Origin: an uncultured Planctomycetota bacterium
Lineage (GTDB): Bacteria > Planctomycetota > Phycisphaerae > Sedimentisphaerales > UBA12454
Direction of reading: 5' to 3'
NCBI GenBank assembly: GCA_903847315.1
Contig: CAINDG010000036.1
Location: forward strand, 3,587-67,586
DNA: 64,000 nt
Shown here: piece after piece, positions 1 through 64,000 of the stretch
Layout of the letters: each line of letters opens with the position of its first letter
Position numbering within the stretch: the stretch's first letter is position 1
The notes under the pieces: generated by a model
Told to the model about the DNA's origin: nothing
Database searches by the model: none
The model's input: the letters and a program-made list of their open reading frames with translations, nothing else
Position numbers and translations under genes: made by a program

Positions 1-2989
1 ATCCGTTATCTGCCCAGCCGACATTTTGATATGTAGTCACAGATTTCATCTGGCTGGTCGTTAGACCTATGCCGCCGGCACTGGTTGCTTGTCCCGAAGT
101 CTCGACGTCCCAGAAACTGCTGCTAACATTGCCAGAATCGTTAAATCCCACCAGCCCGCCGACATAACTATTTCCGCTAACGGCTCCAGCAGCATAACAG
201 GCGGTAAGGTTACCATAATAATCGTATCCCACCAGTCCGCCGACATAATTATGGCCGCTGACAGTTCCCGTTCCCGTGGCGTAACATTTCTCAACGCTGC
301 CATTATTATTATATCCCACCATGCCGCCAACATTAATATTCCCAGTAACTGTACCCGTAGCATAACAAGTGATAAGGTTACCATAATAATCGTACCCAAC
401 CAGGCCGCCGATAGAATCGTTTCCGCTGACCATAGTCATGGCGTAACAGTTTTCAACGCTGCCATCATTCTCTCCCACCAAACCACCGACCGTATCATTT
501 CCAGTGACTGTTCCTGTGGCATAACAGTTCTCAATGCTGCCGTCATAATTATCTCCCGTCAAGCCGCCAATTTCATCACCTCCGCTGACTATACTTATAG
601 CATAACAGTTGGTGATAGTACTCATATTGTCCCCAACTAAACCGCCGACACTGCCTCCTCCAGTAACTGTACCAGTAGCGTAACACGCATTAATGCTGCC
701 CAAATTCTCTCCCGCCAAACCACCAATACTCCATCTATCACCTCTACCAACAACAATTCCAGCGACATAACAGTCGATGATAGTCCCATGATTTGACCCC
801 GCTAACCCGCCGACATAAGATTTGCCAACAATTCCGATATTCTCTACGCCTAAATTGCGAATCTGACTGCCGGAGCCGACATAACCGAACAGGCCAACGT
901 CATCGCTATTAGGCATATTTACGCCCGCGTTGCGAATAATATGACCGCTGCCATCGAATTCGCCGGTAAATTTTATACCGCTATTGCCAATTGGCGATAT
1001 TACTCCATCCCTGAAATCAAGGTCGTTCATCAAAATAAAATCTTTGTCCCAGAGTTCTGGATGACTGGTAAGAAACAGCCATTCGTAAACGGTTTTAATC
1101 TGATATGGGTCGGTTTCTGTACCGCTGCCGCTGCCTATCTCGTTCGGACAGGAGACGGTCAAATTTATTTTTGTAACCCCCACAGTACCGTTAGAATCTG
1201 CCGCAGGGTCTTGACTGACGACATACCCGACAGGAACGGTGTGACTGCTTATTAGGGTAAGAGAACCCATCACAAGCCCTGCATTTTTGACGGTATCTGC
1301 CGCCTCTTCAAAACTCATACCATTGACGTCAGGTACTTTGGCCGGTTTCCGGTCTTTCCACGCAAGATACGGATAGTTATTTTCAGGCATAATCCAGTCG
1401 GCGACATCACCATCAATTGTGGTAAAATCCCAGCCCGCCGATGTAAATGTAGAAAGTGTTTTCATTTGAGCAGTCGTCTTGCCTATCCCGCCGGCACTTG
1501 TTGTCCAGCCGGAAGTCTGGATATCCCAAAAAGAAGTACTGATACTACTGCTTTCAGTTTTATATCCCGCCAAACCGCCGATATAACTGTTTCCAGAAAC
1601 CGTACCAGTGGAATAACAGCTAGTGACGGAACCAGAACGAGAACTATCTCCCACTGAGCCTGCCAAACCGCCGACATAACTGTTTCCAGAGACCCTACCT
1701 GTGGCATAACAATCAGTGATAGTTCCACTATTTGATCCCACCAACCCGCCGACATAACTGTTTCCAGAAACCGTACCGGTGGAATAACAGCCAGTGATGG
1801 AGCCGGAACGATAACTATTATTTCCCATTGATCCTATTAAACCACCGACGTAGTTATTTCCGATAACCGTTCCTGTTGCGTAACAGCCGGAAATATCGTG
1901 TCCATAATTCCCGTCCCCGTAATTATATCCTACCAGCCCACCAACATAATCGTGGCCGCTGACTATTCCTGCAGCATAACAATTGGTAATAACGCCGTAT
2001 ATGTAATCCTTGAAATCTCCATGGTACACCCCTGCTAAATTCCTTCCCACTAATCCGCCGGCATAAGAGTTGCCCAAAATCGTTCCTGTCGCGTAGCAAT
2101 TACTGATATGACTGCCGCTGTTATATCCTACCAGACCACCGGTATACTGGTCACTTCCGGTAATATTGCCTGTGGCATAACAATTATCAATAGAGCCCTC
2201 TCGGCAGGAATCATCTAATATGCTATAGAACAATATATTATTCCCCACTAATCCGCCGACATAAGAATTGCCGCAAACAGTTCCTGTCGCGTAACAATCA
2301 CTGATAATGCCGCCGCTGTTATATCCTACCAAACCGCCGATACACTTAGTGCTTCCGGCAACATTGCCAGAGGCATAACACCTAGAAATATTTCCGAGAT
2401 TACTTCCCACAAGACCGCCCGTGTAACTATCGCCGGTAACTTTGTCCGTGGAAAAACAATTGCTGATAGTGCCGCGATTAGCTCCTGCTAGACCACCAAT
2501 AACGTAACCGTTAGAACTGCCGGTAACCTTACCCGTGGAAAAACAATTGCTGATGGTGGTGCCTTGAAGACTATTTCCCGCCAAACCTCCGACACAATAA
2601 TTTCCGATTATATTAACATCTGCGACACCTAAATTACGAATCTGACCGTTGGAACCAATACAGCCAAACAGACCGACGTAATTACTGTTGGGCAGATTTA
2701 TATCCGCATTGTGGATGATATGATTGTTGCCGTCAAAAACGCCGGTAAAATTAATGCTGCCATTACCTACCGGCGTTAGTGCAACGCCGGCTAAATTTAC
2801 ATCGGCTGTCATAATAAAATATTTGTTCCAATCGGCAGAAGTGGTCATCAAATTATTCCAATCGGAAACGGAGGCTATTCTGTATGGGTTGTTCGGTTCG
2901 CCGCTGCCGCCGGAGTAGGCAAAAACGGATGAAAATAGACAGGAGACAAGGCCGGTGATAACTAATACCTTGCGGTATGTATAAAACAC
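1..2989 (-). CDS. GLUG-motif repeat protein with internal PASTA-like domain, secreted; 3' end runs off the window start
   Basis: Absent from the ORF track because no stop lies inside the window. Hand translation of the minus strand from GTG 2989 (GGAGGA 8 nt upstream) stays open to position 1; frame checked at 2989, 1498 and 10. The N-terminus VFYTYRKVLVITGLVSCLFSSVFA is signal-like. Two blocks of ~23-aa repeats of form xVGGLVGxNxGxIxNCYATGxVxG each end in SSFWDxxTSGxxTSAGGxGxTTxQMK. The blocks are separated by VPDVNGMSFEEAADTVKNAGLVMGSL..VVSQDPAA (PASTA-like, ~1150-1345). Confidence 0.75.
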   Translation of the reverse strand, partial: MFYTYRKVLVITGLVSCLFSSVFAYSGGSGEPNNPYRIASVSDWNNLMTTSADWNKYFIMTADVNLAGVALTPVGNGSINFTGVFDGNNHIIHNADINLPNSNYVGLFGCIGSNGQIRNLGVADVNIIGNYCVGGLAGNSLQGTTISNCFSTGKVTGSSNGYVIGGLAGANRGTISNCFSTDKVTGDSYTGGLVGSNLGNISRCYASGNVAGSTKCIGGLVGYNSGGIISDCYATGTVCGNSYVGGLVGNNILFYSILDDSCREGSIDNCYATGNITGSDQYTGGLVGYNSGSHISNCYATGTILGNSYAGGLVGRNLAGVYHGDFKDYIYGVITNCYAAGIVSGHDYVGGLVGYNYGDGNYGHDISGCYATGTVIGNNYVGGLIGSMGNNSYRSGSITGCYSTGTVSGNSYVGGLVGSNSGTITDCYATGRVSGNSYVGGLAGSVGDSSRSGSVTSCYSTGTVSGNSYIGGLAGYKTESSSISTSFWDIQTSGWTTSAGGIGKTTAQMKTLSTFTSAGWDFTTIDGDVADWIMPENNYPYLAWKDRKPAKVPDVNGMSFEEAADTVKNAGLVMGSLTLISSHTVPVGYVVSQDPAADSNGTVGVTKINLTVSCPNEIGSGSGTETDPYQIKTVYEWLFLTSHPELWDKDFILMNDLDFRDGVISPIGNSGIKFTGEFDGSGHIIRNAGVNMPNSDDVGLFGYVGSGSQIRNLGVENIGIVGKSYVGGLAGSNHGTIIDCYVAGIVVGRGDRWSIGGLAGENLGSINACYATGTVTGGGSVGGLVGDNMSTITNCYAISIVSGGDEIGGLTGDNYDGSIENCYATGTVTGNDTVGGLVGENDGSVENCYAMTMVSGNDSIGGLVGYDYYGNLITCYATGTVTGNINVGGMVGYNNNGSVEKCYATGTGTVSGHNYVGGLVGYDYYGNLTACYAAGAVSGNSYVGGLVGFNDSGNVSSSFWDVETSGQATSAGGIGLTTSQMKSVTTYQNVGWADNG

Positions 2990-3061
2990 AATTAAGTCCT
3001 CCTGTACTCCTATAAAAACTCGACTACAACAGGATACCGTATCTATGCTAAAAATGCAAGC

Positions 3062-3091
3062 TTTTTCAGCCTGTGAAATACTTTAACAGGA
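3062..3091. repeat. 30-bp direct repeat, copy A (relic of the lipB 3' end; partner at 4465-4494)
   Basis: TTTTTCAGCCTGTGAAATACTTTAACAGGA versus TTTTTCAGCCTGTGAAATGCCTTAAGAGGA at 4465-4494, 27/30 identical. On the minus strand copy A reads ..LLKYFTG* and genuine lipB ends ..LLRHFTG*. Confidence 0.7.
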
Positions 3092-3103
3092 GAGATTATT
3101 TCG

Positions 3104-4312
3104 CTAAAAACCCAAGTTAATAAACACTCCTGAAGGATTTATCGGTATGTGAATAGGGTTGCCTTTCTCGATTTCTCCACAATACTGCTTCCAATGATAA
3201 TCGACAAAAGGCTGCGACTTGAAATGATGCGCAGATGCAACCAAAATCATCAACAGTAATACAGGCACTATTAACCGTTTGATCAGGTTTGGAGAATTCA
3301 GGCAGATTGTCAGACTCCACATTACCATTACATAAGGTATATAAAAATATCGCTCTCCATTTGTAAAGGCATAGGCAACTATTTCAGGGGACGGGCCGAA
3401 CTTGTAAAGTGTACTTAATGCAATGGCGATTCCGAAAAAAAGGAACAGTCCTACCAGGTATAATTGTTTTCTCGAACTCGCAAGCCATATCAAAACTATC
3501 GGCATCATCATCGCAAAAACAGCCAAAATGATTGGATTAATCATAGCTAAAATTTTGTTTTCCAGAAATAGTTGACCAAAAAGTCTAACCCCCAGTAAGT
3601 TGGCCCACGTATTTATGTCGCTGCAAATCTGGCCCAGGCTTCCGCCCATTTCAGAGATGTTAGTAGTATTAAAAATATACCATCCCTGGATTGAAGCACA
3701 CAGCAAAACAGTCAACAATATTCCATAATTATGAAGGGATTTTCTTGTAAAACATTTTGCGATGAATAACGGCAACAGAAAAAGCATAAGAGGGCCGGTT
3801 AATCCACAGAATATAATAATCAAATAATCTGAAAGATATTGGTAAAATTTAACGGGCGGTTCTTCGGAAAGCAATATCAGCGGCAGAAAACATAGATACC
3901 ACTGAATGTTTGTAATATTCATAAACACTTCCCCGTAGTGAGGTACCAATATCATAGACAATGCGAGCAGCGGTTTGAATGGAATAGAGCAGCGAGAACT
4001 AAAAATCGCTCCGCCTACAAGCAACATTGCTGCAAAAGCGGAATAATTGTATATTGTCGGCATCATTGAAAGAGGAAACAATGATGCAATACAGGCGATT
4101 AGTCTTGGAACTAAATGCAAATAGCCGGCATGTGGGATTGTGATACTTTTAAAACCGCCGTAACATATATAATCCTTGAAGAATACCGTACCATCTTCAG
4201 CCCAGAACTGCGGATTTAAAAAGGTGTCTGGTTTCCGGCAAAATAAAAGAACCGCCATAGATATCAGCGTAGCCAGACAGATTTTTTTGGGCTTAGACAG
4301 GATTGGTAACAT
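3104..4312 (-). CDS. polytopic integral membrane protein of unknown function (loosely GT-C/polymerase-like)
   Basis: 402-aa ORF made almost entirely of hydrophobic segments (about 10 predicted by eye) with no soluble domain. Bracketed by the 30-bp direct repeats. Confidence 0.6.
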   Translation of the reverse strand: MLPILSKPKKICLATLISMAVLLFCRKPDTFLNPQFWAEDGTVFFKDYICYGGFKSITIPHAGYLHLVPRLIACIASLFPLSMMPTIYNYSAFAAMLLVGGAIFSSRCSIPFKPLLALSMILVPHYGEVFMNITNIQWYLCFLPLILLSEEPPVKFYQYLSDYLIIIFCGLTGPLMLFLLPLFIAKCFTRKSLHNYGILLTVLLCASIQGWYIFNTTNISEMGGSLGQICSDINTWANLLGVRLFGQLFLENKILAMINPIILAVFAMMMPIVLIWLASSRKQLYLVGLFLFFGIAIALSTLYKFGPSPEIVAYAFTNGERYFYIPYVMVMWSLTICLNSPNLIKRLIVPVLLLMILVASAHHFKSQPFVDYHWKQYCGEIEKGNPIHIPINPSGVFINLGF

Positions 4313-4464
4313 ATGGTTCTCTCATCTTCGTCTTTTCTGCTATCGTTTCCGGCCTATTTTATAAATACAATTAACCCGGGATTTCCCGTTTAAATCTGCT
4401 CAGCTACGCTGCTGAGCTTTATTTCTACTAATAGAGAATATCAAACCTATCTTAAAAAATCAAT

Positions 4465-4494
4465 TTTTTCAGCCTGTGAAATGCCTTAAGAGGA
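4465..4494. repeat. 30-bp direct repeat, copy B (authentic lipB 3' end plus stop plus 4 nt)
   Basis: See copy A. Overlaps the last 8 codons and the stop codon (4469-4471) of lipB. Confidence 0.7.
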
Positions 4495-5134
4495 TTGTTT
4501 TTAGGGTATTTTTGGCGGTTTTGATGTCAATTTTTTTGCCGAGTTCGATTTGGGCGTTTGTCATTTTAACATTATCGAGGCCGCAGGGTACAATTAAATC
4601 AAAAATACTCAAATCATTATTGATATTGATTGCTATGCCGTGAAACGTAATCCATTTTTTAATCTGCACACCGATTGAGGCGATTTTTAACCACGGATTT
4701 CGCGGATTTAACGGATTTTTATTTTCAACCCATAGGCCGGGGAATTCTTTTTTGGTTTGGCAGTTTACGCCCAGTTCTGCGAGAAATTCGATTCCAATTT
4801 TTTCGAGCAGATGGACAAAATCGCTTACGCCGAGCGAATGTTTTTTGAGATTGATAATCGGATATACGACAATTTGGCCGGGGTTGTGGGCGGTGGTTCC
4901 GCCGCCGCGACGGATTTGAAAGATTTCGATGCCGGCCTGTTTGATCGCGTCAGGGTCTTTTGTGAGTTTGTTTGCACTTTCTCTTGCGCCGAGGGTGATA
5001 ACAGGGGGATGCTCGACGATAAATATAGTATCTTTTCCTGTGCCGGCGAGCAGATCTTGAAGGGCGTTTTCCTGCATCGCCAGTACGGTTTTATAATCCT
5101 TTATGCCGCAATCAATTATGTTAATGTCTATCAT
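4469..5134 (-). CDS. lipB: lipoyl(octanoyl) transferase LipB
   Basis: 221 aa with FIVEHPPVITLG, RRGGGTTAHNPGQIVVYPI, KIASIGVQ..TFHGIAININ and PCGL motifs typical of octanoyl-[ACP]:protein N-octanoyltransferase. Confidence 0.9.
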   Translation of the reverse strand: MIDINIIDCGIKDYKTVLAMQENALQDLLAGTGKDTIFIVEHPPVITLGARESANKLTKDPDAIKQAGIEIFQIRRGGGTTAHNPGQIVVYPIINLKKHSLGVSDFVHLLEKIGIEFLAELGVNCQTKKEFPGLWVENKNPLNPRNPWLKIASIGVQIKKWITFHGIAININNDLSIFDLIVPCGLDNVKMTNAQIELGKKIDIKTAKNTLKTILLRHFTG

Positions 5135-5215
5135 CTTATCACGAAAGGCAGATTATATCGGCCGACGGCAATAGACACAATCTTTGGGATTAGGTAATTT
5201 TTTTTAAGATTTTAC

Positions 5216-5250
5216 TTGACATTACATACTATGTAATACATACTATGTAA
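5216..5250 (+). promoter_or_regulatory. putative PadR promoter with two tandem 13-bp palindromic operator sites
   Basis: TTGACA at 5216-5221 is followed immediately by TACATAcTATGTA at 5223-5235 and again at 5237-5249. Both are perfect palindromes with a 14-bp period, and they lie 30 nt upstream of the PadR ATG. Confidence 0.5.
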
Positions 5251-5278
5251 AAAATAATATTTTTCAGGAGTTTATCAT

Positions 5279-5620
5279 ATGAAATTTGAACGTGAACTTT
5301 TAAAAGGGATTGCCCCGGTAGTGGTTCTTGAGGTTTTGTCGCGCGGCAGGATGTACGGCTACGAACTGACGGAGGCAATTGAATCAAAAAGCCAGAAAGT
5401 CCTGACACTTGGGCAGGGGACGCTTTATCCGCTGCTTTACAATCTCGAGGCGCAGAAACTTGTCAAGGGCGAGTGGGAAACAAGCGAATCCGGCAGAGAT
5501 CGCAAGTATTATTCCATTACGAGCAAGGGCAAGGAAAAACTCGATACCGACAAAGTCCAACTTGCGGATTTATTCAAGGCCTTGAAGCTTGTATTCGGGA
5601 CGTCTGTCGTACCTGCATAA
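5279..5620 (+). CDS. PadR family transcriptional regulator
   Basis: 113 aa with MYGYELTEAI, GTLYPLLYNLEAQKLVKGEWE and RKYYSITSKGKEKL, a canonical PadR winged helix. Confidence 0.9.
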   Translation: MKFERELLKGIAPVVVLEVLSRGRMYGYELTEAIESKSQKVLTLGQGTLYPLLYNLEAQKLVKGEWETSESGRDRKYYSITSKGKEKLDTDKVQLADLFKALKLVFGTSVVPA

Positions 5621-5639
5621 ATTTTATAGAGGATTTATT

Positions 5640-7313
5640 ATGGTAAACAAGGATAGTAAAAATTCGTTCAGCAACCTGCCGAGTTGCGCCGCTGATTATA
5701 TCAAGCTGATTATCAAAAAGATGCGATGGCAGAAAAAGACGAGGAAAGACGTAGAGGCTGAACTTATCGCTCATTTTGAAGACGCTTTGAAAGACTGCAA
5801 AACAGAGGGGGAAAAACAAACAACAGCGGAGAAACTTATTACAGAATTCGGCGATGCAAAACTTATAGCCACTCTTGCCAGACGCGCGAAAAAACGCTGC
5901 CGACCGCTTTGGCAGAAAACCTTAATCGGAGCTTTTCAGGTCATTGGTATAATAATTGTATTATTTATTTTATATGTAAGCTGGTTTATCAGCGGCAGGC
6001 CGAAAATAACTTTCAATTACGTTGCGGAACTTAACCGGATTGTGAAACCATCCGATAGCAATGAATCACAAAACGCGACTTTTTATTATTCCAAGGCTGC
6101 AAAGGGAATTGAACCCTTTCCTGAAAACCTTAAAAACATTTTCGGAAAATCATATTATGAATGTAATGAACCTGAAAAAAGGCAGGGTCAGGACTGGCTG
6201 GCGAAGAATCAGCAAGTTCTGAATCTCGTCGCCACCGGCTCTGAAAAACCTTACTGCTGGGATAAATATGAATCGAAAAATAACGATATGATGTCTGTTC
6301 TATTACCGCATCTTAAAGAATACAAAGATATCGCACGAATATTGTGCTGGAAAGCGTGTTTTTCGGCATCGGAGGGGAATTACCGTCAGGGGTTTGAAGA
6401 TATCATAACAACATACAAATTGGGAAAGCATATAAAGACTGAGCCTATACTAATCGAGCAGCTTGTTGGTATCGCAATAGAAAACCTGTCCGCACAGAAT
6501 TTGCGGCAAATTCTAATCAGGTATAACATAGACGCTTTGGAACTTCGAAAAGTCCAGGATGAACTGTCGACAATTACCCAGAATGAAACATTCAGGATGA
6601 ATTTCAAGGCTGAAAAATTCTGTATGTATGACGCAATACAACAGTTGTTCACCGATGATATTTTCGGAGGACATATTTATCTTAAAGAATTCTGGAAGTT
6701 GATGAGCGAAATAATCGGCGCAAATGGTACACAGAAACAGGGATTTTGGGTAAGTTCAAAATCACTTTTTCAGGCCTTATTTATTCAGCCGGGAAAAAAG
6801 GAAACGCTTAAATCCGCCAATGAAATATATGATGATTACTATGGGAAATTATCGGCGTTAACACTGTTTGAGCAGCGAAGTATGGCAACCAATATGCATA
6901 AGAAATTACAGGAATTAGCAAGCAAAAATATGTTTTTGACTATTCTCTATCCGGGGTTTGATAAAATTTCAGGCTTGGCTTACGTAAATAAGGCTGAAAT
7001 ACAGGCCACGACGGCGATAATAGCTATAATTCGCTACAAACAGGAAAATGGGGGGACGTATCCTGATAAACTCGAACAGCTATTGGATAAGGGTTTATTA
7101 AAAGAGATACCGCTCGATCCTTATAGCGACAAGCCTTTAGTTTACAAAAAAACTGAAAACGGATTTACCTTATACAGTGTTGGTGATGATTTTGTTGATA
7201 ATGGCGGCAAAGCGTGTAAAAAACAAGCGGGCAGGAGCAGTATTTGGCCATCTGATTCAAATGACAGCGATGCGGTTCTCTGGCCGATAGTGCATTCCAC
7301 AAATAAAAAATAG
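5640..7313 (+). CDS. PadR-associated membrane-anchored protein (N-terminal permease-prefix/HAAS-like helix, one TM, large extracytoplasmic helical domain, GspG-like C-terminal tail)
   Basis: Start moved to ATG 5640 (AGAGGA 7 nt upstream); the track start 5589 overlaps the PadR end. Contains DVEAELIAHFEDALKDC after the PadR gene and a TM segment LIGAFQVIGIIIVLFILYVSWFI. The C-terminus DPYSDKPLVYKKTENGFTLYSVGDDFVDNGG resembles the pseudopilin G C-terminal motif. Confidence 0.65.
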   Translation: MVNKDSKNSFSNLPSCAADYIKLIIKKMRWQKKTRKDVEAELIAHFEDALKDCKTEGEKQTTAEKLITEFGDAKLIATLARRAKKRCRPLWQKTLIGAFQVIGIIIVLFILYVSWFISGRPKITFNYVAELNRIVKPSDSNESQNATFYYSKAAKGIEPFPENLKNIFGKSYYECNEPEKRQGQDWLAKNQQVLNLVATGSEKPYCWDKYESKNNDMMSVLLPHLKEYKDIARILCWKACFSASEGNYRQGFEDIITTYKLGKHIKTEPILIEQLVGIAIENLSAQNLRQILIRYNIDALELRKVQDELSTITQNETFRMNFKAEKFCMYDAIQQLFTDDIFGGHIYLKEFWKLMSEIIGANGTQKQGFWVSSKSLFQALFIQPGKKETLKSANEIYDDYYGKLSALTLFEQRSMATNMHKKLQELASKNMFLTILYPGFDKISGLAYVNKAEIQATTAIIAIIRYKQENGGTYPDKLEQLLDKGLLKEIPLDPYSDKPLVYKKTENGFTLYSVGDDFVDNGGKACKKQAGRSSIWPSDSNDSDAVLWPIVHSTNKK

Positions 7314-7428
7314 AGGTTAAAAATTTTTAAAAAGGTCTGAACAAAGTTTTGCCGGCCAGCGTATAGTTTAACAAGAAAAGTAAATAGCAATGATTCTTAT
7401 TCGCCTCCTCCTATGCTACATAGATAGC

Positions 7429-7465
7429 GGCGGTCTTTAGAGCATTAAAGGCCGCCTTTCCTTTG
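7429..7465 (+). terminator. rho-independent terminator between convergent genes
   Basis: GGCGGTCTTTA-gagcat-TAAAGGCCGCC, an 11-bp stem with one G.U pair, followed by TTTCCTTTG. Confidence 0.6.
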
Positions 7466-7475
7466 CGCCCTATAA

Positions 7476-8516
7476 TTAAAGTAATTTAATACCCGCTTGT
7501 CGGCATTTATCGAGCATATCCTTCGGCCAGACGCTTGAGTGGACCTCGCCGACGTGTATTTTTCTCAGCAGGAACATACATAATCTTGATTGTCCGATAC
7601 CGCCGCCGATGCTTAGGGGCAGTTCTCCGTTCAGCAGTCTTTTGTGCCAGGCGAATTCCGTCCTGTTCAGCGCGTTCCGGATTTTGAGTTGCTTGAGCAT
7701 TGCATCTCTATCAACGCGAATACCCATAGAGCTTATTTCAAAACCCCTTTTCAGGATTGGATACCATAAAAAGATGTCGCCGTTAAGGCCTTTTCTGCCG
7801 TTGACTGTCGGCGTAGTCCAGTCGTCATAGTCAGGCGCTCTGCCGTCGTGGATTGTGCCGTCGGCAAGTTCGCCGCCGATGCCGATTATAAAGACCGCGC
7901 CGTGTTCTTCGGAGATTTTGTCTTCCCGCTGTCTCGGCGTAAGGTCGGGATACATTTCGAGAAGTTCTTCGGTGTGAACAAACTGGATGTCCTTCGGCAG
8001 GACAGGCGTTATTTGCGGATATAAACTGCGGAGGTGATTTTCGGTTTCGCGAACGGCGTTATAGATTTTTCGCACTATGGTTTTGAGAAAGTCGAGATTT
8101 CTCTGCTCTGGGGTAATAACCCTTTCCCAGTCCCACTGGTCAACGTATAGCGAATGGAGGTTATCCATCGATTCCTCGTCGGGCCTGATGGCGTTCATAT
8201 CGGTGTAAAGACCTTCATCGGCTTTGAAGTCGTAATCGGCAAGAACCATTCGCTTCCACTTGGCGAGGGAAAATACGACCTCGGCATCGGCATCGTTGTC
8301 ATCTCTTATCTGGAAGGTTACCTTTCTTTCGATACCGTTAAGGTCGTCGTTGATGCCTGAACCTTTGCGGACGAAAAGCGGAGCGGAGACCCGCTGAAGA
8401 CTTAAATTCCAGGCGAGCGCCTGTTCGAAATAATCCTTTATTTCCTTTATGGCTTTTTCGGTCTCCCTAAGCGGAAGGATAGATTTGTATTTCGGGTCAA
8501 TATATAAGTTCGACAT
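7476..8516 (-). CDS. asnA: aspartate--ammonia ligase (asparagine synthetase A)
   Basis: 346 aa, collinear with E. coli AsnA as I recall it: SLAKWKR, LYTDMNAIRPDE, LHSLYVDQWDWERV, GAVFIIGIGG, RAPDYDDW, GLNGDI, SSMGIRVD, GGGIGQSRL. Confidence 0.9.
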   Translation of the reverse strand: MSNLYIDPKYKSILPLRETEKAIKEIKDYFEQALAWNLSLQRVSAPLFVRKGSGINDDLNGIERKVTFQIRDDNDADAEVVFSLAKWKRMVLADYDFKADEGLYTDMNAIRPDEESMDNLHSLYVDQWDWERVITPEQRNLDFLKTIVRKIYNAVRETENHLRSLYPQITPVLPKDIQFVHTEELLEMYPDLTPRQREDKISEEHGAVFIIGIGGELADGTIHDGRAPDYDDWTTPTVNGRKGLNGDIFLWYPILKRGFEISSMGIRVDRDAMLKQLKIRNALNRTEFAWHKRLLNGELPLSIGGGIGQSRLCMFLLRKIHVGEVHSSVWPKDMLDKCRQAGIKLL

Positions 8517-8593
8517 ATCCGGCTCCTTAAAAAGTTTCGAGGGGGTATTATAAGGATTTTGCCGGTTTTGGCCAGAAAAAAGGTTTTGACCTA

Positions 8594-9088
8594 ATGTTCC
8601 GGCCCATTTACACTGTGATTATGAAAATCAGCGGACTATTTTCAGGAACAAATAAGAAATATTTTGCCTCCGAGCTTGTTTCTTATATCACAGCGGCGGC
8701 AATGGCAAGCGCCTCGGCGGCAATAACGGACTTATTCACTAATTCCGATTTGATAATTACCCTTGTTTCAACAATCGGCGGCACTGCGGGGTTTATCGTC
8801 GGCGGTCTGGGCTGCTACGCGATTTTGAACATCGGTGAATATAAAACCGGAAAGAGAAATTTTACGCTCGATATGAAATCAATGTTCATTTCGAATATTC
8901 ACGGTATCTGGGTAACTTATATTATCAGGATTCCTTTCCAGTATATTTTGCAGAAAATCGGAGTGACTCCCGCCGTTGCCGCGCCGGTTGCACAGGTTGT
9001 CTGCGGACAGGTCGGGTCTGTTGTCAGGATTTACAGCAATTATAAAAAGAAAATTTTCGGTGCAGGTTCGCGGGATGTCGAAACTTAA
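8594..9088 (+). CDS. small hydrophobic membrane protein, unknown function
   Basis: 164-aa ORF with 3-4 hydrophobic segments. The start is uncertain (alternative ATG at 8621). It overlaps the downstream glycosyltransferase start by 14 nt. Confidence 0.4.
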   Translation: MFRPIYTVIMKISGLFSGTNKKYFASELVSYITAAAMASASAAITDLFTNSDLIITLVSTIGGTAGFIVGGLGCYAILNIGEYKTGKRNFTLDMKSMFISNIHGIWVTYIIRIPFQYILQKIGVTPAVAAPVAQVVCGQVGSVVRIYSNYKKKIFGAGSRDVET

Positions 9089-10310
9089 AGTTCTTGCTCT
9101 TGTTCACGGCGGGATGACGTCGCATACGGTCCGGGTTCTTGCGATAGCGAAAGCGATGCGCCAAACGGGCCGATATGAAATTATTTTTTCCGGCGACGGT
9201 CCATATATGAAATTCGTCGAGCAGGCGGGCTTTGAATGGATAAAAACGGAACTTGTCGGCAAGGAAGAGCTTAACCAGAGAATAGAAGATAATCTGGCGA
9301 CTGTTTATTACACCGCGAAAAATTATGAAAAGTATTTCGAAATCGAAAAGGCGGTAATTGAAAAATATCGGCCTGACATAATAATTCGAGACCATTTCAG
9401 AGAGATGGCGGGGGCGGCGGCGAAAATAGGACAGATAAGGGCTTTTGACGTGTTTGTGCAGAAAGCGACTTTGAGCCCGTATTATCATTTTGATTTTCGG
9501 CCTGAAAAACTGCCGAAGTGGATAAGCCTTTTGCCGGAAAAGATACTGCTTTGGGCGGCGGGGGCGATAGAGAATCATTTTCGCAGAAAAAATTCGTATT
9601 ACATCTGCAAAAAATTAAAAGAACTCGGCCTGCATAAATTTATTGCGATTGACGGGGTCAGACCTGATTTGACTCTTTTTCCTGATGCAGAAGAAATTTT
9701 CCCATTGCCCGACGCGGACAGAAGTTTCTGCAAACATATAGGGCCGGTTCTGGTTACTGGACAAGACCCCGCTCCTGAATGGCTGGAAGAATATAAAAGA
9801 GATAAGCGGAAAAAAATCCTTATCTCAAAAGGTACCAGCGGCGACAATGAAGAAATAAATCTTTTTAAAGAAACATTCAATGACGGCAAATACGCAGTTG
9901 CCCTTTACCTTGTTCGAGGCGGAAAAGTAAACGATTTTTACGGATGCGGCCAATTCGATATCGACAGTGTTCTGCCATTCAGCGATATATTTATCAATCA
10001 CGCCGGGACAGGAAGCAATTACCTTGCCATAAAACATAAAGTGCCGATGCTGGCGTTTTACGACCATTTCGAGCAGCAGATTAACGCCGTTGAGCTCGAA
10101 AGAAAGGGCGTTGCGATACGGCTTGGCAAAGAAAAACGTAAACGGGAGGATATACTTGCCGGCGTTAAAGAACTTTTGGGAAATGGCAAATATAAGCGGA
10201 ATATTTCGGTTTTAAGCGAAAGTATCGGCCGATATGACGCTTTGAAACTGGCTGTTGAGTATATTGGAGAAGGTTTTGAAAATTTTAAGAAGACCGCATT
10301 AAGCGAATAG
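9075..10310 (+). CDS. glycosyltransferase, GT1/MGT (UDP-glycosyltransferase) family
   Basis: Start set at MSKLKVLALVHGGMTSHTVRVLAIAKAM, the typical GT-B N-terminus. The C-terminal part FINHAGTGSNYLAIKHKVPMLAFYDHFEQQINAVELERKGVAIRL matches the GT1/GT28 C-terminal nucleotide-sugar binding region. Confidence 0.75.
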   Translation: MSKLKVLALVHGGMTSHTVRVLAIAKAMRQTGRYEIIFSGDGPYMKFVEQAGFEWIKTELVGKEELNQRIEDNLATVYYTAKNYEKYFEIEKAVIEKYRPDIIIRDHFREMAGAAAKIGQIRAFDVFVQKATLSPYYHFDFRPEKLPKWISLLPEKILLWAAGAIENHFRRKNSYYICKKLKELGLHKFIAIDGVRPDLTLFPDAEEIFPLPDADRSFCKHIGPVLVTGQDPAPEWLEEYKRDKRKKILISKGTSGDNEEINLFKETFNDGKYAVALYLVRGGKVNDFYGCGQFDIDSVLPFSDIFINHAGTGSNYLAIKHKVPMLAFYDHFEQQINAVELERKGVAIRLGKEKRKREDILAGVKELLGNGKYKRNISVLSESIGRYDALKLAVEYIGEGFENFKKTALSE

Positions 10311-10321
10311 CCATAAAAAAA

Positions 10322-10347
10322 GCAGCCCCGACTTTCATCGGGGCTGC
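10322..10347. terminator. bidirectional hairpin terminator between convergent genes
   Basis: AAAAAA-GCAGCCCCGA-ctttca-TCGGGGCTGC, a 10-bp GC-rich stem flanked by an A-run upstream. Confidence 0.6.
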
Positions 10348-10392
10348 GAACCCGTCCAACAAATCCGTTCGTCAAACGGCTGTATAGGCAAA

Positions 10393-11067
10393 TTATCTCA
10401 TATGTACAACAATCTCGACTCTTCTGTTCTTTGCCTTGCCGCTTGCAGAAGTATTCGGCGCTACCGGCCTTCCCTCACCACAGCCTATGGCTCTGAGCCT
10501 GCTGTCCGGAATGCCGTCGCTGTTAATCTGTCTGACAACCGAAAGAGCCCTTTGAGCGGACAGTTCCCAATTGTCTTTCCAGCTTGATTTCTTTATCGGG
10601 TCAGTATCTGTATGACCTATAACGTCAATCATTTTGCCGCTGTATTTCTCGTTCAGGACTGTAACGATATTTCCAAGATTCCCCTTTGCACTTGTCTTTA
10701 GACCTGCTTTGCCGGAGTCAAACAATAAAGTGTCCGGCAAAGTTACTGTAATAGTTCCCGCCTTTGCGTTGACGTCAACCTGATAATCGCCGAAGCCTGT
10801 GGCATCGCCGGGTTTCCTGCCTGATTCAATCTGTTTTTTAAGTTCATCTATAGCCTGCTGACTTTCGGCCAGTTTGCCCGCGAGGTCCTGTTTTTCGGAA
10901 GTACTGCCGTCAAGCGTCGCCTTGCAGTTGTCGTACAGACCCTGGAGGTTCTGATGCTCAACATTTAACGCGCCATATTTTTTCTTGTAGTCAACACAGC
11001 CGCTGAGAAGACCGCAAGAGACAATTACAACAGTCAAGAGCATAATTTTTCTTTTAAGATTTACCAT
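10393..11067 (-). CDS. OmpA-family lipoprotein (coiled-coil plus OmpA_C-like peptidoglycan-binding domain)
   Basis: Lipoprotein signal LLTVVIVSCGLLSGC. The OmpA-like core is IDVIGHTDTDPI...NWELSAQRALSVVRQI...NRRVEIVV. Confidence 0.8.
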   Translation of the reverse strand: MVNLKRKIMLLTVVIVSCGLLSGCVDYKKKYGALNVEHQNLQGLYDNCKATLDGSTSEKQDLAGKLAESQQAIDELKKQIESGRKPGDATGFGDYQVDVNAKAGTITVTLPDTLLFDSGKAGLKTSAKGNLGNIVTVLNEKYSGKMIDVIGHTDTDPIKKSSWKDNWELSAQRALSVVRQINSDGIPDSRLRAIGCGEGRPVAPNTSASGKAKNRRVEIVVHMR

Positions 11068-11105
11068 CGTCCAATCTCCTATATAAAAAAATTCATTCCT
11101 TTTTT

Positions 11106-12272
11106 TCAGCGGTAAAATACAAACTGCAGCCAGTTCATAACCGCATCGTGTAAAATCATAACCACAAAGACTCCCGTTGACAAGAAGGGACCATACGGAA
11201 TTTGACGTATTTTTTTAAAAAACATACAAAAAACCGCCCAGGCGAGTCCGAAGAAAGGCGCTATGAAAAAGGCCGCTATTGTCGGCCAGGGCCCCAATAC
11301 CGCACCAACAGCACCCATCAAATGGACATCGCCAAGGCCCATTGCCTCTCTGCCAAAGACAAAAGTACCCAGAATTCTTGTCGTCCAGACTATCGCGCAA
11401 CCGATGAAATAACCCCACAGGCAGCCGAAAAGTCCAGCAATAACAGGTAGTTGCGAAAAATTCGTCCACCACTCTTCGAATTGAGGTGCATTTTTATAGA
11501 TTTTTAAAGCGACCAAAGAGCCAAAAACTATCGGCAATAAAAATATTACCTCTTTTAACATTTCAAGACGATGATTGTAGTTTTTTTCCTGCTCTTGCTG
11601 AGTTTGAGAATTTTCAAGGTCTGATTTTTCTTCTGGATAACTTCTTTTTATTACGCCTGCCAAAAGCAGTAAAATAGAAATAAGCAAACCTATCAGTCCT
11701 CCTGTTGATAAAATCGCCGTCTTTGCCGAGGCTGTGGGGAAGAGGTCGTAGCTGCGGATAATCTCAGGAGTGTAGAAAAATCTGCCGAGCACCGAGCCTG
11801 CGAAGCCAACTGCTGTGACAATCCAGCAGATTGTGAGCGGGATGACACAAAATTCCAAATCTATCGCTGATGCCGCTATGAAAGAAGCGAGCATAATAAT
11901 ATGAACAAGATAAAAGACAAATCCGCCTTCGGAAAATCCGCCAACTCCTCTTTTTAAAGAGGTCTGAAAATAAATTATGTAGAGAGCGACGAAAAGCAAT
12001 GCCGTCAGAAGTTCAATAATAAAATATCGCGGCGAAATCTTCGCTTTGCATTTACGGCATTTGCCCATCAGAATCAGCCACGATAAAATCGGGATATTAT
12101 CATAGAAGGCTATAGGGTTTTTGCAGGAAGGGCAGGCAGAGCCGGGCCGGACAAGCGACAAATCTCTCGGCAGCCGATAAATTACGACATTTAGAAAACT
12201 GCCGATGGAAGCGCCAACTGCAAAGAGAAATGCAATTAGTAATCCATCCGGTATAACAACGCATCCTGCCAA
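11106..12272 (-). CDS. prepilin peptidase (A24 family, PilD-like) with an extended central insertion
   Basis: N-terminal [28 protein letters not shown] zinc module. The first Asp motif is AASAIDLEF and the second is [16 protein letters not shown]. At 388 aa it is about 100 aa longer than typical, with a charged loop [20 protein letters not shown]. Confidence 0.85.
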
Positions 12273-12275
12273 GTG

Positions 12276-13493
12276 TTATTCCTTATTTTTGTTTACAACA
12301 CCCGCTACCTTCATTTGCAAACCGAACAGGCGAATAAATCCAGTCGCATCGGTCGGGTTATACTCATCGCCCATTTTGAAACTTGCCAGCTTGGTGCTGT
12401 AAAGACTTTTCGGACTTTTAATTCCTGCCGGCGTGCAGCGACCCTTGTACAGTTTCATTTTCACTGTGCCGGTAACATTCTGCTGCGTTACATTAACAAA
12501 GGCATCAAGGGCGTGACGAAGCTGACAAAACCACTGGCCGTAATAAACCATTTCAGCATATTTTAACGCTACCTGCTGTTTATAATGCGAAGTCTCGCGG
12601 TCGAGAGTCAGAGTTTCCAGCGCCTTGTGAGCTTCAACGAGTATCGTTCCGCCCGGCGTTTCATAAACGCCTCGCGACTTAATGCCGACAAGACGATTTT
12701 CAACAATGTCAGCCTGACCGACGGCGTGCTTGCCGCCGATTTTGTTAAGCTGCTCGATAATTTTTACAGGGTCTGTCTTTTTGCCGTTGAGCGCGACAGG
12801 AATACCTTTTTCAAAACCAATCACGACATACTCCGGTTTGTTCGGCGCCTTGGAGACCGGATTTGAAAGAACGAACAGACGGTCCAACGGCTCGTTTGCC
12901 GGGTCTTCAAGTTCGGCGCCTTCGTGACTTATGTGCCAGAGGTTGCGGTCGCGTGAATAGATTTTCTTTACGCTCTGTTCAATCGGGATTTTATGCTTTT
13001 TGGCATATTCAATCGCAGCCTCACGGCTTGTCAGTTCAAATTTCGGGTCTTTCCACGGCGCGATAATCTTCAGACTCGGATTGAGAGCCATATAAGTAAG
13101 CTCGAACCGCACCTGGTCGTTGCCTTTACCGGTTGCGCCGTGAGCGACGCCCATAGCGCCTTCAGCCTCGGCTACCAGAACCTGGTGTTTTGCAATCAGC
13201 GGCCGGGCGATGCTTGTGCCGAGAAGATAACCGTTTTCATAAATGGCGCCGCTTTTTAACATCGGCCAAAGATATTCAGTAACGAATTCCTTGCGAAGAT
13301 CTTTTACGATGCACTTTACTGCGCCGGATTTAAGCGCCTTTTTCTTTATTCCGTCGAGTTCTTCAGCCTGACCGAGGTCGGCGGCAAACGCAATAACATC
13401 ATAGCCGTAGGTTTCTTTCAGCCACGGCAGAATTACGCTCGTATCGAGTCCGCCGCTATAGGCGAGAACTACCTTTTTATTCGATTTTGCCAT
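12276..13493 (-). CDS. argG: argininosuccinate synthase
   Basis: 405 aa with [26 protein letters not shown] and [13 protein letters not shown], which are canonical ArgG motifs. Confidence 0.95.
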
Positions 13494-13566
13494 AAAGCAA
13501 TCCTTTCACAGAGGAAACAGAGCGATTATACAGACTTTCGTAAGTTTAGCAAGAAGTGAAAAATTG

Positions 13567-13589
13567 AACCACGAATGAACACGAATAAA
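13567..13589. repeat. short dispersed repeat (second copy at 60342-60364)
   Basis: AACCACGAATGAACACGAATAAA versus AACCACGAATGAATATGAATTAA, 20/23 identical. Internally it is a 10-nt tandem, CACGAATGAA/CACGAATAAA. Confidence 0.5.
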
Positions 13590-13662
13590 TAAAATTGTTA
13601 AACGGCTGTTGTTGCAAGACTCGTTTTATTTATCACCTTACGTTTAACGTAACCGTAAAAAA

Positions 13663-13743
13663 CTACGCCGCGATACAGCTTAAAGCCGGCATCAAAACCA
13701 GCAATGTCATAATACATAACAACACTTTTTTGAAATTAAACAT
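13663..13743 (-). CDS. 26-aa signal-peptide-like micro-ORF (possibly a gene remnant)
   Basis: AAGGAGG lies 6 nt upstream of ATG 13743. It translates as MFNFKKVLLCIMTLLVLMPALSCIAA followed by a stop. Not in the ORF track because it is under 60 aa. Confidence 0.25.
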   Translation of the reverse strand: MFNFKKVLLCIMTLLVLMPALSCIAA

Positions 13744-13958
13744 AATTTACCTCCTTGAGTTAAGATTTATAACTTTCGATATTAGCCTACAAAACGTCGC
13801 TGTAGCTCATAGTTTACTTTTTATTTAGCCCAACGCGTACAGAAACTACAGAGACTGACGGAAAAGATTTGCCAGCAAAGAATTGAAAGCTGGAACGGTC
13901 GTTAATAGGTAGATGAACTTATTACTGATATTAGTACTCACTTTATTGGACGAAGTGT

Positions 13959-14774
13959 TTAACGACCCAAGAGCCACTCCATTCTGTGGATGACATCATT
14001 TAAATGTTCCTTTTTCCAAGATAGATTTGCGTTTCCAGCCTCTCGTTTCAAAGCTTGCAACTGATTACTCAGTAATCTTTTTTCGAGTAGAAGGCATTTA
14101 TAAACCTCGGACTTGGATCCAATCTTTGATATCCTTAAAATATCGGCTCTCATTTTTCTGACTGAAAAGAGGTATTTTTGTCCACCCATATCCCATGTAA
14201 GGTAAAAAGTTGGGTTTAGAAATTTCCAGCAAATGAAAGCCTTCTCAGATTCAAAAGGGCCGTGTTTAATTCTTTCCTTTATATGCTTATCACGACCAGA
14301 CCATTTATACCAAGACAGATTATCAAAAGTAACATGAAAATCAGATGGGTTATCAAACCATTTGGAGTATTGATCAAATTCGTATACAAGATAATTATAT
14401 AAACTCTCGTGCTTAATATGGCAATTGAAAGCCTCTTTAAATGCCAACTCGTATAGAACACCTATCCACTTCGTTTTTCTTAAATTCCATAAACTACCAA
14501 TAAAATGCCCAAGGCTATGTACCCAATAATCGTGTTCTGAAGGGTCGTTTGGATGCAAGTTCATGAATACATTCAATCCTTCATTTAGGACTTTACCCGA
14601 TGGCCATTCCTCTTCCAACACAACCCGTATAAAGCTCTCCGCTTCTAAATAATTACTGGCTGATTTAATAATACTAATAGCTAAATTTGAGTTTTTTAAG
14701 GCAAGAGCTTGTCTTATACCTTCACAAGCTTTTATTATATGTTCTTCACGTATATGTTCTTCACGGTTACGCAT
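13959..14774 (-). CDS. hypothetical protein, Trp/His-rich, no recognisable family
   Basis: 271-aa ORF in a visibly AT-rich segment, co-oriented 35 nt downstream of the receiver gene. The N-terminus carries the duplication REEHIREEHI, and there is a HPNDPSEHDYWVHSLGH patch. Confidence 0.5.
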   Translation of the reverse strand: MRNREEHIREEHIIKACEGIRQALALKNSNLAISIIKSASNYLEAESFIRVVLEEEWPSGKVLNEGLNVFMNLHPNDPSEHDYWVHSLGHFIGSLWNLRKTKWIGVLYELAFKEAFNCHIKHESLYNYLVYEFDQYSKWFDNPSDFHVTFDNLSWYKWSGRDKHIKERIKHGPFESEKAFICWKFLNPTFYLTWDMGGQKYLFSVRKMRADILRISKIGSKSEVYKCLLLEKRLLSNQLQALKREAGNANLSWKKEHLNDVIHRMEWLLGR

Positions 14775-14809
14775 TGTAGGGATTACTGGTCTATAATTAT
14801 TAGACTGAA

Positions 14810-15304
14810 CTACTCTATTAATTTCTTTATATCAATCGTTATGCCACCAAAGCCAGGTTTAATATCTATGGCTGTAACTATTCGCTTCCAAATACCTTTT
14901 TTTTCAGTATCAATCTTATGCCAATACTTGCATAGAGTTTGAAATATACAAACTATAAGTCCTGAAAAACCATCTGATTTTTGTAATAAATTGACATCAA
15001 ATCCCAATTCCTTAATGCGATGTCTATATATGTTGTTATAGGGATATCCTGTGAAGATAATGAATATCGAATTGGGTTGTAAAGGGTGAACGCGATTTAA
15101 AAAATCTGTACCATCTGGTGGTGGCATTAATAAGTCTGCAAGGACAATATCAAATTTGAAATGTTCAGCCTCATATATTGCTTCCGTGACATTATTGCAA
15201 ATAACTATGCGGAATCCAAATTCTTCCAATTTTTTAACATAGTTGAAAATGGATCGGGGGTCATCTTCAAGCCAAAGAATAGAAATACTATTTGCTGCAT
15301 TCAT
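14810..15304 (-). CDS. stand-alone response-regulator receiver (REC) protein with a ~40-aa unknown tail
   Basis: ILWLEDDP (acidic pocket), DIVLADLLMPPPDG (phospho-acceptor Asp), IIFTGY (Thr) and LLQKS (Lys). No DNA-binding output domain is present. Confidence 0.7.
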   Translation of the reverse strand: MNAANSISILWLEDDPRSIFNYVKKLEEFGFRIVICNNVTEAIYEAEHFKFDIVLADLLMPPPDGTDFLNRVHPLQPNSIFIIFTGYPYNNIYRHRIKELGFDVNLLQKSDGFSGLIVCIFQTLCKYWHKIDTEKKGIWKRIVTAIDIKPGFGGITIDIKKLIE

Positions 15305-15566
15305 GAGAAGTTATCCTTTATTCTGATGCCACAACTCACCATCACGGGGTTAGCCATATATTCTCTTAACTACAGAACCAAGAGCGAACAACCTACCATT
15401 CTGCAGAATATTATCCTCTGAATTGCCACTAAAGGCAAGCCATTTTTCGCCGCTTGCCATTTATGGTCAGCGATGTGCAATACTTACGGTGAAATATAAA
15501 TTTTTGCGGCCCAGTCGCTCGCCATGGGGTTTGGGTCGGAAAACAGTGGCAAAATCAACTCATGTT

Positions 15567-16151
15567 TCATTTGCTGCCGAATTTGTTGAAATGGAGAATC
15601 TTCGCCATCGCCCTTTTGGGAACGTGTAAAACGTCTTTTTCATCGAGATAATATTTGGTATCATCTCCTTTTGCGTCTTCCATAACAGGTTTCTCATCAG
15701 GTTTGCCAAGTGCTACTACTGAATCGACCTGATATTTTTCATCAATATCCAAAACCTGTAAAATTTTCATTCTGTCAATCGCCCCAAGCCAGCAGGAACC
15801 AACACCTTTGCCCCAGGCGGCCAATAAAATATTTTCTATGGCCGCGGCCGCGTCAACAGGGGCATTTGATTTAATTTCGGAGTTGGCCAGAACAACAATA
15901 TACGCGACGGGTCTTTGATTCGGCAGGGGATTTCTTTTCGGCCTGACGTGGCCGGCCCAGGATAATGCCTCGAAAAGTTTTTCGCAGATTTTCGGCTCAT
16001 CGACAATAATATATTCGAGCGGCTGGAGATTTGCGGTAGCTGGTGCACAGCGGGCGGCTTCGACCAGCTCAATCAGAAAATTCCTGTCAAGTTTTTCCTG
16101 ACTGAATCGTCTGATACTGCGTCGGGTTTTGATTAAATCAAATAGGTCCAT
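15567..16151 (-). CDS. nitroreductase family protein
   Basis: 194 aa with LIKTRRSIRRF, AARCAPATANLQPLEYIIV and GSCWLGA. Confidence 0.85.
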   Translation of the reverse strand: MDLFDLIKTRRSIRRFSQEKLDRNFLIELVEAARCAPATANLQPLEYIIVDEPKICEKLFEALSWAGHVRPKRNPLPNQRPVAYIVVLANSEIKSNAPVDAAAAIENILLAAWGKGVGSCWLGAIDRMKILQVLDIDEKYQVDSVVALGKPDEKPVMEDAKGDDTKYYLDEKDVLHVPKRAMAKILHFNKFGSK

Positions 16152-16223
16152 ATTTTTTTGAGCAGTTGAACAGGAGACCGCCCCGATAAATCGGAGCTCT
16201 CATTTTTTAGCTCTGCCAAAAAA

Positions 16224-16297
16224 TGGGCGGTACAGGACTCGGACCTGTGGCCTCCTGCTTGTAAGGCAGGCGCTCTAGCCAACTGAGCTAACCGCCC
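16224..16297 (-). tRNA. tRNA-Val (anticodon TAC)
   Basis: The minus strand GGGCGGTTAGCTCAGTTGGCTAGAGCGCCTGCCTTACAAGCAGGAGGCCACAGGTCCGAGTCCTGTACCGCCCA folds as a cloverleaf. The anticodon loop is CTTACAA. Confidence 0.9.
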
Positions 16298-16306
16298 GGT
16301 GGAAAA

Positions 16307-16379
<73 letters not shown>

Positions 16380-16456
16380 GTAAAACCGTTGGGAAAACCG
16401 ACAATTTACCGGCTGGAAAGGGGGATTGCAAGTAAATTTATCCGGATATTAACGTC

Positions 16457-16484
16457 TTGCCAAGCCTGCCGTTGCGGTTATAAT
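16457..16484 (+). promoter_or_regulatory. near-consensus sigma70-type promoter driving tRNA-Gly (and the abutting pilin-like gene)
   Basis: TTGCCA (16457-16462), a 16-nt spacer, then a perfect TATAAT (16479-16484). The tRNA begins 12 nt downstream of the -10 element. Confidence 0.6.
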
Positions 16485-16495
16485 TATTTTGATAT

Positions 16496-16567
16496 GCGGG
16501 CGTAATTCAGTGGTAGAATGTCAGCTTCCCAAGCTGAATGCCGTGGGTTCGAATCCCATCGCCCGCT
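16496..16567 (+). tRNA. tRNA-Gly (anticodon CCC)
   Basis: GCGGGCGTAATTCAGTGGTAGAATGTCAGCTTCCCAAGCTGAATGCCGTGGGTTCGAATCCCATCGCCCGCT. The anticodon loop is TTCCCAA and no CCA is encoded. Confidence 0.9.
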
Positions 16568-16569
16568 TT

Positions 16570-17334
16570 ATGAAAAAAAATAAAGCGTTCACCCTTGTCG
16601 AGCTTCTTGTCGTTATGGCGATAATGGCGGCATTGCTCGCTATCCTTCTGCCTGCATTGACTCTTTCCCGGCAAATCGCATACAAAGTTATCTGCCTTAA
16701 TAATCTGAAACAGCTCGGCATCGCTACCCACTCCTATGTCCAGAGTTCGGAGGTCTATCCGGTCTGCGTGTCGGAAGTAAACGAAACATGGTCTGATTTC
16801 ATAGCCAATCCCGCCATCGCCAATGACAAAATGCTCGGCGTGCCGGCTTCGCTGTGGCCTTTCCATAAAAACGAAAAACTTTACAAATGTCCTGTGCTTT
16901 CCAAAATCGGCTGCGATATCAGTTATTGTTATAACTGGCAGGCGGGCAGGGAACTGGGTGCCGGCGAGACTGCTTTTGCCGGGCCTTCCGATATTCCGCC
17001 GGTACATCCGCCGAAAGTGCAGAAAACTAATCTTTATGTTCTAACTCCCGAAAAAGTAAAATCGCCCGGCCTGTTCGTACTGCTCTACGACCTGCCGCTA
17101 AAACCAGAACCTATTACCGAAGATACCGCAGGCTCAGACCTCTATAAAGACATCGACCCTGACGATTATGACAGCAGCCGAATCGACCCTAACAATCCGG
17201 GCGATTTATGGCATTACAAAGTTTTGGACGCCTTGGGCCCGCACGCCAAAGGTCAAAGCATTTTATTCGCCGATAGTCATACAAAATGGTATAAAAGATG
17301 GTCGAGTTCTGAAATGACCAGGAAACCCAATTAA
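16570..17334 (+). CDS. pilin-like protein with prepilin-type N-terminal cleavage/methylation domain (DUF1559-like pseudopilin)
   Basis: MKKNKA|[24 protein letters not shown] is a canonical prepilin leader and hydrophobic helix, and the C-terminal [12 protein letters not shown] is DUF1559-like. The track start 16489 reads through the tRNA-Gly and is rejected. Confidence 0.85.
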
Positions 17335-17489
17335 GAACAAGCACTGTCATCTTGACGCCTAAACCGGCTTTTTCTGCCAAAATTGGCAGGGCAAATCCAT
17401 CTTAAAAAAGTCATTTTTAGTTTATCTTTGTTTCATAACCATTTATTCAGCAATATGTTATAGTTTTTAGTATCTTTAGTCATAGAAAG

Positions 17490-17521
17490 CTGGTATTTTT
17501 TTTGCATATAGATAATACCAG
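17490..17521 (+). promoter_or_regulatory. inverted repeat in the groEL-1 upstream region (candidate operator)
   Basis: CTGGTATT-N16-AATACCAG, 55 nt upstream of the groEL-1 ATG, overlapping a possible TTGCAT -35 element. No CIRCE-like TTAGCACTC-N9-GAGTGCTAA was seen by eye. Confidence 0.35.
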
Positions 17522-17575
17522 TAGGATAGTTTATTTCCATTTTTTGACATTTATGCAGTAAGGAGTAAAAGGATT

Positions 17576-19264
17576 ATGGCAGCGAAAGAGTTAGTGTTTA
17601 ATGCTGATGCAAGGGCGGCCTTGCTTGTCGGAGTAGAAAAACTGGCACGTGCGGTACGGTCGACTCTTGGCCCGCGAGGCAGAAACGCCATCATCGACAA
17701 AGGCTGGGGCAGTCCAACGGTTACAAAGGACGGCGTAACAGTCGCTGAGGAAATAGACCTCGTCGATAAGACTGAAAATATGGGCGCCAAACTTGTAAAA
17801 GAGGCGGCCAGCAAGACGAGCAAAATCGCAGGCGATGGAACTACCACCGCTACCGTTCTTACCGAGGCGATTTTCAAAGAGGCATATCGAAACATCGCGG
17901 CTGGCGCAGACCCAATGGCAATCAACAGAGGCATTGGGCAGGCGGTTGACGCTATAACGAAGGCACTTGTCAAACTCGCCAAGCCGGTTGATATCACAAA
18001 AAGAGACGACATCGAAAACATCGCCTCAATCTCAGCGAACAACGACCATGAAATCGGCAAGATTATGGCTGACGCTTTTACAAAGCTGGGCAAAGACGGC
18101 GTTATTACCGTTGAGGAAGGCAAGAGCCTTGATACGACGCTCGAATTTGTCGAGGGTATGCAATTCGACAGAGGATATCTGTCTCCCAACTTCGTAACAA
18201 ACGTCGATAATATGCTCTGCGAACTTGAGAAGCCGTATATATTAGTTTATGAAGACAAGATAAGCAGCGTTCAGAAACTTGTGCCTTTACTGGAAGCAGT
18301 CGCAAAGAGTAAAAGACCGTTGCTTATTATCGCCGATGACTTAGAGGGCGAAGCACTTGCGACGCTGGTAGTGAACAAACTTCGCGGCGTTCTGCAGATT
18401 TGTGCCGTCAAAGCACCCGGCTACGGCGACAGAAGAAAAGCAATGCTCGAGGATATCGCGGTTCTCACAGGCGCTGAGCCGATTTTCAAAGATTTGGGAA
18501 TCGAACTTAACAATATAAAACTTTCTCAGCTCGGAAGAGCCCGAAAAATCACTATTGATAACGATAATACGATAATCGTTGAAGGAGCCGGTACGCAGGA
18601 AGCAATTAACGGCAGGATAAAGGCAATCCGCAGCGAGATTGAAGCGACAACCAGCGATTACGACCGCGAAAAACTTCAGGAAAGACTTGCCAAGCTGACA
18701 GGCGGAGTGGCGCAGGTTAATGTCGGAGCCGCGACGGAATCAGAGATGAAAGAAAAGAAGGCGCGAATCGAAGATGCCCTTCACGCTACAAGAGCGGCGA
18801 TCGAGGAAGGTATCGTCCCCGGCGGGGGAGTTGCCCTGATTCGATGTATCGATACGGTTAAAAAACTTAAACTCAGCGGCGATGAGAAAACAGGCGCCGA
18901 TATTATTGCACACGCCCTTAAAATGCCTTGCTACTATATCGCAGAAAACGCTGGCGCTGTCGGCAACCTGGTCGTAAATAAAATTTCTGAAGGCAAGGAC
19001 GGATTCGGCTACAACGCTGATACCGATAAATTCGAAGATCTCATCAAGGCCGGCGTTATCGACCCTGTAAAGGTAACAAGAATCGCGTTGCAGAATGCCG
19101 CTTCAGTTGCGGGACTGCTGCTAACCTGCGATTGCGTTGTTACTGAAAAACCGCAAAAAGAAAAAGCCGGCGCAGGAATGCCGCCGGGCGGCATGGGCGG
19201 AATGGGTGGCATGGGTGGTATGGGTATGGGCGGCATGGGTGGTATGGACGATATGGGAATGTAA
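17576..19264 (+). CDS. groEL: chaperonin GroEL, copy 1 (with Gly-Gly-Met tail)
   Basis: 562 aa with [30 protein letters not shown] and [11 protein letters not shown]. The C-terminus is [27 protein letters not shown]. Confidence 0.97.
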
Positions 19265-20307
19265 TGAAAATGATGAACTGTAAAACAAAACGAAAAGTAA
19301 AATTTGCCAAAGGGCAATACCTTATTGCTCTTTTGGCTTTGTTTTTGTTTAACTCTCTTTCATTTGCCGTACAAGACCCAAACGGAGAGCAAAAGTTTTC
19401 TGTTGAGCAAACGAAAAAATTCGAAGAGAATTTACAGAGTTCATTCTCCGGCATTGGAACAGGAATCGAAATTAATCCAAAAGGAATTTACATCAAAAAT
19501 GTTATTCCCGGCGGACCTGCAGAAAAAGCAGGATTAAAAGGCGGCGAAATAATTACCGAAATTGATGGCAAATCCACGACAGGAATGTCTTTGGAAAAAG
19601 CAGTTTCAATGCTTAAAGGACCAACAGGCACAAGTGTTAATCTCAAACTGCTTTTAAGCAATGGGACCGCTCAGGAAATCAGCATTGTTCGGGGACCAGT
19701 ATCTGTCTCAGGTGTAGACAGCCGTGTTATAGAGCCAAATATAGGTTTGCTCGTTATCTCTGGTTTTAAGAATGAATCGGCCGCAAAGGTTAAAGATGCA
19801 CTTTTAAATTTTCAGCAAAAGAAAATTAAAGGTTTGATTCTCGATATTCGCAACAACAAGGGCGGTTTTCTACCAGAAGTCAAAAAAATTACCGGTTTTT
19901 TTCTTGAGCCAAACGAAATAATGTGGCAGACACAAAACATTGGTCAAAATGAACGTATATCGGTAAAAAGTAATAGTAGGAAAATATCACAATGGCCGAT
20001 AGTAGTGCTTATTAATTCGGAGACGATGTGCGGTGGAGAATTGTTAGCTTCGGCTGTGAAGTCTAAAGGCGGGGCTAAGCTTCTCGGTCAGAAAACATTT
20101 GGCGAAGGCTCTTTTTATAAATTTGAAAAACAAGATGATGGCACGAGTAAAAAAGTCCGGATGGGATATTTCTTTACCGCAGATGGACAAGATCTTGAAG
20201 GTAAGGGTGTCATTCCGGATATTGAGATAGACCCAAAACTTTCAACAGAGGAAATTATCAAAAAAGCAGTTAATGAATTAACTAAAAATAACGTAAATAA
20301 AACATAA
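19264..20307 (+). CDS. exported PDZ domain / S41 (C-terminal processing peptidase)-like protein with substituted catalytic dyad
   Basis: The start overlaps the groEL-1 stop (TAATG). The signal peptide is YLIALLALFLFNSLSFA and the PDZ region is GIGTGIEINPKGIYIKNVIPGGPAEKAGLKGGEIITEIDG. The S41 core is LILDIRNNKGGFL and VVLINSETMCGGELLASAV..GQKTFGEG. Cys256 and Glu281 occupy the positions where S41 enzymes carry Ser and Lys. Confidence 0.8.
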   Translation: MKMMNCKTKRKVKFAKGQYLIALLALFLFNSLSFAVQDPNGEQKFSVEQTKKFEENLQSSFSGIGTGIEINPKGIYIKNVIPGGPAEKAGLKGGEIITEIDGKSTTGMSLEKAVSMLKGPTGTSVNLKLLLSNGTAQEISIVRGPVSVSGVDSRVIEPNIGLLVISGFKNESAAKVKDALLNFQQKKIKGLILDIRNNKGGFLPEVKKITGFFLEPNEIMWQTQNIGQNERISVKSNSRKISQWPIVVLINSETMCGGELLASAVKSKGGAKLLGQKTFGEGSFYKFEKQDDGTSKKVRMGYFFTADGQDLEGKGVIPDIEIDPKLSTEEIIKKAVNELTKNNVNKT

Positions 20308-20326
20308 GCAATAAGGAGTTAAAAAA

Positions 20327-20617
20327 ATGAAACTTAGACCTTTGGATGACAGAATTATTGTGAAGCCCGAAGAGGCGGAAGAAAAAACAGCGGGCGGAAT
20401 CGTTCTGCCGGACGCCGCAAAGGAAAAACCATTGATGGGTAAAGTTATAGCAGTAGGGCCGGGCAAACTCTTAGACAGCGGCAAGCGTGCAGAAGTCGCC
20501 GTTAAGAAAAACGACACCGTACTGTTCGCAAAGTACGGCGGAAACGACATAAAGATTGACGGCGTTGAATACAAAATTCTTCACGAGAGCGATATTCTCG
20601 GCATAGTAGAGAAGTGA
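20327..20617 (+). CDS. groES: co-chaperonin GroES
   Basis: 96 aa with MKLRPLDDRIIVKP..EKTAGGIVLPD..GKVIAVGPG. Confidence 0.97.
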   Translation: MKLRPLDDRIIVKPEEAEEKTAGGIVLPDAAKEKPLMGKVIAVGPGKLLDSGKRAEVAVKKNDTVLFAKYGGNDIKIDGVEYKILHESDILGIVEK

Positions 20618-20625
20618 GGTAAAAA

Positions 20626-22245
20626 ATGGCAAAACAAATGATGTTTGATGATGCGGCAAGGTCACACCTGAAACAGGGACTTGCCAGTCTGGCAGCGGCG
20701 GTTAAGGTAACTCTGGGCCCGACGGGCAAAAACGTTATGCTGTATAAAAGTTACGGCTCGCCGAAGATAACCAAAGACGGCGTATCGGTCAGCAAGGAAA
20801 TCGAGTTGCCTGAGCCGTTCAAGAATATGGGCGCCAAAATGGTTAACCAGGCCGCAACCAAGACGAGCGATGTCGTTGGCGACGGCACTACTACCGCGAC
20901 GGTTCTGGCTGAAGCGATTTATAACGAAGGGCTAAAAAATGTAGCGGCAGGCGCTAATCCGATGGCTGTCAAACGCGGCATCGATAAGGCTGTGCAGATT
21001 GTTGTTGATTTTATCGCTTCGCAAAGCAAAAAAGTCAAAGGACACGATGACATTGCTAAAGTCGCCACCATAAGCGCGAATAACGATTCGGAAGTCGGCG
21101 AAATTCTCGCCGATGCGATGGATAAAGTCGGCAAGGAAGGCGTTATCGAGGTTGAGGAAGGCAAAAGTCTTGTAACCGAGCTTGAAGTCGTAAAAGGAAT
21201 GCAGTTCGACCGCGGCTATATATCGCCTTACTTCATAACAAATACCAGCACGATGGAAGCTGTTCTTGAGGACGCTTACATTCTGCTGTATGAAAAGAAA
21301 ATTTCGAGCATTGCTGAAATTATTCCGCTTCTGGAAAAAATCGCTCAGGTCGGTTCCCAATTGCTCATAGTCGCTGAAGAAGTCGAGGGCGAGGCTCTGG
21401 CTGCTTTGGTTATAAATAAACTTCAGGGCGTTTTGAAGGTTTGCACCGTAAAGGCTCCCGGCTTTGGCGACAGAAGAAAAGCTATGCTCGGCGATATAGG
21501 CGTTCTTACCGGCGGACAGGTGCTTACAGAGGACCTGGGCATAAAACTTGAGAAAGTCGAACTGTCACAACTCGGAAAGGCAAAAAAAATTGTTATCGAA
21601 AAGGAAAACACGACGATAATCGAAGGAGCGGGCACAAAGAAAGACATAACCGCCCGCTGCGAACAGATACGCAAACAAGTTGAAGCGACTACCAGCGATT
21701 ATGACCGCGAGAAGCTGCAGGAACGATTGGCAAAACTGACCGGCGGCGTAGCGGTAATAAAAGCAGGCGCTTCGACTGAAACGGAAATGAAGGAAAGAAA
21801 AGACCTTCTCGACGACGCTCTGCACGCGACCAAAGCGGCTATGGAAGAGGGCGTCATCCCCGGCGGCGGAGTTATCTATCTGCGGGCTATCGAAAAAGTC
21901 CGACAGGCAAAGACAAAGACGAGCGAAGATGAAAAAATCGGTTTTGATATTATCGCCAGCGCCTTAAAATCGCCGACGAAACAAATAGTCGACAACGGCG
22001 ACGAAGACGGCGATGTGGTTGTCGAAAAGTTGCTCGAGCAGAGCGGAAATACAGGCTATGACGCCAACAGCGGCAAGTTTGTCGATATGGTTGAGGCGGG
22101 CATTCTCGACCCGGCTAAGGTCGCAAGATGCGCCCTGCAAAATGCCGCTTCGGTTGCAGGTCTTATGCTGACTACCAATGTGCTTATCACCGACCTGAAA
22201 GACGATGATAAGGATAAACCGCAAATAGAAGGTTCAGTGCGGTAA
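20626..22245 (+). CDS. groEL: chaperonin GroEL, copy 2 (no GGM tail)
   Basis: 539 aa with [28 protein letters not shown] and [11 protein letters not shown]. The C-terminus is the charged [16 protein letters not shown] rather than GGM repeats. Confidence 0.97.
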
Positions 22246-22253
22246 CTAAATAA

Positions 22254-23399
22254 ATGGCCAAACGCGATTATTATGAAGTGTTGGGGGTTGATAAAAACGC
22301 CGGCGCCGACGATATTAAACGCGCATATCGCAGGCTGGCTATAAAATATCATCCCGACAAGAACCCCGGCGATAAAGACGCTGAGGCGAAGTTCAAGGAA
22401 TGCGCCGAGGCTTACGAGGTTTTGAGCGATTCCGATAAACGCGCCAGATACGACCAGTACGGTCACGCAGGACTTCAGGGTTCAGGCGTTCACGATTTTT
22501 CGAGAATGAACGTCGAGGATATATTCGGTGCCCTTAACCTTGAAGATATTTTCGGGGATTTATTCGGCAGCGGTTTTGGCGGCAGGAGCCGGCGTTCAGC
22601 GGCGAGAGGGCCAAAGAGGGGCTATGACCTTGAGACTGTTGTCGAGCTTACACTCAACGACGTCGCGAGCGGCGTGGAAAAGAGTATCGAATTTACCCGG
22701 CAGGATATGTGCGACGACTGCACCGGCTCGGGCACTGCCAAAGGCAGCAGTCCTTCAAAATGCCCGGCCTGCGGCGGTTCGGGACAAGTTGCACAAGCCG
22801 GTCTTGGCGGTTTCTTTCAAATGGTTTCAACCTGCCCGCGATGCAAAGGTAACGGAACAATAATCAGCAATCCCTGCAAGAAATGCAGAGGCAGCGGCAG
22901 GATACCGAGGAAGCGGCTTGTCAGCGTTAAAATTCCGGCAGGCGTTCATGAAGGACAAGGCGTAAGAGTCGCCGGCGAAGGCGAACCGGGCTTTAACGGC
23001 GGACCGCGAGGCGATTTGTACTGCTATGTAAGATTAAAGGAGCATCCATTCCTGCAGAGGGACGGCGTTGACCTTATCGCGGCGGTGCCGGTGGGCTTCA
23101 CACAGGCGGCTCTTGGCGGTGTAATTGAAGTGCCGAGCCTTAACGGAGCAAAAGAGTTGAAGATTCCGCCGGGAACCCAGAGCGGTGATATATTCAGAAT
23201 CAAAGGGCAGGGACTGCCGGACATTAGAACGAAACGCAACGGCGATGAACTTGTCCAGATACTCGTCGAAATACCAAAAAAACTCAACAGCCAGCAGGAA
23301 GAACTGCTCAGAAAATTTGCCGAGACGGAAGATAAAACCGTTTTGCCGAAATCGAAGGGTTTTTTTGAAAAACTTAAACAGTATTTCAATAATAAGTAA
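22254..23399 (+). CDS. dnaJ: molecular chaperone DnaJ (type I)
   Basis: J-domain [21 protein letters not shown], a G/F region, and four CxxCxGxG repeats ([32 protein letters not shown]). Confidence 0.95.
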
Positions 23400-23404
23400 A
23401 ATTT

Positions 23405-24001
23405 ATGAGTGAAGATACACCCAAAGAACCCGTTGAACAGCAGAAGCAGGAACAAACGCCTCCTGCCGATAGCGGGGGACATACGGAGCATAAAAAAGAC
23501 AAGCTTCACAAACTGCAGGCGGAAAAAGACGAAATATTTGCGCGTCTTCAGCGTCTCAGCGCCGATTATCAGAATCATCAGAAGCGCTCCGCAAAACAAA
23601 TCGCAGAATCGATAGCTTACGAAAAGGAAATAATAATAAAATCTCTGCTGCCTGTACTCGATAATCTTGACCATACATTGAGTAATGCTGAGAAAGTTCA
23701 GGACATCGCCGATGTGCTTAAAGGCGTAAAAATCATTTACGACCAGTTTCTGGCGATATTAAAAGCTCACGGCGTTGAACAGATAACTGCTGTCGGGGTG
23801 AAGTTTGATCCGACATATCATCAGGCACTTACACAAAGAGCAGAGCCGGACAAGGAAGAGGGGATAGTTCTTGAAGAATTTCGCAAGGGCTACAAACTCG
23901 CCGAAAAAGTTCTTCGTCCCGCAGTTGTAATAGTTAATAAGAAGCAGTCGAAAACGCAAGAACCGCAGACAGACGACAGCGGCAGTGAAAACGGGGATTA
24001 A
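23405..24001 (+). CDS. grpE: nucleotide exchange factor GrpE
   Basis: 198 aa with a coiled-coil N-terminus, RLSADYQNHQKRSAKQI, LLPVLDNLDHTL, and the C-terminal beta domain FDPTYHQAL..YKLAEKVLRPAVV. Confidence 0.9.
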   Translation: MSEDTPKEPVEQQKQEQTPPADSGGHTEHKKDKLHKLQAEKDEIFARLQRLSADYQNHQKRSAKQIAESIAYEKEIIIKSLLPVLDNLDHTLSNAEKVQDIADVLKGVKIIYDQFLAILKAHGVEQITAVGVKFDPTYHQALTQRAEPDKEEGIVLEEFRKGYKLAEKVLRPAVVIVNKKQSKTQEPQTDDSGSENGD

Positions 24002-24004
24002 ACT

Positions 24005-24310
24005 GTGCCAACCTACGAATACCAGTGTAAAAAATGCGGCTGCGAATTTGAAAAATTTCAATCAATGACCGCTCCTGTTTTGCGAAAGTGCCCAAAGTGC
24101 GGCAAACTATCGCTGAAAAGGCTTATAGGCACAGGCGCCGCGGTGATTTTTAAAGGCTCAGGCTTTTACCAGACGGATTACCGCAGCGATTCTTATAAAC
24201 AATCCGTTAAAAAGGAATCCGACGCCGGCAGCAAAAAAGAGGAAAAGAAGAGTACAAAGACTGAAGCAAAAAAGACGCCCCCTGTAAAAACGGATAAGAA
24301 ATCCACCTGA
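24005..24310 (+). CDS. FmdB-family zinc-ribbon protein
   Basis: GTG start. (M)PTYEYQCKKCGCEFEKFQSM..KCPKCG is the CxxC_CxxC_SSSS signature, followed by a Lys/Glu-rich tail. Confidence 0.85.
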   Translation: MPTYEYQCKKCGCEFEKFQSMTAPVLRKCPKCGKLSLKRLIGTGAAVIFKGSGFYQTDYRSDSYKQSVKKESDAGSKKEEKKSTKTEAKKTPPVKTDKKST

Positions 24311-24313
24311 CCG

Positions 24314-25333
24314 TTATTTTCTGATGACCATTATCGTTAGATTTGTCTGTTCCAAAGTGTTGTCGGATTTTAACTGCTCAGTTTTTTCTGTAGCAGTAAG
24401 CACAGGCTTGTTCGGCATTAAGAGGTCGTAATCTATATTATCTTTCGCAACATATTGTTTTGAGACGTCCACCGCGGTAGCTGCATTTATCATAGCAATA
24501 TCGTTTGCCATTCGTACTCTCTGGGTGTAATTGTCGGCTTTGCAGATGTCGAGAACCTGCTGGGCGGTCACGCTATTTACGGTTATATATTTTCCCGCCT
24601 GTTCAGTGCCGACTTCCAGCGTGGCATCTGTGCATTTAGGCCAGACAAAACTCAATTCGCCGAGCAGATTCAGGAGCGAATCACTGCTGCAGTTTAGAAC
24701 ATATTTTACAGAACCTGTGTTTCTTTCGACCGCTGTGGTCTTATCGAAAAGTCCCGTATTTGTCAGCACCTTGCCGATGAGCCAATCGGTTTCGACGGGA
24801 CTATCCGTCATAAGAGTAAGTTTTACCACCAGTGGAATCGTCGTGGTTTTCGGAGCCGGTACCGGAATCGCCTCGATTTCGGCCGGTTTTACCTCCGCGA
24901 AAGGCTTTTCGTACAATACCTGCGGCTTTTCTTTTCTTTCAAAAACGCTGTTGACAAGCTTTTGCCTGTCGGCCTTCGGCACAAAGATATCGAACACAAC
25001 GATACCAAGCATAGCCAAAAGCACAAGAACAGCCGCTACCGTTGTCAGCCGTCTCAAAACCAGATGCCGTTTGCCTGCCCTGTGATATTCGCCTGTATCG
25101 GCAAGAAGAATATGTCTTTCGAGATGTTTGGTAACGCTTTCGCAAAAGCCTTCCGGTGCCTTGTCCGACGCGACAGCGCCCATCAGTTTTTTGTAGCGGC
25201 TCAGCGAATCGAAAAGCCGGCGAATCTGCTTATCGTTGTCGATAAGCCGTTTAACTTCATTGTTTTTCCGCTCATCGAGCTCGCCGTCGATATAACTATT
25301 AAGCAGTTCTTCGATTAGTTCCATATCTTTCAT
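24314..25333 (-). CDS. anti-sigma factor (zf-HC2-like N-terminus, one TM, extracytoplasmic domain of unknown fold)
   Basis: 4-nt overlap (ATGA) with the upstream ECF sigma gene. The N-terminus is ELLNSYIDGELDERKNNEVKRLI and the TM segment is LTTVAAVLVLLAMLGIVVFDIF. Confidence 0.65.
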   Translation of the reverse strand: MKDMELIEELLNSYIDGELDERKNNEVKRLIDNDKQIRRLFDSLSRYKKLMGAVASDKAPEGFCESVTKHLERHILLADTGEYHRAGKRHLVLRRLTTVAAVLVLLAMLGIVVFDIFVPKADRQKLVNSVFERKEKPQVLYEKPFAEVKPAEIEAIPVPAPKTTTIPLVVKLTLMTDSPVETDWLIGKVLTNTGLFDKTTAVERNTGSVKYVLNCSSDSLLNLLGELSFVWPKCTDATLEVGTEQAGKYITVNSVTAQQVLDICKADNYTQRVRMANDIAMINAATAVDVSKQYVAKDNIDYDLLMPNKPVLTATEKTEQLKSDNTLEQTNLTIMVIRK

Positions 25334-25953
25334 TGTACTGCCGCCTCGAGAATTTCCCGCAGGTTCTTTCTGCCGCGGGCAATTCTGCTTTTTACCGTTC
25401 CGATTTCCATTTCGAGCGTATTAGCGATTTCAGTATAACTCATCTGCTCAATATCCCTCAGTACAACTACGGCCCTTTGCTGCGGGTCGAGTTTTTCAAG
25501 AGCCTTTAAAATCAGGCCGTTTACTTCTTTTTTCGCCGCCAGCTCCGAAGGGTCGGTTGTCTTTTTATCTACCAGATAATCCTTCAACTGCCGGCCGGCG
25601 TCTTCGTCCAATTCATTCTGAAGCGACTGAAAACTCACCCTTGAGTTTTTCTTGCAGAAGTTCAGCGTCAGATTAACCGCTATCCTGAAGAGCCAGGTAT
25701 AAAAGCTGCTTTGACCCTTAAAATCTTTCAGCCCCTGGATAGCCCTTATAAACGCGTCCTGCGCAAGCTCGGCGGCGTCAGCCTCATTTCCGCAAAGCTT
25801 CAGTATGGTATTGTAAATCCTGTCCTGATACTTAAGTATCAGCCTTTCGACAGAGTCCATATTGCCGGCCCTGGCCTGAGCGACAAGCGATGCCTCGTCA
25901 ATACTTATATTGCCGCTGGCTGCTTTTAATCGTTCCTGTATAAATTTGACCAT
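25330..25953 (-). CDS. ECF-type RNA polymerase sigma factor (sigma-70 family)
   Basis: 207 aa with region 2 (YQDRIYNTILKL..DAEDLAQDAFIRA-like, FYTWLFRIAVN) and region 4 (VVVLRDIEQMSYTEIANTLEMEIGTVKSRIARGR). Confidence 0.9.
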   Translation of the reverse strand: MVKFIQERLKAASGNISIDEASLVAQARAGNMDSVERLILKYQDRIYNTILKLCGNEADAAELAQDAFIRAIQGLKDFKGQSSFYTWLFRIAVNLTLNFCKKNSRVSFQSLQNELDEDAGRQLKDYLVDKKTTDPSELAAKKEVNGLILKALEKLDPQQRAVVVLRDIEQMSYTEIANTLEMEIGTVKSRIARGRKNLREILEAAVQ

Positions 25954-26119
25954 CGTAGTTCCAAAAAGTTCCCTGATTTTTATATAAATAATACACAGAT
26001 TTCGCTAACTATAATGACATAAGAAGGTTACATTTGCAAGTATGTTTTCGGATTGCCGTATATTTCGAGAAGGCCGATTTTCTCAAGGAACAGCCCCAAC
26101 GTCCACTATTATTCTCATT

Positions 26120-26419
26120 TTATCGGCGTTTGCAGATTGCTACGCCGAAAACTAATAACAGTAATGTCGCTGGTTCCGGCACAACCTCAAAACTCGTTGA
26201 GTAACTACTGACAATAATATTTGGCGGATAATATGAAGGCAGAAATCTCCACACGGTAAGATTATAGGTATCTGCTGGCAAAGTGCCGATGAGTTTAGAA
26301 TACGACCAAGGAGTTACAACAGTGGCAAATCCTAAGTCGAGATAAATATCAAGTGTCAGTGAGTTGCCATTGACAGAGAAATCTGTGTTTGTGATCGTTA
26401 CACCGCCGCTCCCCTCCAT
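26120..26419 (-). CDS. PEP-CTERM sorting-domain protein (ATG-supported part; the reading frame is open upstream to 26569 and encodes a signal peptide)
   Basis: The C-terminus VPEPATLLLLVFGVAICKRR is a PEP-CTERM anchor. In-frame upstream codons encode KKLVKILFTVLVLWPLCANA, but that stretch contains no ATG/GTG/TTG. A strong AGGAGG plus ATG at 26562 is in another frame. Confidence 0.65.
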   Translation of the reverse strand: MEGSGGVTITNTDFSVNGNSLTLDIYLDLGFATVVTPWSYSKLIGTLPADTYNLTVWRFLPSYYPPNIIVSSYSTSFEVVPEPATLLLLVFGVAICKRR

Positions 26420-26676
26420 GCCACTAACTAAAATTGTGATTGGATCCAGTGGGGTTGGTGAAATTGGTGAAATAGAAACATTGGTAATGCTAGCATTAGC
26501 ACAAAGCGGCCATAAAACTAGAACCGTAAAAAGAATTTTTACTAACTTCTTCTCCGTAACATTACCTCCTTAAACTGGTATCCCTACTTGTTAATTATAG
26601 TGTATTCATTATGCAAAAACAAGTGCAAAATGTCCAATTTAGGCATAAAACACTATCTTGGGGCGATTTAAAGAGG

Positions 26677-27948
26677 TTATGCGGATTCTTTTCGTGCTGA
26701 TTTTGCCGAGTCGAACAGGTCTGCTTTGCCGTCAACGACATCCTTTGTTACGACATATTTTCCCGGCTTTGGCTCTTCGGGCAGCCGATACATCAGGTCT
26801 ATCATCAGCTCCTCTGCCAATGCCCTTAATGCCCTTGCGCCGGTATCGCGTTTCATCGCTTTTTGAGCCATTGTCCGCAGCGCATCGTCGGTGAACTCAA
26901 GCTCGGCCTGTTCCAGTTTGAAAAATTCCTTGTACTGTTTTATGAGTGCGTTTTTCGGCTTTGAAAGGATATCGACAAGCGCATCCTCGTCGAGCGCCTT
27001 TAAGGCGGTAATTATCGGCACTCTGCCGACAAACTCAGGAATCATTCCGTACTCGATGATATCTTCCGGCACAACCTGTTCGAGGATGTTGGTGTATTCG
27101 GCATGGGCGTCAACAGTCTTTTGCTTTTCGGAGCCGAAGCCTATCATTTTTCTGCCGAGCCGTTTTTTGATAATATTCTCCAGCCCTGTAAATGTTCCGC
27201 CGCATATAAAAAGAATATGGGTCGTATCCATCTGGATATAAGATTGTTCCGGATGCTTTCGTCCCCCTTGAGGGGGGATATTCGCGGTTGTGCCTTCGAG
27301 CATTTTTAAAAGGGCCTGCTGAACGCCTTCGCCCGATACGTCGCGGGTAATGGAAATATTCTGGTTGGTCTTTCCGATTTTGTCGATTTCGTCGATATAA
27401 ACTATTCCTCGCTGAGCAGACTCAAGGTCGTAATCGGCGTTCTGCAGCAGTCTGAGCAGGAAGTTCTCCACATCCTCGCCGACATATCCCGCTTCGGTAA
27501 CTGTCGTGGCGTCGCAGATAGCGAAGGGCACATTAAGCTCTCTCGCCAGAGTTTTGGCCAGCAGAGTTTTTCCCGAACCTGTCGGGCCTATCAGCAGAAC
27601 GTTGGATTTGTCAATTTCGACATCGCTTGATTCTTTATCGGTATGCACGAGTCTTTTGTAATGATTGTGTACGGCAACGGAGAGAATTTTTTTTGCTTTT
27701 TCCTGACCGATGACGTATTCGTCGAGAAATTCCTTTATCTGCCGGGGTTTCGGCACTTCTTCAAGCAGAAAACCGGAAGGTCTCAGACGCCTTTTTTCCT
27801 GCCTGACGATGTTATAGCAAAGTTCAACGCATTCGGGGCAGATATACACGCCGCCCGGCCCTTCGACGAAGGCGTCAACCTGTTTTTTCGCTCTGCCGCA
27901 AAAGCTGCAGGTCTCTTTATGTTTCGGAGTATCTGTTATTTTTGCCAT
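26677..27948 (-). CDS. clpX: ATP-dependent Clp protease ATP-binding subunit ClpX
   Basis: The zinc finger is CSFCGR..CPECV. Walker A is [18 protein letters not shown], Walker B is [10 protein letters not shown], and the pore loop is GYVGEDV. Confidence 0.97.
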
Positions 27949-28010
27949 TTAATCGCCTTATTTTACACAGATTACTCTACTTTAGCAGATTAACAGGTCT
28001 TATTCAATTA

Positions 28011-28556
28011 TTATATTAAATCGTAGCCTGCGTGGAAGGCGCTTTCGTTGATGTAATAAAGCCCCTTTTTACCCTTATAGAACGCGCGTTTCATTCCGTT
28101 GACGACTGACTGGGGCTCTAATATATGAGTTTTCTTTATCATCGCGCCGAGCATTATTATGTTCGCTACCTTGATATTGCCCATTTTTATCGCGAAATTA
28201 GTCGCGTCAACTTTTACAACGTCATGTTTGGTTTTTGGGATTTTGTCGGAGTCGATAAGCGAAGAATTTATAATTACAGGTGAGCCTGGCTGAATGGTAT
28301 CGATGTATTTAATAAACGATGGGGCGTTCATTATCATTGCGAGGTTTGGTCTTTCTATGATGGGCGAATCAATCTCGTGGTCGGAAATGGAAATAAGGGC
28401 CTTTGCGGTTCCGCCCCGTACTTCGGCGCCGTAGGATGCCATAGCACAGACATTTTTGCCGGCGTCGATGCAGGCGTAAGCAAGTACGTTGCCTGCAAGA
28501 ATAACGCCCTGACCACCGAATCCAGCTATTAAAATGTTTATTTCCTTATCGGGCAT
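28011..28556 (-). CDS. 2-oxoacid:ferredoxin oxidoreductase, gamma subunit
   Basis: 181 aa with INILIAGFGGQGVILAGNVLA and SYGAEVRGG. Last gene of the delta-alpha-beta-gamma operon. Confidence 0.85.
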   Translation of the reverse strand: MPDKEINILIAGFGGQGVILAGNVLAYACIDAGKNVCAMASYGAEVRGGTAKALISISDHEIDSPIIERPNLAMIMNAPSFIKYIDTIQPGSPVIINSSLIDSDKIPKTKHDVVKVDATNFAIKMGNIKVANIIMLGAMIKKTHILEPQSVVNGMKRAFYKGKKGLYYINESAFHAGYDLI

Positions 28557-28558
28557 TT

Positions 28559-29302
28559 TTATTCCGTGTCCTTATATACCCCAAGCGGAAAATAGCTAAG
28601 CATTTGCTCTTCGATAAACTGAACGGCCTCCGTCGGCGAAACTCTCCAGCCGACAGGACACATCGAAAGTATCTCGACCAGTGAAAAACCTATGCCGTTG
28701 AGCTGATTCTGGAATATCTTTCTTATGGCCGCCTTTGTTTTGTTTATGTTTCTGACGGAATGAATACTTGTTCTTTCGAGATATTTAGTCTCTTCGAGCG
28801 TTGCGAGCAGTTCGCATACTCTTATCGGTTTTCCCATACCTTTAATTGTTCTGCCGGACGGGCTGGTAGTGGTTTTTTGCCCGATAAGCGTTGTCGGCGC
28901 CATTTGCCCGCCTGTCATACCATAGGTGGCGTTATTGACGAATATGACCGACATATTTTCGCCGCGGTTTGCCGCGTGAATTATTTCAGCCGTACCGATG
29001 GCGGCAAGGTCTCCATCTCCCTGATAAATCAGGACGAATTTATCGGGATGCACCCGTTTTATAGCTGTTCCGACGGCGGGGGCTCTACCGTGCGCGCATT
29101 CGACGACGTCGCAGAAAATATAATCGTAGATTACGACCGCGCAGCCGACAGGGGCGGTGAGTATCATTTTTTCTCTTATGCCAAGTTCATCGACAACTTC
29201 GCCGATGAGCCGCAGAATGATTCCATGTCCGCAGCCCGGGCAGTATTTTGTGGACTCTGTCGTAATCGATTTTGGCTGTGCTTTTACAATAATATTATTC
29301 AT
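28559..29302 (-). CDS. 2-oxoacid:ferredoxin oxidoreductase, beta (TPP-binding) subunit
   Basis: 247 aa with YCPGCGHG, GDGDLAAIG and NNATYGMTGGQ. Confidence 0.9.
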   Translation of the reverse strand: MNNIIVKAQPKSITTESTKYCPGCGHGIILRLIGEVVDELGIREKMILTAPVGCAVVIYDYIFCDVVECAHGRAPAVGTAIKRVHPDKFVLIYQGDGDLAAIGTAEIIHAANRGENMSVIFVNNATYGMTGGQMAPTTLIGQKTTTSPSGRTIKGMGKPIRVCELLATLEETKYLERTSIHSVRNINKTKAAIRKIFQNQLNGIGFSLVEILSMCPVGWRVSPTEAVQFIEEQMLSYFPLGVYKDTE

Positions 29303-30402
29303 TTATTTAAAATCTCACTGATTTTTTCATATACCAAATCAGGCGTAGGATTCCATCCGCCGCCCATACCATAAAACAGGATATCCTTTTTCGGCACAAC
29401 ATCCATAAGTGAAAGCAGGACGTCCTCAAGCATTTGCCCCATACTCATTTCGATAACAAGAAATCTAACGCCTTTATTTTTTCGTGCGATTTCAATAAGT
29501 TCGATATCCGGCCACGGCCAAAGAGTTTTGGGGCGGAACAGACCGATTTTTTTGCCGTTATTGTTATGTCTTTTAATCGCGGACTTTGCGATTCTGCTTG
29601 TGGCGCCATAAGCGATGATAATCAAATCGGCGTTGTCGCAGTTAAACGATTCGGCCCATCGCAATTCCTTATATATTTTTTTGTATTTTTCATCCAGTTT
29701 CTTATTATGTAGTTCCAGGCCGTTCGGCGGGTTTAGAAACAGCGTCCTGACGACGTTTGGCTTTCTGCCCGCGCAGCCGGTGAGCGCCCAATCTTTAGGC
29801 GGCAGTTTTTCGAACATCGGTTCATATGGATGCATTTCAAAAGGTTCGACAAGCTGGCCGATGATGCCGTCGCTCTGAATAATCACCGGCATCCTGTAAT
29901 AATCCGCCAGGTCGAATGCGTTCATAACCATATCGTAGCATTCCTGCAGACAATTTGGCGCAAGTACGATGCATCGGTAATCGCCGTGTCCGCCGCCCCT
30001 GGTGGATTGAAAATAATCAGCCTGTGACGCCTCGATATTTCCAAGCCCCGGTCCGCCCCTGACAACATTTATGATTACGCAGGGCAGTTCTCCGCCCGCG
30101 ATGTAGCTTATGCCTTCCTGTTTAAGGCTGATTCCCGGCGATGACGAGGATGTCATAACTCTGGCCCCGGCGGCAGAAGCGCCGAAGACCATATTTATCG
30201 CGGCAATTTCGCTTTCAGCCTGCAGGAAGATTAGATTTTCCTCTTCCATTCTTCTTGCCAGGTATTCAGGCGTTTCAGTTTGAGGAGTGATAGGGTATGC
30301 GAAGTAGCACAGGCAGCCTGCTTTGATGGCGGCTTCGCCGACGGCTTCATTGCCTTTCATCAATACTCTTTTGGTATCCGAACCTGTATTATTTTCAGCC
30401 AT
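29299..30402 (-). CDS. 2-oxoacid:ferredoxin oxidoreductase, alpha subunit
   Basis: 367 aa with MKGNEAVGEAAIKAGC..FAYPITPQTE and SSSSPGISLKQEG. 4-nt overlap with the beta subunit gene. Confidence 0.9.
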   Translation of the reverse strand: MAENNTGSDTKRVLMKGNEAVGEAAIKAGCLCYFAYPITPQTETPEYLARRMEEENLIFLQAESEIAAINMVFGASAAGARVMTSSSSPGISLKQEGISYIAGGELPCVIINVVRGGPGLGNIEASQADYFQSTRGGGHGDYRCIVLAPNCLQECYDMVMNAFDLADYYRMPVIIQSDGIIGQLVEPFEMHPYEPMFEKLPPKDWALTGCAGRKPNVVRTLFLNPPNGLELHNKKLDEKYKKIYKELRWAESFNCDNADLIIIAYGATSRIAKSAIKRHNNNGKKIGLFRPKTLWPWPDIELIEIARKNKGVRFLVIEMSMGQMLEDVLLSLMDVVPKKDILFYGMGGGWNPTPDLVYEKISEILNK

Positions 30403-30407
30403 TTAAA

Positions 30408-30629
30408 CTATCCTGCCGAACCTGCGGTTTCAATTATGGTAAAACAGCAGTCGGGACAAATTATGTAGCATGCTCCGCAGCCATTGCACAGTTCGAGGTT
30501 GATTTCAATATAATCATAACCTTTTTTATTGCTCGTGCCGCTTTTATGTATCGCACCTTTTGGACAGACGTCGATACACATCTCGCAACCCTTGCATTTC
30601 TCAAAATTTATCTGTGCCTTTTTAGCCAT
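30408..30629 (-). CDS. 2-oxoacid:ferredoxin oxidoreductase, delta subunit (2x[4Fe-4S] ferredoxin)
   Basis: 73 aa with CKGCEMCIDVCP and CNGCGACYIICP. The OorDABC/KorDABC-type gene order suggests a 2-oxoglutarate enzyme, but substrate specificity is not determinable from sequence. Confidence 0.85.
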   Translation of the reverse strand: MAKKAQINFEKCKGCEMCIDVCPKGAIHKSGTSNKKGYDYIEINLELCNGCGACYIICPDCCFTIIETAGSAG

Positions 30630-30737
30630 ATATTCAAATCACCTTACCACAAGACACGGCTGTTTGCAACAAAACTTAACCTTTTGTGATATAAACAGTT
30701 ACGTTTATGATATGATAACGGAAGCCGGAGTTACAGA

Positions 30738-31148
30738 TTATTTTTTCTGCCTGGCGATAAAAATGGCATATTTCTTATCTGTTCCTGCAATATGATCTTC
30801 CAGCCAGCCTTTAAGAAAGATTGCCATATCGAGATTTAATATTTTTTCTCCTGTTTTGAGTTTTTCCTCATACTGAAGAACCCTTTGAGTAAGTCTTTCA
30901 TGCATTCTTCTGTGGATGCCGAGTTGCGGATAATCATATTTTTCCATCAGTTTTTCTTCGTCAGCAAAATGTGTCCCGACGTAATAAATCAGAGTTCCAA
31001 CGGCTTTTCGTATGGCCGTCTCGTCGTTGCCTTTGTTTATAGAATCATGGAAATCATTGACAGCAGTTATTAATCGCTTATGCTGGGAATCAATCAGTTT
31101 ATTTTGTACCGAAAGCTCATCAGTCCATTCAAAAAAAGCCATAAACAA
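30738..31148 (-). CDS. bacteriohemerythrin (hemerythrin-like metal-binding protein)
   Basis: 136 aa with FEWTDELSV..IDSQHKRLI, HFADEEKLM, HRRMHERL and WLEDHIAGTDKKY, which are the His/Glu/Asp di-iron ligand motifs. Confidence 0.85.
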   Translation of the reverse strand: MFMAFFEWTDELSVQNKLIDSQHKRLITAVNDFHDSINKGNDETAIRKAVGTLIYYVGTHFADEEKLMEKYDYPQLGIHRRMHERLTQRVLQYEEKLKTGEKILNLDMAIFLKGWLEDHIAGTDKKYAIFIARQKK

Positions 31149-31294
31149 TCTCCTTACAATAAGAAGTTACATTCCCTTTTCCCCAATGATTTACTATGAT
31201 TGAATTTTTAAATGCCCTACCTCGCTCTTTTGGCTAACGCTGTAAAGAGCTATGAAGGGCATTCTGCGTAGCTCGTTTTGCGAGCGTAGCAGAA

Positions 31295-31365
31295 TGGAGA
31301 CGAAGGGAATCGAACCCTCATTCCCGCGATGCGACCGCGGTGTGCTCCCGTTACACCACGTCCCC
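31295..31365 (-). tRNA. tRNA-Ala (anticodon CGC)
   Basis: The minus strand reads GGGGACGTGGTGTAACGGGAGCACACCGCGGTCGCATCGCGGGAATGAGGGTTCGATTCCCTTCGTCTCCA. The anticodon loop is GTCGCAT, and the G3:U70 alanine identity pair is present. Confidence 0.85.
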
Positions 31366-31373
31366 ATTACCAT

Positions 31374-31892
31374 TTAAAATTGCCACTTTTCATAGCAGAC
31401 GATTGTTTTAATATTTTCTCTCGGCCTGCGAACTTCTTTATCCGCCGGATAGCCGATAGCCATAAGCTCGATGATTTCAATTTTTTCCGGTATATCGAGA
31501 AGTGTATGAATCTTTCCCGGAAAAAACGAACCAATCCAGCAGGTAGCAAGCCCTTCAGCAGTCGCGGCCAGCGCTATATGCTCCATTGCGATAGCTAAAT
31601 CTATCGGGGCGATTTTCTGCCCGCACCGCATAGTGTGTTCGCTATTGCTGCAGCCGACGATAATAGCCGGTGCCGTTGTGATAAAAAGCTGTTCATTGGC
31701 GGCAATCGCAAGCTCCTGGCGTTTCTTTTCGTCGGTTACAATAACAAACCGCCAGTCCTGCAGATTCTTCGCCGACGGCGCCAGTCTCGCCGCCTCAAGT
31801 ATCCTGTCGAGCTTTTCCTGTTCAATCGGTTTTGAACTGTAATCGCGGCAGGAATATCTCTTTTTTATCGCTTCATATATATCCATATTCAA
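31374..31892 (-). CDS. nitroreductase family protein
   Basis: 172 aa with AIKKRYSCRDY, AARLAPSAKNLQDWRFVIV and TCWIGSF. Confidence 0.85.
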   Translation of the reverse strand: MNMDIYEAIKKRYSCRDYSSKPIEQEKLDRILEAARLAPSAKNLQDWRFVIVTDEKKRQELAIAANEQLFITTAPAIIVGCSNSEHTMRCGQKIAPIDLAIAMEHIALAATAEGLATCWIGSFFPGKIHTLLDIPEKIEIIELMAIGYPADKEVRRPRENIKTIVCYEKWQF

Positions 31893-31921
31893 CTCCTATT
31901 ATATCCAAATATTTTGCGGGG

Positions 31922-34423
31922 TCAAGGTTGCAGAAAAATTGAGTTTACTGAAACGATATTTATTTTATCGCTGATTTTATCAATCGGCGTATCAGTTTTT
32001 ATCGTTATGCTTTTCGGCCTGCTTCCTAACAAATCGAAAAAGCTATCACTTAGATCCGCGTCGAACGAACAATCTATATAAAGGTCCTTAACGATTTTTT
32101 TGCTGCTTAAAGTAAACTTCCATCTAAGTTCATCGAGTTTTTCGGTTTTGGTTTCGATATTACAAGCAGGAAAGCTAAAGTATTTATCTGGCAGATAAAA
32201 GAAACTGTTTTCAGCTATTGTATCCGCATCGTTTTGGAGAAGGATATGGATAAAAGAATTTTGCGGATTTTGCGGAGATGTAAAAGACTGGGGCAGTAAA
32301 ACCTTTGTCACAGAGTTTGGCCCGACCGATACAGGTCTTTTGAATTCGTCGATTACTTTAAAATCCGCATCAACAAGCCGGCATAAAAGCAGGGCGGTCA
32401 AAGGCGAAACTGAATGATTAACGACCAAAGCGGTTATTGAGGTGATGTTTTTTTTCTGCGGCTGTGCCTCGTATTGTGCCGACGCGGTTACAAGAACAGG
32501 CGCATAAAATCTGCGGGCGTAATAATAGAGAGCCTTTTTTCTGCCGGCGTAATCGATGCACGACCAGCTTATGGCTGGGCAGCAGTCATTAAATTGCCAG
32601 AATAAAACGCCCGAATTGATATCCGAATTTGCCCTAAGATGTTCGACATTTTTGCGAATCGCACGAGCCTGTGTGACCTGCGACAGATAGATAAATTCGT
32701 TAATATTCGTCGGCGGACGGAAAAATTCGTTAATGTAATAATGCAGCCGGGCGGTTCCACTCGGCTGATAATCATATTTTTCGATACCAAAACCCGCTGT
32801 ATGAGTATCGGGCAAATTTTGCATCGTTTTCTTGCAGGGGAGCGACTGAAAACCAAATTCCGCGACGAATCGCGGCGTTTGAGCCAGATAATCATCCGAG
32901 GGTTTAAGCCCCGACCAGACATCCCACTGATGGACGGTGCCGACAGACGGCTCGTTTGGATTTTTGGCCGGCCCCAAAGGTGTTGAAGCGATATAATCGC
33001 GGTCCGGGTCAAGTTCGTGTACCAAATGCGGCAGAATTTTATGATAGATATTTTTGCCGTAGAATTTTTTGCTCTTTGAAAAACCGCCTATGGCGTGCTG
33101 CCAGTCGATTTCGTTATTGCCGCACCAGAGTACAAGTGAAGGATGATTTCGCAGGCGAACGATATTTTGCGCCGCTTCTGTTTTTACCATTTCAGTAAAC
33201 CATGCCCTGTCCGGATAGTAAGCGCTGGCGAACATAAAATCCTGCCAGACGAGTATTCCCAGCCTGTCGCAGAGATTATAAAAGGTTTGGGTTTCATATA
33301 TTCCACCGCCCCAGACGCGGAGCATATTTACGCCGGCATCGGCCGCGGCGGCAAGAAGCTTTTCATAATCGTATGCTGACGCCGAGCCGATGAAAAGCGA
33401 AGGCGGTATCCAGTCCGCCCCTTTTGCATAGATAGGGTGATTATTGATTTCAAACTGGAAATTTTGTCCATAATTATCCGGCGTTTGATTTAATTTTACC
33501 GTCCTTATGCCGAAGGTTTTCGATATTGAATCAATCGACTCATCGCCGCTGAGCAATTCCGCGGTTAATTTATATAAAGGTTGCGCCCCGTAAGGTTTTG
33601 GCCACCAGATTTGCGGCTGTTCGATTTTTATTACCGCTGAGGCTTGCAGATGTTTATCGCTGAAGTTCAGGCTGGTTTTTGCCGCGGTTTTACCGGTCGG
33701 GTCAACAACCAGAAGATTGCAGGCAAGCGGCAATTGTGAAAATTTTTCTATTTTTACGGAAACTTTTATGTCCGCATTCGATTTATCGCAGTCAATAGTT
33801 GTAATATGCACATCACGAATGCAGCCTGACTTAAAAGTTTCGAGTCGAATAGGCTGCCATATTCCGCAGCCCGGCATTGCAGGCGCCCAATCCCAGCCGA
33901 ACTGACATTGCGCCTTTCTGACATAAGCCCTTTGCGGTAAAGAACACTGGTCACTGCTCAGCATTCCGAACCGGCTCATCAGCCGATTGCCTTGGGTAAC
34001 CGCCGAATCGAATTTAACCAAAAGCTCATTGCTCCGCGATAAGAGAATCGGCGTAACATCGAACCGATATTCGCAGAACATATTGTCGGTTCTTCCGATG
34101 AGTTTTCCGTTCAGCCATATCTGCGAAAATGTATCAAGCCCCTCGAAGATGAGTTCTGTTTTTTCATTTTTTATAAAGCCGTCCGGCAAGTCGAAATTCT
34201 TTTTATATATCCACGGCTCAAGACTTACCTGGAAGAAATCTTCGGGATTGCTGTTTAACTTGCTGCGGTCGATAATCCCGGCTTCAATCAGATTGGAATA
34301 TATCGAGGAAGGGACGGTGCAATTGTGCCAGTCGCCCTCGTCAAGGTCTCTCATCCTGCGGGCAGAAAGAGGGTACTGCTTGAACTGCCAGTTGCCTGTT
34401 AAATCCAGAAATTCCTTTGCCAT
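31922..34423 (-). CDS. glycoside hydrolase family 2, beta-mannosidase-like
   Basis: 833 aa with FEGLDTFSQIWLNG, QIWWPKPYGAQPLYKL, NMLRVWGGGIYE and HPSLVLWCGNNE (acid/base Glu). No signal peptide is apparent. Confidence 0.85.
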   Translation of the reverse strand: MAKEFLDLTGNWQFKQYPLSARRMRDLDEGDWHNCTVPSSIYSNLIEAGIIDRSKLNSNPEDFFQVSLEPWIYKKNFDLPDGFIKNEKTELIFEGLDTFSQIWLNGKLIGRTDNMFCEYRFDVTPILLSRSNELLVKFDSAVTQGNRLMSRFGMLSSDQCSLPQRAYVRKAQCQFGWDWAPAMPGCGIWQPIRLETFKSGCIRDVHITTIDCDKSNADIKVSVKIEKFSQLPLACNLLVVDPTGKTAAKTSLNFSDKHLQASAVIKIEQPQIWWPKPYGAQPLYKLTAELLSGDESIDSISKTFGIRTVKLNQTPDNYGQNFQFEINNHPIYAKGADWIPPSLFIGSASAYDYEKLLAAAADAGVNMLRVWGGGIYETQTFYNLCDRLGILVWQDFMFASAYYPDRAWFTEMVKTEAAQNIVRLRNHPSLVLWCGNNEIDWQHAIGGFSKSKKFYGKNIYHKILPHLVHELDPDRDYIASTPLGPAKNPNEPSVGTVHQWDVWSGLKPSDDYLAQTPRFVAEFGFQSLPCKKTMQNLPDTHTAGFGIEKYDYQPSGTARLHYYINEFFRPPTNINEFIYLSQVTQARAIRKNVEHLRANSDINSGVLFWQFNDCCPAISWSCIDYAGRKKALYYYARRFYAPVLVTASAQYEAQPQKKNITSITALVVNHSVSPLTALLLCRLVDADFKVIDEFKRPVSVGPNSVTKVLLPQSFTSPQNPQNSFIHILLQNDADTIAENSFFYLPDKYFSFPACNIETKTEKLDELRWKFTLSSKKIVKDLYIDCSFDADLSDSFFDLLGSRPKSITIKTDTPIDKISDKINIVSVNSIFLQP

Positions 34424-34498
34424 AGACCCAGAATTTTAGCAGGAAATGAAAATAGTCAAAGCAAAAAACAACATTAGCTTTTTTGTAAGTCAGCTATT

Positions 34499-34930
34499 CT
34501 ATTGAGATTTAGCGTCAGTGCGGTCTCTGTTGATTCTCTTGTCAACAGGCGAAAGCAGCATTAACGCTATCAGGGTCAAAATCGTGGCAATAAGTGCCAG
34601 AAAATACATCCCTGTTCCGCAGGCCATTCCGATACTGGCGACAATCCATATACAGGCGGAAGTCGTAAGGCCGTGGACGCTGGCGCCGCTCTGAATTATC
34701 GCGCCGGCGCCTAAAAAGCCGATGCCTGTTACAATCTGAGCGGCTATTCTGCCGGGCTCGGCACCTGGAAGCTTTGTTGATATAATCGTAAAAACACAGG
34801 AACCGAGGCAGATAAGAATGTTTGTGCGAAGGCCGGCAGGCTTATCGTGTACCTGCCTTTCAAGGCCTATCAGTCCTCCAAGAAAAACAGACACCAAAAG
34901 CGGAACAGCATCCAGCCAATTTATTTCCAT
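34499..34930 (-). CDS. MgtC/SapB family membrane protein
   Basis: Start set at MEINWLDAV (GAGGGA 7 nt upstream). Contains GGLIGLERQ..KPAGLRTNILICLGS and TGIGFLGAGAII. Confidence 0.8.
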   Translation of the reverse strand: MEINWLDAVPLLVSVFLGGLIGLERQVHDKPAGLRTNILICLGSCVFTIISTKLPGAEPGRIAAQIVTGIGFLGAGAIIQSGASVHGLTTSACIWIVASIGMACGTGMYFLALIATILTLIALMLLSPVDKRINRDRTDAKSQ

Positions 34931-35048
34931 ATTAAATCCCTCAAATTTAAAGATATATTGTAATACAAAATCTTCTGTAAACAAGTAATTATCCTCAATT
35001 TATATAGACGGTAAATTTCTTGCCTAGTCAGATTTTTGGGTTTTTCTG

Positions 35049-35077
35049 TTGACAGAATCATAAAAAGTTTATAAACT
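35049..35077 (+). promoter_or_regulatory. putative sigma70-type promoter for the giant secreted-protein gene
   Basis: TTGACA (35049-35054), a 17-nt spacer, then TAAACT (35072-35077). This would give a leader of about 190 nt. Confidence 0.4.
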
Positions 35078-35275
35078 TATCTGTCGAAGCTGTTGAGGGA
35101 GGCAGACACTATATTACGAGGATAGCGGATACCCCCCAAAGTAAGTTGTATCGCAAAATAGTATCCAACTTGGAAGAAATCTGCGCAAAAGAAAAAAAAT
35201 GTGCGTTCTCGCTGTGATGTACGTCACAGCGGGTATTTTCAAAAAAAGGATATTTTGAATTAAGGAGAGGGAAAA

Positions 35276-38200
35276 ATGGCAGCGAAAAAAACAAGTCTAA
35301 TTTTATCACTAATTATCCTCATCATCAGCATTTGCGGTACAGCAATGGCAGCAACGCCGGCTGAAATCAATAATGCGATCGTAAAAGGTGTCACTTGGCT
35401 GGCAGCTCAGCAGAATTCGACGGACGGCTATTGGGAAGATGCGGGCTACCAAGCCGGGCCTACGGGACTTGCTCTTATTAAATTGCAAGAGCGGGCGTTT
35501 GAACTGGGGTACACACCGTTTGACCCCTGCTATCCCTATAAGCAGAATGTAGAAAAAGGGTTGGCATATCTGTTCAGTCAGATGAGTATCATACCTATTT
35601 CCACCCAGCTTCACGGTAATCCTGATAGCGAGGGTGATGGTAATGGTGTGTCTGTTCATTCTTTAACATATGAGACGGGTATTGCTATGATGGCTATTGC
35701 GGCCAGTCGGGCGCCGGACAGGATAGTTAATTCGCCCGGCTCTCCGGTAAATGGTTGGACCTACAAAAAAGTTTTGCAGAATATGGTTGATTATATGGCC
35801 TTCGGCCAGAATGATAGCGGCAATGGCCGAGGCGGCTGGATTTATGATGCTGTCGATAATGGTAATGGTGAAGAAGGATCGGACAACTCAAATTCCGGCT
35901 ATGCGGTTTCCGGATTGGGTTATGCAGAGTCGTGCGTTTATGGTTTCAAATGTACGGTTCCGCAATTTGTAAAGGATGAACTGAAAATCTGGATTGATTA
36001 TATTCAAACCGATGGCGGTGATAATGACGGTGGTTCCGGATACAATGGCCCAAATGATTGGGTCAATATTCTCAAGACAGGGAATCTTGTTTTTCAAATG
36101 ACGTTTGCGGGAATGAATTCTAATGACCCCAATTTCCAGCGGGCTTTGGCATACATCGGGCGCAAGTGGAATGATTCGTCTCAGGACCCCGGCTGGGGCA
36201 ATCCGGCTTATGGTAGCTCTCCCCGTTGCCAGGCAGTATATTGCACTTCCAATGGCTTTTGGTACAGCAATATCAACACTATAGTGGTCGGTGGTAACCA
36301 GAGGGACTGGTATGCTGATTTCGCTGATGCACTTGTAAATACCCAGCAAACTGCTGGTTGTTGGCCCACTGAAACTTTGGGAGGGCCCGTCCTGGCTACC
36401 GAGTGGGCCTTACTGACTCTGGAAATGAAGAATTCAGGGCCGCTGCCATCGGGTCGTCTGGAATTAACAAAGGTCGACGATGTCAACAATGGCGATTGTG
36501 TCAGGCCGGGCCGTCAAATAACATACACAATTGATTACAATTACCCTGGTAGTTGTGGTCCAGATATTAACGATGTCAATATTATTGATTATCTGCCGCC
36601 TGAGGTAGATTTTGTCTCGGCTTCAAATAGCGGGGTCTATGATTCCGGTTCCCGTACTGTTACATGGCATATCGGAACTCTTCACCTCGGAGATTCCGGT
36701 TCTGTTACGCTGAAAGTCAATGTGAAACCATGTGTTGAGCCGGGAATTACAATCACAAACTATTGCGAGATAAAAAGCGGCGAAAAAGTCTTAAATATTG
36801 CTTACGAATACACACCCGTATGCTGCCCGACGCTTACGAAGGTTGACAATATTAATGGTTATGTCAGCCCAGGTGAAACAATCACTTATAGCATTTGCTA
36901 CGCCGCTAATGGTTACGGCGATACAAATGTCGTAATCACCGATACCATACCACCCGAAGTAAACTTTGTTTCAGCCACTGGCGGCGGGATGTATAACTCC
37001 GGCAAAGTAACCTGGGATATTGGCACATTGGAACCAAATGAATCGGGTTGTTTTGAACTGGTTGTACAGGTTAATACAAAGGCTGAGCCAGGCAGTACAA
37101 TCACAAACTGCAGTCAAATGAGCGGTGACTGTATCCATAATATTAACGCCTGCGAAAATACTACTCCTGTGCGCTGCTGGGGCATACCTGTAATTTATGT
37201 TGATGCAAATGCTACTGGCGCCCACAACGGCACTTCGTGGGCAGATGCTTATAAATACCTGCAGGATGCCCTCAGACTCGCACAGACTCTCGGCTGTCCA
37301 TCCAAGGAAATATGGGTGGCGGCGGGGACGTATAAGCCGGATTGTAATTCAGTCGAGCCTAACGGCAGCGGCGACCGAAACGCGACGTTCAGCCTGATTA
37401 ACAATGTTGCCATTTACGGCGGATTTCCACCCGGCGGTGGGTCATGGCAAACCCGCAACCCTAATACATATAAATCCATTCTTAGCGGAAATATCAATGC
37501 ACCTGATGTCAATACAGATAACAGTTATCACGTAGTAACTGGCAGCGACACTAATGAAACGGCAGTGCTGGACGGCTTTACCATAACCGCCGGCAATGCG
37601 GACGGTGATTATCCATACGGCGGCGGGATGTATAATAACTCTGGCAACCCGACTGTAACCAAATGCACGTTCAGCGGTAACAGGGCTAATTCCGGCGGCG
37701 GGATGTACAACAATGGCGACTCTCCAACGGTTACAAACTGCACATTCAACGGAAACAGGGCTAATTCCGGCAGTGGGATGTATAACAATGGCAGTTGCTC
37801 GACGATTACCAACTGCACATTCAGCGGTAACTCAGCCGACTCTGGCGGCGGGATGTACAATGACTCTGGCGGCCCGATTGTTACAAACTGCCTCCTCAGC
37901 GAAAACTTGGCGAGCAAAGGCGGCGGGTTGTACAACAACTCGAGCGGCCCAATTGTGACTAACTGTACTTTCACTAAAAATGTGGCTGATGCAAATGGCG
38001 GTGGAATTTATAACTACAATGGCAGCCCGACGATTGCCAACTGCATCCTCTGGGACAATAATGCGCCCAGCGGTAAACAAATTTACAACTCCAGCAGCAA
38101 CCTTACCGTTACCCACAGTGATGTTCAGGGCTGCTGGGCGGGGACGGGCAACATCTGTGATAACCCGTACTTTGTTGCTGCAGGCAATTATCGGCTGTTA

Positions 38201-39739
38201 TGCGGCTCACCCTGCATTGATGCCGGCGACAATAATTCCGTTCCTCCTGATTATGCCGACCTTGATGGCGATGGCAACACAACTGAGCCGACGCCGTTGG
38301 ACTTGGGTGGTTTGCCGCGATTTATTCCTGCCAGCGATGCCCGTGCGGCATGGAACCCTAATACTAATAGAGGCAAGGCACAGCCATGGAACCCCAATAC
38401 CGACTCCAATTTTACTTTCGACTTGGATTTCCAGAGCAACACCTCCAGCACAAGAACTTGGACCTCAAAACCAAGCGGGATCGATGCGCTGTATGCAGAT
38501 GTTTGGGATATGAACACTGCCGGCTATAAGATTTGGAATAATGCCGGGGGAATACGCGACACCTATGCCGATTTCCGGCAAACTAACGATAACCAACCAG
38601 ACCCCAATAGACCATACGGTTACGTAATGAATGATGTCAGAATAAAATACAAGGATGCCCTTGATGGGAGCAGCGGTCAAGCTGTATGGCAACTCGGACT
38701 TCCTAAATTTAAACACACGTTCGCATTCTGGTTTTATACGCCGGATGTCAATCAGGGCACTATGATTCAGCATAAATTTTATCTCCAGGGTTCCGATCCC
38801 GCATACGCCGATAGGTGGTGGGAAATACGCATCGAAAACGGCAAGCTTCATTTCTACCATAAGGCTGGATATTTGCGTATGAAAACGGTAAATACACTGG
38901 CTAATCTGGGAGTTACTGCAAATACGTGGCATCATGTTTCTATGGTTATAGATAGAACCTTGCTACATAACAGCAAAATATACGTGGATGGCCTTGAGGC
39001 ACAAGTATTGTATACCGCTTATAATGGTGATCCTGCTGCCGATGCATCCATAGATGATGGAACAGAATCCCCACAAACATATCCGTCTCGAATACAGTTT
39101 GGAGGCGGCACCGACACTAACGGTTACGATTTTGACGGCAGGCTTGACGAAATACGTGTTTACAACCGTGCCTTAAATCCTATAGAAGCAAGCATTCTTT
39201 ATCAGTGGGACCCGAATGTCGTACACCCGATTGCTTTGCTTCCTATCCCGCGGTCTTTGAATGTGGCTATTGCTACTGATGTGAACTGGGTTCCTGCAAC
39301 CGGTGCTACGGCACAGAGTGTTTATTTTGGTACCGACCCATATAATTTCGGCTTCCCAAAGGCAACAGGAAATGGTTCACTGAATATGGTGTCAAATGTA
39401 ACCCTTGGTGGTCCGTTTGTATTTAATACCAAATATTACTGGCGAGTTGATTCGACTATTGGCGGCAATGTTGTTACCGGTCCGCTCTGGTACTTTACTA
39501 CTGTCAATAGCTCACTTATCCTACCTATAGTGGATATGGGTGCTTATGAGTTTCTGCGAAGCGGCGATATTAACTATGACGGTGTCGTGAACTTTGTTGA
39601 CTTTGCCCTATTTGCTAAGCACTGGCGCCAGACAAACTGCGGTAAATGCGGTGGGGCCGACCTTACTGGTGACGGACAAGTAAACTTGGTTGATTTGTAC
39701 GAATTCGCGGAATGGTGGCTGGCAGGCACTGCTTTCTAA
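35276..39739 (+). CDS. giant secreted multidomain protein: prenyltransferase/terpene-cyclase-like repeats, DUF11-type Ig-like repeats, parallel beta-helix (GGGMYN) repeats, LamG-like domain, C-terminal dockerin
   Basis: The signal peptide is LILSLIILIISICGTAMA. The N-terminal region is VTWLAAQQNSTDGYWED..QQTAGCWP. Three DUF11-like units follow (e.g. ITYTIDYNYPG..VTWHIGTLHLGDSGSVTLKVNV). There are at least 7 repeats of GGGMYNNxGxPTVTNCTFSGNxA. LamG-like signatures are FWFYTP, WHHVSMV and FDGRLDEIRVYNRAL. The dockerin is DINYDGVVNFVDFALFAKHW..DLTGDGQVNLVDLYEFAEWW. Confidence 0.85.
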   Translation: MAAKKTSLILSLIILIISICGTAMAATPAEINNAIVKGVTWLAAQQNSTDGYWEDAGYQAGPTGLALIKLQERAFELGYTPFDPCYPYKQNVEKGLAYLFSQMSIIPISTQLHGNPDSEGDGNGVSVHSLTYETGIAMMAIAASRAPDRIVNSPGSPVNGWTYKKVLQNMVDYMAFGQNDSGNGRGGWIYDAVDNGNGEEGSDNSNSGYAVSGLGYAESCVYGFKCTVPQFVKDELKIWIDYIQTDGGDNDGGSGYNGPNDWVNILKTGNLVFQMTFAGMNSNDPNFQRALAYIGRKWNDSSQDPGWGNPAYGSSPRCQAVYCTSNGFWYSNINTIVVGGNQRDWYADFADALVNTQQTAGCWPTETLGGPVLATEWALLTLEMKNSGPLPSGRLELTKVDDVNNGDCVRPGRQITYTIDYNYPGSCGPDINDVNIIDYLPPEVDFVSASNSGVYDSGSRTVTWHIGTLHLGDSGSVTLKVNVKPCVEPGITITNYCEIKSGEKVLNIAYEYTPVCCPTLTKVDNINGYVSPGETITYSICYAANGYGDTNVVITDTIPPEVNFVSATGGGMYNSGKVTWDIGTLEPNESGCFELVVQVNTKAEPGSTITNCSQMSGDCIHNINACENTTPVRCWGIPVIYVDANATGAHNGTSWADAYKYLQDALRLAQTLGCPSKEIWVAAGTYKPDCNSVEPNGSGDRNATFSLINNVAIYGGFPPGGGSWQTRNPNTYKSILSGNINAPDVNTDNSYHVVTGSDTNETAVLDGFTITAGNADGDYPYGGGMYNNSGNPTVTKCTFSGNRANSGGGMYNNGDSPTVTNCTFNGNRANSGSGMYNNGSCSTITNCTFSGNSADSGGGMYNDSGGPIVTNCLLSENLASKGGGLYNNSSGPIVTNCTFTKNVADANGGGIYNYNGSPTIANCILWDNNAPSGKQIYNSSSNLTVTHSDVQGCWAGTGNICDNPYFVAAGNYRLLCGSPCIDAGDNNSVPPDYADLDGDGNTTEPTPLDLGGLPRFIPASDARAAWNPNTNRGKAQPWNPNTDSNFTFDLDFQSNTSSTRTWTSKPSGIDALYADVWDMNTAGYKIWNNAGGIRDTYADFRQTNDNQPDPNRPYGYVMNDVRIKYKDALDGSSGQAVWQLGLPKFKHTFAFWFYTPDVNQGTMIQHKFYLQGSDPAYADRWWEIRIENGKLHFYHKAGYLRMKTVNTLANLGVTANTWHHVSMVIDRTLLHNSKIYVDGLEAQVLYTAYNGDPAADASIDDGTESPQTYPSRIQFGGGTDTNGYDFDGRLDEIRVYNRALNPIEASILYQWDPNVVHPIALLPIPRSLNVAIATDVNWVPATGATAQSVYFGTDPYNFGFPKATGNGSLNMVSNVTLGGPFVFNTKYYWRVDSTIGGNVVTGPLWYFTTVNSSLILPIVDMGAYEFLRSGDINYDGVVNFVDFALFAKHWRQTNCGKCGGADLTGDGQVNLVDLYEFAEWWLAGTAF

Positions 39740-39763
39740 GTTCATAAAAACTTTATCCTAAAG

Positions 39764-39797
39764 GGGCTGTAAGGAATTATCTTGCAGCCCTTTTTTT
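39764..39797 (+). terminator. rho-independent terminator
   Basis: GGGCTGTAAG-gaattat-CTTGCAGCCC followed by TTTTTTT. Confidence 0.75.
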
Positions 39798-39808
39798 GTT
39801 CCTTAGCC

Positions 39809-39863
39809 ATCCTGATTTATCAGGATAAAAGTAATTGACGCCTATGCGAAAAGACGATATTCT
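39809..39863 (+). promoter_or_regulatory. cysK upstream palindrome plus putative promoter
   Basis: The perfect inverted repeat ATCCTGAT-tt-ATCAGGAT (39809-39826) lies 8 nt upstream of TTGACG (39835-39840), which is followed by a 17-nt spacer and TATTCT (39858-39863). Confidence 0.4.
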
Positions 39864-39890
39864 GCTGCCTTAAATTCAGGCAATACAGAT

Positions 39891-40778
39891 ATGCTGACAG
39901 ACAATATTCTCGATTTGATAGGCAATACGCCTCTGATAAGACTAAAAGGCGAAAATGTTTACGCCAAGGCCGAGTTTCTCAACCCCGGCGGAAGCATTAA
40001 AGACAGGGTTGCGCTTGCTATGCTCGAAGGAGCCGAGCGCGACGGCAGATTAAAGCCCAATTCCATCATTGTCGAACCTACCAGCGGCAATACCGGCATC
40101 GGCATTGCACTTGTCGGAAGAATGAAAGGCTACAAAGTCCGCATCGTAATGCCTGAGAATATGAGCGAGGAGAGAAAAAAACTCATCAAAGTGCTCGGAG
40201 CCGAACTAATTTTGACCAGTGCCGAGGAAGGAATTGCAGGGGCGATAGAAAAAGTAAAACAGATGGCCGCCGCGGACAAGCGGATTTTTGTGCCGCAGCA
40301 GTTTGAAAACCCCGATAATCCGCGTGTTCATTATGAGCAGACCGCCGTTGAACTTTGGCGGCAGATGAGCGGCGATATCGCGTGCTTTGTCGCAGGCGTC
40401 GGCAGCGGCGGGACGCTGCAGGGCGTCGGCAAATTTCTCAGGGAGCACAAAAAAGACGCGAAAATTGTCGCGGTCGAACCGAAAAATGTCAGCGCTCTTT
40501 TGGGACACGAACCGGGTCTACACCAGATTCAGGGTATCGGCGATGGTTTTATTCCCGCTGTGCTGGACGTTTCGCTGGTGGATGAAGTAATTGAGGTTAC
40601 GGACGAAGACGCGATTGATACGACAAGACAATTAGGCACTAATTTCGGTCTGCTTGTGGGGATTTCGTCAGGCGCTAATGTCTGGGCAGCCCGTCAGCTT
40701 GCTAAAAAATATAAGGGTAATATGGCGACTGTCCTGCCCGACAGGGCTGAAAGATATTTCAGCACGGCACTGCTATAA
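39891..40778 (+). CDS. cysK: cysteine synthase (O-acetylserine sulfhydrylase)
   Basis: 295 aa with IGNTPLIRL, NPGGSIKDR (PLP Lys), EPTSGNTGIGLA-like and GVGSGGTLQG. Confidence 0.92.
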   Translation: MLTDNILDLIGNTPLIRLKGENVYAKAEFLNPGGSIKDRVALAMLEGAERDGRLKPNSIIVEPTSGNTGIGIALVGRMKGYKVRIVMPENMSEERKKLIKVLGAELILTSAEEGIAGAIEKVKQMAAADKRIFVPQQFENPDNPRVHYEQTAVELWRQMSGDIACFVAGVGSGGTLQGVGKFLREHKKDAKIVAVEPKNVSALLGHEPGLHQIQGIGDGFIPAVLDVSLVDEVIEVTDEDAIDTTRQLGTNFGLLVGISSGANVWAARQLAKKYKGNMATVLPDRAERYFSTALL

Positions 40779-41816
40779 TTTCACGGCATCAGCGAAGATA
40801 TTGATAAGTTCTTCTGTTTCATCCCAGCCGATACAGCCGTCGGTAAGGGACTGTCCGTAAGTAAGCTTTTCCGGTTTGGCCGGTTTCTGGTTGCCCGCGA
40901 TTATAAAACTTTCGAGCATTACGCCGGCAATGTGATTTACTCCATTTTTTACCTGCCCAGCCACATCGATAAGTGCATTGCGCTGGAGTCTGTAATCCTT
41001 GTTTGAATTTGCGTGACTGCAGTCAACGATAACGCCATTGGGTATCCCTGCCTTTTTAAGCAGGATGCCCGCAAAAGCCACATATTCAGCGGAGTAATTC
41101 GGTTCGTTTGAGCCGCCGCGCATAACGATATGTCCGAATTTGTTGCCGCGAGTCTCGGCGATGATAACTTGTCCGTTTCGGCTGATTCCGAGGAATGAAT
41201 GAGGACTTGCCGCAGCGCTGACGGCATCGATAGCGGGGGTAAGATTTCCATCGGTTGAATTTTTGAAGCCTATCGGCATAGACAGGCCGCTTGCCATCTG
41301 ACGGTGAATTTGCGATTCAGCCGTTCTTGCCCCGATAGCCGCCCATGAAATTAAATCGGCGATGTACTGCGGGACAATCGGGTCGAGAAATTCCGTTGCG
41401 CAAGGCAAACCGATTTTGCCGATTTGAAGCAGTATATCGCGAGCCTTGTAGAAACCTTCTTCTATATTATCCGAGCCGTCAAGATACGGGTCGTAGAGCA
41501 TTCCTTTCCAGCCAAGAGTGGTTCGCGGCTTCTCGAAGTAAGCTCGCATTACGAACAGGAGCTTATTTCCGACTTTGTCCTGAAGTTTTTTCAGTCTGCC
41601 GGCGTAATCAATCGCAGCTTTTTTGTCGTGCAGCGAGCAGGGACCTGTAATGACAATCCGTCTTTTATCTTCGTTGATGAGAATTGACTGAATAGCCCTT
41701 CGGGACTGGGCTATAAGATGAGCCGTTTCGTCCGACAGCGGGAATTTGTCCTTGAGCTGCTCAGGCGTAATCAGCGTCTTAAATTGTACAATATTCAGAT
41801 TATCCGTAAGTTCCAT
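40773..41816 (-). CDS. 3-deoxy-7-phosphoheptulonate (DAHP) synthase, class I
   Basis: 347 aa with IVITGPCSLHD, MRAYFEKPRTTLGWKG, WAAIGARTAESQIHRQMASG and IVDCSHANS. Which AroF/G/H isoenzyme this is cannot be determined. Confidence 0.92.
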   Translation of the reverse strand: MELTDNLNIVQFKTLITPEQLKDKFPLSDETAHLIAQSRRAIQSILINEDKRRIVITGPCSLHDKKAAIDYAGRLKKLQDKVGNKLLFVMRAYFEKPRTTLGWKGMLYDPYLDGSDNIEEGFYKARDILLQIGKIGLPCATEFLDPIVPQYIADLISWAAIGARTAESQIHRQMASGLSMPIGFKNSTDGNLTPAIDAVSAAASPHSFLGISRNGQVIIAETRGNKFGHIVMRGGSNEPNYSAEYVAFAGILLKKAGIPNGVIVDCSHANSNKDYRLQRNALIDVAGQVKNGVNHIAGVMLESFIIAGNQKPAKPEKLTYGQSLTDGCIGWDETEELINIFADAVKL

Positions 41817-41914
41817 TTACACACCATAACGAGTCTATTTATAGAAACAGTGTAAATTCTGTGTTAATTTATGTCAAACAAAATTGACGTAAACCAATCG
41901 GCTATTTTATTTTT

Positions 41915-43285
41915 ATGTTCCAAAATCGTGATTCATCTTTTAAAATAAGCGGTACTTTACAGGAAATAGCAGGAATGAAAGGTCCAATAGTCATAATCGG
42001 AGCCGGCTTTACAGGACTGGCTGCTGCATACGAGCTTACCCGCCGAGGTATCCCGGTTGTTGTCCTTGAGAAAGAAGCCGATATAGGCGGTCTTGCCGAT
42101 AGTTTTAAAATCAACGGTCAGCAAATTGAAAAATTCTACCATCACTGGTTCAACAACGACCAATATATAATTGAACTTATAAAAGAGCTTAATCGCCAGG
42201 AGCAGATATTGTTTAGTTCTACAGCAACAGCGATTTATCTGAATAATAAATTTTACAAATTGTCAACGCCTATGGACCTGCTGCGGTTTGGGGCGTTGAA
42301 TATTTTAGACCGTATCCGGCTTGGCCTGTTGGTTTTGAAAGCCCGTCGGGTAAAAAATTGGAAAGAGTTAGACACACTTTCCGCTGAAGAATGGTTAATC
42401 AAACTTTGCGGCCGCAATGTTTATAAAACCGTATGGGAGCCGCTGCTGCGGGGCAAATTCGGCCCTTATGCAGGTCAGATATCGGCGGTATGGATTTGGA
42501 ATAAGCTTGTATTGCGAGGCGGCAGCCGCGACAAAGCCGGAGGCGAAACACTTGCATATTACCGCAGAGGTTTCGGAACACTGGCGGAAACAATCGCGGA
42601 AAAAATTAAATCATCCGGCGGCGTAATTAAAACATCTACACCCGCTGAAGAAATAATAGTCCGGGAGGGCTGTGTAAAAGCGATTAAGACGCCTGCCGGT
42701 GTTATCGAGGCTGAAGCGGTTATTGCCACACCGGCATTACCGATTATTGCGGATTTGTTGTCGCCTTATGTTTCCGGCGAATACATAGACAAACTGAAAG
42801 CGGTGAAATATCTGGCAAATGTATGTTTGGTTCTCGAATTATCTCATCGCCTCTCGGATTTTTACTGGTTGAATGTAGCCGAGCCGGATTTTCCATTTGT
42901 CGGTATAATCGAGCATACTAATTTTCAACCGCCTGAAGACTATAGTGGCCGGCATATTGTTTATCTGTCTAAATATCTGGAAAGCACCGACAAAATGTAT
43001 AATATGAACCGAGAGCAGATAGCCGCTCTTTCACTGCCGTATATAAAACGTATGTTCCCGGATTTTGACGACGCCTGGATAAATCGTTATTATGTCTGGA
43101 AGGCCCGGTATGCTCAGCCGGTTATCAGCCGTTCGTATGGTCAGACTGTGCCGGCGAATCAAACGCCCGTAAAGGGATTTTATATTGCGACTATGGCGCA
43201 GATTTATCCTGAGGACAGAGGCACTAATTACGCCGTACGTGAAGGCCGGCGAATTGCCGGTATGGCGGCGGATAAGATAACCTGA
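41915..43285 (+). CDS. NAD(P)/FAD-dependent oxidoreductase (amine-oxidase/phytoene-desaturase-like fold)
   Basis: Contains the Rossmann motif IVIIGAGFTGLAAAYEL..VVVLEKEADIGG. The alternative start ATG 41975 (MKGPIVIIGAG) is at least as plausible as 41915. Confidence 0.75.
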   Translation: MFQNRDSSFKISGTLQEIAGMKGPIVIIGAGFTGLAAAYELTRRGIPVVVLEKEADIGGLADSFKINGQQIEKFYHHWFNNDQYIIELIKELNRQEQILFSSTATAIYLNNKFYKLSTPMDLLRFGALNILDRIRLGLLVLKARRVKNWKELDTLSAEEWLIKLCGRNVYKTVWEPLLRGKFGPYAGQISAVWIWNKLVLRGGSRDKAGGETLAYYRRGFGTLAETIAEKIKSSGGVIKTSTPAEEIIVREGCVKAIKTPAGVIEAEAVIATPALPIIADLLSPYVSGEYIDKLKAVKYLANVCLVLELSHRLSDFYWLNVAEPDFPFVGIIEHTNFQPPEDYSGRHIVYLSKYLESTDKMYNMNREQIAALSLPYIKRMFPDFDDAWINRYYVWKARYAQPVISRSYGQTVPANQTPVKGFYIATMAQIYPEDRGTNYAVREGRRIAGMAADKIT

Positions 43286-43299
43286 TTAGAAATAAAAAT

Positions 43300-44772
43300 A
43301 TGACAAAATTAAATATTACGGTTATTCTGTTATCGCTTTGCTTGCTGTTTTTATGCATATTTTGCCTTTCTGCAAGATTCGTAATAACCGACGAATATAG
43401 CGACAAACCGGTTGAATTTTTGAGAAGCATCTCCCGAACTGAAATGGGGCAGAACCTGATAAGGCATTATATTGAACATACAAAATTTTTGGCCGAGCAC
43501 AGATTGGGAGATTATTATAAATTAACCCCTGAGGAACCGCAAAGAGCGTATTTCGAGATATCGCGTTTAATATTCACCGGCTTTGCTGCGGCGATGGTTA
43601 CTGTTATCAGCCTGATGTTGATAACTATATACTGTTTCGGGGGGAAAACGTCTCTGTGTCCTCGAAATTACACAATATTTATACTGCTGCTGGTGGTTTT
43701 GATCGGCACTATAATCAGATTGCTGATGGCATCGGTGTATTACGGCAATTTCGATATGCAGGCTTATGAAAGAGTTGCCGCTATCGCAATGAGAGGTGAT
43801 AACGTATACGCTCTGACCGGGCAGTACAATTATTCCCCAATATGGTTTATGATTTTGAGTTTTCTAAAATATGTGCAAATGCACCTGCCGGCGGTTTCAT
43901 ACCATTTTATAATAAGGTCGTTTTTGTGTATGGTCGATTTGACGACACTGGTTTTTCTTCTTCTTATCGCAAGTCATAAAGCAATATCTTTGCCTAAGGT
44001 AGCAATGCTTTTCTATCTTAATCCCGTGTCATTTCTTATAACCGGCTATCACGGCCAATTCGAGAATCTGGCTGTTCTTATGATAGTTATAGGGTTATTT
44101 GCGTATTTAAAGTTGAATCAAAAGCCTGTTTGGGGAATAGCTTTGTTATGGTTTTTCGCGGCCGCGGGAATGATTATTAAACACAACGTATTTTATGAGC
44201 TTATAATCTGTCTGAATCGTGCCATAAAACGTTATTGGGTAAAGTTCCTGCTGTTTGCCGGAGCGGTGTGTTTGTTTCTGGCGTTGTTCATACCTTACTG
44301 GGACACCGGCAAAGAAGGAATAATAAGAAACGTATTTATGTACTCTTCCGGCGTAGGCGGATACGGAATAGTTTCGCTGCTCAACTTTCCGCAATTCAAA
44401 TACCTGTTTATTATAGGTATGTTTATATTTCCGCTCTTTCTGGGCAATAGGGATATAATCCGTCAGTGTTTATTGGGATTCCTCTTTTTTATGACTTTTA
44501 CCAGCGGTATGAGCATTCAATATTTTGTTTTGCCCATTGCCATAGGTGCGTTATTTCCATCGAAGGGGTTTTTACTTTATTGCCTTACTGTCACAGAGTG
44601 TCTGCTTATAAACAGAAATAATATATGTTTACCGGGACTTCATTTGTCCTTGAATATTATATGGTTCAGCGCGATATACTGGTTTGTTAGTGAATTAATA
44701 CAAAGTAGAAAAGCTGTAGCGATAACAGTCCCAGAAGGATTAACAAGAGGAAAAAACATCCGCAATAAATGA
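43300..44772 (+). CDS. polytopic membrane protein, GT-C-like (DUF2029-type) putative glycosyltransferase
   Basis: 490 aa with at least 10 hydrophobic segments. Starts 15 nt after the oxidoreductase stop. The family assignment rests only on topology and general resemblance. Confidence 0.55.
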   Translation: MTKLNITVILLSLCLLFLCIFCLSARFVITDEYSDKPVEFLRSISRTEMGQNLIRHYIEHTKFLAEHRLGDYYKLTPEEPQRAYFEISRLIFTGFAAAMVTVISLMLITIYCFGGKTSLCPRNYTIFILLLVVLIGTIIRLLMASVYYGNFDMQAYERVAAIAMRGDNVYALTGQYNYSPIWFMILSFLKYVQMHLPAVSYHFIIRSFLCMVDLTTLVFLLLIASHKAISLPKVAMLFYLNPVSFLITGYHGQFENLAVLMIVIGLFAYLKLNQKPVWGIALLWFFAAAGMIIKHNVFYELIICLNRAIKRYWVKFLLFAGAVCLFLALFIPYWDTGKEGIIRNVFMYSSGVGGYGIVSLLNFPQFKYLFIIGMFIFPLFLGNRDIIRQCLLGFLFFMTFTSGMSIQYFVLPIAIGALFPSKGFLLYCLTVTECLLINRNNICLPGLHLSLNIIWFSAIYWFVSELIQSRKAVAITVPEGLTRGKNIRNK

Positions 44773-44796
44773 TATAAGCCTATGCAATATAATAGG

Positions 44797-45783
44797 TCAT
44801 ATCAAAGCCCCGTCTTTGTCTTTCAGCAGTAGCCAGATGAAAAATGGTCCGCCAAGCAGGGCGGTTATTACACCGACCGGCATTTGAGACGATGGGATGA
44901 TTATTCGTGCTATCGTATCGCAAAGGGTCAGGAAGGCGCCGCCGAACAATATTGAGGCCGGTGTTAGAATCTTATGGTCGTGGCCGACCAGCAGCCTGCA
45001 AATCTGGGGAGCCATCAATCCGACAAAACCTATCGGCCCACAGAAGGCCACGACGCCGGCAACCATAACAGATGTCGCGAAGAATATAATTTTTCTTGTG
45101 ACCTTTACGTTGACGCCTCTTGAAATCGCAATTTCGTCGCTGATGCTCATCAGGTTTAGGTTTGCGCTTTGAGCGGCGATAATCGCGGCACCAACCGCGG
45201 TGAAAATAAATAAAACGCCCGGCACCCGAAAGCCGTCAACATCTATACTTCCCATAAGCCAATGTATCATTTTATACGACTGAGTAAAATCGCTTATGTA
45301 TTGCAGGAACAGTATCAGGCTTGAAAAGAAGAAGTTTATCGCAATACCCGCAAGGAGCATTGTGCCGACCGAAAAACCTTTCTTGATTTTCGTTAGTCCA
45401 TAGACCAGGAGCACCGCGCCCAGCGAACCTGCGAATGAAAACGCTATTCCGCAGTGAGGGACAGGTATCGAGGCTGCGAATATGAGATATATCGCGGTAC
45501 CGAAATTCGCGCCGCCGCAAATGCCAAGCGTAAAGGGTTCTGCCAAAGGATTTCTGAACATCGCCTGCAGAGCGACTCCGCAGCAGGCAAGGGCGGCTCC
45601 GGCCAAAAAGGCCGTGAAGACCCGCGGCAGCCGGAATGTATAAAAAATCTTTCCGGCGATTGTGGTAAGTTTGAAATCCATCAAAGCGGAGAACGGTATC
45701 TTAATCGGACCCAGGAACGGCGTAACCAGTACAACCAGCAGGGCGAATATGATTATCGAATTAATAGCGGCTTTTTTACTCAT
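44797..45783 (-). CDS. ABC transporter permease, FecCD/BtuC family
   Basis: 328 aa with NPLAEPFTLGICGGA, LLAGIAINFFF and GPIGFVGLMAPQICR. Confidence 0.9.
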   Translation of the reverse strand: MSKKAAINSIIIFALLVVLVTPFLGPIKIPFSALMDFKLTTIAGKIFYTFRLPRVFTAFLAGAALACCGVALQAMFRNPLAEPFTLGICGGANFGTAIYLIFAASIPVPHCGIAFSFAGSLGAVLLVYGLTKIKKGFSVGTMLLAGIAINFFFSSLILFLQYISDFTQSYKMIHWLMGSIDVDGFRVPGVLFIFTAVGAAIIAAQSANLNLMSISDEIAISRGVNVKVTRKIIFFATSVMVAGVVAFCGPIGFVGLMAPQICRLLVGHDHKILTPASILFGGAFLTLCDTIARIIIPSSQMPVGVITALLGGPFFIWLLLKDKDGALI

Positions 45784-46568
45784 TCTATCACGTCAGGAAC
45801 AATAATTTTCTGGCCTGTTACAGGATGCTGAGCGAAGTCGAATTTTTTGGAATATATATCTTCGAGAGTTTTTTCGTTCATAATATCTTTGGATGCTCCT
45901 TCGAAGACGATTTTTCCTTCTTTAATCGCGATGATTGTATCTGCGCTCAATACGGCGGAATTCAAATCGTGTGTTACGCAGATGATTGTCGTGCCGTAAG
46001 TCGTGTTTATTTTCGCAAGAAGTAAATGTATATCCCGCTGATGTTTGTAATCCAGATATGTGGCAGGTTCGTCGAGCAGGAAAATTTCGGCCTGCTGCGC
46101 AAGAGCCGCGGCGATACTGACCTGCTGCCTTTCCCCGCCGCTTAATGTTGCCATTACCCTGTCCGCGAAGCACGCCGTCTGCGCCATTTCCATCGCGTCA
46201 GATACGATTTTTTCATCTTCCCGGCCTACAACCGAAAATGGACTCAAATGCGGATATCTCGCCATTAAAACGAATTGACGGGCAGTAAACGGTATATCGG
46301 CAGGCAGAACCTGCGGCACATAGGTTAGTATTTTGGCAAGTTTTTTTTGCGAATAGGCTTTAATGTCTTTGTTTTGAACTTTTATTGTGCCTTTATAATC
46401 CGTGATGATTTTCGCCAAACAGCGAAGCAGTGTTGTTTTTCCTGCGCCGTTAGGCCCAACGATAAAAAGTCTTTGGCCGGCCGGTACAGAAAAGCGAATC
46501 TGCTCCAGTATCTGTTTGCCGGAGATTGCAAAGCTTAAATCTTCAATTTCAATTACTGTTTGGTTCAT
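45780..46568 (-). CDS. ABC transporter ATP-binding protein (iron-siderophore/cobalamin type)
   Basis: Walker A is GPNGAGKTTLL, the signature is LSGGERQQV, and Walker B is IFLLDEP. 4-nt overlap with the permease gene. Confidence 0.92.
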   Translation of the reverse strand: MNQTVIEIEDLSFAISGKQILEQIRFSVPAGQRLFIVGPNGAGKTTLLRCLAKIITDYKGTIKVQNKDIKAYSQKKLAKILTYVPQVLPADIPFTARQFVLMARYPHLSPFSVVGREDEKIVSDAMEMAQTACFADRVMATLSGGERQQVSIAAALAQQAEIFLLDEPATYLDYKHQRDIHLLLAKINTTYGTTIICVTHDLNSAVLSADTIIAIKEGKIVFEGASKDIMNEKTLEDIYSKKFDFAQHPVTGQKIIVPDVIE

Positions 46569-47493
46569 TTTCCTGCAATTTCAGCTGAGGATTTATTATA
46601 CGGGCAATTTTTTCAAGTGTCAGTATAAATCTCGGACCGGGTATAGCCGTATAATCTTCTGTAAAAACATATATTCTGTCATTTTTGGCTGCGTCAATCA
46701 GGTCGAAGTTTTTCCATTGCTTTATCGTTATTTTGCTGTCTGTCGGTTTTGTCTGAACAGGCGCTATATCGATAATTATCTGCGGATTCATTATAATTAC
46801 GGATTCTGCGTTGACGGTTGGAAAAGGTAATTTGCCGTCGTAGGCGTTTTGTCCGCCGGCGAATTTAATCATTTCGCTATAAAATTCGTCATTGCCTGCG
46901 ATATAAATATTCTGCGGTTTCGTCGTCGGGTCCTGCGAGCAATCGTGCCCCAAACTAATCAGTACTTTGGGCTTGTTTTGGCCGGCGGTTTGGCTTTGAA
47001 TCGCATGAATTTTATTCCAGATTTCATCGACAATAAGCTGAGCCTCTTTCGCTTTGCCGCAGTGTTTGCCTATCGTCTGAATCGAGTCGAGAATTTCGGT
47101 CAGACTGTCGTGTTTTACCATAAGTGTTTCTATTCCAAGTGCCGCAAACTTTTCTTCGGCTCCGGGCATATCATCAAAGACAATCACAAGGTCGGGCTTT
47201 GCCGCGACAATCGCTTCGTAATTGGGATTGAGCAGTCCGCCGACCTTTGGTATTTCTTTCGCCTGCCTCGGCCAGTTACAAAATTCCGATACGCCTATAA
47301 CCTTATCGCCCAGTCCCAGCGCAAAAAGAATCTCGGTTGTGCTCGGTGCAAGCGAGATTATTCTATTGTAAGTTTTTTTTTGCGGGTTTTGACCGGCGGC
47401 TAAAGACTGATTTAATTTTAAGGCAGGAAATAACAGGCAAACAGCCGGGGCAGTAATCAGCAGGAGAATAAATATTTTTGCCCTTTGCTTCAT
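46549..47493 (-). CDS. ABC transporter periplasmic substrate-binding protein (BtuF/FhuD-like, cluster A)
   Basis: Has a signal peptide. Contains RIISLAPSTTEILFALGLGDKVIGVS and NPNYEAIVAAKPDLVIV. Confidence 0.85.
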   Translation of the reverse strand: MKQRAKIFILLLITAPAVCLLFPALKLNQSLAAGQNPQKKTYNRIISLAPSTTEILFALGLGDKVIGVSEFCNWPRQAKEIPKVGGLLNPNYEAIVAAKPDLVIVFDDMPGAEEKFAALGIETLMVKHDSLTEILDSIQTIGKHCGKAKEAQLIVDEIWNKIHAIQSQTAGQNKPKVLISLGHDCSQDPTTKPQNIYIAGNDEFYSEMIKFAGGQNAYDGKLPFPTVNAESVIIMNPQIIIDIAPVQTKPTDSKITIKQWKNFDLIDAAKNDRIYVFTEDYTAIPGPRFILTLEKIARIINPQLKLQENEPNSN

Positions 47494-47519
47494 TTTTACA
47501 TACCGGCCCGGAATTAATA

Positions 47520-48368
47520 TCAGGAGACAATTTTTATTTTCGCAGCGGTTTGCTGCTGGTAATTTTTGATAAACGCGGCCCAGTTGGTCAGGCCCTGACT
47601 GTAAACCTGGTCCGAATAGAGGAACCCGTCATTATGGCTGCCGAAGATTTCCAAAAATTCCTTTGGCTCTTTGGCCGCTTCTTCATAAAGCCGCAAACCG
47701 AACTCGAACGGCACAACCTCATCGTTTCGGCTGTGGATGATAAGCACAGGACATTTGACCTTTTTGAGATAATCAAACGTATTAAAGCTGTACCTTGCGA
47801 ATAATCTTACCGGCAGATAGGGATAAGATTTCTGGCCGATATCGGTATAAGAAGTAAACGCACTTTCGACCACCAGTCCTTTTGCCTTTACATTTCCTGC
47901 CAGATGCGCCGCGATACTGCCGCCCAGCGACCTGCCGAATATTATTATGTTTTCAGGCGATATCTTCTTTTCGTTTATCAGCCAGTCATAGGCGGCCTGT
48001 GCATCGAGATAAACGCCTTCCTCAGTTGGTTTGCCCTGGCTGTTGCCGTAGCCGCGATAGTCGAAAATAAGACAGTTAAACCCAAGTTCGTAAAAAATAT
48101 TTACCGAGTCCAGTGTATAAGAAATATTTCCGCCGTTCCCGTGGCAGAAAAGTATGGTGAATACCGCTTTTTTAGCCGGTATGAACCATCCCGACAGCGT
48201 CAGGCTGTCGGACGTTTTGAGCAGTACCTTTTCGAATTCGAGTCCCAAATCGGCCGGATTGTACGGCTCTTCTCTGGTCGGGCTGAATACAAACGACGGC
48301 TGCATAAAGTACAGCACCGTTCCCAGCCCCCAGTAGGCTAACAGTAATGAAATTACCAATAACAGCAT
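47520..48368 (-). CDS. alpha/beta hydrolase (membrane-anchored, BAAT/S9-like), paralog 1
   Basis: 282 aa with an N-terminal TM, the HGNGGN oxyanion motif, the nucleophile elbow GRSLGGS, and the C-terminal SHNDGF. Confidence 0.85.
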   Translation of the reverse strand: MLLLVISLLLAYWGLGTVLYFMQPSFVFSPTREEPYNPADLGLEFEKVLLKTSDSLTLSGWFIPAKKAVFTILFCHGNGGNISYTLDSVNIFYELGFNCLIFDYRGYGNSQGKPTEEGVYLDAQAAYDWLINEKKISPENIIIFGRSLGGSIAAHLAGNVKAKGLVVESAFTSYTDIGQKSYPYLPVRLFARYSFNTFDYLKKVKCPVLIIHSRNDEVVPFEFGLRLYEEAAKEPKEFLEIFGSHNDGFLYSDQVYSQGLTNWAAFIKNYQQQTAAKIKIVS

Positions 48369-48462
48369 TTAAAATCCCTAAAACAGGAGCGTTATTTTAA
48401 TTCGCCCGAGTCGATAAAACAAGATAGAATTTACGCCCCTGATAAAAAGGTGAAAAATATGT

Positions 48463-49350
48463 TTATTTTGCAGTCTGCCGGTAATTTTCAAGAGATTCCA
48501 GCCAGTCGCGCATGCCCTGGCGGTAAATTCGCTCCGAACGCATAAACCCGTCATTATGGCTGCCGGATATTTCGATAAATTTTTTGGGCTCTTTTACCGC
48601 TTCTTCGTAAAGGCGCAAACCGAACTCAAACGGCACAATCTCATCGTTTCTGCTGTGGATGATTAGCACCGGGCACTCGACTTTTTTAAGATAATCACTT
48701 GTTTTAAAACCGTATCTTGCGAACAGTTTTATCGGCATATACGGATAGTATTTCCTGGCGATATCAACGAATGAAGTAAAACAGCTTTCAATAATCAGCC
48801 CTTTCGCTTTTACATTACTTGCAAGATATGCCGCCACGCTTCCGCCGAGCGACTGGCCGTAAATTATTATGTTTTCAGGCGGTATTTTCTTTTCATTAAC
48901 CAGCCAGTCGTAGGCGGTCTGTGCATCGATATACAGACCTTTCTCGGTCGGCTTGCCGCCACTTGTGCCGTAGCCGCGGTAATCAAAGATGAGACAATTA
49001 ATCCCCAATCCGTTAAAGATATTTATGGATTCGAGCCGGTCCGACATATTGCCGCCGTTGCCGTGGCAAAAGAGCAGTGTAAACTTGGCGTTCTTTGCCG
49101 GGATGTACCATGCCGACAGTATCACGTTGTCGGATGTTTTCAGTTGTACCTTCTCGTATTCCAGATTGATATCGCCGGGGTTATAAGTCAATTCTCTTGC
49201 AGGCTGAAAGGTAAAACTTGGCTGCTTAAAGTACAATATTAATATCAGCCCCAAATAGACCGCCAGCAGAATTCTAATAATAGATATCAACAGCCGGTAC
49301 AGCCTGCGATAATTTAGATGGATAGCGAAAGCCTTCAAAGTGAGCATCAT
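48463..49350 (-). CDS. alpha/beta hydrolase, paralog 2 (tandem duplicate)
   Basis: Collinear with paralog 1; by eye roughly three quarters of residues are identical (HGNGGN, GQSLGGS, SHNDGF). The start is trimmed from 49377 to the Met pair at 49350/49347, which aligns with the paralog-1 start. Confidence 0.8.
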   Translation of the reverse strand: MMLTLKAFAIHLNYRRLYRLLISIIRILLAVYLGLILILYFKQPSFTFQPARELTYNPGDINLEYEKVQLKTSDNVILSAWYIPAKNAKFTLLFCHGNGGNMSDRLESINIFNGLGINCLIFDYRGYGTSGGKPTEKGLYIDAQTAYDWLVNEKKIPPENIIIYGQSLGGSVAAYLASNVKAKGLIIESCFTSFVDIARKYYPYMPIKLFARYGFKTSDYLKKVECPVLIIHSRNDEIVPFEFGLRLYEEAVKEPKKFIEISGSHNDGFMRSERIYRQGMRDWLESLENYRQTAK

Positions 49351-49392
49351 TTTAATTTGCCTCTGCGCATAAAACAAGATAGAATTGCACCT

Positions 49393-50448
49393 ATGACAAA
49401 AAGGCGAAACACATCCACAGTAACGGCGGGAACAGTCAAAATAGGGTCAAAATGCCCGATAGTAATCCAGTCTATGGTCAAACTGGCCACGACAGATATC
49501 GCAGGCTGCGTAAAACAGATAAATGCCCTCGCCGAGGCGGGCGCAAAACTTGTAAGAATCGCCATTCCAGCAAGGCCGGACAGTATCGCCTTTGCGAAAA
49601 TTGTACAGAAGGTAAAAGTGCCGCTGATAGCGGATATCCATTTTTCCGCTGAAAGGGCGATTGAGGCTATCGAGGCAGGAGCCGCCAAAATCCGTCTCAA
49701 CCCCGGCAATATAAAAAGCAAAGATGATATCAATCGGATAATCGACTGCGCAAAGGCACACAAAATCGCAATCCGCATCGGCATAAACGAGGCGAGCATC
49801 CGAAACCTTCTGCACGACACGCCGTACAAACAGCGAACGGGATTGATGATAAAAGAAATAGCAGGTTACATCCGCTTTTTTGAAAAACGCGGGTTTAATA
49901 ATATAGTTTTGAGCGTCAAAAGCTCCGATGCCGCAAGGACGATTGAATCGAATTGCGCTATCGCAGAAAAATTCGATTATCCGATACATCTTGGCCTTAC
50001 TCACGCAGGCCTTGCCGAAGATGCGATTGTTCCCGCCTCGATTGCGTTAGGGACACTTTTATGGCAGGGCATCGGCGATACGATTCGTATCAGTATCGCG
50101 GGTGCGCCTGTGCAGGAAGTCGAAATTGCAAAAAAGATACTTGCGCCATTAGGTCTTTATAAAAGTAACGAGCCGCAGCTAATTGTTTGTCCGACTTGCG
50201 GAAGAGTTCAGTGGGATTTGATTAAATTTGCCGGACAGGTTAAAAAATTTCTTAAAGGAATTAAGAAACCTATAAGGGTAGCAGTTATGGGCTGCGTAGT
50301 AAACGGCCCCGGCGAAGCCGCCGATGCCGATATAGCCGTCTGTGCCGCTGCCGATAAAGGCTTTATCTATAAAAAAGGCAAAAAAATCTCAACAGTTAAA
50401 CAGGCTAAACTGTTTAATGCTTTAAGAAAAGAGATTGAAGATTTATAA
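49393..50448 (+). CDS. ispG: 4-hydroxy-3-methylbut-2-en-1-yl diphosphate synthase (IspG/GcpE)
   Basis: Start set at MTKRRNTSTVTAGTVKIG. Contains PIVIQSM, ADIHF, CPTCGR and MGCVVNGPGE. Confidence 0.93.
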   Translation: MTKRRNTSTVTAGTVKIGSKCPIVIQSMVKLATTDIAGCVKQINALAEAGAKLVRIAIPARPDSIAFAKIVQKVKVPLIADIHFSAERAIEAIEAGAAKIRLNPGNIKSKDDINRIIDCAKAHKIAIRIGINEASIRNLLHDTPYKQRTGLMIKEIAGYIRFFEKRGFNNIVLSVKSSDAARTIESNCAIAEKFDYPIHLGLTHAGLAEDAIVPASIALGTLLWQGIGDTIRISIAGAPVQEVEIAKKILAPLGLYKSNEPQLIVCPTCGRVQWDLIKFAGQVKKFLKGIKKPIRVAVMGCVVNGPGEAADADIAVCAAADKGFIYKKGKKISTVKQAKLFNALRKEIEDL

Positions 50449-50929
50449 TAAATTATTTAATTCCCCTAATGCTATTTTACTGAAAGCACTCGGTGTGGCT
50501 TGTGGTGTGATATTGTGGATAGGTTTATTTTTCCCTCTTTTTGCAACACTTTTTGTGTCGCTTTCATTAGTAGTACGAATGGATGGTACAATTGGAAAAA
50601 TACCAATCGTACTGTTATTCGATTCGGTATTTCAAAGTTTAGCATGCGGTATCTCGGGAATTTTAATGAGCTTCGTTATAATTTTCATCTCAAGAAGTAG
50701 GGAAATAAAAACTGTAGTGTTTGCTGCTTCAATAGTTGCGATTTTTCTCATTATTTTCAAGTTTATACATATCAACTTTCCTCAACAATCCCCAGTTTAT
50801 AAAGTTTATTGGTTGTCAGATATAATTCTTAATATAATATTTCTATTTGGTTTTGCAGTATTTGGAGCTTGGCTTTTTAATAGAAAATACCGTTTAAAAA
50901 TACCGAAAGTTGAAAAGAACGTTCAGTAA
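50435..50929 (+). CDS. hypothetical membrane protein
   Basis: 164-aa AT-rich ORF with 4 hydrophobic segments. Overlaps the ispG end by 14 nt. No family recognised. Confidence 0.4.
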   Translation: MKIYNKLFNSPNAILLKALGVACGVILWIGLFFPLFATLFVSLSLVVRMDGTIGKIPIVLLFDSVFQSLACGISGILMSFVIIFISRSREIKTVVFAASIVAIFLIIFKFIHINFPQQSPVYKVYWLSDIILNIIFLFGFAVFGAWLFNRKYRLKIPKVEKNVQ

Positions 50930-50966
50930 TTTTGCATTTTGATATTTGATTTTTTGAGGTGTAGAT

Positions 50967-51509
50967 ATGAATAAAAAATATTTCATTCTATTTATGCTTC
51001 TGGTTATGGTTTGTGGTTTTACGGTAAAAGTCGAAGGAGACAAAAAAATGGCGATTACAATTACATCTTCGGCCTTTAAAGAGGGCGGTATGATACCTGC
51101 AAAATACACCTGCGACGGTCAGGGCATTTCGCCGCCGTTGAAGTGGGAGCAAATTCCGCAGGGCATCAAAAGTTTTGCTCTTATAAGCGATGACCCCGAC
51201 GCCCCTGCAGGAATCTGGGTTCACTGGGTAATGTGGAACATACCTGCCGAGTCGAATGGATTGCCTGAGAATGTCCAGTCGGTAAAGGAGCTTTCTGACG
51301 GCTCAAAACAGGGCGTTAATGATTCCCGCAAAATTGGCTACGGCAGTCCTTGTCCGCCAAGCGGAACGCATCGGTACTATTTTAAGGTTTATGCCTTGGA
51401 TACGATGCTCAATCTGCCGGACAGAGCTGCGAAGGGAGATTTGCTTGCTGCTATGAAAGGGCATATTCTCGCCGAAGGCTCGCTGATGGGCAAATACCAG
51501 CGCCGGTAA
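50967..51509 (+). CDS. YbhB/YbcL family Raf-kinase-inhibitor-like (PEBP) protein, exported
   Basis: Has a signal peptide. Contains ITSSAFKEGGMIPAKYTCDG, DDPDAPAG.WVHW and PPSGTHRYYFKVYALD. Confidence 0.9.
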   Translation: MNKKYFILFMLLVMVCGFTVKVEGDKKMAITITSSAFKEGGMIPAKYTCDGQGISPPLKWEQIPQGIKSFALISDDPDAPAGIWVHWVMWNIPAESNGLPENVQSVKELSDGSKQGVNDSRKIGYGSPCPPSGTHRYYFKVYALDTMLNLPDRAAKGDLLAAMKGHILAEGSLMGKYQRR

Positions 51510-51554
51510 AAAGCGTGGAACGACAGAACTTCACATTTCACAAGTCGTAAGCGG

Positions 51555-52685
51555 CTAACTGTATTGTTTCTTGGATCTGTAATTGTTTTGTCTGTCGTCT
51601 CTGCCGTTATCGTCATTTTGCGAGTTACTATTTTCCCGAACCATGCGTTCGAATTTGCCGAATATCATTCGTCCCGCCGATGTCTGCAGGGCGCTTGTTA
51701 CGACAAGCTGAACTTTTTCGCCGATTTTATTTCTGCCTTCTTCGACAACGACCATTGTGCCGTCGTCCAGATACCCGATTCCCTGCTGGGATTCTTCGCC
51801 AGACTTGATTATCCGAACCTGCATCGACTCGCCGGGCAATACGACCGTTTTCAATGAATTTGTAAGGTCGTTTATATTGATTACATCGACCTGTCTTACC
51901 TGGGCGACCTTGCTTAAGTTGTAATCGTTGGTTATAAGTTTGCCGTTGCAGTTTTTGGTAAAGGCAACCAGTTTCTGGTCAACAGGAGCGTGTTCGTCAA
52001 CGCCCGGCGGAGGCGTATCGTCTATTTGTACTTCTATCAGTGTATTTTCCTGCAGTTTGTGAAGTATATCAAGTCCGCGTCTGCCGCGCACGCGTTTTAG
52101 CTTGTCGGCCGAGTCGGCTATGAGCTGCAACTCATTTAATACAAACCGCGGAGCAATCAGAGGTGCGTCAAAAAGTTTGGTTTGGCAGATGTCTGCTATT
52201 CGACCGTCGATTATAACGGATGTATCGAGTACAAGGGGCCTTATGCCCTTACTCTGACGGGCAAATTCCACATACGGAATAATAAAACGTACATCGTCTT
52301 TGGTGCGCATTACAAAACTGATTACGAAATAGCAGGTACAGATTCCCATAATCCATTTCGTAAGTTTCAGGTTGTTTCCGACAAGGCCGAGTTTGAACAC
52401 ATCGTTGACCATATCCAGCACTAATGACAATGCCCAGCTGAAAAATATTCCGACGATGAGACCGAAGAACACGCCGGCAAGGGCACTCAACGAATTCTTT
52501 GGCAGCAGCCAGTCGATAAATAAGACCAGAACCGCAAGGGTAAGACCGCTGATGAATACTATCCATATTTCGTTTTGTGTCATTGCTTGAGCTTCTGTCG
52601 GCGATGATGCTTCCGTAGTGACGCTTACGAACAGAGCGGCGAAAACAACGATAATAAAAATGCCTCGAATAACATGTAATAACAT
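51555..52685 (-). CDS. PIN/TRAM domain-containing membrane protein (YacL-like)
   Basis: Four N-terminal TM helices. The PIN domain is [32 protein letters not shown], and the TRAM-like C-terminus is [30 protein letters not shown]. Confidence 0.85.
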
Positions 52686-53321
52686 AAAAATTACTCCAGA
52701 AATTATAAATTTACTTATTTAATATAGTTATAATATCGGCAAGTTTCCTTGTCTAATCCACGCTTTTCAGCTTTATATGGCACAATATAATAAGGCCCCA
52801 TAAAAGGTTTTTTCTTTTGATGATTTCCGTGCCGTATTCCAGCAGACGCTGAAACCATTTTTAGATAATACCAGAATATCGATTTAAGTCAATGCAGGAG
52901 CAAAACAAATAGCGACTCAAAAGCTCTCTTTTGTGGGTGTTTTGGGTGTGTTTTCGGTTAAGCACGCCGAAAATAAGGCCGATAGGTAAATGGGTAGATT
53001 ATGATTGCTACAGAAAAAACAGAGAAAATTGGGCTATTAGACCGCCTCTTAGGCATAGTAAAACCCCTCAAACCTAAGTCTGGTTTTATATGGTATCCGA
53101 GCAGCAGGGGGATTATAGGTGAATCCAGCCCAAACAGCACGAAAACCGCCCAACTCCCGCCTTTAATGGTTCGCCGGGCAGCCTGGAGAAAATGAAAGCG
53201 CACTTTCACCTTTCCAGGATACCCGAAACTAAGGATGTGACACCTGCGATTAAAACACACACCGTACTGAAATCAACAATTACAGTGTGATACGCAGGGA
53301 ATCTCGCCTTTAGCGAATAAA

Positions 53322-53486
53322 TTAAGCGTTTCTCTTTTTAGTGTAACAAGCTTTGCAGTAAACCGGCTTGCCTTCCTTCGGCTGGAAAGGAACTTCGCAT
53401 TCCTGTCCGCATTCTGCACAAACTGCTTTGAACATCTGGCGTGGTCCAAAATCTTTTCTGGGGCCCCCTTTGCTAAAATCTCTCAC
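53322..53486 (-). CDS. 54-aa zinc-ribbon protein (CxxC-N17-CxxC), not in the ORF track
   Basis: GTG 53486 with GGAGAA 6 nt upstream. It translates as (M)RDFSKGGPRKDFGPRQMFKAVCAECGQECEVPFQPKEGKPVYCKACYTKKRNA followed by a stop. An internal ATG (Met18) is an alternative start. Confidence 0.6.
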   Translation of the reverse strand: MRDFSKGGPRKDFGPRQMFKAVCAECGQECEVPFQPKEGKPVYCKACYTKKRNA

Positions 53487-53844
53487 GACTGTTCTCCAAA
53501 TTGATTAAAAAAAAAGTTTAGAACGTTAATACGAGGCGACAAATATAACAGATATGTATTTCATTATCAAGAAAGATTTTTAAAAATTTTTAGCCGAAAA
53601 AAGAGGGATTTAAGACTGTAAAATCGGCATTTTGAGGTTATTTTTGAGTATATTGACAAAAACCGGCATTTTTTTAATAGAGAGGATGTTCTGGTCTGTC
53701 CGGCTGACATTTTTTCTTCTTTCAAAGATTATAAATGATTCTGCAGCTTCCGACCTGAAAAGAAACGGCAATTGAATTGCAGGACTATATTTCTTATAAT
53801 ATACATATATTTAACTTTAAGGATTTAAGGAGATTAAAACCTAA

Positions 53845-55164
53845 TTGGAAAAATTTCGTGACAATATAGCTGTCAGGCGGGAAAAAGCGATACTCGTCGG
53901 GGCAATTTTAAAACAGGAAGCAAAAGATGATGATGAACTGGCTGAATTGACGGCGCTGGCTGAAAGTGCCGGGGCAATAGTAGTTGACAGGATTCAGCAG
54001 AAAATAACACGCATACATCCATCAACGTACATCGGCAGCGGCAAGGCGGAAATGATAAAGCAGCGGGCAAAGAAAAACAAAGCTGACGTTATCATATTCG
54101 ATAACGACCTTTCGCCGGGACAGATAAGAGAACTTGAAGAGCTTATAGAGGTTAAAGTTGTTGACCGCGGGGAACTGATACTCGATATCTTCGCAAGCAG
54201 GGCACAGACGAAACAGGCAAAACTGCAGGTGGAACTGGCTCAGCTTGAATATACATATCCGAGACTTACGCGAATGTGGTCGCATCTTGATACTATAACC
54301 GGAGCGGCAGGCGGACCGTCGGCAGGAGCTGTCGGTGCTATCGGTACACGCGGAACAGGCGAAAAACAGCTTGAAATAGACCGCAGACTCGTAAATAAAC
54401 GAATCACTGAACTAAAAAGAGAAATCGCGGATATCGACAAACGCATAGTAAGGGAAATCGAGACAAGAAGAGGACTGTTCAAAATTTGCCTTGTGGGATA
54501 TACCAACGCAGGCAAAAGCACTCTAATGAATGCCCTTACCGATGCAGGAGTTTATGTTGAGGACAGACTTTTTGCGACACTGGATACGAAGACAAGACAG
54601 TGGGCGATTGATGGGGGAAGAAAGGTGCTGCTCAGCGATACGGTCGGGTTTGTAAAAAATCTGCCGCACCAGCTTGTCGCATCGTTCAAGGCGACGCTCG
54701 AAGAGGCCATCAATGCGGATTTACTGCTGCATGTTGTCGATGTATCGAATCCGGACGCACATAACCAGGCGGAAAACGCGAAAAAAGTACTGAATGATAT
54801 AAAGTGCAGCGAAAAGAAAACGCTGATACTGCTTAATAAAGCCGATGTTGTCAGGAGCCAGGCGCAGTTCGAATTTATGCAGACGATTTATCCCGATGCG
54901 ATAAGCATATCCGCCAAGATGGGAATGAATCTCGATTTGCTGAAAGAAAAAGTGCTGGCGATTTATACCGGCGATACGCTTCTTCTGCGAATTACGGCAA
55001 GCGCCGGCGATGGAAAAATTCAAAACTACCTCAAATTGAATACAACCATTCTGAAACAGGACTATACCGACAGCACCGTTGTTATGGATGTCAGGCTCGG
55101 CAAAAATCAATTCTCAGAGCTGCAAAGGTTCAAGTCTGTCGAAATCGAAAAGTTGGACGAATAA
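53845..55164 (+). CDS. hflX: GTPase HflX
   Basis: TTG start. The HflX N-domain is followed by the G-domain motifs LVGYTNAGKSTLMNAL, DTVGF and LNKAD. Confidence 0.92.
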   Translation: MEKFRDNIAVRREKAILVGAILKQEAKDDDELAELTALAESAGAIVVDRIQQKITRIHPSTYIGSGKAEMIKQRAKKNKADVIIFDNDLSPGQIRELEELIEVKVVDRGELILDIFASRAQTKQAKLQVELAQLEYTYPRLTRMWSHLDTITGAAGGPSAGAVGAIGTRGTGEKQLEIDRRLVNKRITELKREIADIDKRIVREIETRRGLFKICLVGYTNAGKSTLMNALTDAGVYVEDRLFATLDTKTRQWAIDGGRKVLLSDTVGFVKNLPHQLVASFKATLEEAINADLLLHVVDVSNPDAHNQAENAKKVLNDIKCSEKKTLILLNKADVVRSQAQFEFMQTIYPDAISISAKMGMNLDLLKEKVLAIYTGDTLLLRITASAGDGKIQNYLKLNTTILKQDYTDSTVVMDVRLGKNQFSELQRFKSVEIEKLDE

Positions 55165-55208
55165 TTATTCAATTGAAAAACAGGCATTTCTCTGGTTAAA
55201 TACCGTCT

Positions 55209-56201
55209 ATGAAAAATATTTCAGTAATAGGCGATGGGGCGATGGGCAGTGTTTGTGCGATGCTGCTTTGCGAAAAGGGGCTTGCTGTGCGTATGTGGGG
55301 ATATGATGAAAAACAGCTTGCGCAGATTAAGGAAAAAAGAGAAAATTTCAAGTTCCTGCCGGGCTATAAACTCCCGGATTCACTGGTTTTTGAGCCTAAA
55401 GATTCCGAAATTCTTAAAAATGCCGAACTTATAATCTCCGCTGTGCCGTGCCAGTTTATTCGGCCGGTTTGGAAAAGACTTGCTGGTTTTACGGATTTAA
55501 AAACGCCTATTGTTTCCGCCACGAAAGGGATTGAGAACGATACGCTGCACCGGCCAAGCCAGATACTTTCAGATGTGCTGGGCAATCACGCAAAAGTTGT
55601 TGTGCTTTCCGGGCCGACTATCGCTGAAGAGATTGCGAAAAAACTGCCTGCAACAGCGACTGCTGCATCCAGAGACGAGAGACTGGCGGGAATGGTACAG
55701 GAAATTTTCAATTCGCCATATTTGAGGGTCTATCGAAACAGCGATATCGTCGGTGTCGAACTTGCAGGAGCGATGAAAAATGTTATCGCAATCGCGGCAG
55801 GTATAGCCGATGGCATAAAAATAGGCGACAACGCGAAGGCGGCGCTGCTGTGCAGGGGACTTGCGGAAATTACTCGGCTGGGAGTCGCGATGGGCGCAAA
55901 AGAACAGACTTTTGCGGGATTAAGCGGATTGGGAGACCTTGTAACGACGTGCATATCGCCGACAGGACGAAACAGGAGTTTCGGACAGAGAATCGGAAAA
56001 GGGCAAACTGTTAAACAGGCGATTGAGGCGACGCAATCCGTTGTCGAGGGCATTGCCACGTGCAAATCGGTTATAGACCTGGCACGAAGATATAATATTG
56101 ATATGCCTATAACAGAATCCGTTTATCAAATCCTGTTCGAAGGCAAGAGCGTCTCGGCAGCGATAGGGGAGCTAATGGCAAGGAAACTCAAAGCCGAATA
56201 A
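55209..56201 (+). CDS. gpsA: NAD(P)H-dependent glycerol-3-phosphate dehydrogenase
   Basis: 330 aa with ISVIGDGAMGS, SATKGIE, GAMKNVIAIAAG and GDLVTTC. Confidence 0.93.
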   Translation: MKNISVIGDGAMGSVCAMLLCEKGLAVRMWGYDEKQLAQIKEKRENFKFLPGYKLPDSLVFEPKDSEILKNAELIISAVPCQFIRPVWKRLAGFTDLKTPIVSATKGIENDTLHRPSQILSDVLGNHAKVVVLSGPTIAEEIAKKLPATATAASRDERLAGMVQEIFNSPYLRVYRNSDIVGVELAGAMKNVIAIAAGIADGIKIGDNAKAALLCRGLAEITRLGVAMGAKEQTFAGLSGLGDLVTTCISPTGRNRSFGQRIGKGQTVKQAIEATQSVVEGIATCKSVIDLARRYNIDMPITESVYQILFEGKSVSAAIGELMARKLKAE

Positions 56202-56330
56202 GTTTCACCGAAGTCCGAGAAAATCAGCTTTAATTGGTCAAATTCCTGTAATCTATCAGCATAAGTAACATAAGTAGCCCGGCAATTCTGTCGATAATTA
56301 AATAGTGATAATATTCGATAAGGGGATGCT

Positions 56331-57464
56331 GTGAGTAATACTGCGGTAATCGAAAAGACGGGCGAAAAGCTTAATGTCAAACATCTGCTTGCCGCCGCCG
56401 TGCAGGCACAGGCGAGCGATTTGCATATCAATGCCGGTATGCTGCCGATGATGAGAATCAACACGGAGCTTATCGGTATGAAGACCGAACCGGTCAGCGC
56501 GGAACAGGCTTCGGATATGCTGATGAGTATGATAGGTTCGGAAAGATTCGAAGTTTTTGAAAAGAAACGTGATTACGATTTCTCCACAAATCTCGATGAT
56601 GGACACAGATTCAGGGTCAACGCACATTATCAGAAAGATACAGTCGCTCTTTCATTCAGGCTTATTCCAAATCAGATACCGGATTTAGGCCAACTGCATC
56701 TGCCGAAAATAGTTGCGGAACTGGCTGTGCTGCCCAGGGGACTGGTGCTTGTAACGGGACATACAGGATGCGGGAAAAGCACTACGCTTGCCGCTATGAT
56801 AGGTTTAATTAATAACACCTCCAGCAAAAGAATAATAACGCTCGAAGACCCGGTGGAATACGCGTTCAAAAATAATATGTCGATGATTGAACAGCGGGAA
56901 ATAGGTTCTGATTGTACGGATTTTGCTTCGGGTCTTAAACATTCACTCAGGCAGGACCCTGAGGTGATACTGGTAGGAGAAATGAGAGACCTTGAAACTA
57001 CGAGCGCTACTATAACCGCCGCTGAAACAGGACATCTTGTTTTAAGCACACTGCATACCATAAACGCCTCTCAGACGGTTGAACGTGTAATAGATATTTA
57101 TCCTGCCGGCCAGCAAAACCAGATTCGTGTTATGCTCGCCAATACTTTACAGGCGGTTATTTCGCAAACGCTTTTAAAAAGGATTGACCAGCCGGGAATG
57201 GTGCCTGCGGTTGAGATTTTGATATGCAACTCCGCAGTGCGGAGCTGCATCAGAGAAAACAGGATTCACGAAATACCAAATATTATTTCCACATCGCGAA
57301 AACTGGGAATGCAGGATATGGACTACAGCATTGGCGAACTGTATTTCAGGGGCTTTATCGAGAAAAGCGAGGCTCTGGAGTGTTCGACTAATCCGCAAAG
57401 AATGGAAAAGACATTAGCGCCTGAGAATCGCGATAACTTTCTGAGAAATCCGCAGAGTCAGTAA
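56331..57464 (+). CDS. pilT: type IV pilus retraction ATPase PilT
   Basis: GTG start. Contains ASDLHI, Walker A GHTGCGKSTT, the Asp box ITLEDPVE, Walker B ILVGEMRD and the His box STLHT. Confidence 0.9.
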   Translation: MSNTAVIEKTGEKLNVKHLLAAAVQAQASDLHINAGMLPMMRINTELIGMKTEPVSAEQASDMLMSMIGSERFEVFEKKRDYDFSTNLDDGHRFRVNAHYQKDTVALSFRLIPNQIPDLGQLHLPKIVAELAVLPRGLVLVTGHTGCGKSTTLAAMIGLINNTSSKRIITLEDPVEYAFKNNMSMIEQREIGSDCTDFASGLKHSLRQDPEVILVGEMRDLETTSATITAAETGHLVLSTLHTINASQTVERVIDIYPAGQQNQIRVMLANTLQAVISQTLLKRIDQPGMVPAVEILICNSAVRSCIRENRIHEIPNIISTSRKLGMQDMDYSIGELYFRGFIEKSEALECSTNPQRMEKTLAPENRDNFLRNPQSQ

Positions 57465-57471
57465 CAGCCGA

Positions 57472-58281
57472 TTAGATATTATCACACAGATACCCGCCGT
57501 CTATCGGCAGAGTAACGCCGGTGACGAACTGAGCGGCATCCGAAGCAAGAAAAATCGTCGCGCCCGCCAAATACTCCGGCAAACCAAATCCGCCCATCGG
57601 AGTTTTCGCGAGAACGTCTTTGCCTCGTTGAGTCGGCGTGCCGTCATCATTTATTAAAAGCTTTCTATTCTGGTCGGCGACGAAGAAACCGGGAGCTATC
57701 GCGTTGACCCTTATACCGTACTTTGCCAGTTCCTTTGCGTGACCCATAGTCTGATTCATAATCGCTGCCTTGGCTGATGAGTATGCCCATATACCGGAAA
57801 GCGGATTGTAGCCCGCCATTGAGGCGATATTGATAATGCTGCCTTTGATTTTTTTATCTATCCAATATTTTGCGATATGCTTGGTCGGCAGGATACAGCC
57901 GGCAAGAAGATTAAGTTTCAAAACAAAATCGAAATCCTCGACCTTTACATCGACAAGCGGGCCTTTGCCGCGATTGCCGCCGGCGCCATTCAAAAGTATA
58001 TCCACCGAACCGTAAATTTTTACCGATTTTTCCAGTGCCTTGGCGATTGAATCTTCTTCCATCAGGTTGACTTCAACGATTGAAATCTTCTTTTTGTCGC
58101 CGCTGACTTTTGCGATTGCCTCGGCCTTTTCTTTCATCGCATCGGGTCTTATATCCCATAAAATTATGTTTGCTCCCGCACAAGCGAAGCCTTCGGCAAT
58201 TGCGCTGCAAAGCGTTCCGCCGCCGCCGGTTATGATTGCTGTTTTACCGCTAAGTCCATATTTCTTATCAAGATAAGACAT
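57472..58281 (-). CDS. SDR family oxidoreductase
   Basis: 269 aa with TGGGGTLCSAIA, NGAGG, the catalytic YSSAK and the PG motif IAPG. Confidence 0.88.
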   Translation of the reverse strand: MSYLDKKYGLSGKTAIITGGGGTLCSAIAEGFACAGANIILWDIRPDAMKEKAEAIAKVSGDKKKISIVEVNLMEEDSIAKALEKSVKIYGSVDILLNGAGGNRGKGPLVDVKVEDFDFVLKLNLLAGCILPTKHIAKYWIDKKIKGSIINIASMAGYNPLSGIWAYSSAKAAIMNQTMGHAKELAKYGIRVNAIAPGFFVADQNRKLLINDDGTPTQRGKDVLAKTPMGGFGLPEYLAGATIFLASDAAQFVTGVTLPIDGGYLCDNI

Positions 58282-58337
58282 TTTTTGCTCCTATTCTTAA
58301 ACCTGTTTTTACGAAATCTATTAAAACGACCTTTTTG

Positions 58338-58359
58338 TTATATCAGTTTTATGATATAA
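58338..58359. promoter_or_regulatory. palindrome in the divergent SDR / Gfo-Idh-MocA intergenic region (candidate operator)
   Basis: TTATATCA-gtttta-TGATATAA, with perfect 8-bp arms. Confidence 0.3.
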
Positions 58360-58409
58360 AATCAGCGGAAAATAACAACTAAAAATAGTTTGTACGGGAG
58401 AATCAGGCA

Positions 58410-59783
58410 ATGAAAAAATTTGTGATAATCGGACTGGGACACCGGTCGGGTATGTACACAAATGCGATAACAAAAGACTTTAATAAAACCGCAAAACTTT
58501 GTGCCGTCTGCGACATTAACGTCGGCAGGCTGAACACCGCCCTTAATAATCTGAAACCGATTATACCGGATATTGTCGGCTATGAGGCGAAAGATTTCGA
58601 CAAAATGCTGGCCGAGCAAAAGCCGAACAGTGTAATTGTTACCACGGTGGACTGCACCCACGACGATTATGTCTGCCGCGCTATGGAGGCAGGATGCGAT
58701 ACTATTACCGAAAAACCAATGACGATGAACGAAGTTAAATGCCAAAGGATAATCGACACTGTAAAAAAAACCGGCAAAAGCGTCAGGGTTGCTTTCAATT
58801 ACCGTTATGCTCCGCCGCGGACTCAGGTAAAAGAACTGCTGACCAGCGGCATTATCGGCAAAATCCTGGGCGTTGATTTTCACTGGCTGCTCGATACCAA
58901 TCACGGCGCCGACTATTACAGGAGATGGCATGCTCACAAAGATATCTCAGGCGGCCTGATGGTTCATAAAGCAAGTCATCATTTCGACCTTGTCAACTGG
59001 TGGCTAAGCTCCATACCGGAATATGTATTCGCTCGCGGAGCACGACTGTTTTATACTCCAAAACAGGCGAAACTGTACGGGCTGGAAAAGCACAGCGAAA
59101 GATGTCATACCTGTCCGCTTTCATCGAAATGCAATTTCTATCTGAGCATTAAAGATTTTCCGCAGCTTAAGGCGCTCTATCTTGATAATGAAAAATACGA
59201 CAATTACTACAGGGACAGATGCATTTTCAGAGATGAGATTGATATTGAAGATACGATGAATTTAGTCGTTCAGTACAAAAGCGGTGCGATTATGAGCTAC
59301 AGCCTCGATTCGTTTATGCCTTATGAAGGCTATAAAATAGCGTTCAACGGCACAAAAGGCAGATTGGAGCACGGCTCTCAGGAATCGTCTTACATCAGCG
59401 GCGACGGCTCTGTGCAGGGCGCTCTTGTGGCGGAAAATACATATATAAAAGTATTCCCGCATTTCAAAACAGCGTACAATATCGAGGTTAAAACGGGCAA
59501 GGGCGAACACGGCGGCGGGGACCTGGTAATGCTAAACGACATCTTCGGTACGCCGGACCCCAACGACCCGCTTATGAGAGCCGCTGATTTCGCACAGGGC
59601 GCTTATTCGATACTTACCGGCATCGCTGCCAATAAGTCAATAGCTACAGGCAAAATGATAAAAATAGCCGACCTTGTCAAAGGCCTCGAGCCGCCGAGGA
59701 TGCCGAAGATGCAGGGCGAAGACGACCCGATTCCGTTTGCGCCGGGCTCGAAAAGAAATTCAAACATAACTATATGGAGATAA
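58410..59783 (+). CDS. Gfo/Idh/MocA family oxidoreductase
   Basis: 457 aa with the N-terminal Rossmann fold KFVIIGLGHRS, then EKPMT and a long C-terminal alpha/beta domain. Confidence 0.85.
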   Translation: MKKFVIIGLGHRSGMYTNAITKDFNKTAKLCAVCDINVGRLNTALNNLKPIIPDIVGYEAKDFDKMLAEQKPNSVIVTTVDCTHDDYVCRAMEAGCDTITEKPMTMNEVKCQRIIDTVKKTGKSVRVAFNYRYAPPRTQVKELLTSGIIGKILGVDFHWLLDTNHGADYYRRWHAHKDISGGLMVHKASHHFDLVNWWLSSIPEYVFARGARLFYTPKQAKLYGLEKHSERCHTCPLSSKCNFYLSIKDFPQLKALYLDNEKYDNYYRDRCIFRDEIDIEDTMNLVVQYKSGAIMSYSLDSFMPYEGYKIAFNGTKGRLEHGSQESSYISGDGSVQGALVAENTYIKVFPHFKTAYNIEVKTGKGEHGGGDLVMLNDIFGTPDPNDPLMRAADFAQGAYSILTGIAANKSIATGKMIKIADLVKGLEPPRMPKMQGEDDPIPFAPGSKRNSNITIWR

Positions 59784-59787
59784 AATT

Positions 59788-60087
59788 ATGTTCGTAGTTC
59801 ACATATACATTCAGGTAAAGCCGGAGTATATCGAAGAATTTAAACAGATATGCACCGAAAACGCACAGAACAGTGTAAAAGAGCCGGGCATAAAGCGCTT
59901 CGATTGTTTACAGCAGTCCGACTATCCGACAAAATTTGTTCTTGTCGAGGCATATCTCGATGAAACCGGCGTCGCGCAGCATAAACAGACCGCCCATTAC
60001 AACAAATGGCGAAGCGAAGCGGAGAGAATGATTGTTGGTGAGAGAACAAGAACACGATATACACCCGTCTGGCCGGAAAAGTATTAA
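59788..60087 (+). CDS. antibiotic-biosynthesis-monooxygenase (ABM) domain protein
   Basis: 99 aa with a ferredoxin-like pattern, MFVVHIYIQVKPEYIEEF..EPGIKRFD..FVLVEAY..HKQTAHY. Starts 4 nt after the upstream gene. Confidence 0.75.
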   Translation: MFVVHIYIQVKPEYIEEFKQICTENAQNSVKEPGIKRFDCLQQSDYPTKFVLVEAYLDETGVAQHKQTAHYNKWRSEAERMIVGERTRTRYTPVWPEKY

Positions 60088-60130
60088 AAATTCCTTTCCC
60101 AATATAGTTTGATAAGATATAATATATCGT

Positions 60131-60340
60131 ATGATTAAAAAGACAGTGGCCAAAAAACGTTTAGGTGAGTTTTCCGAAATAAAAAAGAATCTCGAATATT
60201 GGCTCAGTAAGACACCGCAGGAGAGATTAGCGGCTGTCGATTTGTTGAGAAGTCAAAGATATGGAAATACTATAAGACTTCAAAAAACTGTGCGAGTTAT
60301 TAAATTAAGTAGCCACAAGGTCACCAAGCCACAAAAATGA
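60131..60340 (+). CDS. hypothetical small protein
   Basis: 69-aa basic ORF with no recognised family. Followed by the dispersed repeat and a terminator. Confidence 0.4.
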   Translation: MIKKTVAKKRLGEFSEIKKNLEYWLSKTPQERLAAVDLLRSQRYGNTIRLQKTVRVIKLSSHKVTKPQK

Positions 60341-60386
60341 TCAACCACGAATGAATATGAATTAACACTAATTCAAAAATATTTAG

Positions 60387-60411
60387 CCGTCGGTTTTACC
60401 GGCGGTTTTTT
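60387..60411 (+). terminator. rho-independent terminator
   Basis: CCGTCGG-tttta-CCGGCGG (one G.U pair) followed by TTTTTT. Confidence 0.7.
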
Positions 60412-60527
60412 ACTTGTTGAACGGGTTGCCTGCTGTATAATTGTTCGCAGAGGTTGTTTCTTTGATTTGCCAGCGAATTAAATTTAAAGCACCCAGACTA
60501 TTAATAGTTAAGCTCATGGAGAGAAAA

Positions 60528-61148
60528 ATGAAAAAAATTTTATCAATTATCATTTTACTTTGTGCTGGTATTGCTTACGGCCAAGACGACCCAAATGCTT
60601 TAAGTGCCAAAATTGCACAGCTTGAAAAAACTATAGCCAGACAAGAACGTATTATAGAAAAACAAAAGACCAAGCTTGAAGAACAGGAAAAAGAAATAAA
60701 AAGATTATTCGCCTTATGCAGGCAAAATGGGATTGAACCAAATTCGAAGAAAATAGCAAGGAATACAAAAGAAGTTATAGAAGCTGAGAGTATTGATGGA
60801 CGTGAAATAAAAGCAGGACAAATATTTGTTATGGGCAAATATGGTTATTTTAAAATTACACAAATAATAGATAAGCAAAATGCTATAGCTGAACTTTGGT
60901 GGAAAATGACTAAACCTCTCGAAAAAGATGTGCCCCTCTCTGCTTATGGTTGTCTTGACAACGTGGTAACAGTTTGGATTAAGGGATTTAGTACAGAAAA
61001 TATGGTTGATGGTAATACACTCAAATCCGATAAAGTACTCAAAGTTACGGGGACAAAGATGTATACCAATGTTTTGGGGGCGTCTAAAACAATTTTTCTT
61101 ATCGAGCCTTACAAACCTTCTCAAGATTCCAACGAGCCTAACCAGTAA
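60528..61148 (+). CDS. secreted coiled-coil protein, unknown function
   Basis: Start moved to MKKILSIIILLCAGIAYG (GGAGAG 6 nt upstream). A heptad-like region AKIAQLEKTIARQERIIEKQKTKLEEQEKEIKRL is followed by a ~110-aa beta-rich domain. Confidence 0.55.
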   Translation: MKKILSIIILLCAGIAYGQDDPNALSAKIAQLEKTIARQERIIEKQKTKLEEQEKEIKRLFALCRQNGIEPNSKKIARNTKEVIEAESIDGREIKAGQIFVMGKYGYFKITQIIDKQNAIAELWWKMTKPLEKDVPLSAYGCLDNVVTVWIKGFSTENMVDGNTLKSDKVLKVTGTKMYTNVLGASKTIFLIEPYKPSQDSNEPNQ

Positions 61149-62100
61149 TAGTAGTCCAGACGGCCAGCCAAAATGGAATCGTAATAATACAGGAAATATA
61201 AGACACAAACAGAATCGAGCTAAGTTCATCTTCCTCGCCGCCATAGTGCTTTACAAGGAGAATAAGCGACATCGCGGGGGCGACAGCGGCCTGCAAAACA
61301 ATCAGATTGCAAAGCATCGGATAGCCTATGTAGAAGTGCGTCAGACGTAAAATAATAATCGTAACAAGAGGCGTCAGAAATAATTTGACCAGCAATACTT
61401 TTGCCATATCCAGCCAATACGGCCTGATATTCAATTTAATACTGCCCAGAACCGCACCAAGAACAAGTGTCGCTACCGGAACGGTCGCTGAGCCGACGAG
61501 ACTTGCTGAATTAACAACGACTTCAGGAATAAAGTTTCGGATATGTGTAAACACTAAAAAAACCGCAACGATATTTGCAAAAAACGGAGGACTGAATAAC
61601 TGGCTCGGCTCGAGCTTTTTGCCCTCCTCGAAACTGACAAGATATTTACCCAGCGACCAAAGCAGCGGACTCAAACCCAGAAGATAAATAAAGCAATAAA
61701 GGGCAAATTCGTCAAAAGCGGCAGGATAAATCGTTTGGCCAAGCGGCAGGATGAGATAGCCGGCGTTCTGTATGGCCGACAGGGCAAGGAGATTTTTTTT
61801 GGCGGGCAGGTCCCGACGAAAAAGAACTGCCGATATTGCAAGGCCAAAAGCAACAGTCAAAACAGCGGTCAGCGGAATCAAAGGCCAGATTTTAAGCTGG
61901 CCGGGCTGGAAATTCTTTATAATATTCGAAAATGTAAGACATGGCAAAAGCACCTGAACGGTTATGCCGGAAAGTACCTTCAGATGCTCCTGCGTAATAA
62001 TCTTTTTACGCATCAGCAGACCCGCAGCGGCGGCTATCAGGAAAAGCTGAAGCATCGCGTTGAAAGTAATGACAAATGAATTTGTAAAAATACTTATCAT
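61138..62100 (-). CDS. AEC (auxin efflux carrier) family transporter
   Basis: 320 aa with ~10 TM segments arranged as 5+5 around a central loop, the typical AEC/malate-permease layout. Confidence 0.8.
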   Translation of the reverse strand: MISIFTNSFVITFNAMLQLFLIAAAAGLLMRKKIITQEHLKVLSGITVQVLLPCLTFSNIIKNFQPGQLKIWPLIPLTAVLTVAFGLAISAVLFRRDLPAKKNLLALSAIQNAGYLILPLGQTIYPAAFDEFALYCFIYLLGLSPLLWSLGKYLVSFEEGKKLEPSQLFSPPFFANIVAVFLVFTHIRNFIPEVVVNSASLVGSATVPVATLVLGAVLGSIKLNIRPYWLDMAKVLLVKLFLTPLVTIIILRLTHFYIGYPMLCNLIVLQAAVAPAMSLILLVKHYGGEEDELSSILFVSYISCIITIPFWLAVWTTITG

Positions 62101-62137
62101 TGAAATAAAACCTTTAAAACGTTATATTCCCGTTAGT

Positions 62138-62266
62138 ATTGTCATTTCGAGCGAAAGCCGCAAAGCGGCTGAAGTCGAGAAATCCGCCTTCAGGCGTTCT
62201 GAGCGAAGCCGAAGAATCTTAAGATTTCTCCGCTGTGCCCTAATGGGCTTCGGTCGAAATGACAAT
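62138..62266. repeat. nested-palindrome MITE/REP-like element
   Basis: The outer arms are ATTGTCATTTCGAGCGAAAGCC (62138-) and GGCTTCGGTCGAAATGACAAT (-62266). The inner arms are TCGAGAAATC and GATTTCTC. The whole 129 bp can fold into one long imperfect hairpin. Confidence 0.6.
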
Positions 62267-62318
62267 GGCAACACTATATTCTCTATATTAATGATTATTT
62301 TTACAAGGACAAAATCTT

Positions 62319-63422
62319 ATGGCGACAGATAACATTATTAAAAAGTACGCGAAATTACTGGTCGAATACTCTCTCGGGCTGCAAAAGGGCGATAAACTGC
62401 TTATTACTTCGACCTATCTGGCGGAGGAACTGCTGAAGGAAGTTTACGCCCAGGCATTGACGGCAGGGGCATATCCGGAATTTAAAATCGCTCTTAACGG
62501 AACTGAGAAAATCTTTTACGACAACGCGTCCGACAGTCAGCTTGAGTATATTTCGCCCCTGAACAAATATGTCTATGAAAATTACGATACGATTTTGCAT
62601 GTTCTTGCGCCGTTCAATGTCAAGGAGCTGCAGGATACACCCGCTGAGAAAAAACAGAAATGCAGCGCAGCCAGAGCAAAATTAAATAAAACTTTTATGC
62701 AAAGAGCGGCCCAAAAAAAACTGCGGTGGACTCTGTGCGTTTTTCCGACAAATGCCGAGGCGCAGGAGTGCGGAATGAGCCTGAGCGAATACGCCGATTT
62801 TGTTTATAACTGCTGCTTTCTGAATGAAGACGACCCTATCGGATGCTGGGAAAAACTGGAGAAAGGTCAGCAAAGAATAGTTGATTTGCTGAACAGAAAA
62901 AAAGAGATACATTTCAAAAGCAGCAATGTCGATGTCAAATTCAGGACGGACGGCAGAACGTGGATTAACTCGTCGGGACATCATAATATGCCCAGCGGCG
63001 AAGTCTTTACCGGCCCGGTGGAGGATTCGATAAACGGAATAGTTCGGTTCTCGTATCCGGGAATTTTTATGGAGCAGGAGATAGAAGATATAACGCTCGA
63101 GATTAAAAACGGCGAAGTTGTAAAAGCAAAGGCGGCCAAAGGGCAGGAACTGCTGAATAAAATTCTCGAAATACCCGGCGCAAAAAGGTTCGGCGAGGCG
63201 GCAATAGGAAATAACGCCAGGGTCAATAGATTTACGAAGAATATGCTGTTCGACGAGAAAATGGGCGGGACGATTCATATGGCTCTCGGCGCCGCATATC
63301 CGGAAACAGGCGCCATAAACGAATCGGCGATACACTGGGATTTATTAGCTGATATGAAAGACGGCCAGATACTTGCCGATGGCGAGGTAGTCTACAGAAA
63401 CGGCAAATTTCTGATTGCTTAG
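62319..63422 (+). CDS. aminopeptidase, M29 (AmpS/PepS) family
   Basis: 367 aa with YAKLLVEYSLGLQKGDKLLI, FPTNAEAQ, NMPSGEVFTGP and GGTIHMALG. Confidence 0.88.
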   Translation: MATDNIIKKYAKLLVEYSLGLQKGDKLLITSTYLAEELLKEVYAQALTAGAYPEFKIALNGTEKIFYDNASDSQLEYISPLNKYVYENYDTILHVLAPFNVKELQDTPAEKKQKCSAARAKLNKTFMQRAAQKKLRWTLCVFPTNAEAQECGMSLSEYADFVYNCCFLNEDDPIGCWEKLEKGQQRIVDLLNRKKEIHFKSSNVDVKFRTDGRTWINSSGHHNMPSGEVFTGPVEDSINGIVRFSYPGIFMEQEIEDITLEIKNGEVVKAKAAKGQELLNKILEIPGAKRFGEAAIGNNARVNRFTKNMLFDEKMGGTIHMALGAAYPETGAINESAIHWDLLADMKDGQILADGEVVYRNGKFLIA

Positions 63423-63428
63423 GAAATC

Positions 63429-64000
63429 CTACAGCGGCGGATAAACATCACAATGAGTATCACTGTGCTGCAAATTTTTTAACGCAGTGGAAAGTCCGCC
63501 GACAATCGAGCCGGCCTGAGCCAGTTCGCATTCACCAAGTGGTTTTTCCGCTGGGCGGTAGATAATAATTATTCCAAGGGCAGGGGCGGCTTTGTTTAAG
63601 CCGATTGCCGCAAGAGAAATCTTCTTTAAAACCGCCGGGCTTGCAAAGAAGCCCATCGTGCAAAGTTCGTCGGCAGTGCAGATTTTGCCGGTCTGACAAA
63701 CCATTTGGACCATTCTCGCTGTCAGATAAGGACTGATTTGAGAAGGAATATCCTCAAGACCGGGGTCTGTCGCGTAGATATGAACCTGCGGCTGGCCGGA
63801 TACCATAAATACGACGGCAGCATTTACGCCGTTGAGATTATTTGTGAAAAATTCGCCGACGGCTTTCGCCAGCAGGTCGAAATCTGTTATGCCGAGAATG
63901 CTTTCGTAAAAATCGGCGGCAAACCTGAAATTCTTCAGATGATTTATAAAATCGCCGTGCGCCGTCAGAATGTCATTGCAGAGAATGTCAATCTGCTGCT
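63429..64000 (-). CDS. C-terminal part of a protein with a GAF-like domain (5' end beyond the window)
   Basis: The frame stays open upstream of the track start (63806) to position 64000, reading ..QQIDILCNDILTAHGDFINHLKNFRFAADFYESILGITDFDLLAKAVGEFFTNNLNGVNAAVVFMVSGQ... The domain call is from the general pattern only. Confidence 0.5.
   Translation of the reverse strand, partial: QQIDILCNDILTAHGDFINHLKNFRFAADFYESILGITDFDLLAKAVGEFFTNNLNGVNAAVVFMVSGQPQVHIYATDPGLEDIPSQISPYLTARMVQMVCQTGKICTADELCTMGFFASPAVLKKISLAAIGLNKAAPALGIIIIYRPAEKPLGECELAQAGSIVGGLSTALKNLQHSDTHCDVYPPL

Follow-up and report, generated by a model that had tools for sequence, protein, structure and literature searches.

The window, by which we mean the whole 64,000-nt stretch of DNA analysed, comes from an uncultured bacterium of the Phycisphaerae. 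As presented in Table 1, it carries a tRNA-Gly(CCC) gene, a gene for a prepilin-type protein (the pilin-like gene) that begins almost immediately after it, and groEL further along the same strand. A nitroreductase gene lies 72 nt past the divergent tRNA-Val/tRNA-Phe pair, and this divergent block is syntenic in four related loci (L029, L030, L036 and L042). On the other side, groEL directly follows the orthologue of the pilin-like gene in at least 16 loci examined, including loci that have no tRNA. In L051, the downstream neighbour is another gene and not groEL, so the linkage between the tRNA and the pilin-like gene is independent of the wider gene order.

Table 1. Features of the tRNA-Gly/pilin-like gene region, in window coordinates.
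Feature	Positions	Strand	Evidence or remark
tRNA-Val(TAC) (16224-16297) and tRNA-Phe(GAA) (16307-16379)	16224-16379	-	ARAGORN, Rfam
Sigma-70-type promoter-like site TTGCCA-16 nt-TATAAT, 11/12	16457-16484	+	Promoter scan
tRNA-Gly, anticodon CCC, discriminator U16567, without encoded CCA	16496-16567	+	ARAGORN; Rfam
Spacer 'TT': entire tRNA 3' trailer before ATG; predicted mRNA 5' leader after cleavage	16568-16569	+	Sequence
Prepilin-type protein gene, 254 aa, stop codon included	16570-17334	+	Pfam/NCBIfam matches, orthologues, dN/dS
ATG and prepilin leader MKKNKA; predicted prepilin-peptidase cleavage A6/F7 (16587/16588)	16570-16587	+	N_methyl/TIGR02532
groEL, preceded by an AAGGAG Shine-Dalgarno site of its own	17576-19264	+	241 nt 3' of the pilin-like gene

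The tRNA-Gly scores 72.4 bits with the Rfam model RF00005 (gathering score 29), and ARAGORN reads its anticodon, ccc, at position 33. When the cloverleaf was compared across 11 loci, the 231 stem positions were 100% paired, three pairs of the T-stem had changed on both sides and are thus compensatory, and the covariation score was reached by none of 500 shuffles. Judged by this full stem pairing and these compensatory changes, the tRNA-Gly gene is functional rather than a relic. All four tRNAs of the window are without CCA, and all four trailers begin with TT. RNase Z cleaves directly 3' of the discriminator, where cytidines inhibit it (PMC7479834); the UU trailer of the tRNA-Gly, with no CCA, fits this rule of no C at +1 and +2.

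Residues 1-27 of the pilin-like protein match both Pfam N_methyl (PF07963; 33.6 bits, cut-off 21.2) and TIGR02532 (25.3 bits, cut-off 16.3), which puts the prepilin N-terminal motif (short basic leader, F at +1, E at +5, hydrophobic helix) above curated cut-offs. Cleavage after MKKNKA by a prepilin peptidase is a prediction of the motif; in MKKNKA/FTLVELLVV the residue at -1 is Ala, not Gly, and orthologues carry A or G there. The DUF1559 profile (PF07596) reaches 22.3 bits, below the Pfam cut-off of 23.3, and over residues 39-75 only, whereas most orthologues have a precomputed PF07596 match and the JGI naming is that of H-X9-DG proteins. At the C-terminal H-X9-DG position the window protein has H-X9-DS, where most orthologues carry ...ILFADGH (consensus), and TIGR04294 was absent among its NCBIfam hits at E <= 0.1. 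Taken together, the profiles and the orthologues suggest that the protein is a member of the DUF1559/H-X9-DG family. Paralogues in this family are very many (7231 hits); no further prepilin gene was found in the window when one was sought for comparison.

We compared the gene with about 60 orthologues, at 42-66% identity. All of them keep the short basic leader, M-K/R-K/R-x-x-G/A, and the N-terminal FTLVELLVV that follows it is also conserved. In the lineages that share the 2-nt spacer, dN/dS of the pilin-like gene is 0.15-0.31, indicating purifying selection. The preliminary description of this DNA had left room for the gene to be a decayed fragment; its homologues are an intact gene under purifying selection.

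That description had also placed the start at ATG 16570, which is indeed the single start codon between the tRNA and the cleavage site, and orthologues that have no tRNA support the same choice. In two of these (L003 and L045), an in-frame stop lies 2 to 5 codons 5' of the homologous ATG, so the 6-aa leader is genuine. Gene callers annotate the gene differently, with a start inside or just upstream of the tRNA (GTG 16510 or TTG 16489) and a leader peptide of 26-33 aa. The frame is open back to 16489, and a look-up of the exact 254-aa protein found no match in the databases, which carry a 274-aa form extended into the tRNA (P0001) and similar extensions in P0020, P0010 and P0003. However, the extension is translated tRNA, L036 uses another frame of the tRNA for it, and both the stops in the tRNA-less orthologues and the universally conserved short leader speak against it. 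We rejected this start as highly improbable. Since gene callers run into the tRNA-Gly in this way, the public databases hold false N-terminal extensions under these four entries.

The junction itself reads ...CGCCCGC-T(16567) TT(16568-69) ATG(16570) AAA AAA AAT AAA GCG / TTC ACC CTT GTC GAG. ARAGORN ends the tRNA at 16567, as had been proposed, and the sequence bears out that only 'tt' stands between it and the ATG; a spacer of 2 nt indeed has no space for a promoter or a Shine-Dalgarno site. Whether relatives share the junction had been raised as a check, and an identical 2-nt junction is present in L029, L042, L063 and L051/L052. Counted with the window, T/TT/ATG thus occurs in five distinct loci (window, L029, L042, L063 and L051), all from Phycisphaerae and representing three deep lineages of the class, with protein identities of 57-65% and dS of 1.3-2.1. 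Because these lineages fall on either side of the midpoint root of a neighbour-joining orthologue tree, parsimony makes the junction probably ancestral. Since 2 nt offer mutation very little to hit, the persistence of such a spacer says less about constraint than the persistence of a longer one would, and by itself is weak evidence for selection.

Overall, an intact or contig-truncated tRNA-Gly(CCC) adjoins the gene in 13 distinct loci, window included, with spacers of 2-45 nt in 12 of them and an ambiguous 23-71 nt in L035. Among the orthologues outside the 2-nt group, the spacer measures 16-71 nt, in some cases with a weak Shine-Dalgarno-like motif (GGGA or AAGG), or the tRNA is reduced to half or missing. 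At least seven lineages altered the spacer or lost the tRNA and kept the gene; most orthologues have left the 2-nt state, so the gene can live with the tight junction but does not depend on it. In front of the half-tRNA remnants, we identified by eye a PAS histidine kinase (L005) and a transposase-like fragment (L046). A phage or mobile-element origin of the junction was considered and set aside: no tRNA-3'-end+TTATGAA pattern was found in the viral contigs scanned, and no integrase was seen 5' of the half-tRNA remnants.

The ease with which lineages leave the 2-nt state, together with the small mutational target and the abundance of paralogues, could mean that the junction is a neutral relic without function, next to a gene that is weakly or occasionally expressed. 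We regard such a tolerated accident as rather improbable, because dN/dS is low in exactly the 2-nt lineages, FTLVELLVV is conserved and the reading frame stays open through insertions. The latter fall in the leader codons: L002 has an in-frame extension of 60 nt, L001 and L037 have a MITE-like element, and in each case the frame from the tRNA-proximal ATG remains open, which suggests that initiation is anchored beside the tRNA. In addition, by a hand tally, 17 of 26 distinct orthologous loci have 'TT' directly before the ATG, compared with 6 of 49 genes of the window.

The near-consensus promoter that had been noted directly 5' of the tRNA is the best-scoring promoter-like site of the region, matches the consensus at 11 of 12 positions and recurs in relatives. 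Across the 1.8 kb scanned there were 7 promoter-like sites, where shuffles gave 2.2 +/- 1.8. The scan showed no terminator-like site, including between the pilin-like gene and groEL. Assuming E. coli promoter geometry, transcription would start at about 16491, some 5 nt 5' of the tRNA. Identical hexamers with identical spacing stand 5' of the tRNA in L029, L036 and L063, and L035, L001 and L037 have sites matching at 10-11 of 12 positions; altogether, 7 of the 11 loci examined have a 10-11/12 site upstream of the tRNA. As the spacers of the tRNA-linked loci are too short for a separate promoter to fit, the 13 loci lend strong comparative support to the co-transcription proposed earlier, and we strongly infer that the tRNA-Gly and the pilin-like gene are co-transcribed.

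A rival reading is independent transcription from a promoter within the tRNA gene, in which case the 3' portion of the tRNA would serve as the mRNA leader. By hand, we found TAGAAT in the D-arm, which matches 5 of 6 positions of the -10 consensus, with TTGATA 19 nt upstream, and about half of the genes here lack a Shine-Dalgarno site in any case. We consider this reading quite improbable and rejected the candidate site: its 19-nt spacing lies outside the usual 16-18 nt, the scan reported no promoter-like site of at least 9/12 within the tRNA, TTGATA is not conserved (CCAGGT in L029 and L063), TAGAAT is a universal tRNA D-arm sequence, and there is no -10-like hexamer placed to start transcription at the ATG.

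The tRNA-less orthologues show another arrangement. In L003, L045 and L038, where no tRNA was detected upstream, TTGTTA-16/17-TGnTAAAAT ends 10, 9 and 11 nt before the ATG, respectively, so the predicted leaders are 3-5 nt; these promoter matches are 9/12 consensus hits only. No promoter-like site on the + strand was found before the ATG in L004, L006 and L054, which also have no tRNA; the site of L040 stops 39 nt short of the ATG, and in L053 the hit overlaps the coding start. A promoter close to the ATG is thus suggestive for the three loci that fit, and we rejected it as a general rule for tRNA-less orthologues. From the three loci that fit, it seems that the pilin-like gene can function with hardly any leader, however its 5' end arises.

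We then considered how ribosomes could initiate at the junction. In the final 18 nt of the tRNA there is no Shine-Dalgarno pairing (duplex energy +0.1 kcal/mol). The start codon is ATG in all five 2-nt loci, and folding of the first 50 nt yields -2.3 to -5.8 kcal/mol, not better than shuffles. A Shine-Dalgarno site precedes 23 of the 49 long ORFs of the window, compared with 10 of 49 control sites; starting without one is common in this genome, as seen for about half of the window genes. In the minimum-free-energy fold of the precursor, CGCUUUAU is paired to AUAAAGCG, a hairpin that would mask the AUG. We treated it as chance because it is absent in L029, L042 and L063 and would compete with the acceptor stem.

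Based on these results, we propose that the promoter at 16457-16484 drives one transcript that spans the tRNA-Gly(CCC) together with the prepilin-like gene and may continue towards groEL. RNase P would trim the 5' leader of about 5 nt off the tRNA. As CCA is not encoded, the 3' end of the tRNA must come from a cut near U16567; a putative RNase Z-type cut at or just after this discriminator would be followed by CCA addition. The same cut would also set the 5' end of the mRNA, 5'-P-UUAUGAAAAAAAAU..., which would lack a Shine-Dalgarno site, have little structure at its 5' end, and be translated by leaderless-type, 5'-end-dependent initiation at AUG 16570 into a prepilin to be cut after MKKNKA. 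We give this sequence of co-transcription, RNase Z-type cleavage after the discriminator and translation of a UUAUG mRNA without a Shine-Dalgarno site a probability of about 0.55. The coordinates, the functional tRNA, the start codon, the selection on the gene, the conservation of the junction and the lack of room for a promoter are observed features of the loci; the cleavage site, the enzyme and the mode of initiation are predictions.

The same evidence for co-transcription would also serve a reading in which tRNA and mRNA are mutually exclusive fates of one precursor: the 3' end of the tRNA would arise from cleavage further downstream, within the coding sequence, and subsequent exonuclease trimming, destroying the mRNA, and the protein would come only from an unprocessed minority or only when processing is slow. 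RNase Z is missing in some bacteria, such as P. acnes (PMC3848588), and with B. subtilis RNase Z in vitro about half of the products were cut 5-6 nt past the discriminator (PMC7479834), a position at which the AUG would here be lost; an escape from such a conflict could explain why many lineages have a wider spacer. Against this, a folded tRNA 3 nt from the AUG should fill the upstream space of the ribosome, given the geometry of initiation complexes, and in mitochondria unprocessed precursors are reported to be linked to poorer translation (bioRxiv 10.64898/2026.07.30.741833). The purifying selection in the 2-nt lineages and a UU trailer suited to a cut right after the discriminator also argue against mutually exclusive fates, which we regard as unlikely.

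For the proposed cut after the discriminator, the cost of the two remaining nucleotides can be gauged from other bacteria. Leaderless initiation in Caulobacter is roughly halved per added nucleotide, and the fit 0.45 x i^-0.91 gives about 1/4 of the maximal efficiency for i = 2; in E. coli, a single extra nucleotide is inhibitory (bioRxiv 10.1101/2020.05.06.081141). A 2-nt leader is thus not the same as no leader, and lowers leaderless initiation in these model bacteria.

The locus is a bacterial version of known kinds of arrangement, namely tRNA-mRNA operons and the tRNA punctuation of mitochondria. The punctuation model is said to have been put forward first by Ojala et al. in 1981. In animal mitochondria, RNase P and RNase Z/ELAC2 cut tRNAs from polycistronic precursors and thereby free leaderless mRNAs (PMC5716156; bioRxiv 10.64898/2026.07.30.741833). 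Several features are shared: a tRNA abuts the start codon (0-3 nt between), there is one upstream promoter, CCA is not encoded, there is no Shine-Dalgarno site, and cleavage 3' of the tRNA would make the mRNA 5' end. In contrast to the genome-wide system and specialised mitoribosomes of mitochondria, we deal here with a single junction, and a predicted processing step, in a free-living bacterium with ordinary ribosomes, and relatives of the window locus readily abandon the tight junction. The strongest version of the proposal is a mitochondrial-style punctuation in free-living, uncultured Phycisphaerae, with an arrangement kept since their common ancestor, an RNase Z cut as the obligatory source of a translatable, near-leaderless 5'-monophosphate mRNA, and a protein coupled one-to-one to tRNA maturation; we put it forward tentatively, as possible but somewhat doubtful.

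In plant mitochondria and Haloferax, t-elements and tRNA-like elements, respectively, have RNase P and RNase Z cuts that define 5' and 3' ends of mRNAs (PMC1920247; PMC4946936). These elements are mostly non-functional tRNA mimics and their mRNAs retain leaders, whereas here a genuine tRNA-Gly with compensatory changes is involved and the leader would be 2 nt. Among bacteria, the thrU-tyrU-glyT-thrT-tufB operon of E. coli joins tRNA genes and a protein gene under a shared promoter and separates them by RNA processing; its tufB spacer exceeds 100 nt and has a normal ribosome-binding site, compared with 2 nt and no such site at the present junction.

Bacterial leaderless mRNAs, defined by 0 nt before the start codon, or by up to 5-10 nt for some authors, are also comparable: their 5' end is unstructured and lies at or close to the AUG, and they lack a Shine-Dalgarno site. 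They differ in that the 5' end proposed here would be a processed monophosphate instead of a triphosphate and would carry two extra nucleotides. An mRNA with a 5'-monophosphate end normally decays faster. In lambda cI, mycobacteria, Deinococcus and Streptomyces, leaderless transcription begins at the start codon (PMC4633059, PMC4007540, PMC4681348, bioRxiv 10.1101/2020.05.06.081141), and the tRNA-less loci L003, L045 and L038 may belong to this promoter-made class. An endonuclease, MazF of E. coli, makes leaderless mRNAs after transcription, as relayed by the papers that cite the work (Vesper et al. 2011, cited in PMC4681348, PMC3848588). The ends left by MazF, a stress toxin, are 5'-OH, and its model is debated; the cut considered here would belong to constitutive, housekeeping tRNA maturation and leave a 5'-phosphate. 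In the literature searched, which was not exhaustive, we found no precedent for a bacterial leaderless mRNA made by tRNA processing.

If the proposed reading is true, routine maturation of a tRNA 3' end can supply a bacterium with the 5' end of a translatable mRNA, a route so far tied to mitochondria and plant organelles, and the pilin-like mRNA would be a natural bacterial leaderless mRNA that arises from housekeeping RNA processing and not from promoter placement. It would then offer a natural substrate for asking whether bacterial ribosomes initiate on 5'-monophosphate mRNAs with very short leaders, and for following tRNA maturation versus mRNA fate on one precursor. The orthologue series provides a comparative set for the interconversion of initiation mechanisms.

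As presented in the table, the tRNA, the junction, the prepilin motif and the upstream promoter were all re-found, so the sequence statements of the preliminary description (tRNA end, ATG, 2-nt spacer, promoter upstream of the tRNA) are correct according to ARAGORN, Rfam, the promoter scan and the sequence. The junction reads ...GGGTTCGAATCCCATCGCCCGC-T / TT / ATG AAA AAA AAT AAA GCG / TTC ACC CTT GTC GAG.... U16567 aligned to the discriminator position of the Rfam tRNA model, and no CCA is encoded. The protein N-terminus, MKKNKA/FTLVELLVV, is a complete prepilin cleavage/methylation motif, matching PF07963 (33.6 bits, cut-off 21.2) and TIGR02532 (25.3 bits, cut-off 16.3); a DUF1559 match was marginal (22.3 bits, cut-off 23.3). 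No other prepilin genes were found in the window. ATG 16570, previously described as the necessary start, is a secure assignment on comparative grounds: it is the sole start codon from the tRNA end to the F7 codon, in-frame stops occur 2-5 codons 5' of the homologous ATG in the tRNA-less orthologues L003 and L045 (L numbers are loci of orthologues in relatives), and a short basic leader, M-[KR]-[KR]-x-x-[GA], is common to all orthologues. The mechanical ORF extends back to TTG 16489, but a true start upstream, inside the tRNA, is highly improbable, as the N-terminal extension of P0001, the 274-aa database version, is merely translated tRNA and the stops in L003 and L045 argue against it. Gene callers run the gene into the tRNA (P0001, P0020, P0010 and P0003, database proteins of orthologous genes), and public databases therefore carry spurious N-terminal additions, 20-50 aa long, in which the tRNA-derived portion is translated tRNA-Gly; the true 254-aa sequence is absent from record there.

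Features of the tRNA-Gly/pilin-like locus and of orthologous loci
Feature	Locus	Position	Strand	Detail
tRNA-Phe + tRNA-Val to nitroreductase gap	window	16152-16223	-	72 nt
Promoter-like site TTGCCA-16-TATAAT	window	16457-16484		11/12 consensus match
Gene as run into tRNA by gene callers	window	16489-17334	+	
tRNA-Gly(CCC)	window	16496-16567	+	ARAGORN; Rfam tRNA model 72.4 bits (gathering score 29)
Complementary segments	window	16560-16592		CGCTTTAT, ATAAAGCG
Pilin-like gene	window	ATG 16570 to 17334	+	ORF of 254 aa
Palindrome CTGCCAAAATTGGCAG	window	17374-17389		perfect, 16 bp
Chaperonin cluster	window	17576-22245		
Spacer, tRNA to start codon	window, L029, L042, L063, L051 (=L052)			2 nt, TT every time
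Spacer	L002			4 nt to ATG (frame through 60-nt in-frame extension) or 64 nt to TTG
Spacer	L041			16 nt
Spacer	L036, L050	385-406; 76-97		22 nt
Spacer	L001			23 nt
Spacer	L037 (=L044)			37 nt
Spacer	L039 (=L062)			45 nt
Spacer	L035			23, 47 or 71 nt; start ambiguous
Half-tRNA remnant	L005 (=L043)	~2866-2920		
Half-tRNA remnant	L046-L048	upstream of 1327		
Half-tRNA remnant	L060	~406-450		
In-frame stretch	L002	2941-3000		60 nt
MITE-like element	L037 (=L044)	1255-1372		
MITE-like element	L001	1806-1911		
MITE-like element	L049	1228-1370		
Downstream gene	L051	2409-3413		

About 60 orthologues (42-66% identity) were found in Phycisphaerae and Sedimentisphaerales metagenome-assembled genomes, and dN/dS was 0.15-0.31 among loci with the 2-nt junction; the pilin-like gene is not a decayed fragment, a concern raised earlier. 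The tRNA-Gly(CCC) is functional, judging from 11 loci: all 21 stem pairs were standard in every sequence, three T-stem pairs had changed on both sides (variants GTGGG/CCCAT, GACGG/CCGTT, GGCGG/CCGCT, GAGAG/CTCTT and GCCGG/CCGGT), the observed covariation score was reached by 0/500 shuffles, and shifting the pairing register dropped stem pairing to 33-50%.

Orthologous loci were taken from one genome per species, from JGI metagenomes (searched with an alignment without the generic N-terminus) and from contigs encoding individual database proteins; they were scanned for tRNAs, and the spacers from tRNA end to start codon were then measured. Twelve distinct loci had an intact tRNA-Gly(CCC) directly 5' of the gene, and in a thirteenth, L041, the contig end cut off the tRNA; the 2-nt junction is conserved in four relatives. 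Three further lineages (L005/L043, L046-48, L060) retained no more of the upstream tRNA than its 3' half. No tRNA was found upstream in L003, L004, L006 (with L056/L057), L040, L045, L053, L054 and L061, or within the short upstream stretch covered in L038 and L049. The five 2-nt loci represent three deep lineages, with inter-lineage protein identity of 57-65% and saturated synonymous divergence (dS 1.3-2.1). Because the midpoint root of a neighbour-joining tree falls among them, with 2-nt loci on either side, the 2-nt junction would by parsimony be ancestral and the longer spacers derived. The downstream gene in L051 is not groEL, and the tRNA-gene linkage is therefore independent of the rest of the block. 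Persistence of the 2-nt spacer is weaker evidence of constraint than first appears, because insertion is its only route of change; spacer insertions arose repeatedly in other lineages, and the majority of orthologues have departed from the 2-nt state, some acquiring GGGA or AAGG motifs. It is unlikely, in our view, that the junction is simply a tolerated relic with weak expression.

Several side observations concern these loci. TT stands just before the start codon in 17/26 distinct orthologous loci, which are not phylogenetically independent and include long-spacer and tRNA-less ones, and in only 6/49 long ORFs of the window; the TT may be left over from the ancestral junction, or it may be a favoured context for starting. 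The tRNA of the 22-nt-spacer lineage (L036/L050) is followed by TTTTTGTTTTTT / TTTTTAATATTT, which with the acceptor stem has a terminator-like look, and the GGGA found 9 nt 5' of the ATG is similar to a weak Shine-Dalgarno site; this spacer may be a step from a tight junction toward a conventional leader. The half-tRNA remnants span the anticodon stem, from AGCTTCCCAAGCT, to the 3' end, with an identical breakpoint in three lineages. Integration of an element into a tRNA gene, displacing the original 3' half, leaves such a remnant; no integrase was found in the available flanks. Upstream of the half-tRNA lies a PAS histidine kinase in L005 and, in L046, a fragment judged transposase-like by eye. 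In L051, the only 2-nt locus lacking groEL, the N-terminus of the downstream product resembles, also by eye, a DUF262 domain (...VVDGQQR...).

Co-transcription of the tRNA and the pilin-like gene, as first proposed, is strongly supported. We infer it with confidence because 2-45 nt of spacer leave no room for a promoter of the gene's own, and seven loci (the window, L029, L036, L035, L001, L037 and L063) have a 10-11/12 promoter-like site 11-21 nt 5' of the tRNA. The site in the window was the top-scoring of 7 in 1.8 kb (shuffles, 2.2 +/- 1.8). No terminator-like site was found in a scan of 15900-17700, and nothing predicted that transcription stops short of groEL; groEL carries an AAGGAG site of its own. 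Transcription of the gene from a promoter inside the tRNA is quite unlikely: the scan of the window detected no site at threshold within it, and TTGATA-19-TAGAAT, found by eye across the tRNA 5' end, was rejected, its spacing being outside the usual range, its TTGATA not conserved (CCAGGT in L029 and L063) and its TAGAAT being the universal D-arm.

In a mitochondrial-style punctuation, the cut maturing the tRNA 3' end would create the near-leaderless mRNA of the pilin-like gene, a full reading to which we assign a probability of about 0.4. Cleavage after U16567 would give a 5'-P-UUAUG... mRNA. On precursors that lack CCA, RNase Z cleaves immediately 3' of the discriminator, and cytidines in the first positions of the trailer inhibit it (PMC7479834); among the tRNA genes of the window, 4/4 lack CCA and 4/4 trailers begin with TT. 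The B. subtilis enzyme in vitro also cut 5-6 nt 3' of the discriminator (PMC7479834), and at this locus the AUG would then be lost. CGCTTTAT, which runs from the tRNA 3' end across the spacer into the AT of the ATG, can pair without mismatch with its exact reverse complement ATAAAGCG in codons 4-6, and this pairing is used in the minimum-free-energy fold of the precursor; it is not kept in L029, L042 and L063, and L051 retains it with one G-U pair. That tRNA maturation and mRNA function exclude each other on a single precursor is rather unlikely.

AUG, weak structure and absence of Shine-Dalgarno pairing favour leaderless-type initiation (bioRxiv 10.1101/2020.05.06.081141). All five 2-nt loci start with AUG, their start regions are weakly structured (folding no more stably than shuffled sequences, at -2.3 to -5.8 kcal/mol over 50 nt), and Shine-Dalgarno pairing is unavailable at the pilin-like gene start (+0.1 kcal/mol). 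This absence is not unusual in the window: only 23/49 long ORFs have an upstream duplex of -5 kcal/mol or stronger (vs 10/49 internal control positions). In Caulobacter, each added nucleotide approximately halves leaderless initiation (fit 0.45 x i^-0.91, ~0.24 at 2 nt), and in E. coli one extra nucleotide already inhibits it (bioRxiv 10.1101/2020.05.06.081141). Translation from the unprocessed precursor seems unlikely on structural grounds, because the end of the folded tRNA would be 3 nt away from the AUG. We infer only from such sequence features that tRNA processing would release the mRNA for leaderless translation.

The frame from the tRNA-proximal ATG is still open despite insertions in the leader-peptide codons of L002 (60 nt in-frame) and L001/L037 (MITE-like element), which is consistent with anchoring of initiation at the 5' end. 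Near-ATG promoter-like sites in three orthologues for which no upstream tRNA was detected are only suggestive of such anchoring: TTGTTA-16/17-TGnTAAAAT (9/12 matches) ends 10, 9 and 11 nt before the ATG in L003, L045 and L038, hence predicted leaders of 3-5 nt. In L040 the distance from the end of the promoter-like site to the ATG is 39 nt, and no such site was found on the + strand in L004, L006 and L054. The L002 stretch, from the tRNA-proximal ATG to the canonical leader, is made of repeated ACACGGATTTACAC-like units and implies a leader of 26 aa or else a TTG start. The MITE-like element (~100-130 nt; terminal inverted repeats of 17-22 nt, GGGTTTACCCCCGCACCAATTT / AAATTGGTGAGGGGGTTTACCC) is inserted within the prepilin cleavage site, precisely at the codons GGG-TTT-ACC, and duplicates the G/FT motif; the frame is open across it in all variants, with predicted leaders of 42-61 aa (P0022, P0029, P0040, P0043, P0048, P0052).

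Among neighbouring genes, the nitroreductase gene following tRNA-Phe and tRNA-Val lacks a Shine-Dalgarno site (+1.0 kcal/mol), and a T6 run directly follows tRNA-Val on the - strand; this arrangement, which shows synteny in L029 and L030, could represent a second case of tRNA-mRNA co-transcription. The pilin-like gene and groEL are 241 nt apart; the palindrome CTGCCAAAATTGGCAG in this gap does not correspond to a CIRCE element, has no T run after it and may serve to bind a protein. The genes of the chaperonin cluster come in an unusual order: groEL (with a GGM-repeat tail), a PDZ/S41 peptidase gene, groES and a second groEL. The ATG of the peptidase gene overlaps the groEL stop codon by one base, and this gene is absent from L035, L061 and L063. 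At least 16 of the examined loci have the pilin-like gene directly 5' of the cluster.

Classical bacterial tRNA-mRNA operons, such as tufB, have a long spacer with a ribosome-binding site, unlike the 2-nt junction observed here. Ordinary bacterial leaderless mRNAs have primary 5' ends (PMC4633059, PMC4007540), whereas the 5' end predicted here is processed. We found no example of a bacterial leaderless mRNA produced via tRNA processing in the literature, of which our coverage was incomplete. With processing predicted, the locus can be likened to mitochondrial tRNA punctuation and plant mitochondrial t-elements (PMC5716156, PMC1920247). Overall, the arrangement is a new bacterial variant of kinds already known.

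Follow-up and report, generated by a model that had tools for sequence, protein, structure and literature searches.

A gene for an apparently exported, protease-like protein that lies between the genes of a cytosolic chaperonin raises the question of whether its product still cleaves proteins or serves the operon in some other way. Such a gene occurs in a 64,000-nucleotide stretch of DNA from an uncultured Planctomycetota bacterium (hereafter the window). A first-pass annotation had assigned it to a chaperone operon and had described its product as an exported PDZ/S41-like protein with Cys and Glu at the positions of the Ser/Lys dyad, and therefore as either a dead pseudo-protease or an enzyme with altered chemistry. 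The genes concerned are the following:

17576..19264, + strand: groEL-1 (562 aa), which opens the operon and whose product has a C-terminal tail rich in Gly and Met (open reading frame; Cpn60_TCP1 in the orthologues)
19264..20307, + strand: the S41-like PDZ protein (347 aa), object of this study
20327..20617, + strand: groES (96 aa; open reading frame; Cpn10 recorded in all orthologous loci)
20626..22245, + strand: groEL-2 (539 aa), without the Gly-Met tail (open reading frame and orthologous loci)
22254-23399, + strand: dnaJ (open reading frame)
23405-24001, + strand: grpE (open reading frame)
24005-24310, + strand: small Zn-ribbon gene (open reading frame)

The borders of the S41-like gene were found where they had been placed: its ATG overlaps the groEL-1 stop codon by 1 nt (TAATG at 19262-19266), and its stop codon, ending at 20307, is separated from the groES ATG at 20327 by 19 nt that contain an AAGGAG ribosome-binding site. 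On neither strand was a long ORF found to compete with 19264..20307. Assembly error could be ruled out because the identical nucleotide sequence of the gene was found in at least three further metagenome assemblies. A survey of synteny, which the annotation had proposed, supported operon membership, since the order groEL1, S41-like gene, groES, groEL2 is kept in 12 distinct loci of Planctomycetota (Phycisphaerae-type), between which the chaperone proteins share only 70-89% identity. The downstream order dnaJ, grpE, Zn-ribbon gene is shared with loci L001, L003, L005, L007, L008, L010 and L024, the operon junctions in orthologous loci are short gaps or overlaps, and no convincing + strand terminator was found between 17576 and 24310. 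In contrast, among 57 ordinary S41 loci taken as a control, all of them with Ser, Lys and Gln in the active site, none adjoins GroEL or GroES. Two sister proteins (P0123 and P0016) are encoded outside a chaperone context, and a scan of the genome collection returned three relevant loci only.

Upstream of groEL-1 the following elements were identified:

17491..17506, + strand: sigma-54-type promoter TGGTAT-N5-TTGCA (GG-N10-GC), about 70 nt before the groEL-1 ATG
17345-17357, + strand: palindromic motif TGTCATCTTGACG, conserved upstream of groEL1
17375-17388, + strand: palindromic motif TGCCAAAATTGGCA, conserved upstream of groEL1

The groEL1 upstream comparison covered nine loci, the window and eight others. 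The promoter element occupies the same place in L001, L003, L005, L007, L008, L010, L012 and L024, and no other match to TGGYAY-N5-TTGCW exists in the 64-kb window, where 0.27 matches would be expected anywhere by chance. Both palindromes recur in most of the eight loci compared with the window; lying some 100-145 nt ahead of the sigma-54-type promoter, they are candidate sites for an enhancer-binding protein. Sigma-54 control of chaperone genes in Planctomycetota has been predicted earlier (PMC12316311). A search for the CIRCE element, as a sign of CIRCE/HrcA control, gave no match with up to 3 mismatches, and the only Rfam matches near the operon were three tRNAs. The arrangement of the DNA suggests that the S41-like gene is co-transcribed with groEL1, groES, groEL2, dnaJ and grpE from the sigma-54-type promoter, in which case the shared promoter would cause the S41-like protein to be made whenever the cytosolic chaperones are induced. 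If this is true, some Planctomycetota wire an envelope-side factor directly into a cytosolic chaperone operon, and one promoter serves the quality control of proteins on either side of the membrane. In locus L027 an apparent 60 upstream differences all fall in its first 176 nt, within a few hundred bases of the contig end, which suggests an assembly chimera.

The protein itself comprises three parts:

19264..19368, + strand: predicted Sec signal peptide, residues 1-35 (KTKRKVKFAK n-region, LIALLALFLF core, S-F-A followed by V)
19453..19650, + strand: PDZ domain, residues 64-129 (Pfam, E 7e-15)
19738..20229, + strand: S41 peptidase-like body, residues 159-322 (Pfam PF03572)

The domain assignment made from the sequence alone was borne out, with Pfam matches to both domains and a Peptidase_S41 match that spans model positions 1-165 of 165 (PF03572, E 3e-35, 121.7 bits against a cut-off of 24); with the model for C-terminal processing peptidases (TIGR00225) the score was 216.6 bits, below the curated cut-off of 218.6. 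The AlphaFold2 model (pLDDT 89.8, pTM 0.82) superposes on CtpA and CtpB, as the annotation had suggested should be checked, and the top Foldseek matches were CtpA (8sxg/8sxe; TM 0.81, E 1e-29), CtpB (4c2c) and H. pylori CtpA (9jr1). The protein resembles CtpA of P. aeruginosa and H. pylori, CtpB of B. subtilis, D1 protease and Prc/Tsp (MEROPS S41A) in having a PDZ domain inserted in the S41 body and in its predicted fold (TM 0.81 to 8sxg), and its predicted export would be a further likeness to these exported enzymes. Also shared are the carboxylate-binding loop ahead of the PDZ domain, which is intact (F61-x-G63-I64-G65, of which G63-I64-G65 aligns with CtpB Gly113-Ala116), and the D-R-x-x-G-G motif; a comparison of columns with 95 ordinary S41 sequences showed that the body retains D194, R196, G200, G201, E259, G275, G280, G315 and P318. 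It differs from CtpB in lacking the N-terminal dimerisation domain (PF22694) and the C-terminal extensions. N-terminal domains vary among the orthologues, being either absent or DUF4440-type of two sequence kinds.

Export is predicted from the only hydrophobic segment of the protein (residues 18-36), which follows a Lys/Arg-rich start and leads to small residues at positions -3 and -1 (S-F-A before V); this region has pLDDT below 50 in the model. CTP PDZ domains bind non-polar C-termini, a Gly/Met-rich tail ends all GroEL-1 orthologues, and the start of the S41-like gene is apparently translationally coupled to groEL-1. We therefore considered whether the protein could stay in the cytosol, where its PDZ domain would act on the Met-rich tail of GroEL-1. 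We hold this to be highly improbable, as a signal-like hydrophobic segment after a basic n-region is found in every orthologue, several of these segments end in lipobox-like cysteines (...G-C), and related kinases carry the module after a single transmembrane helix.

The catalytic positions were located by alignment to the solved CtpA/CtpB structures and by multiple alignments:

20029..20031, + strand: Cys256 codon (TGC), at the position of the nucleophile Ser
20104..20106, + strand: Glu281 codon (GAA), at the position of the general-base Lys (the Lys of FGKG)
20116..20118, + strand: Tyr285 codon (TAT), at the position of the triad Gln

Both alignments placed Cys256 and Glu281 at the dyad positions, as had been claimed, and the two are separated by the 25 residues found in the S41A enzymes. 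Cys256 is the only Cys in the mature protein. The replacement of the triad Gln by Tyr285 is an addition to the earlier description, which had named only the Cys/Glu pair. The triad was defined from CtpB (S309, K334, Q338; PMC3808539) and from H. pylori CtpA entry 9ku3, whose title names the mutant S300A/K325A/Q329A; in the 95 ordinary S41 sequences its columns are S in 100%, K in 100% and Q in 99%. Profile and structure-based alignments gave a single S41 match and no intact Ser/Lys dyad elsewhere in the protein. The Cys/Glu/Tyr centre is not the only departure from the Ser/Lys/Gln enzymes, since family-invariant positions near it are changed as well (A255M, A257G, I260L, T299R and P306A). The columns of A255, A257, I260, V284, T299 and P306, each at least 91% conserved in the 95 ordinary sequences, are replaced in essentially all 16 clade members, with at most one member keeping any of them. 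On the other hand, F61, G63, I64, G65, D194, R196, G201, E259, G275, G280, G315 and P318 are kept in 100% of the 16.

Comparison of the orthologues showed that the active site varies widely at one and the same operon position. The triad reads CEY in five of the 12 syntenic loci and CES, SEY, SKR, SKY, CHS, FER and T/-LR in one each, and some syntenic orthologues combine T, K, E or R in place of the nucleophile with L or F in place of the base. The Gln was kept in none of the 12 loci and in none of the 16 clade members. We looked for the C/E pair beyond this strain, as its confinement here would have pointed to simple decay, and found it in nine sequences: half of the syntenic loci (the window, L099, L003, L005, L024 and L029) and three relatives known only as protein sequences (P0004, P0008 and P0124). 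These carriers are 55-76% identical to the query or to each other, and their codons vary synonymously (GAA/GAG for Glu, TAT/TAC for Tyr). One orthologue, P0010, has a C/H pair. Throughout, S is paired with K, and C with E or H, with P0003 (S/E) as the only exception, and the two positions could still be functionally coupled. The locus offers a natural series for an S41 scaffold with optional catalysis, running from S/K through C/E, C/H and F/E to fully degenerate forms.

These data bear on whether the protein is a protease with altered chemistry, in which Cys256 would act as nucleophile and Glu281 (His in P0010) as base, and which would trim or degrade misfolded envelope proteins in heat shock, like Prc/Tsp or DegP. 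Such an enzyme would account for the intact fold, D-R-x-x-G-G motif, E259 and PDZ loop, for a lone Cys at the nucleophile position, for the C/E pair persisting in nine sequences despite synonymous change at the Glu and Tyr codons, for the classical-looking C/H pair and for the pairing of S with K and of C with E or H. We nevertheless consider it unlikely. We know of no precedent in the S41 clan for a thiol nucleophile served by a carboxylate base. Syntenic orthologues under the same genomic constraint have F/E, or T, K, E or R with L or F, and the invariant Ala preceding the nucleophile has become Met, Lys, Arg or Thr. We could not demonstrate that C, E and Y are under special selection, since the six CEY sequences conserve these three no better than expected from the background: 42% of the S41-body columns are invariant among these six proteins, and the chance that all three residues are invariant is 0.42 cubed, or about 0.07. 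Finally, the triad Gln, lost everywhere in the clade, is strictly conserved in CtpB, where Q338E abolishes activity (PMC3808539).

The distribution of the triads was then set against the history of the genes. Triad states are homoplasious on a well-supported tree of the chaperone genes, and the tree of the S41-like gene conflicts with that of the operon. Its synonymous divergence is decoupled from that of the flanks: pS is 0.52 for the S41-like gene and 0.75 for groEL1 between the window and L099, and 0.57 and 0.37, respectively, between L005 and L008. Because of this decoupling and the conflicting gene tree, exchange of alleles is a simpler explanation than convergence, and we do not claim that lineages switched repeatedly and convergently from one of the S/K and C/E states to the other. 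There was no support for P0009 having received its active site by gene conversion from a known S/K donor. A fuller version of the exchange, in which the C/E and C/H forms are working thiol-dependent processing proteases and the S/K and C/E alleles have been traded by recombination across the groEL1/groES flanks, appears decidedly unlikely; if true, it would be a natural swap of a Ser-Lys dyad for a Cys-carboxylate or Cys-imidazole pair.

The S41-like gene is kept by purifying selection. Its dN/dS, estimated by the Nei-Gojobori method in five locus pairs, is 0.17-0.23, values that are approximate because dS is high (0.77-1.35). This is hard to reconcile with the gene being what is left of a formerly active protease gene, caught in the operon, in decay and no longer functional. 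Such decay would explain why the catalytic residues are lost and variable, why GC3 (0.32) is far below that of the flanking genes (0.52-0.55) and why non-synonymous evolution is 2-4x faster than in the chaperonins. Nonetheless, all 12 divergent lineages have an intact frame, the orthologues share more than 20 invariant motif positions and the fold is predicted with confidence, so that a mere relic is very improbable.

The degenerate module is not restricted to chaperone operons. Of the 150 best-matching clusters at 50% identity, about half carry a degenerate triad but keep the GIG loop and the D-R-G-G motif, and the degenerate PDZ-S41 module is widespread in metagenomes. Some members combine Pkinase, one transmembrane helix, DUF4440, LamG, PDZ and degenerate S41; in these transmembrane Ser/Thr kinases the module follows the single helix and contributes to the extracytoplasmic portion, and the same radiation thus offers a precedent for binding or sensing. 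This large family now carries the labels 'carboxyl-terminal processing protease' or 'S41 family peptidase' in databases, and this annotation, sensor kinases included, is probably wrong about activity. We found nothing specific in the literature on S41 pseudo-proteases or on the groEL-S41-groES arrangement.

The occurrence of the module in bitopic kinases raises the possibility that the protein is a regulatory pseudo-enzyme that binds a specific partner (an active CTP paralogue, a peptidoglycan hydrolase or a membrane sensor) and modulates or reports envelope stress. The same role could be likened to that of the DegS PDZ domain and of the related kinase ectodomains. Known CTPs act on cell-wall hydrolases via adaptors, as the titles of the CtpA-LbcA and Prc-NlpI structures indicate, and the variable N-terminal domains, the fast evolution of the gene and its apparently separate history would be in keeping with such a role. 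However, the chaperones are the only conserved neighbours and no partner gene accompanies them, no second S41 gene was found within the 64-kb window, and nothing ties the protein to the activator of the promoter. We regard this role as rather unlikely.

Between the two branches left by the first-pass annotation, the clade-wide loss of Gln, the other triads among orthologues, the purifying selection and the wide spread of the degenerate module favour a pseudo-protease, with thiol chemistry as the less likely alternative. Orthologues with F/E, or with T, K, E or R and L, at the same operon position suggest that protease activity is lacking. As a counterpoint, Cys is a competent nucleophile and Cys256 is the sole Cys in the mature protein, and some clade members could be real proteases because three lineages keep S/K. 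We tentatively propose, at somewhat less than even confidence, that the pseudo-protease serves as an envelope-side binding protein (holdase) or sensor arm of the heat-shock operon. On this view the gene product, predicted to be exported by Sec, derives from a C-terminal processing protease of S41 (CtpA/CtpB type). [quoted passage not shown] In the periplasm it would bind exposed C-termini and unfolded chains of envelope proteins without proteolysis, and as holdase or sensor would form the envelope-side arm of this lineage's heat-shock operon.

A functional analogy for the binding mechanism comes from DegP/HtrA and DegS, which are exported PDZ-bearing proteins induced by protein-folding stress. 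DegP with a mutated Ser keeps its chaperone activity, and the DegS PDZ domain senses the C-termini of unfolded proteins; a holdase role for the S41-like protein may be suggested from its context and from this protease-independent function of DegP. The analogy has its limits, since DegP/HtrA and DegS have the chymotrypsin-like S1C protease fold, only their PDZ domains match here, weakly, and they are not encoded within groESL operons. Pseudo-proteases such as the iRhoms provide a conceptual parallel only, in that a scaffold under purifying selection was re-used for client recognition after catalytic loss; they belong to an unrelated, membrane-sited family. Within the S41 fold, the modules of the interphotoreceptor retinoid-binding protein (IRBP/RBP3) are the classical non-catalytic homologues, in which the fold is re-used for binding without a catalytic dyad. 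IRBP is eukaryotic, has no PDZ domain, binds retinoids and occurs in an unrelated context; at the sequence level the S41-like protein matched IRBP chains (9frx, 7e-10; 1j7x, 1e-4).

The gene under study (19264-20307, + strand) encodes the 347-aa S41-like protein. Its ATG has one base in common with the groEL-1 stop codon (TAATG), and its own stop codon lies 19 nt from the groES ATG (20327), with AAGGAG in between; the first-pass annotation had described both junctions correctly. No long alternative ORF was present across 19264-20307 on either strand. The PDZ domain and S41 body claimed in the same annotation were borne out by Pfam matches (PDZ, residues 64-129; full-length Peptidase_S41, residues 159-322, 121.7 bits) and by structure prediction. 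An AlphaFold2 model, built from an alignment of 113 sequences, was confident (pLDDT 89.8, pTM 0.82; residues 1-36 disordered), and Foldseek matched it to CtpA and CtpB with E ~1e-29 and TM up to 0.81. The closest solved structures were P. aeruginosa CtpA (E 1e-38), B. subtilis CtpB, H. pylori CtpA, D1 protease and Prc. Homology and a fold of the CtpA/CtpB type both put the protein in the S41 superfamily. Non-catalytic S41 homologues are already known, IRBP being one, and IRBP was itself detected by sequence from the S41-like protein.

Alignments to the solved relatives placed Cys256 on the nucleophile Ser and Glu281 on the FGKG Lys, 25 residues apart, exactly as first read from the sequence. 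The third triad position is occupied by Tyr285. In CtpB the triad is Ser309-Lys334-Gln338, the Gln has been called strictly conserved and Q338E abolishes activity (PMC3808539). C-terminal processing peptidases carry Ser-Lys-Gln; the S41-like protein carries Cys-Glu-Tyr on the same predicted fold. Because the identical nucleotide sequence of the gene was found again in independent metagenome assemblies, these unusual residues are not sequencing errors. None of the three S41 catalytic residues is present, and the score against the general C-terminal processing peptidase model (NCBIfam TIGR00225) fell narrowly short of the cut-off (216.6 against 218.6 bits); we therefore advise against classing the protein with the C-terminal processing peptidases.

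The locus is fixed inside the chaperone operon. A survey of groEL-X-groES synteny, proposed in the first-pass annotation, found the order groEL1, S41-like, groES, groEL2, (optional small genes), dnaJ, grpE, Zn-ribbon on a single strand in 12 distinct loci, of which contigs ending early show only the first operon genes.

Loci with the operon order (L, related metagenome loci)
window; L001, L003, L005, L007, L008, L010, L012, L024; L029, L035; L099

The concatenated chaperone proteins of these loci are only 70-89% identical, and the arrangement is therefore old. Source labels (Phycisphaerae for one MAG, "Pirellulales" for two others) place the loci in Planctomycetota. From groEL-1 through the Zn-ribbon gene there was no convincing + strand terminator candidate. 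As a control, all 57 ordinary S41 loci from the same metagenome scan carried S/K/Q at the nucleophile, base and Gln positions, and the flanking sequence retrieved for them contained GroEL or GroES in 0/57. The sister proteins P0123 (S/K/K) and P0016 (degenerate) also lie outside a chaperone-operon context.

Several other features of the locus were observed. The operon in the window combines one groES with two chaperonin genes (groEL-1, 17576-19264; groEL-2, 20626-22245); the two GroELs are about 54-57% identical (tblastn against relatives), GroEL-1 ending in a Gly-Met-rich tail and GroEL-2, without the tail, in an acidic/basic stretch. GC3 was 0.32 in the S41-like gene and 0.44-0.55 in the flanking chaperone genes (window 17576-24001), and it was also below the flanks in most other loci (L001-L024). 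Small 23S_rRNA_IVP / bAvd-like four-helix-bundle genes lie between groEL2 and dnaJ in L003 (9716-10964) and L005 (9500-9880). A 207-aa ECF-type sigma factor is encoded convergent to the operon (24314-25953, - strand), together with a 339-aa protein that has no Pfam match and may be its anti-sigma factor; clpX follows, and this arrangement is kept in the closest relatives (L001 11053-12692, L024 12000-13639).

Within this fixed locus the catalytic residues vary freely among orthologues.

Residues at the nucleophile Ser / base Lys / Gln positions
C/E/Y: window, L099, L003, L005, L024
C/E/S: L029
S/E/Y: L001
S/K/R: L007
S/K/Y: L035
C/H/S: L008
F/E/R: L012
T or deletion / L / R: L010

Among relatives represented by protein sequence alone, C/E/Y, C/E/G and S/K/R also occur, and those of the L010 group combine K, E or R in place of the nucleophile with L or F in place of the base, states read with the help of an ungapped alignment anchored on E259. 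Each alignment column was compared between 95 ordinary S41 sequences and 16 clade members. The ordinary catalytic residues are kept in 0% (Q285), 25% (S256) and 19% (K281) of the clade, and their neighbours A255, A257, I260, V284, T299 and P306 in 0-6%. The PDZ carboxylate loop (F61, G63, I64, G65) and the structural motifs D194, R196, G201, E259, G275, G280, G315 and P318 are present in all 16. Such a pattern marks a scaffold in which the architecture for binding matters and the chemistry does not. The replaced triad could also be read as that of a decaying remnant; dN/dS values of 0.17-0.23, against 0.04-0.10 in the flanking chaperonins, show purifying selection on the gene (approximate values, dS being high), and we regard decay as highly improbable. 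Pseudo-proteases are an established concept, and this protein, maintained by selection with an intact PDZ loop and a replaced triad, is probably one of them.

The first-pass annotation had left a variant chemistry as its other option. Across orthologues Cys is found with Glu or His, and Ser in most cases with Lys, a pattern that resembles coupling and could fit a thiol-dependent protease. On the strongly supported chaperone-gene tree, the triad states are homoplasious: among the sister pairs are L007 (S/K/R) with L003 (C/E/Y), and L008 (C/H/S) with L005 (C/E/Y). The S41-like gene tree conflicts with this tree, and synonymous divergence of the gene does not track that of its flanks, being lower in some comparisons and higher in others (comparisons included window vs L099 and L001, and L005 vs L008 and L029; for window vs L099, pS was 0.52 in the S41-like gene and 0.75 in groEL1). 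Parts of P0010, an orthologue with His at the base position, are closer to P0011 than to its operon sister P0005. Together these observations make exchange of the middle gene simpler than repeated convergent mutation, and suggest that it passed between lineages via the conserved groEL1 and groES flanks. Invariant columns make up 42% of the S41 body among the full-length C/E/Y proteins, of which there are six; conservation of three given positions alone is therefore not significant, and special selection on Cys/Glu was not shown. We consider a thiol-dependent protease quite unlikely.

The clade profile was searched against 1.84 billion cluster representatives. About half of the best 150 matches have degenerate triads (e.g. 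GAK, GLK, GTK, STK, -LR) and keep the GIG loop and the D-R-G-G motif (clusters P0213-P0270); one is labelled as from a Phycisphaerae MAG. Several are giant bitopic proteins of 1,500-1,800 aa with an N-terminal Ser/Thr kinase, one transmembrane helix near residue 400, and an extracytoplasmic part comprising DUF4440, Laminin_G_3, sometimes ThuA or alpha-L-fucosidase, PDZ and a degenerate S41 body (architecture from P0214, P0221, P0232). DUF4440 also occurs in many operon-encoded orthologues. The presence of degenerate S41 bodies in both operon proteins and kinases makes the degenerate PDZ-S41 unit a recurrent extracytoplasmic module; as part of a kinase, it is hard to picture in any role but binding or sensing. 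In source annotations these proteins appear as "carboxyl-terminal processing protease" or "S41 family peptidase". In the searchable literature we found no description of a bacterial pseudo-protease of CTP descent with a fixed place between groEL and groES, of a triad-variant series at one locus, or of the breadth of this degenerate radiation. An alpha-L-fucosidase (GH29-like) gene also lies between the S41-like gene and groES (L035 4491-5906; L034/L035), and P0221 and P0222 carry the same domain as a fusion with the degenerate PDZ-S41 module, a recurring association.

The N-terminus of the S41-like protein has a Lys/Arg-rich stretch, its sole hydrophobic segment (residues 18-36) and then S-F-A|V. 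All orthologues have an equivalent single segment, several ending lipobox-like (...G-C), and export is a well-founded prediction. That the protein stays in the cytosol and acts there on the tail of GroEL-1 would suit the position of its gene next to groEL-1; with such an N-terminus we find this very hard to credit.

Nine loci (window, L001, L003, L005, L007, L008, L010, L012, L024) share a sigma-54-type element (TGGYAY-N5-TTGCW) 5' of groEL1.

17491-17506, sigma-54-type promoter, TGGTAT-N5-TTGCA, sole match to TGGYAY-N5-TTGCW in the 64-kb window

Two conserved palindromes, TGTCAnnTTGnCG and TGCCAAAATTGGCA, ~100-145 nt upstream of it (region starts 17345) may be activator sites, and no CIRCE element is present upstream of groEL1. 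Sigma-54 control of Planctomycetota chaperone genes was predicted earlier (PMC12316311). Tentatively, and somewhat short of probable, the pseudo-protease would be exported, made with GroEL, GroES, DnaJ and GrpE from the sigma-54 promoter, and would capture envelope proteins by their C-termini or unfolded segments in its former substrate tunnel without cleavage, as a holdase or stress sensor. A specific regulator or adaptor is another reading, which we think unlikely. Just upstream are three tRNA genes (window 16224-16567) and a prepilin-like (N_methyl/DUF1559-type) ORF (16489-17334), whose mechanically listed TTG start overlaps the tRNA at 16496-16567; its real start is probably an internal Met.
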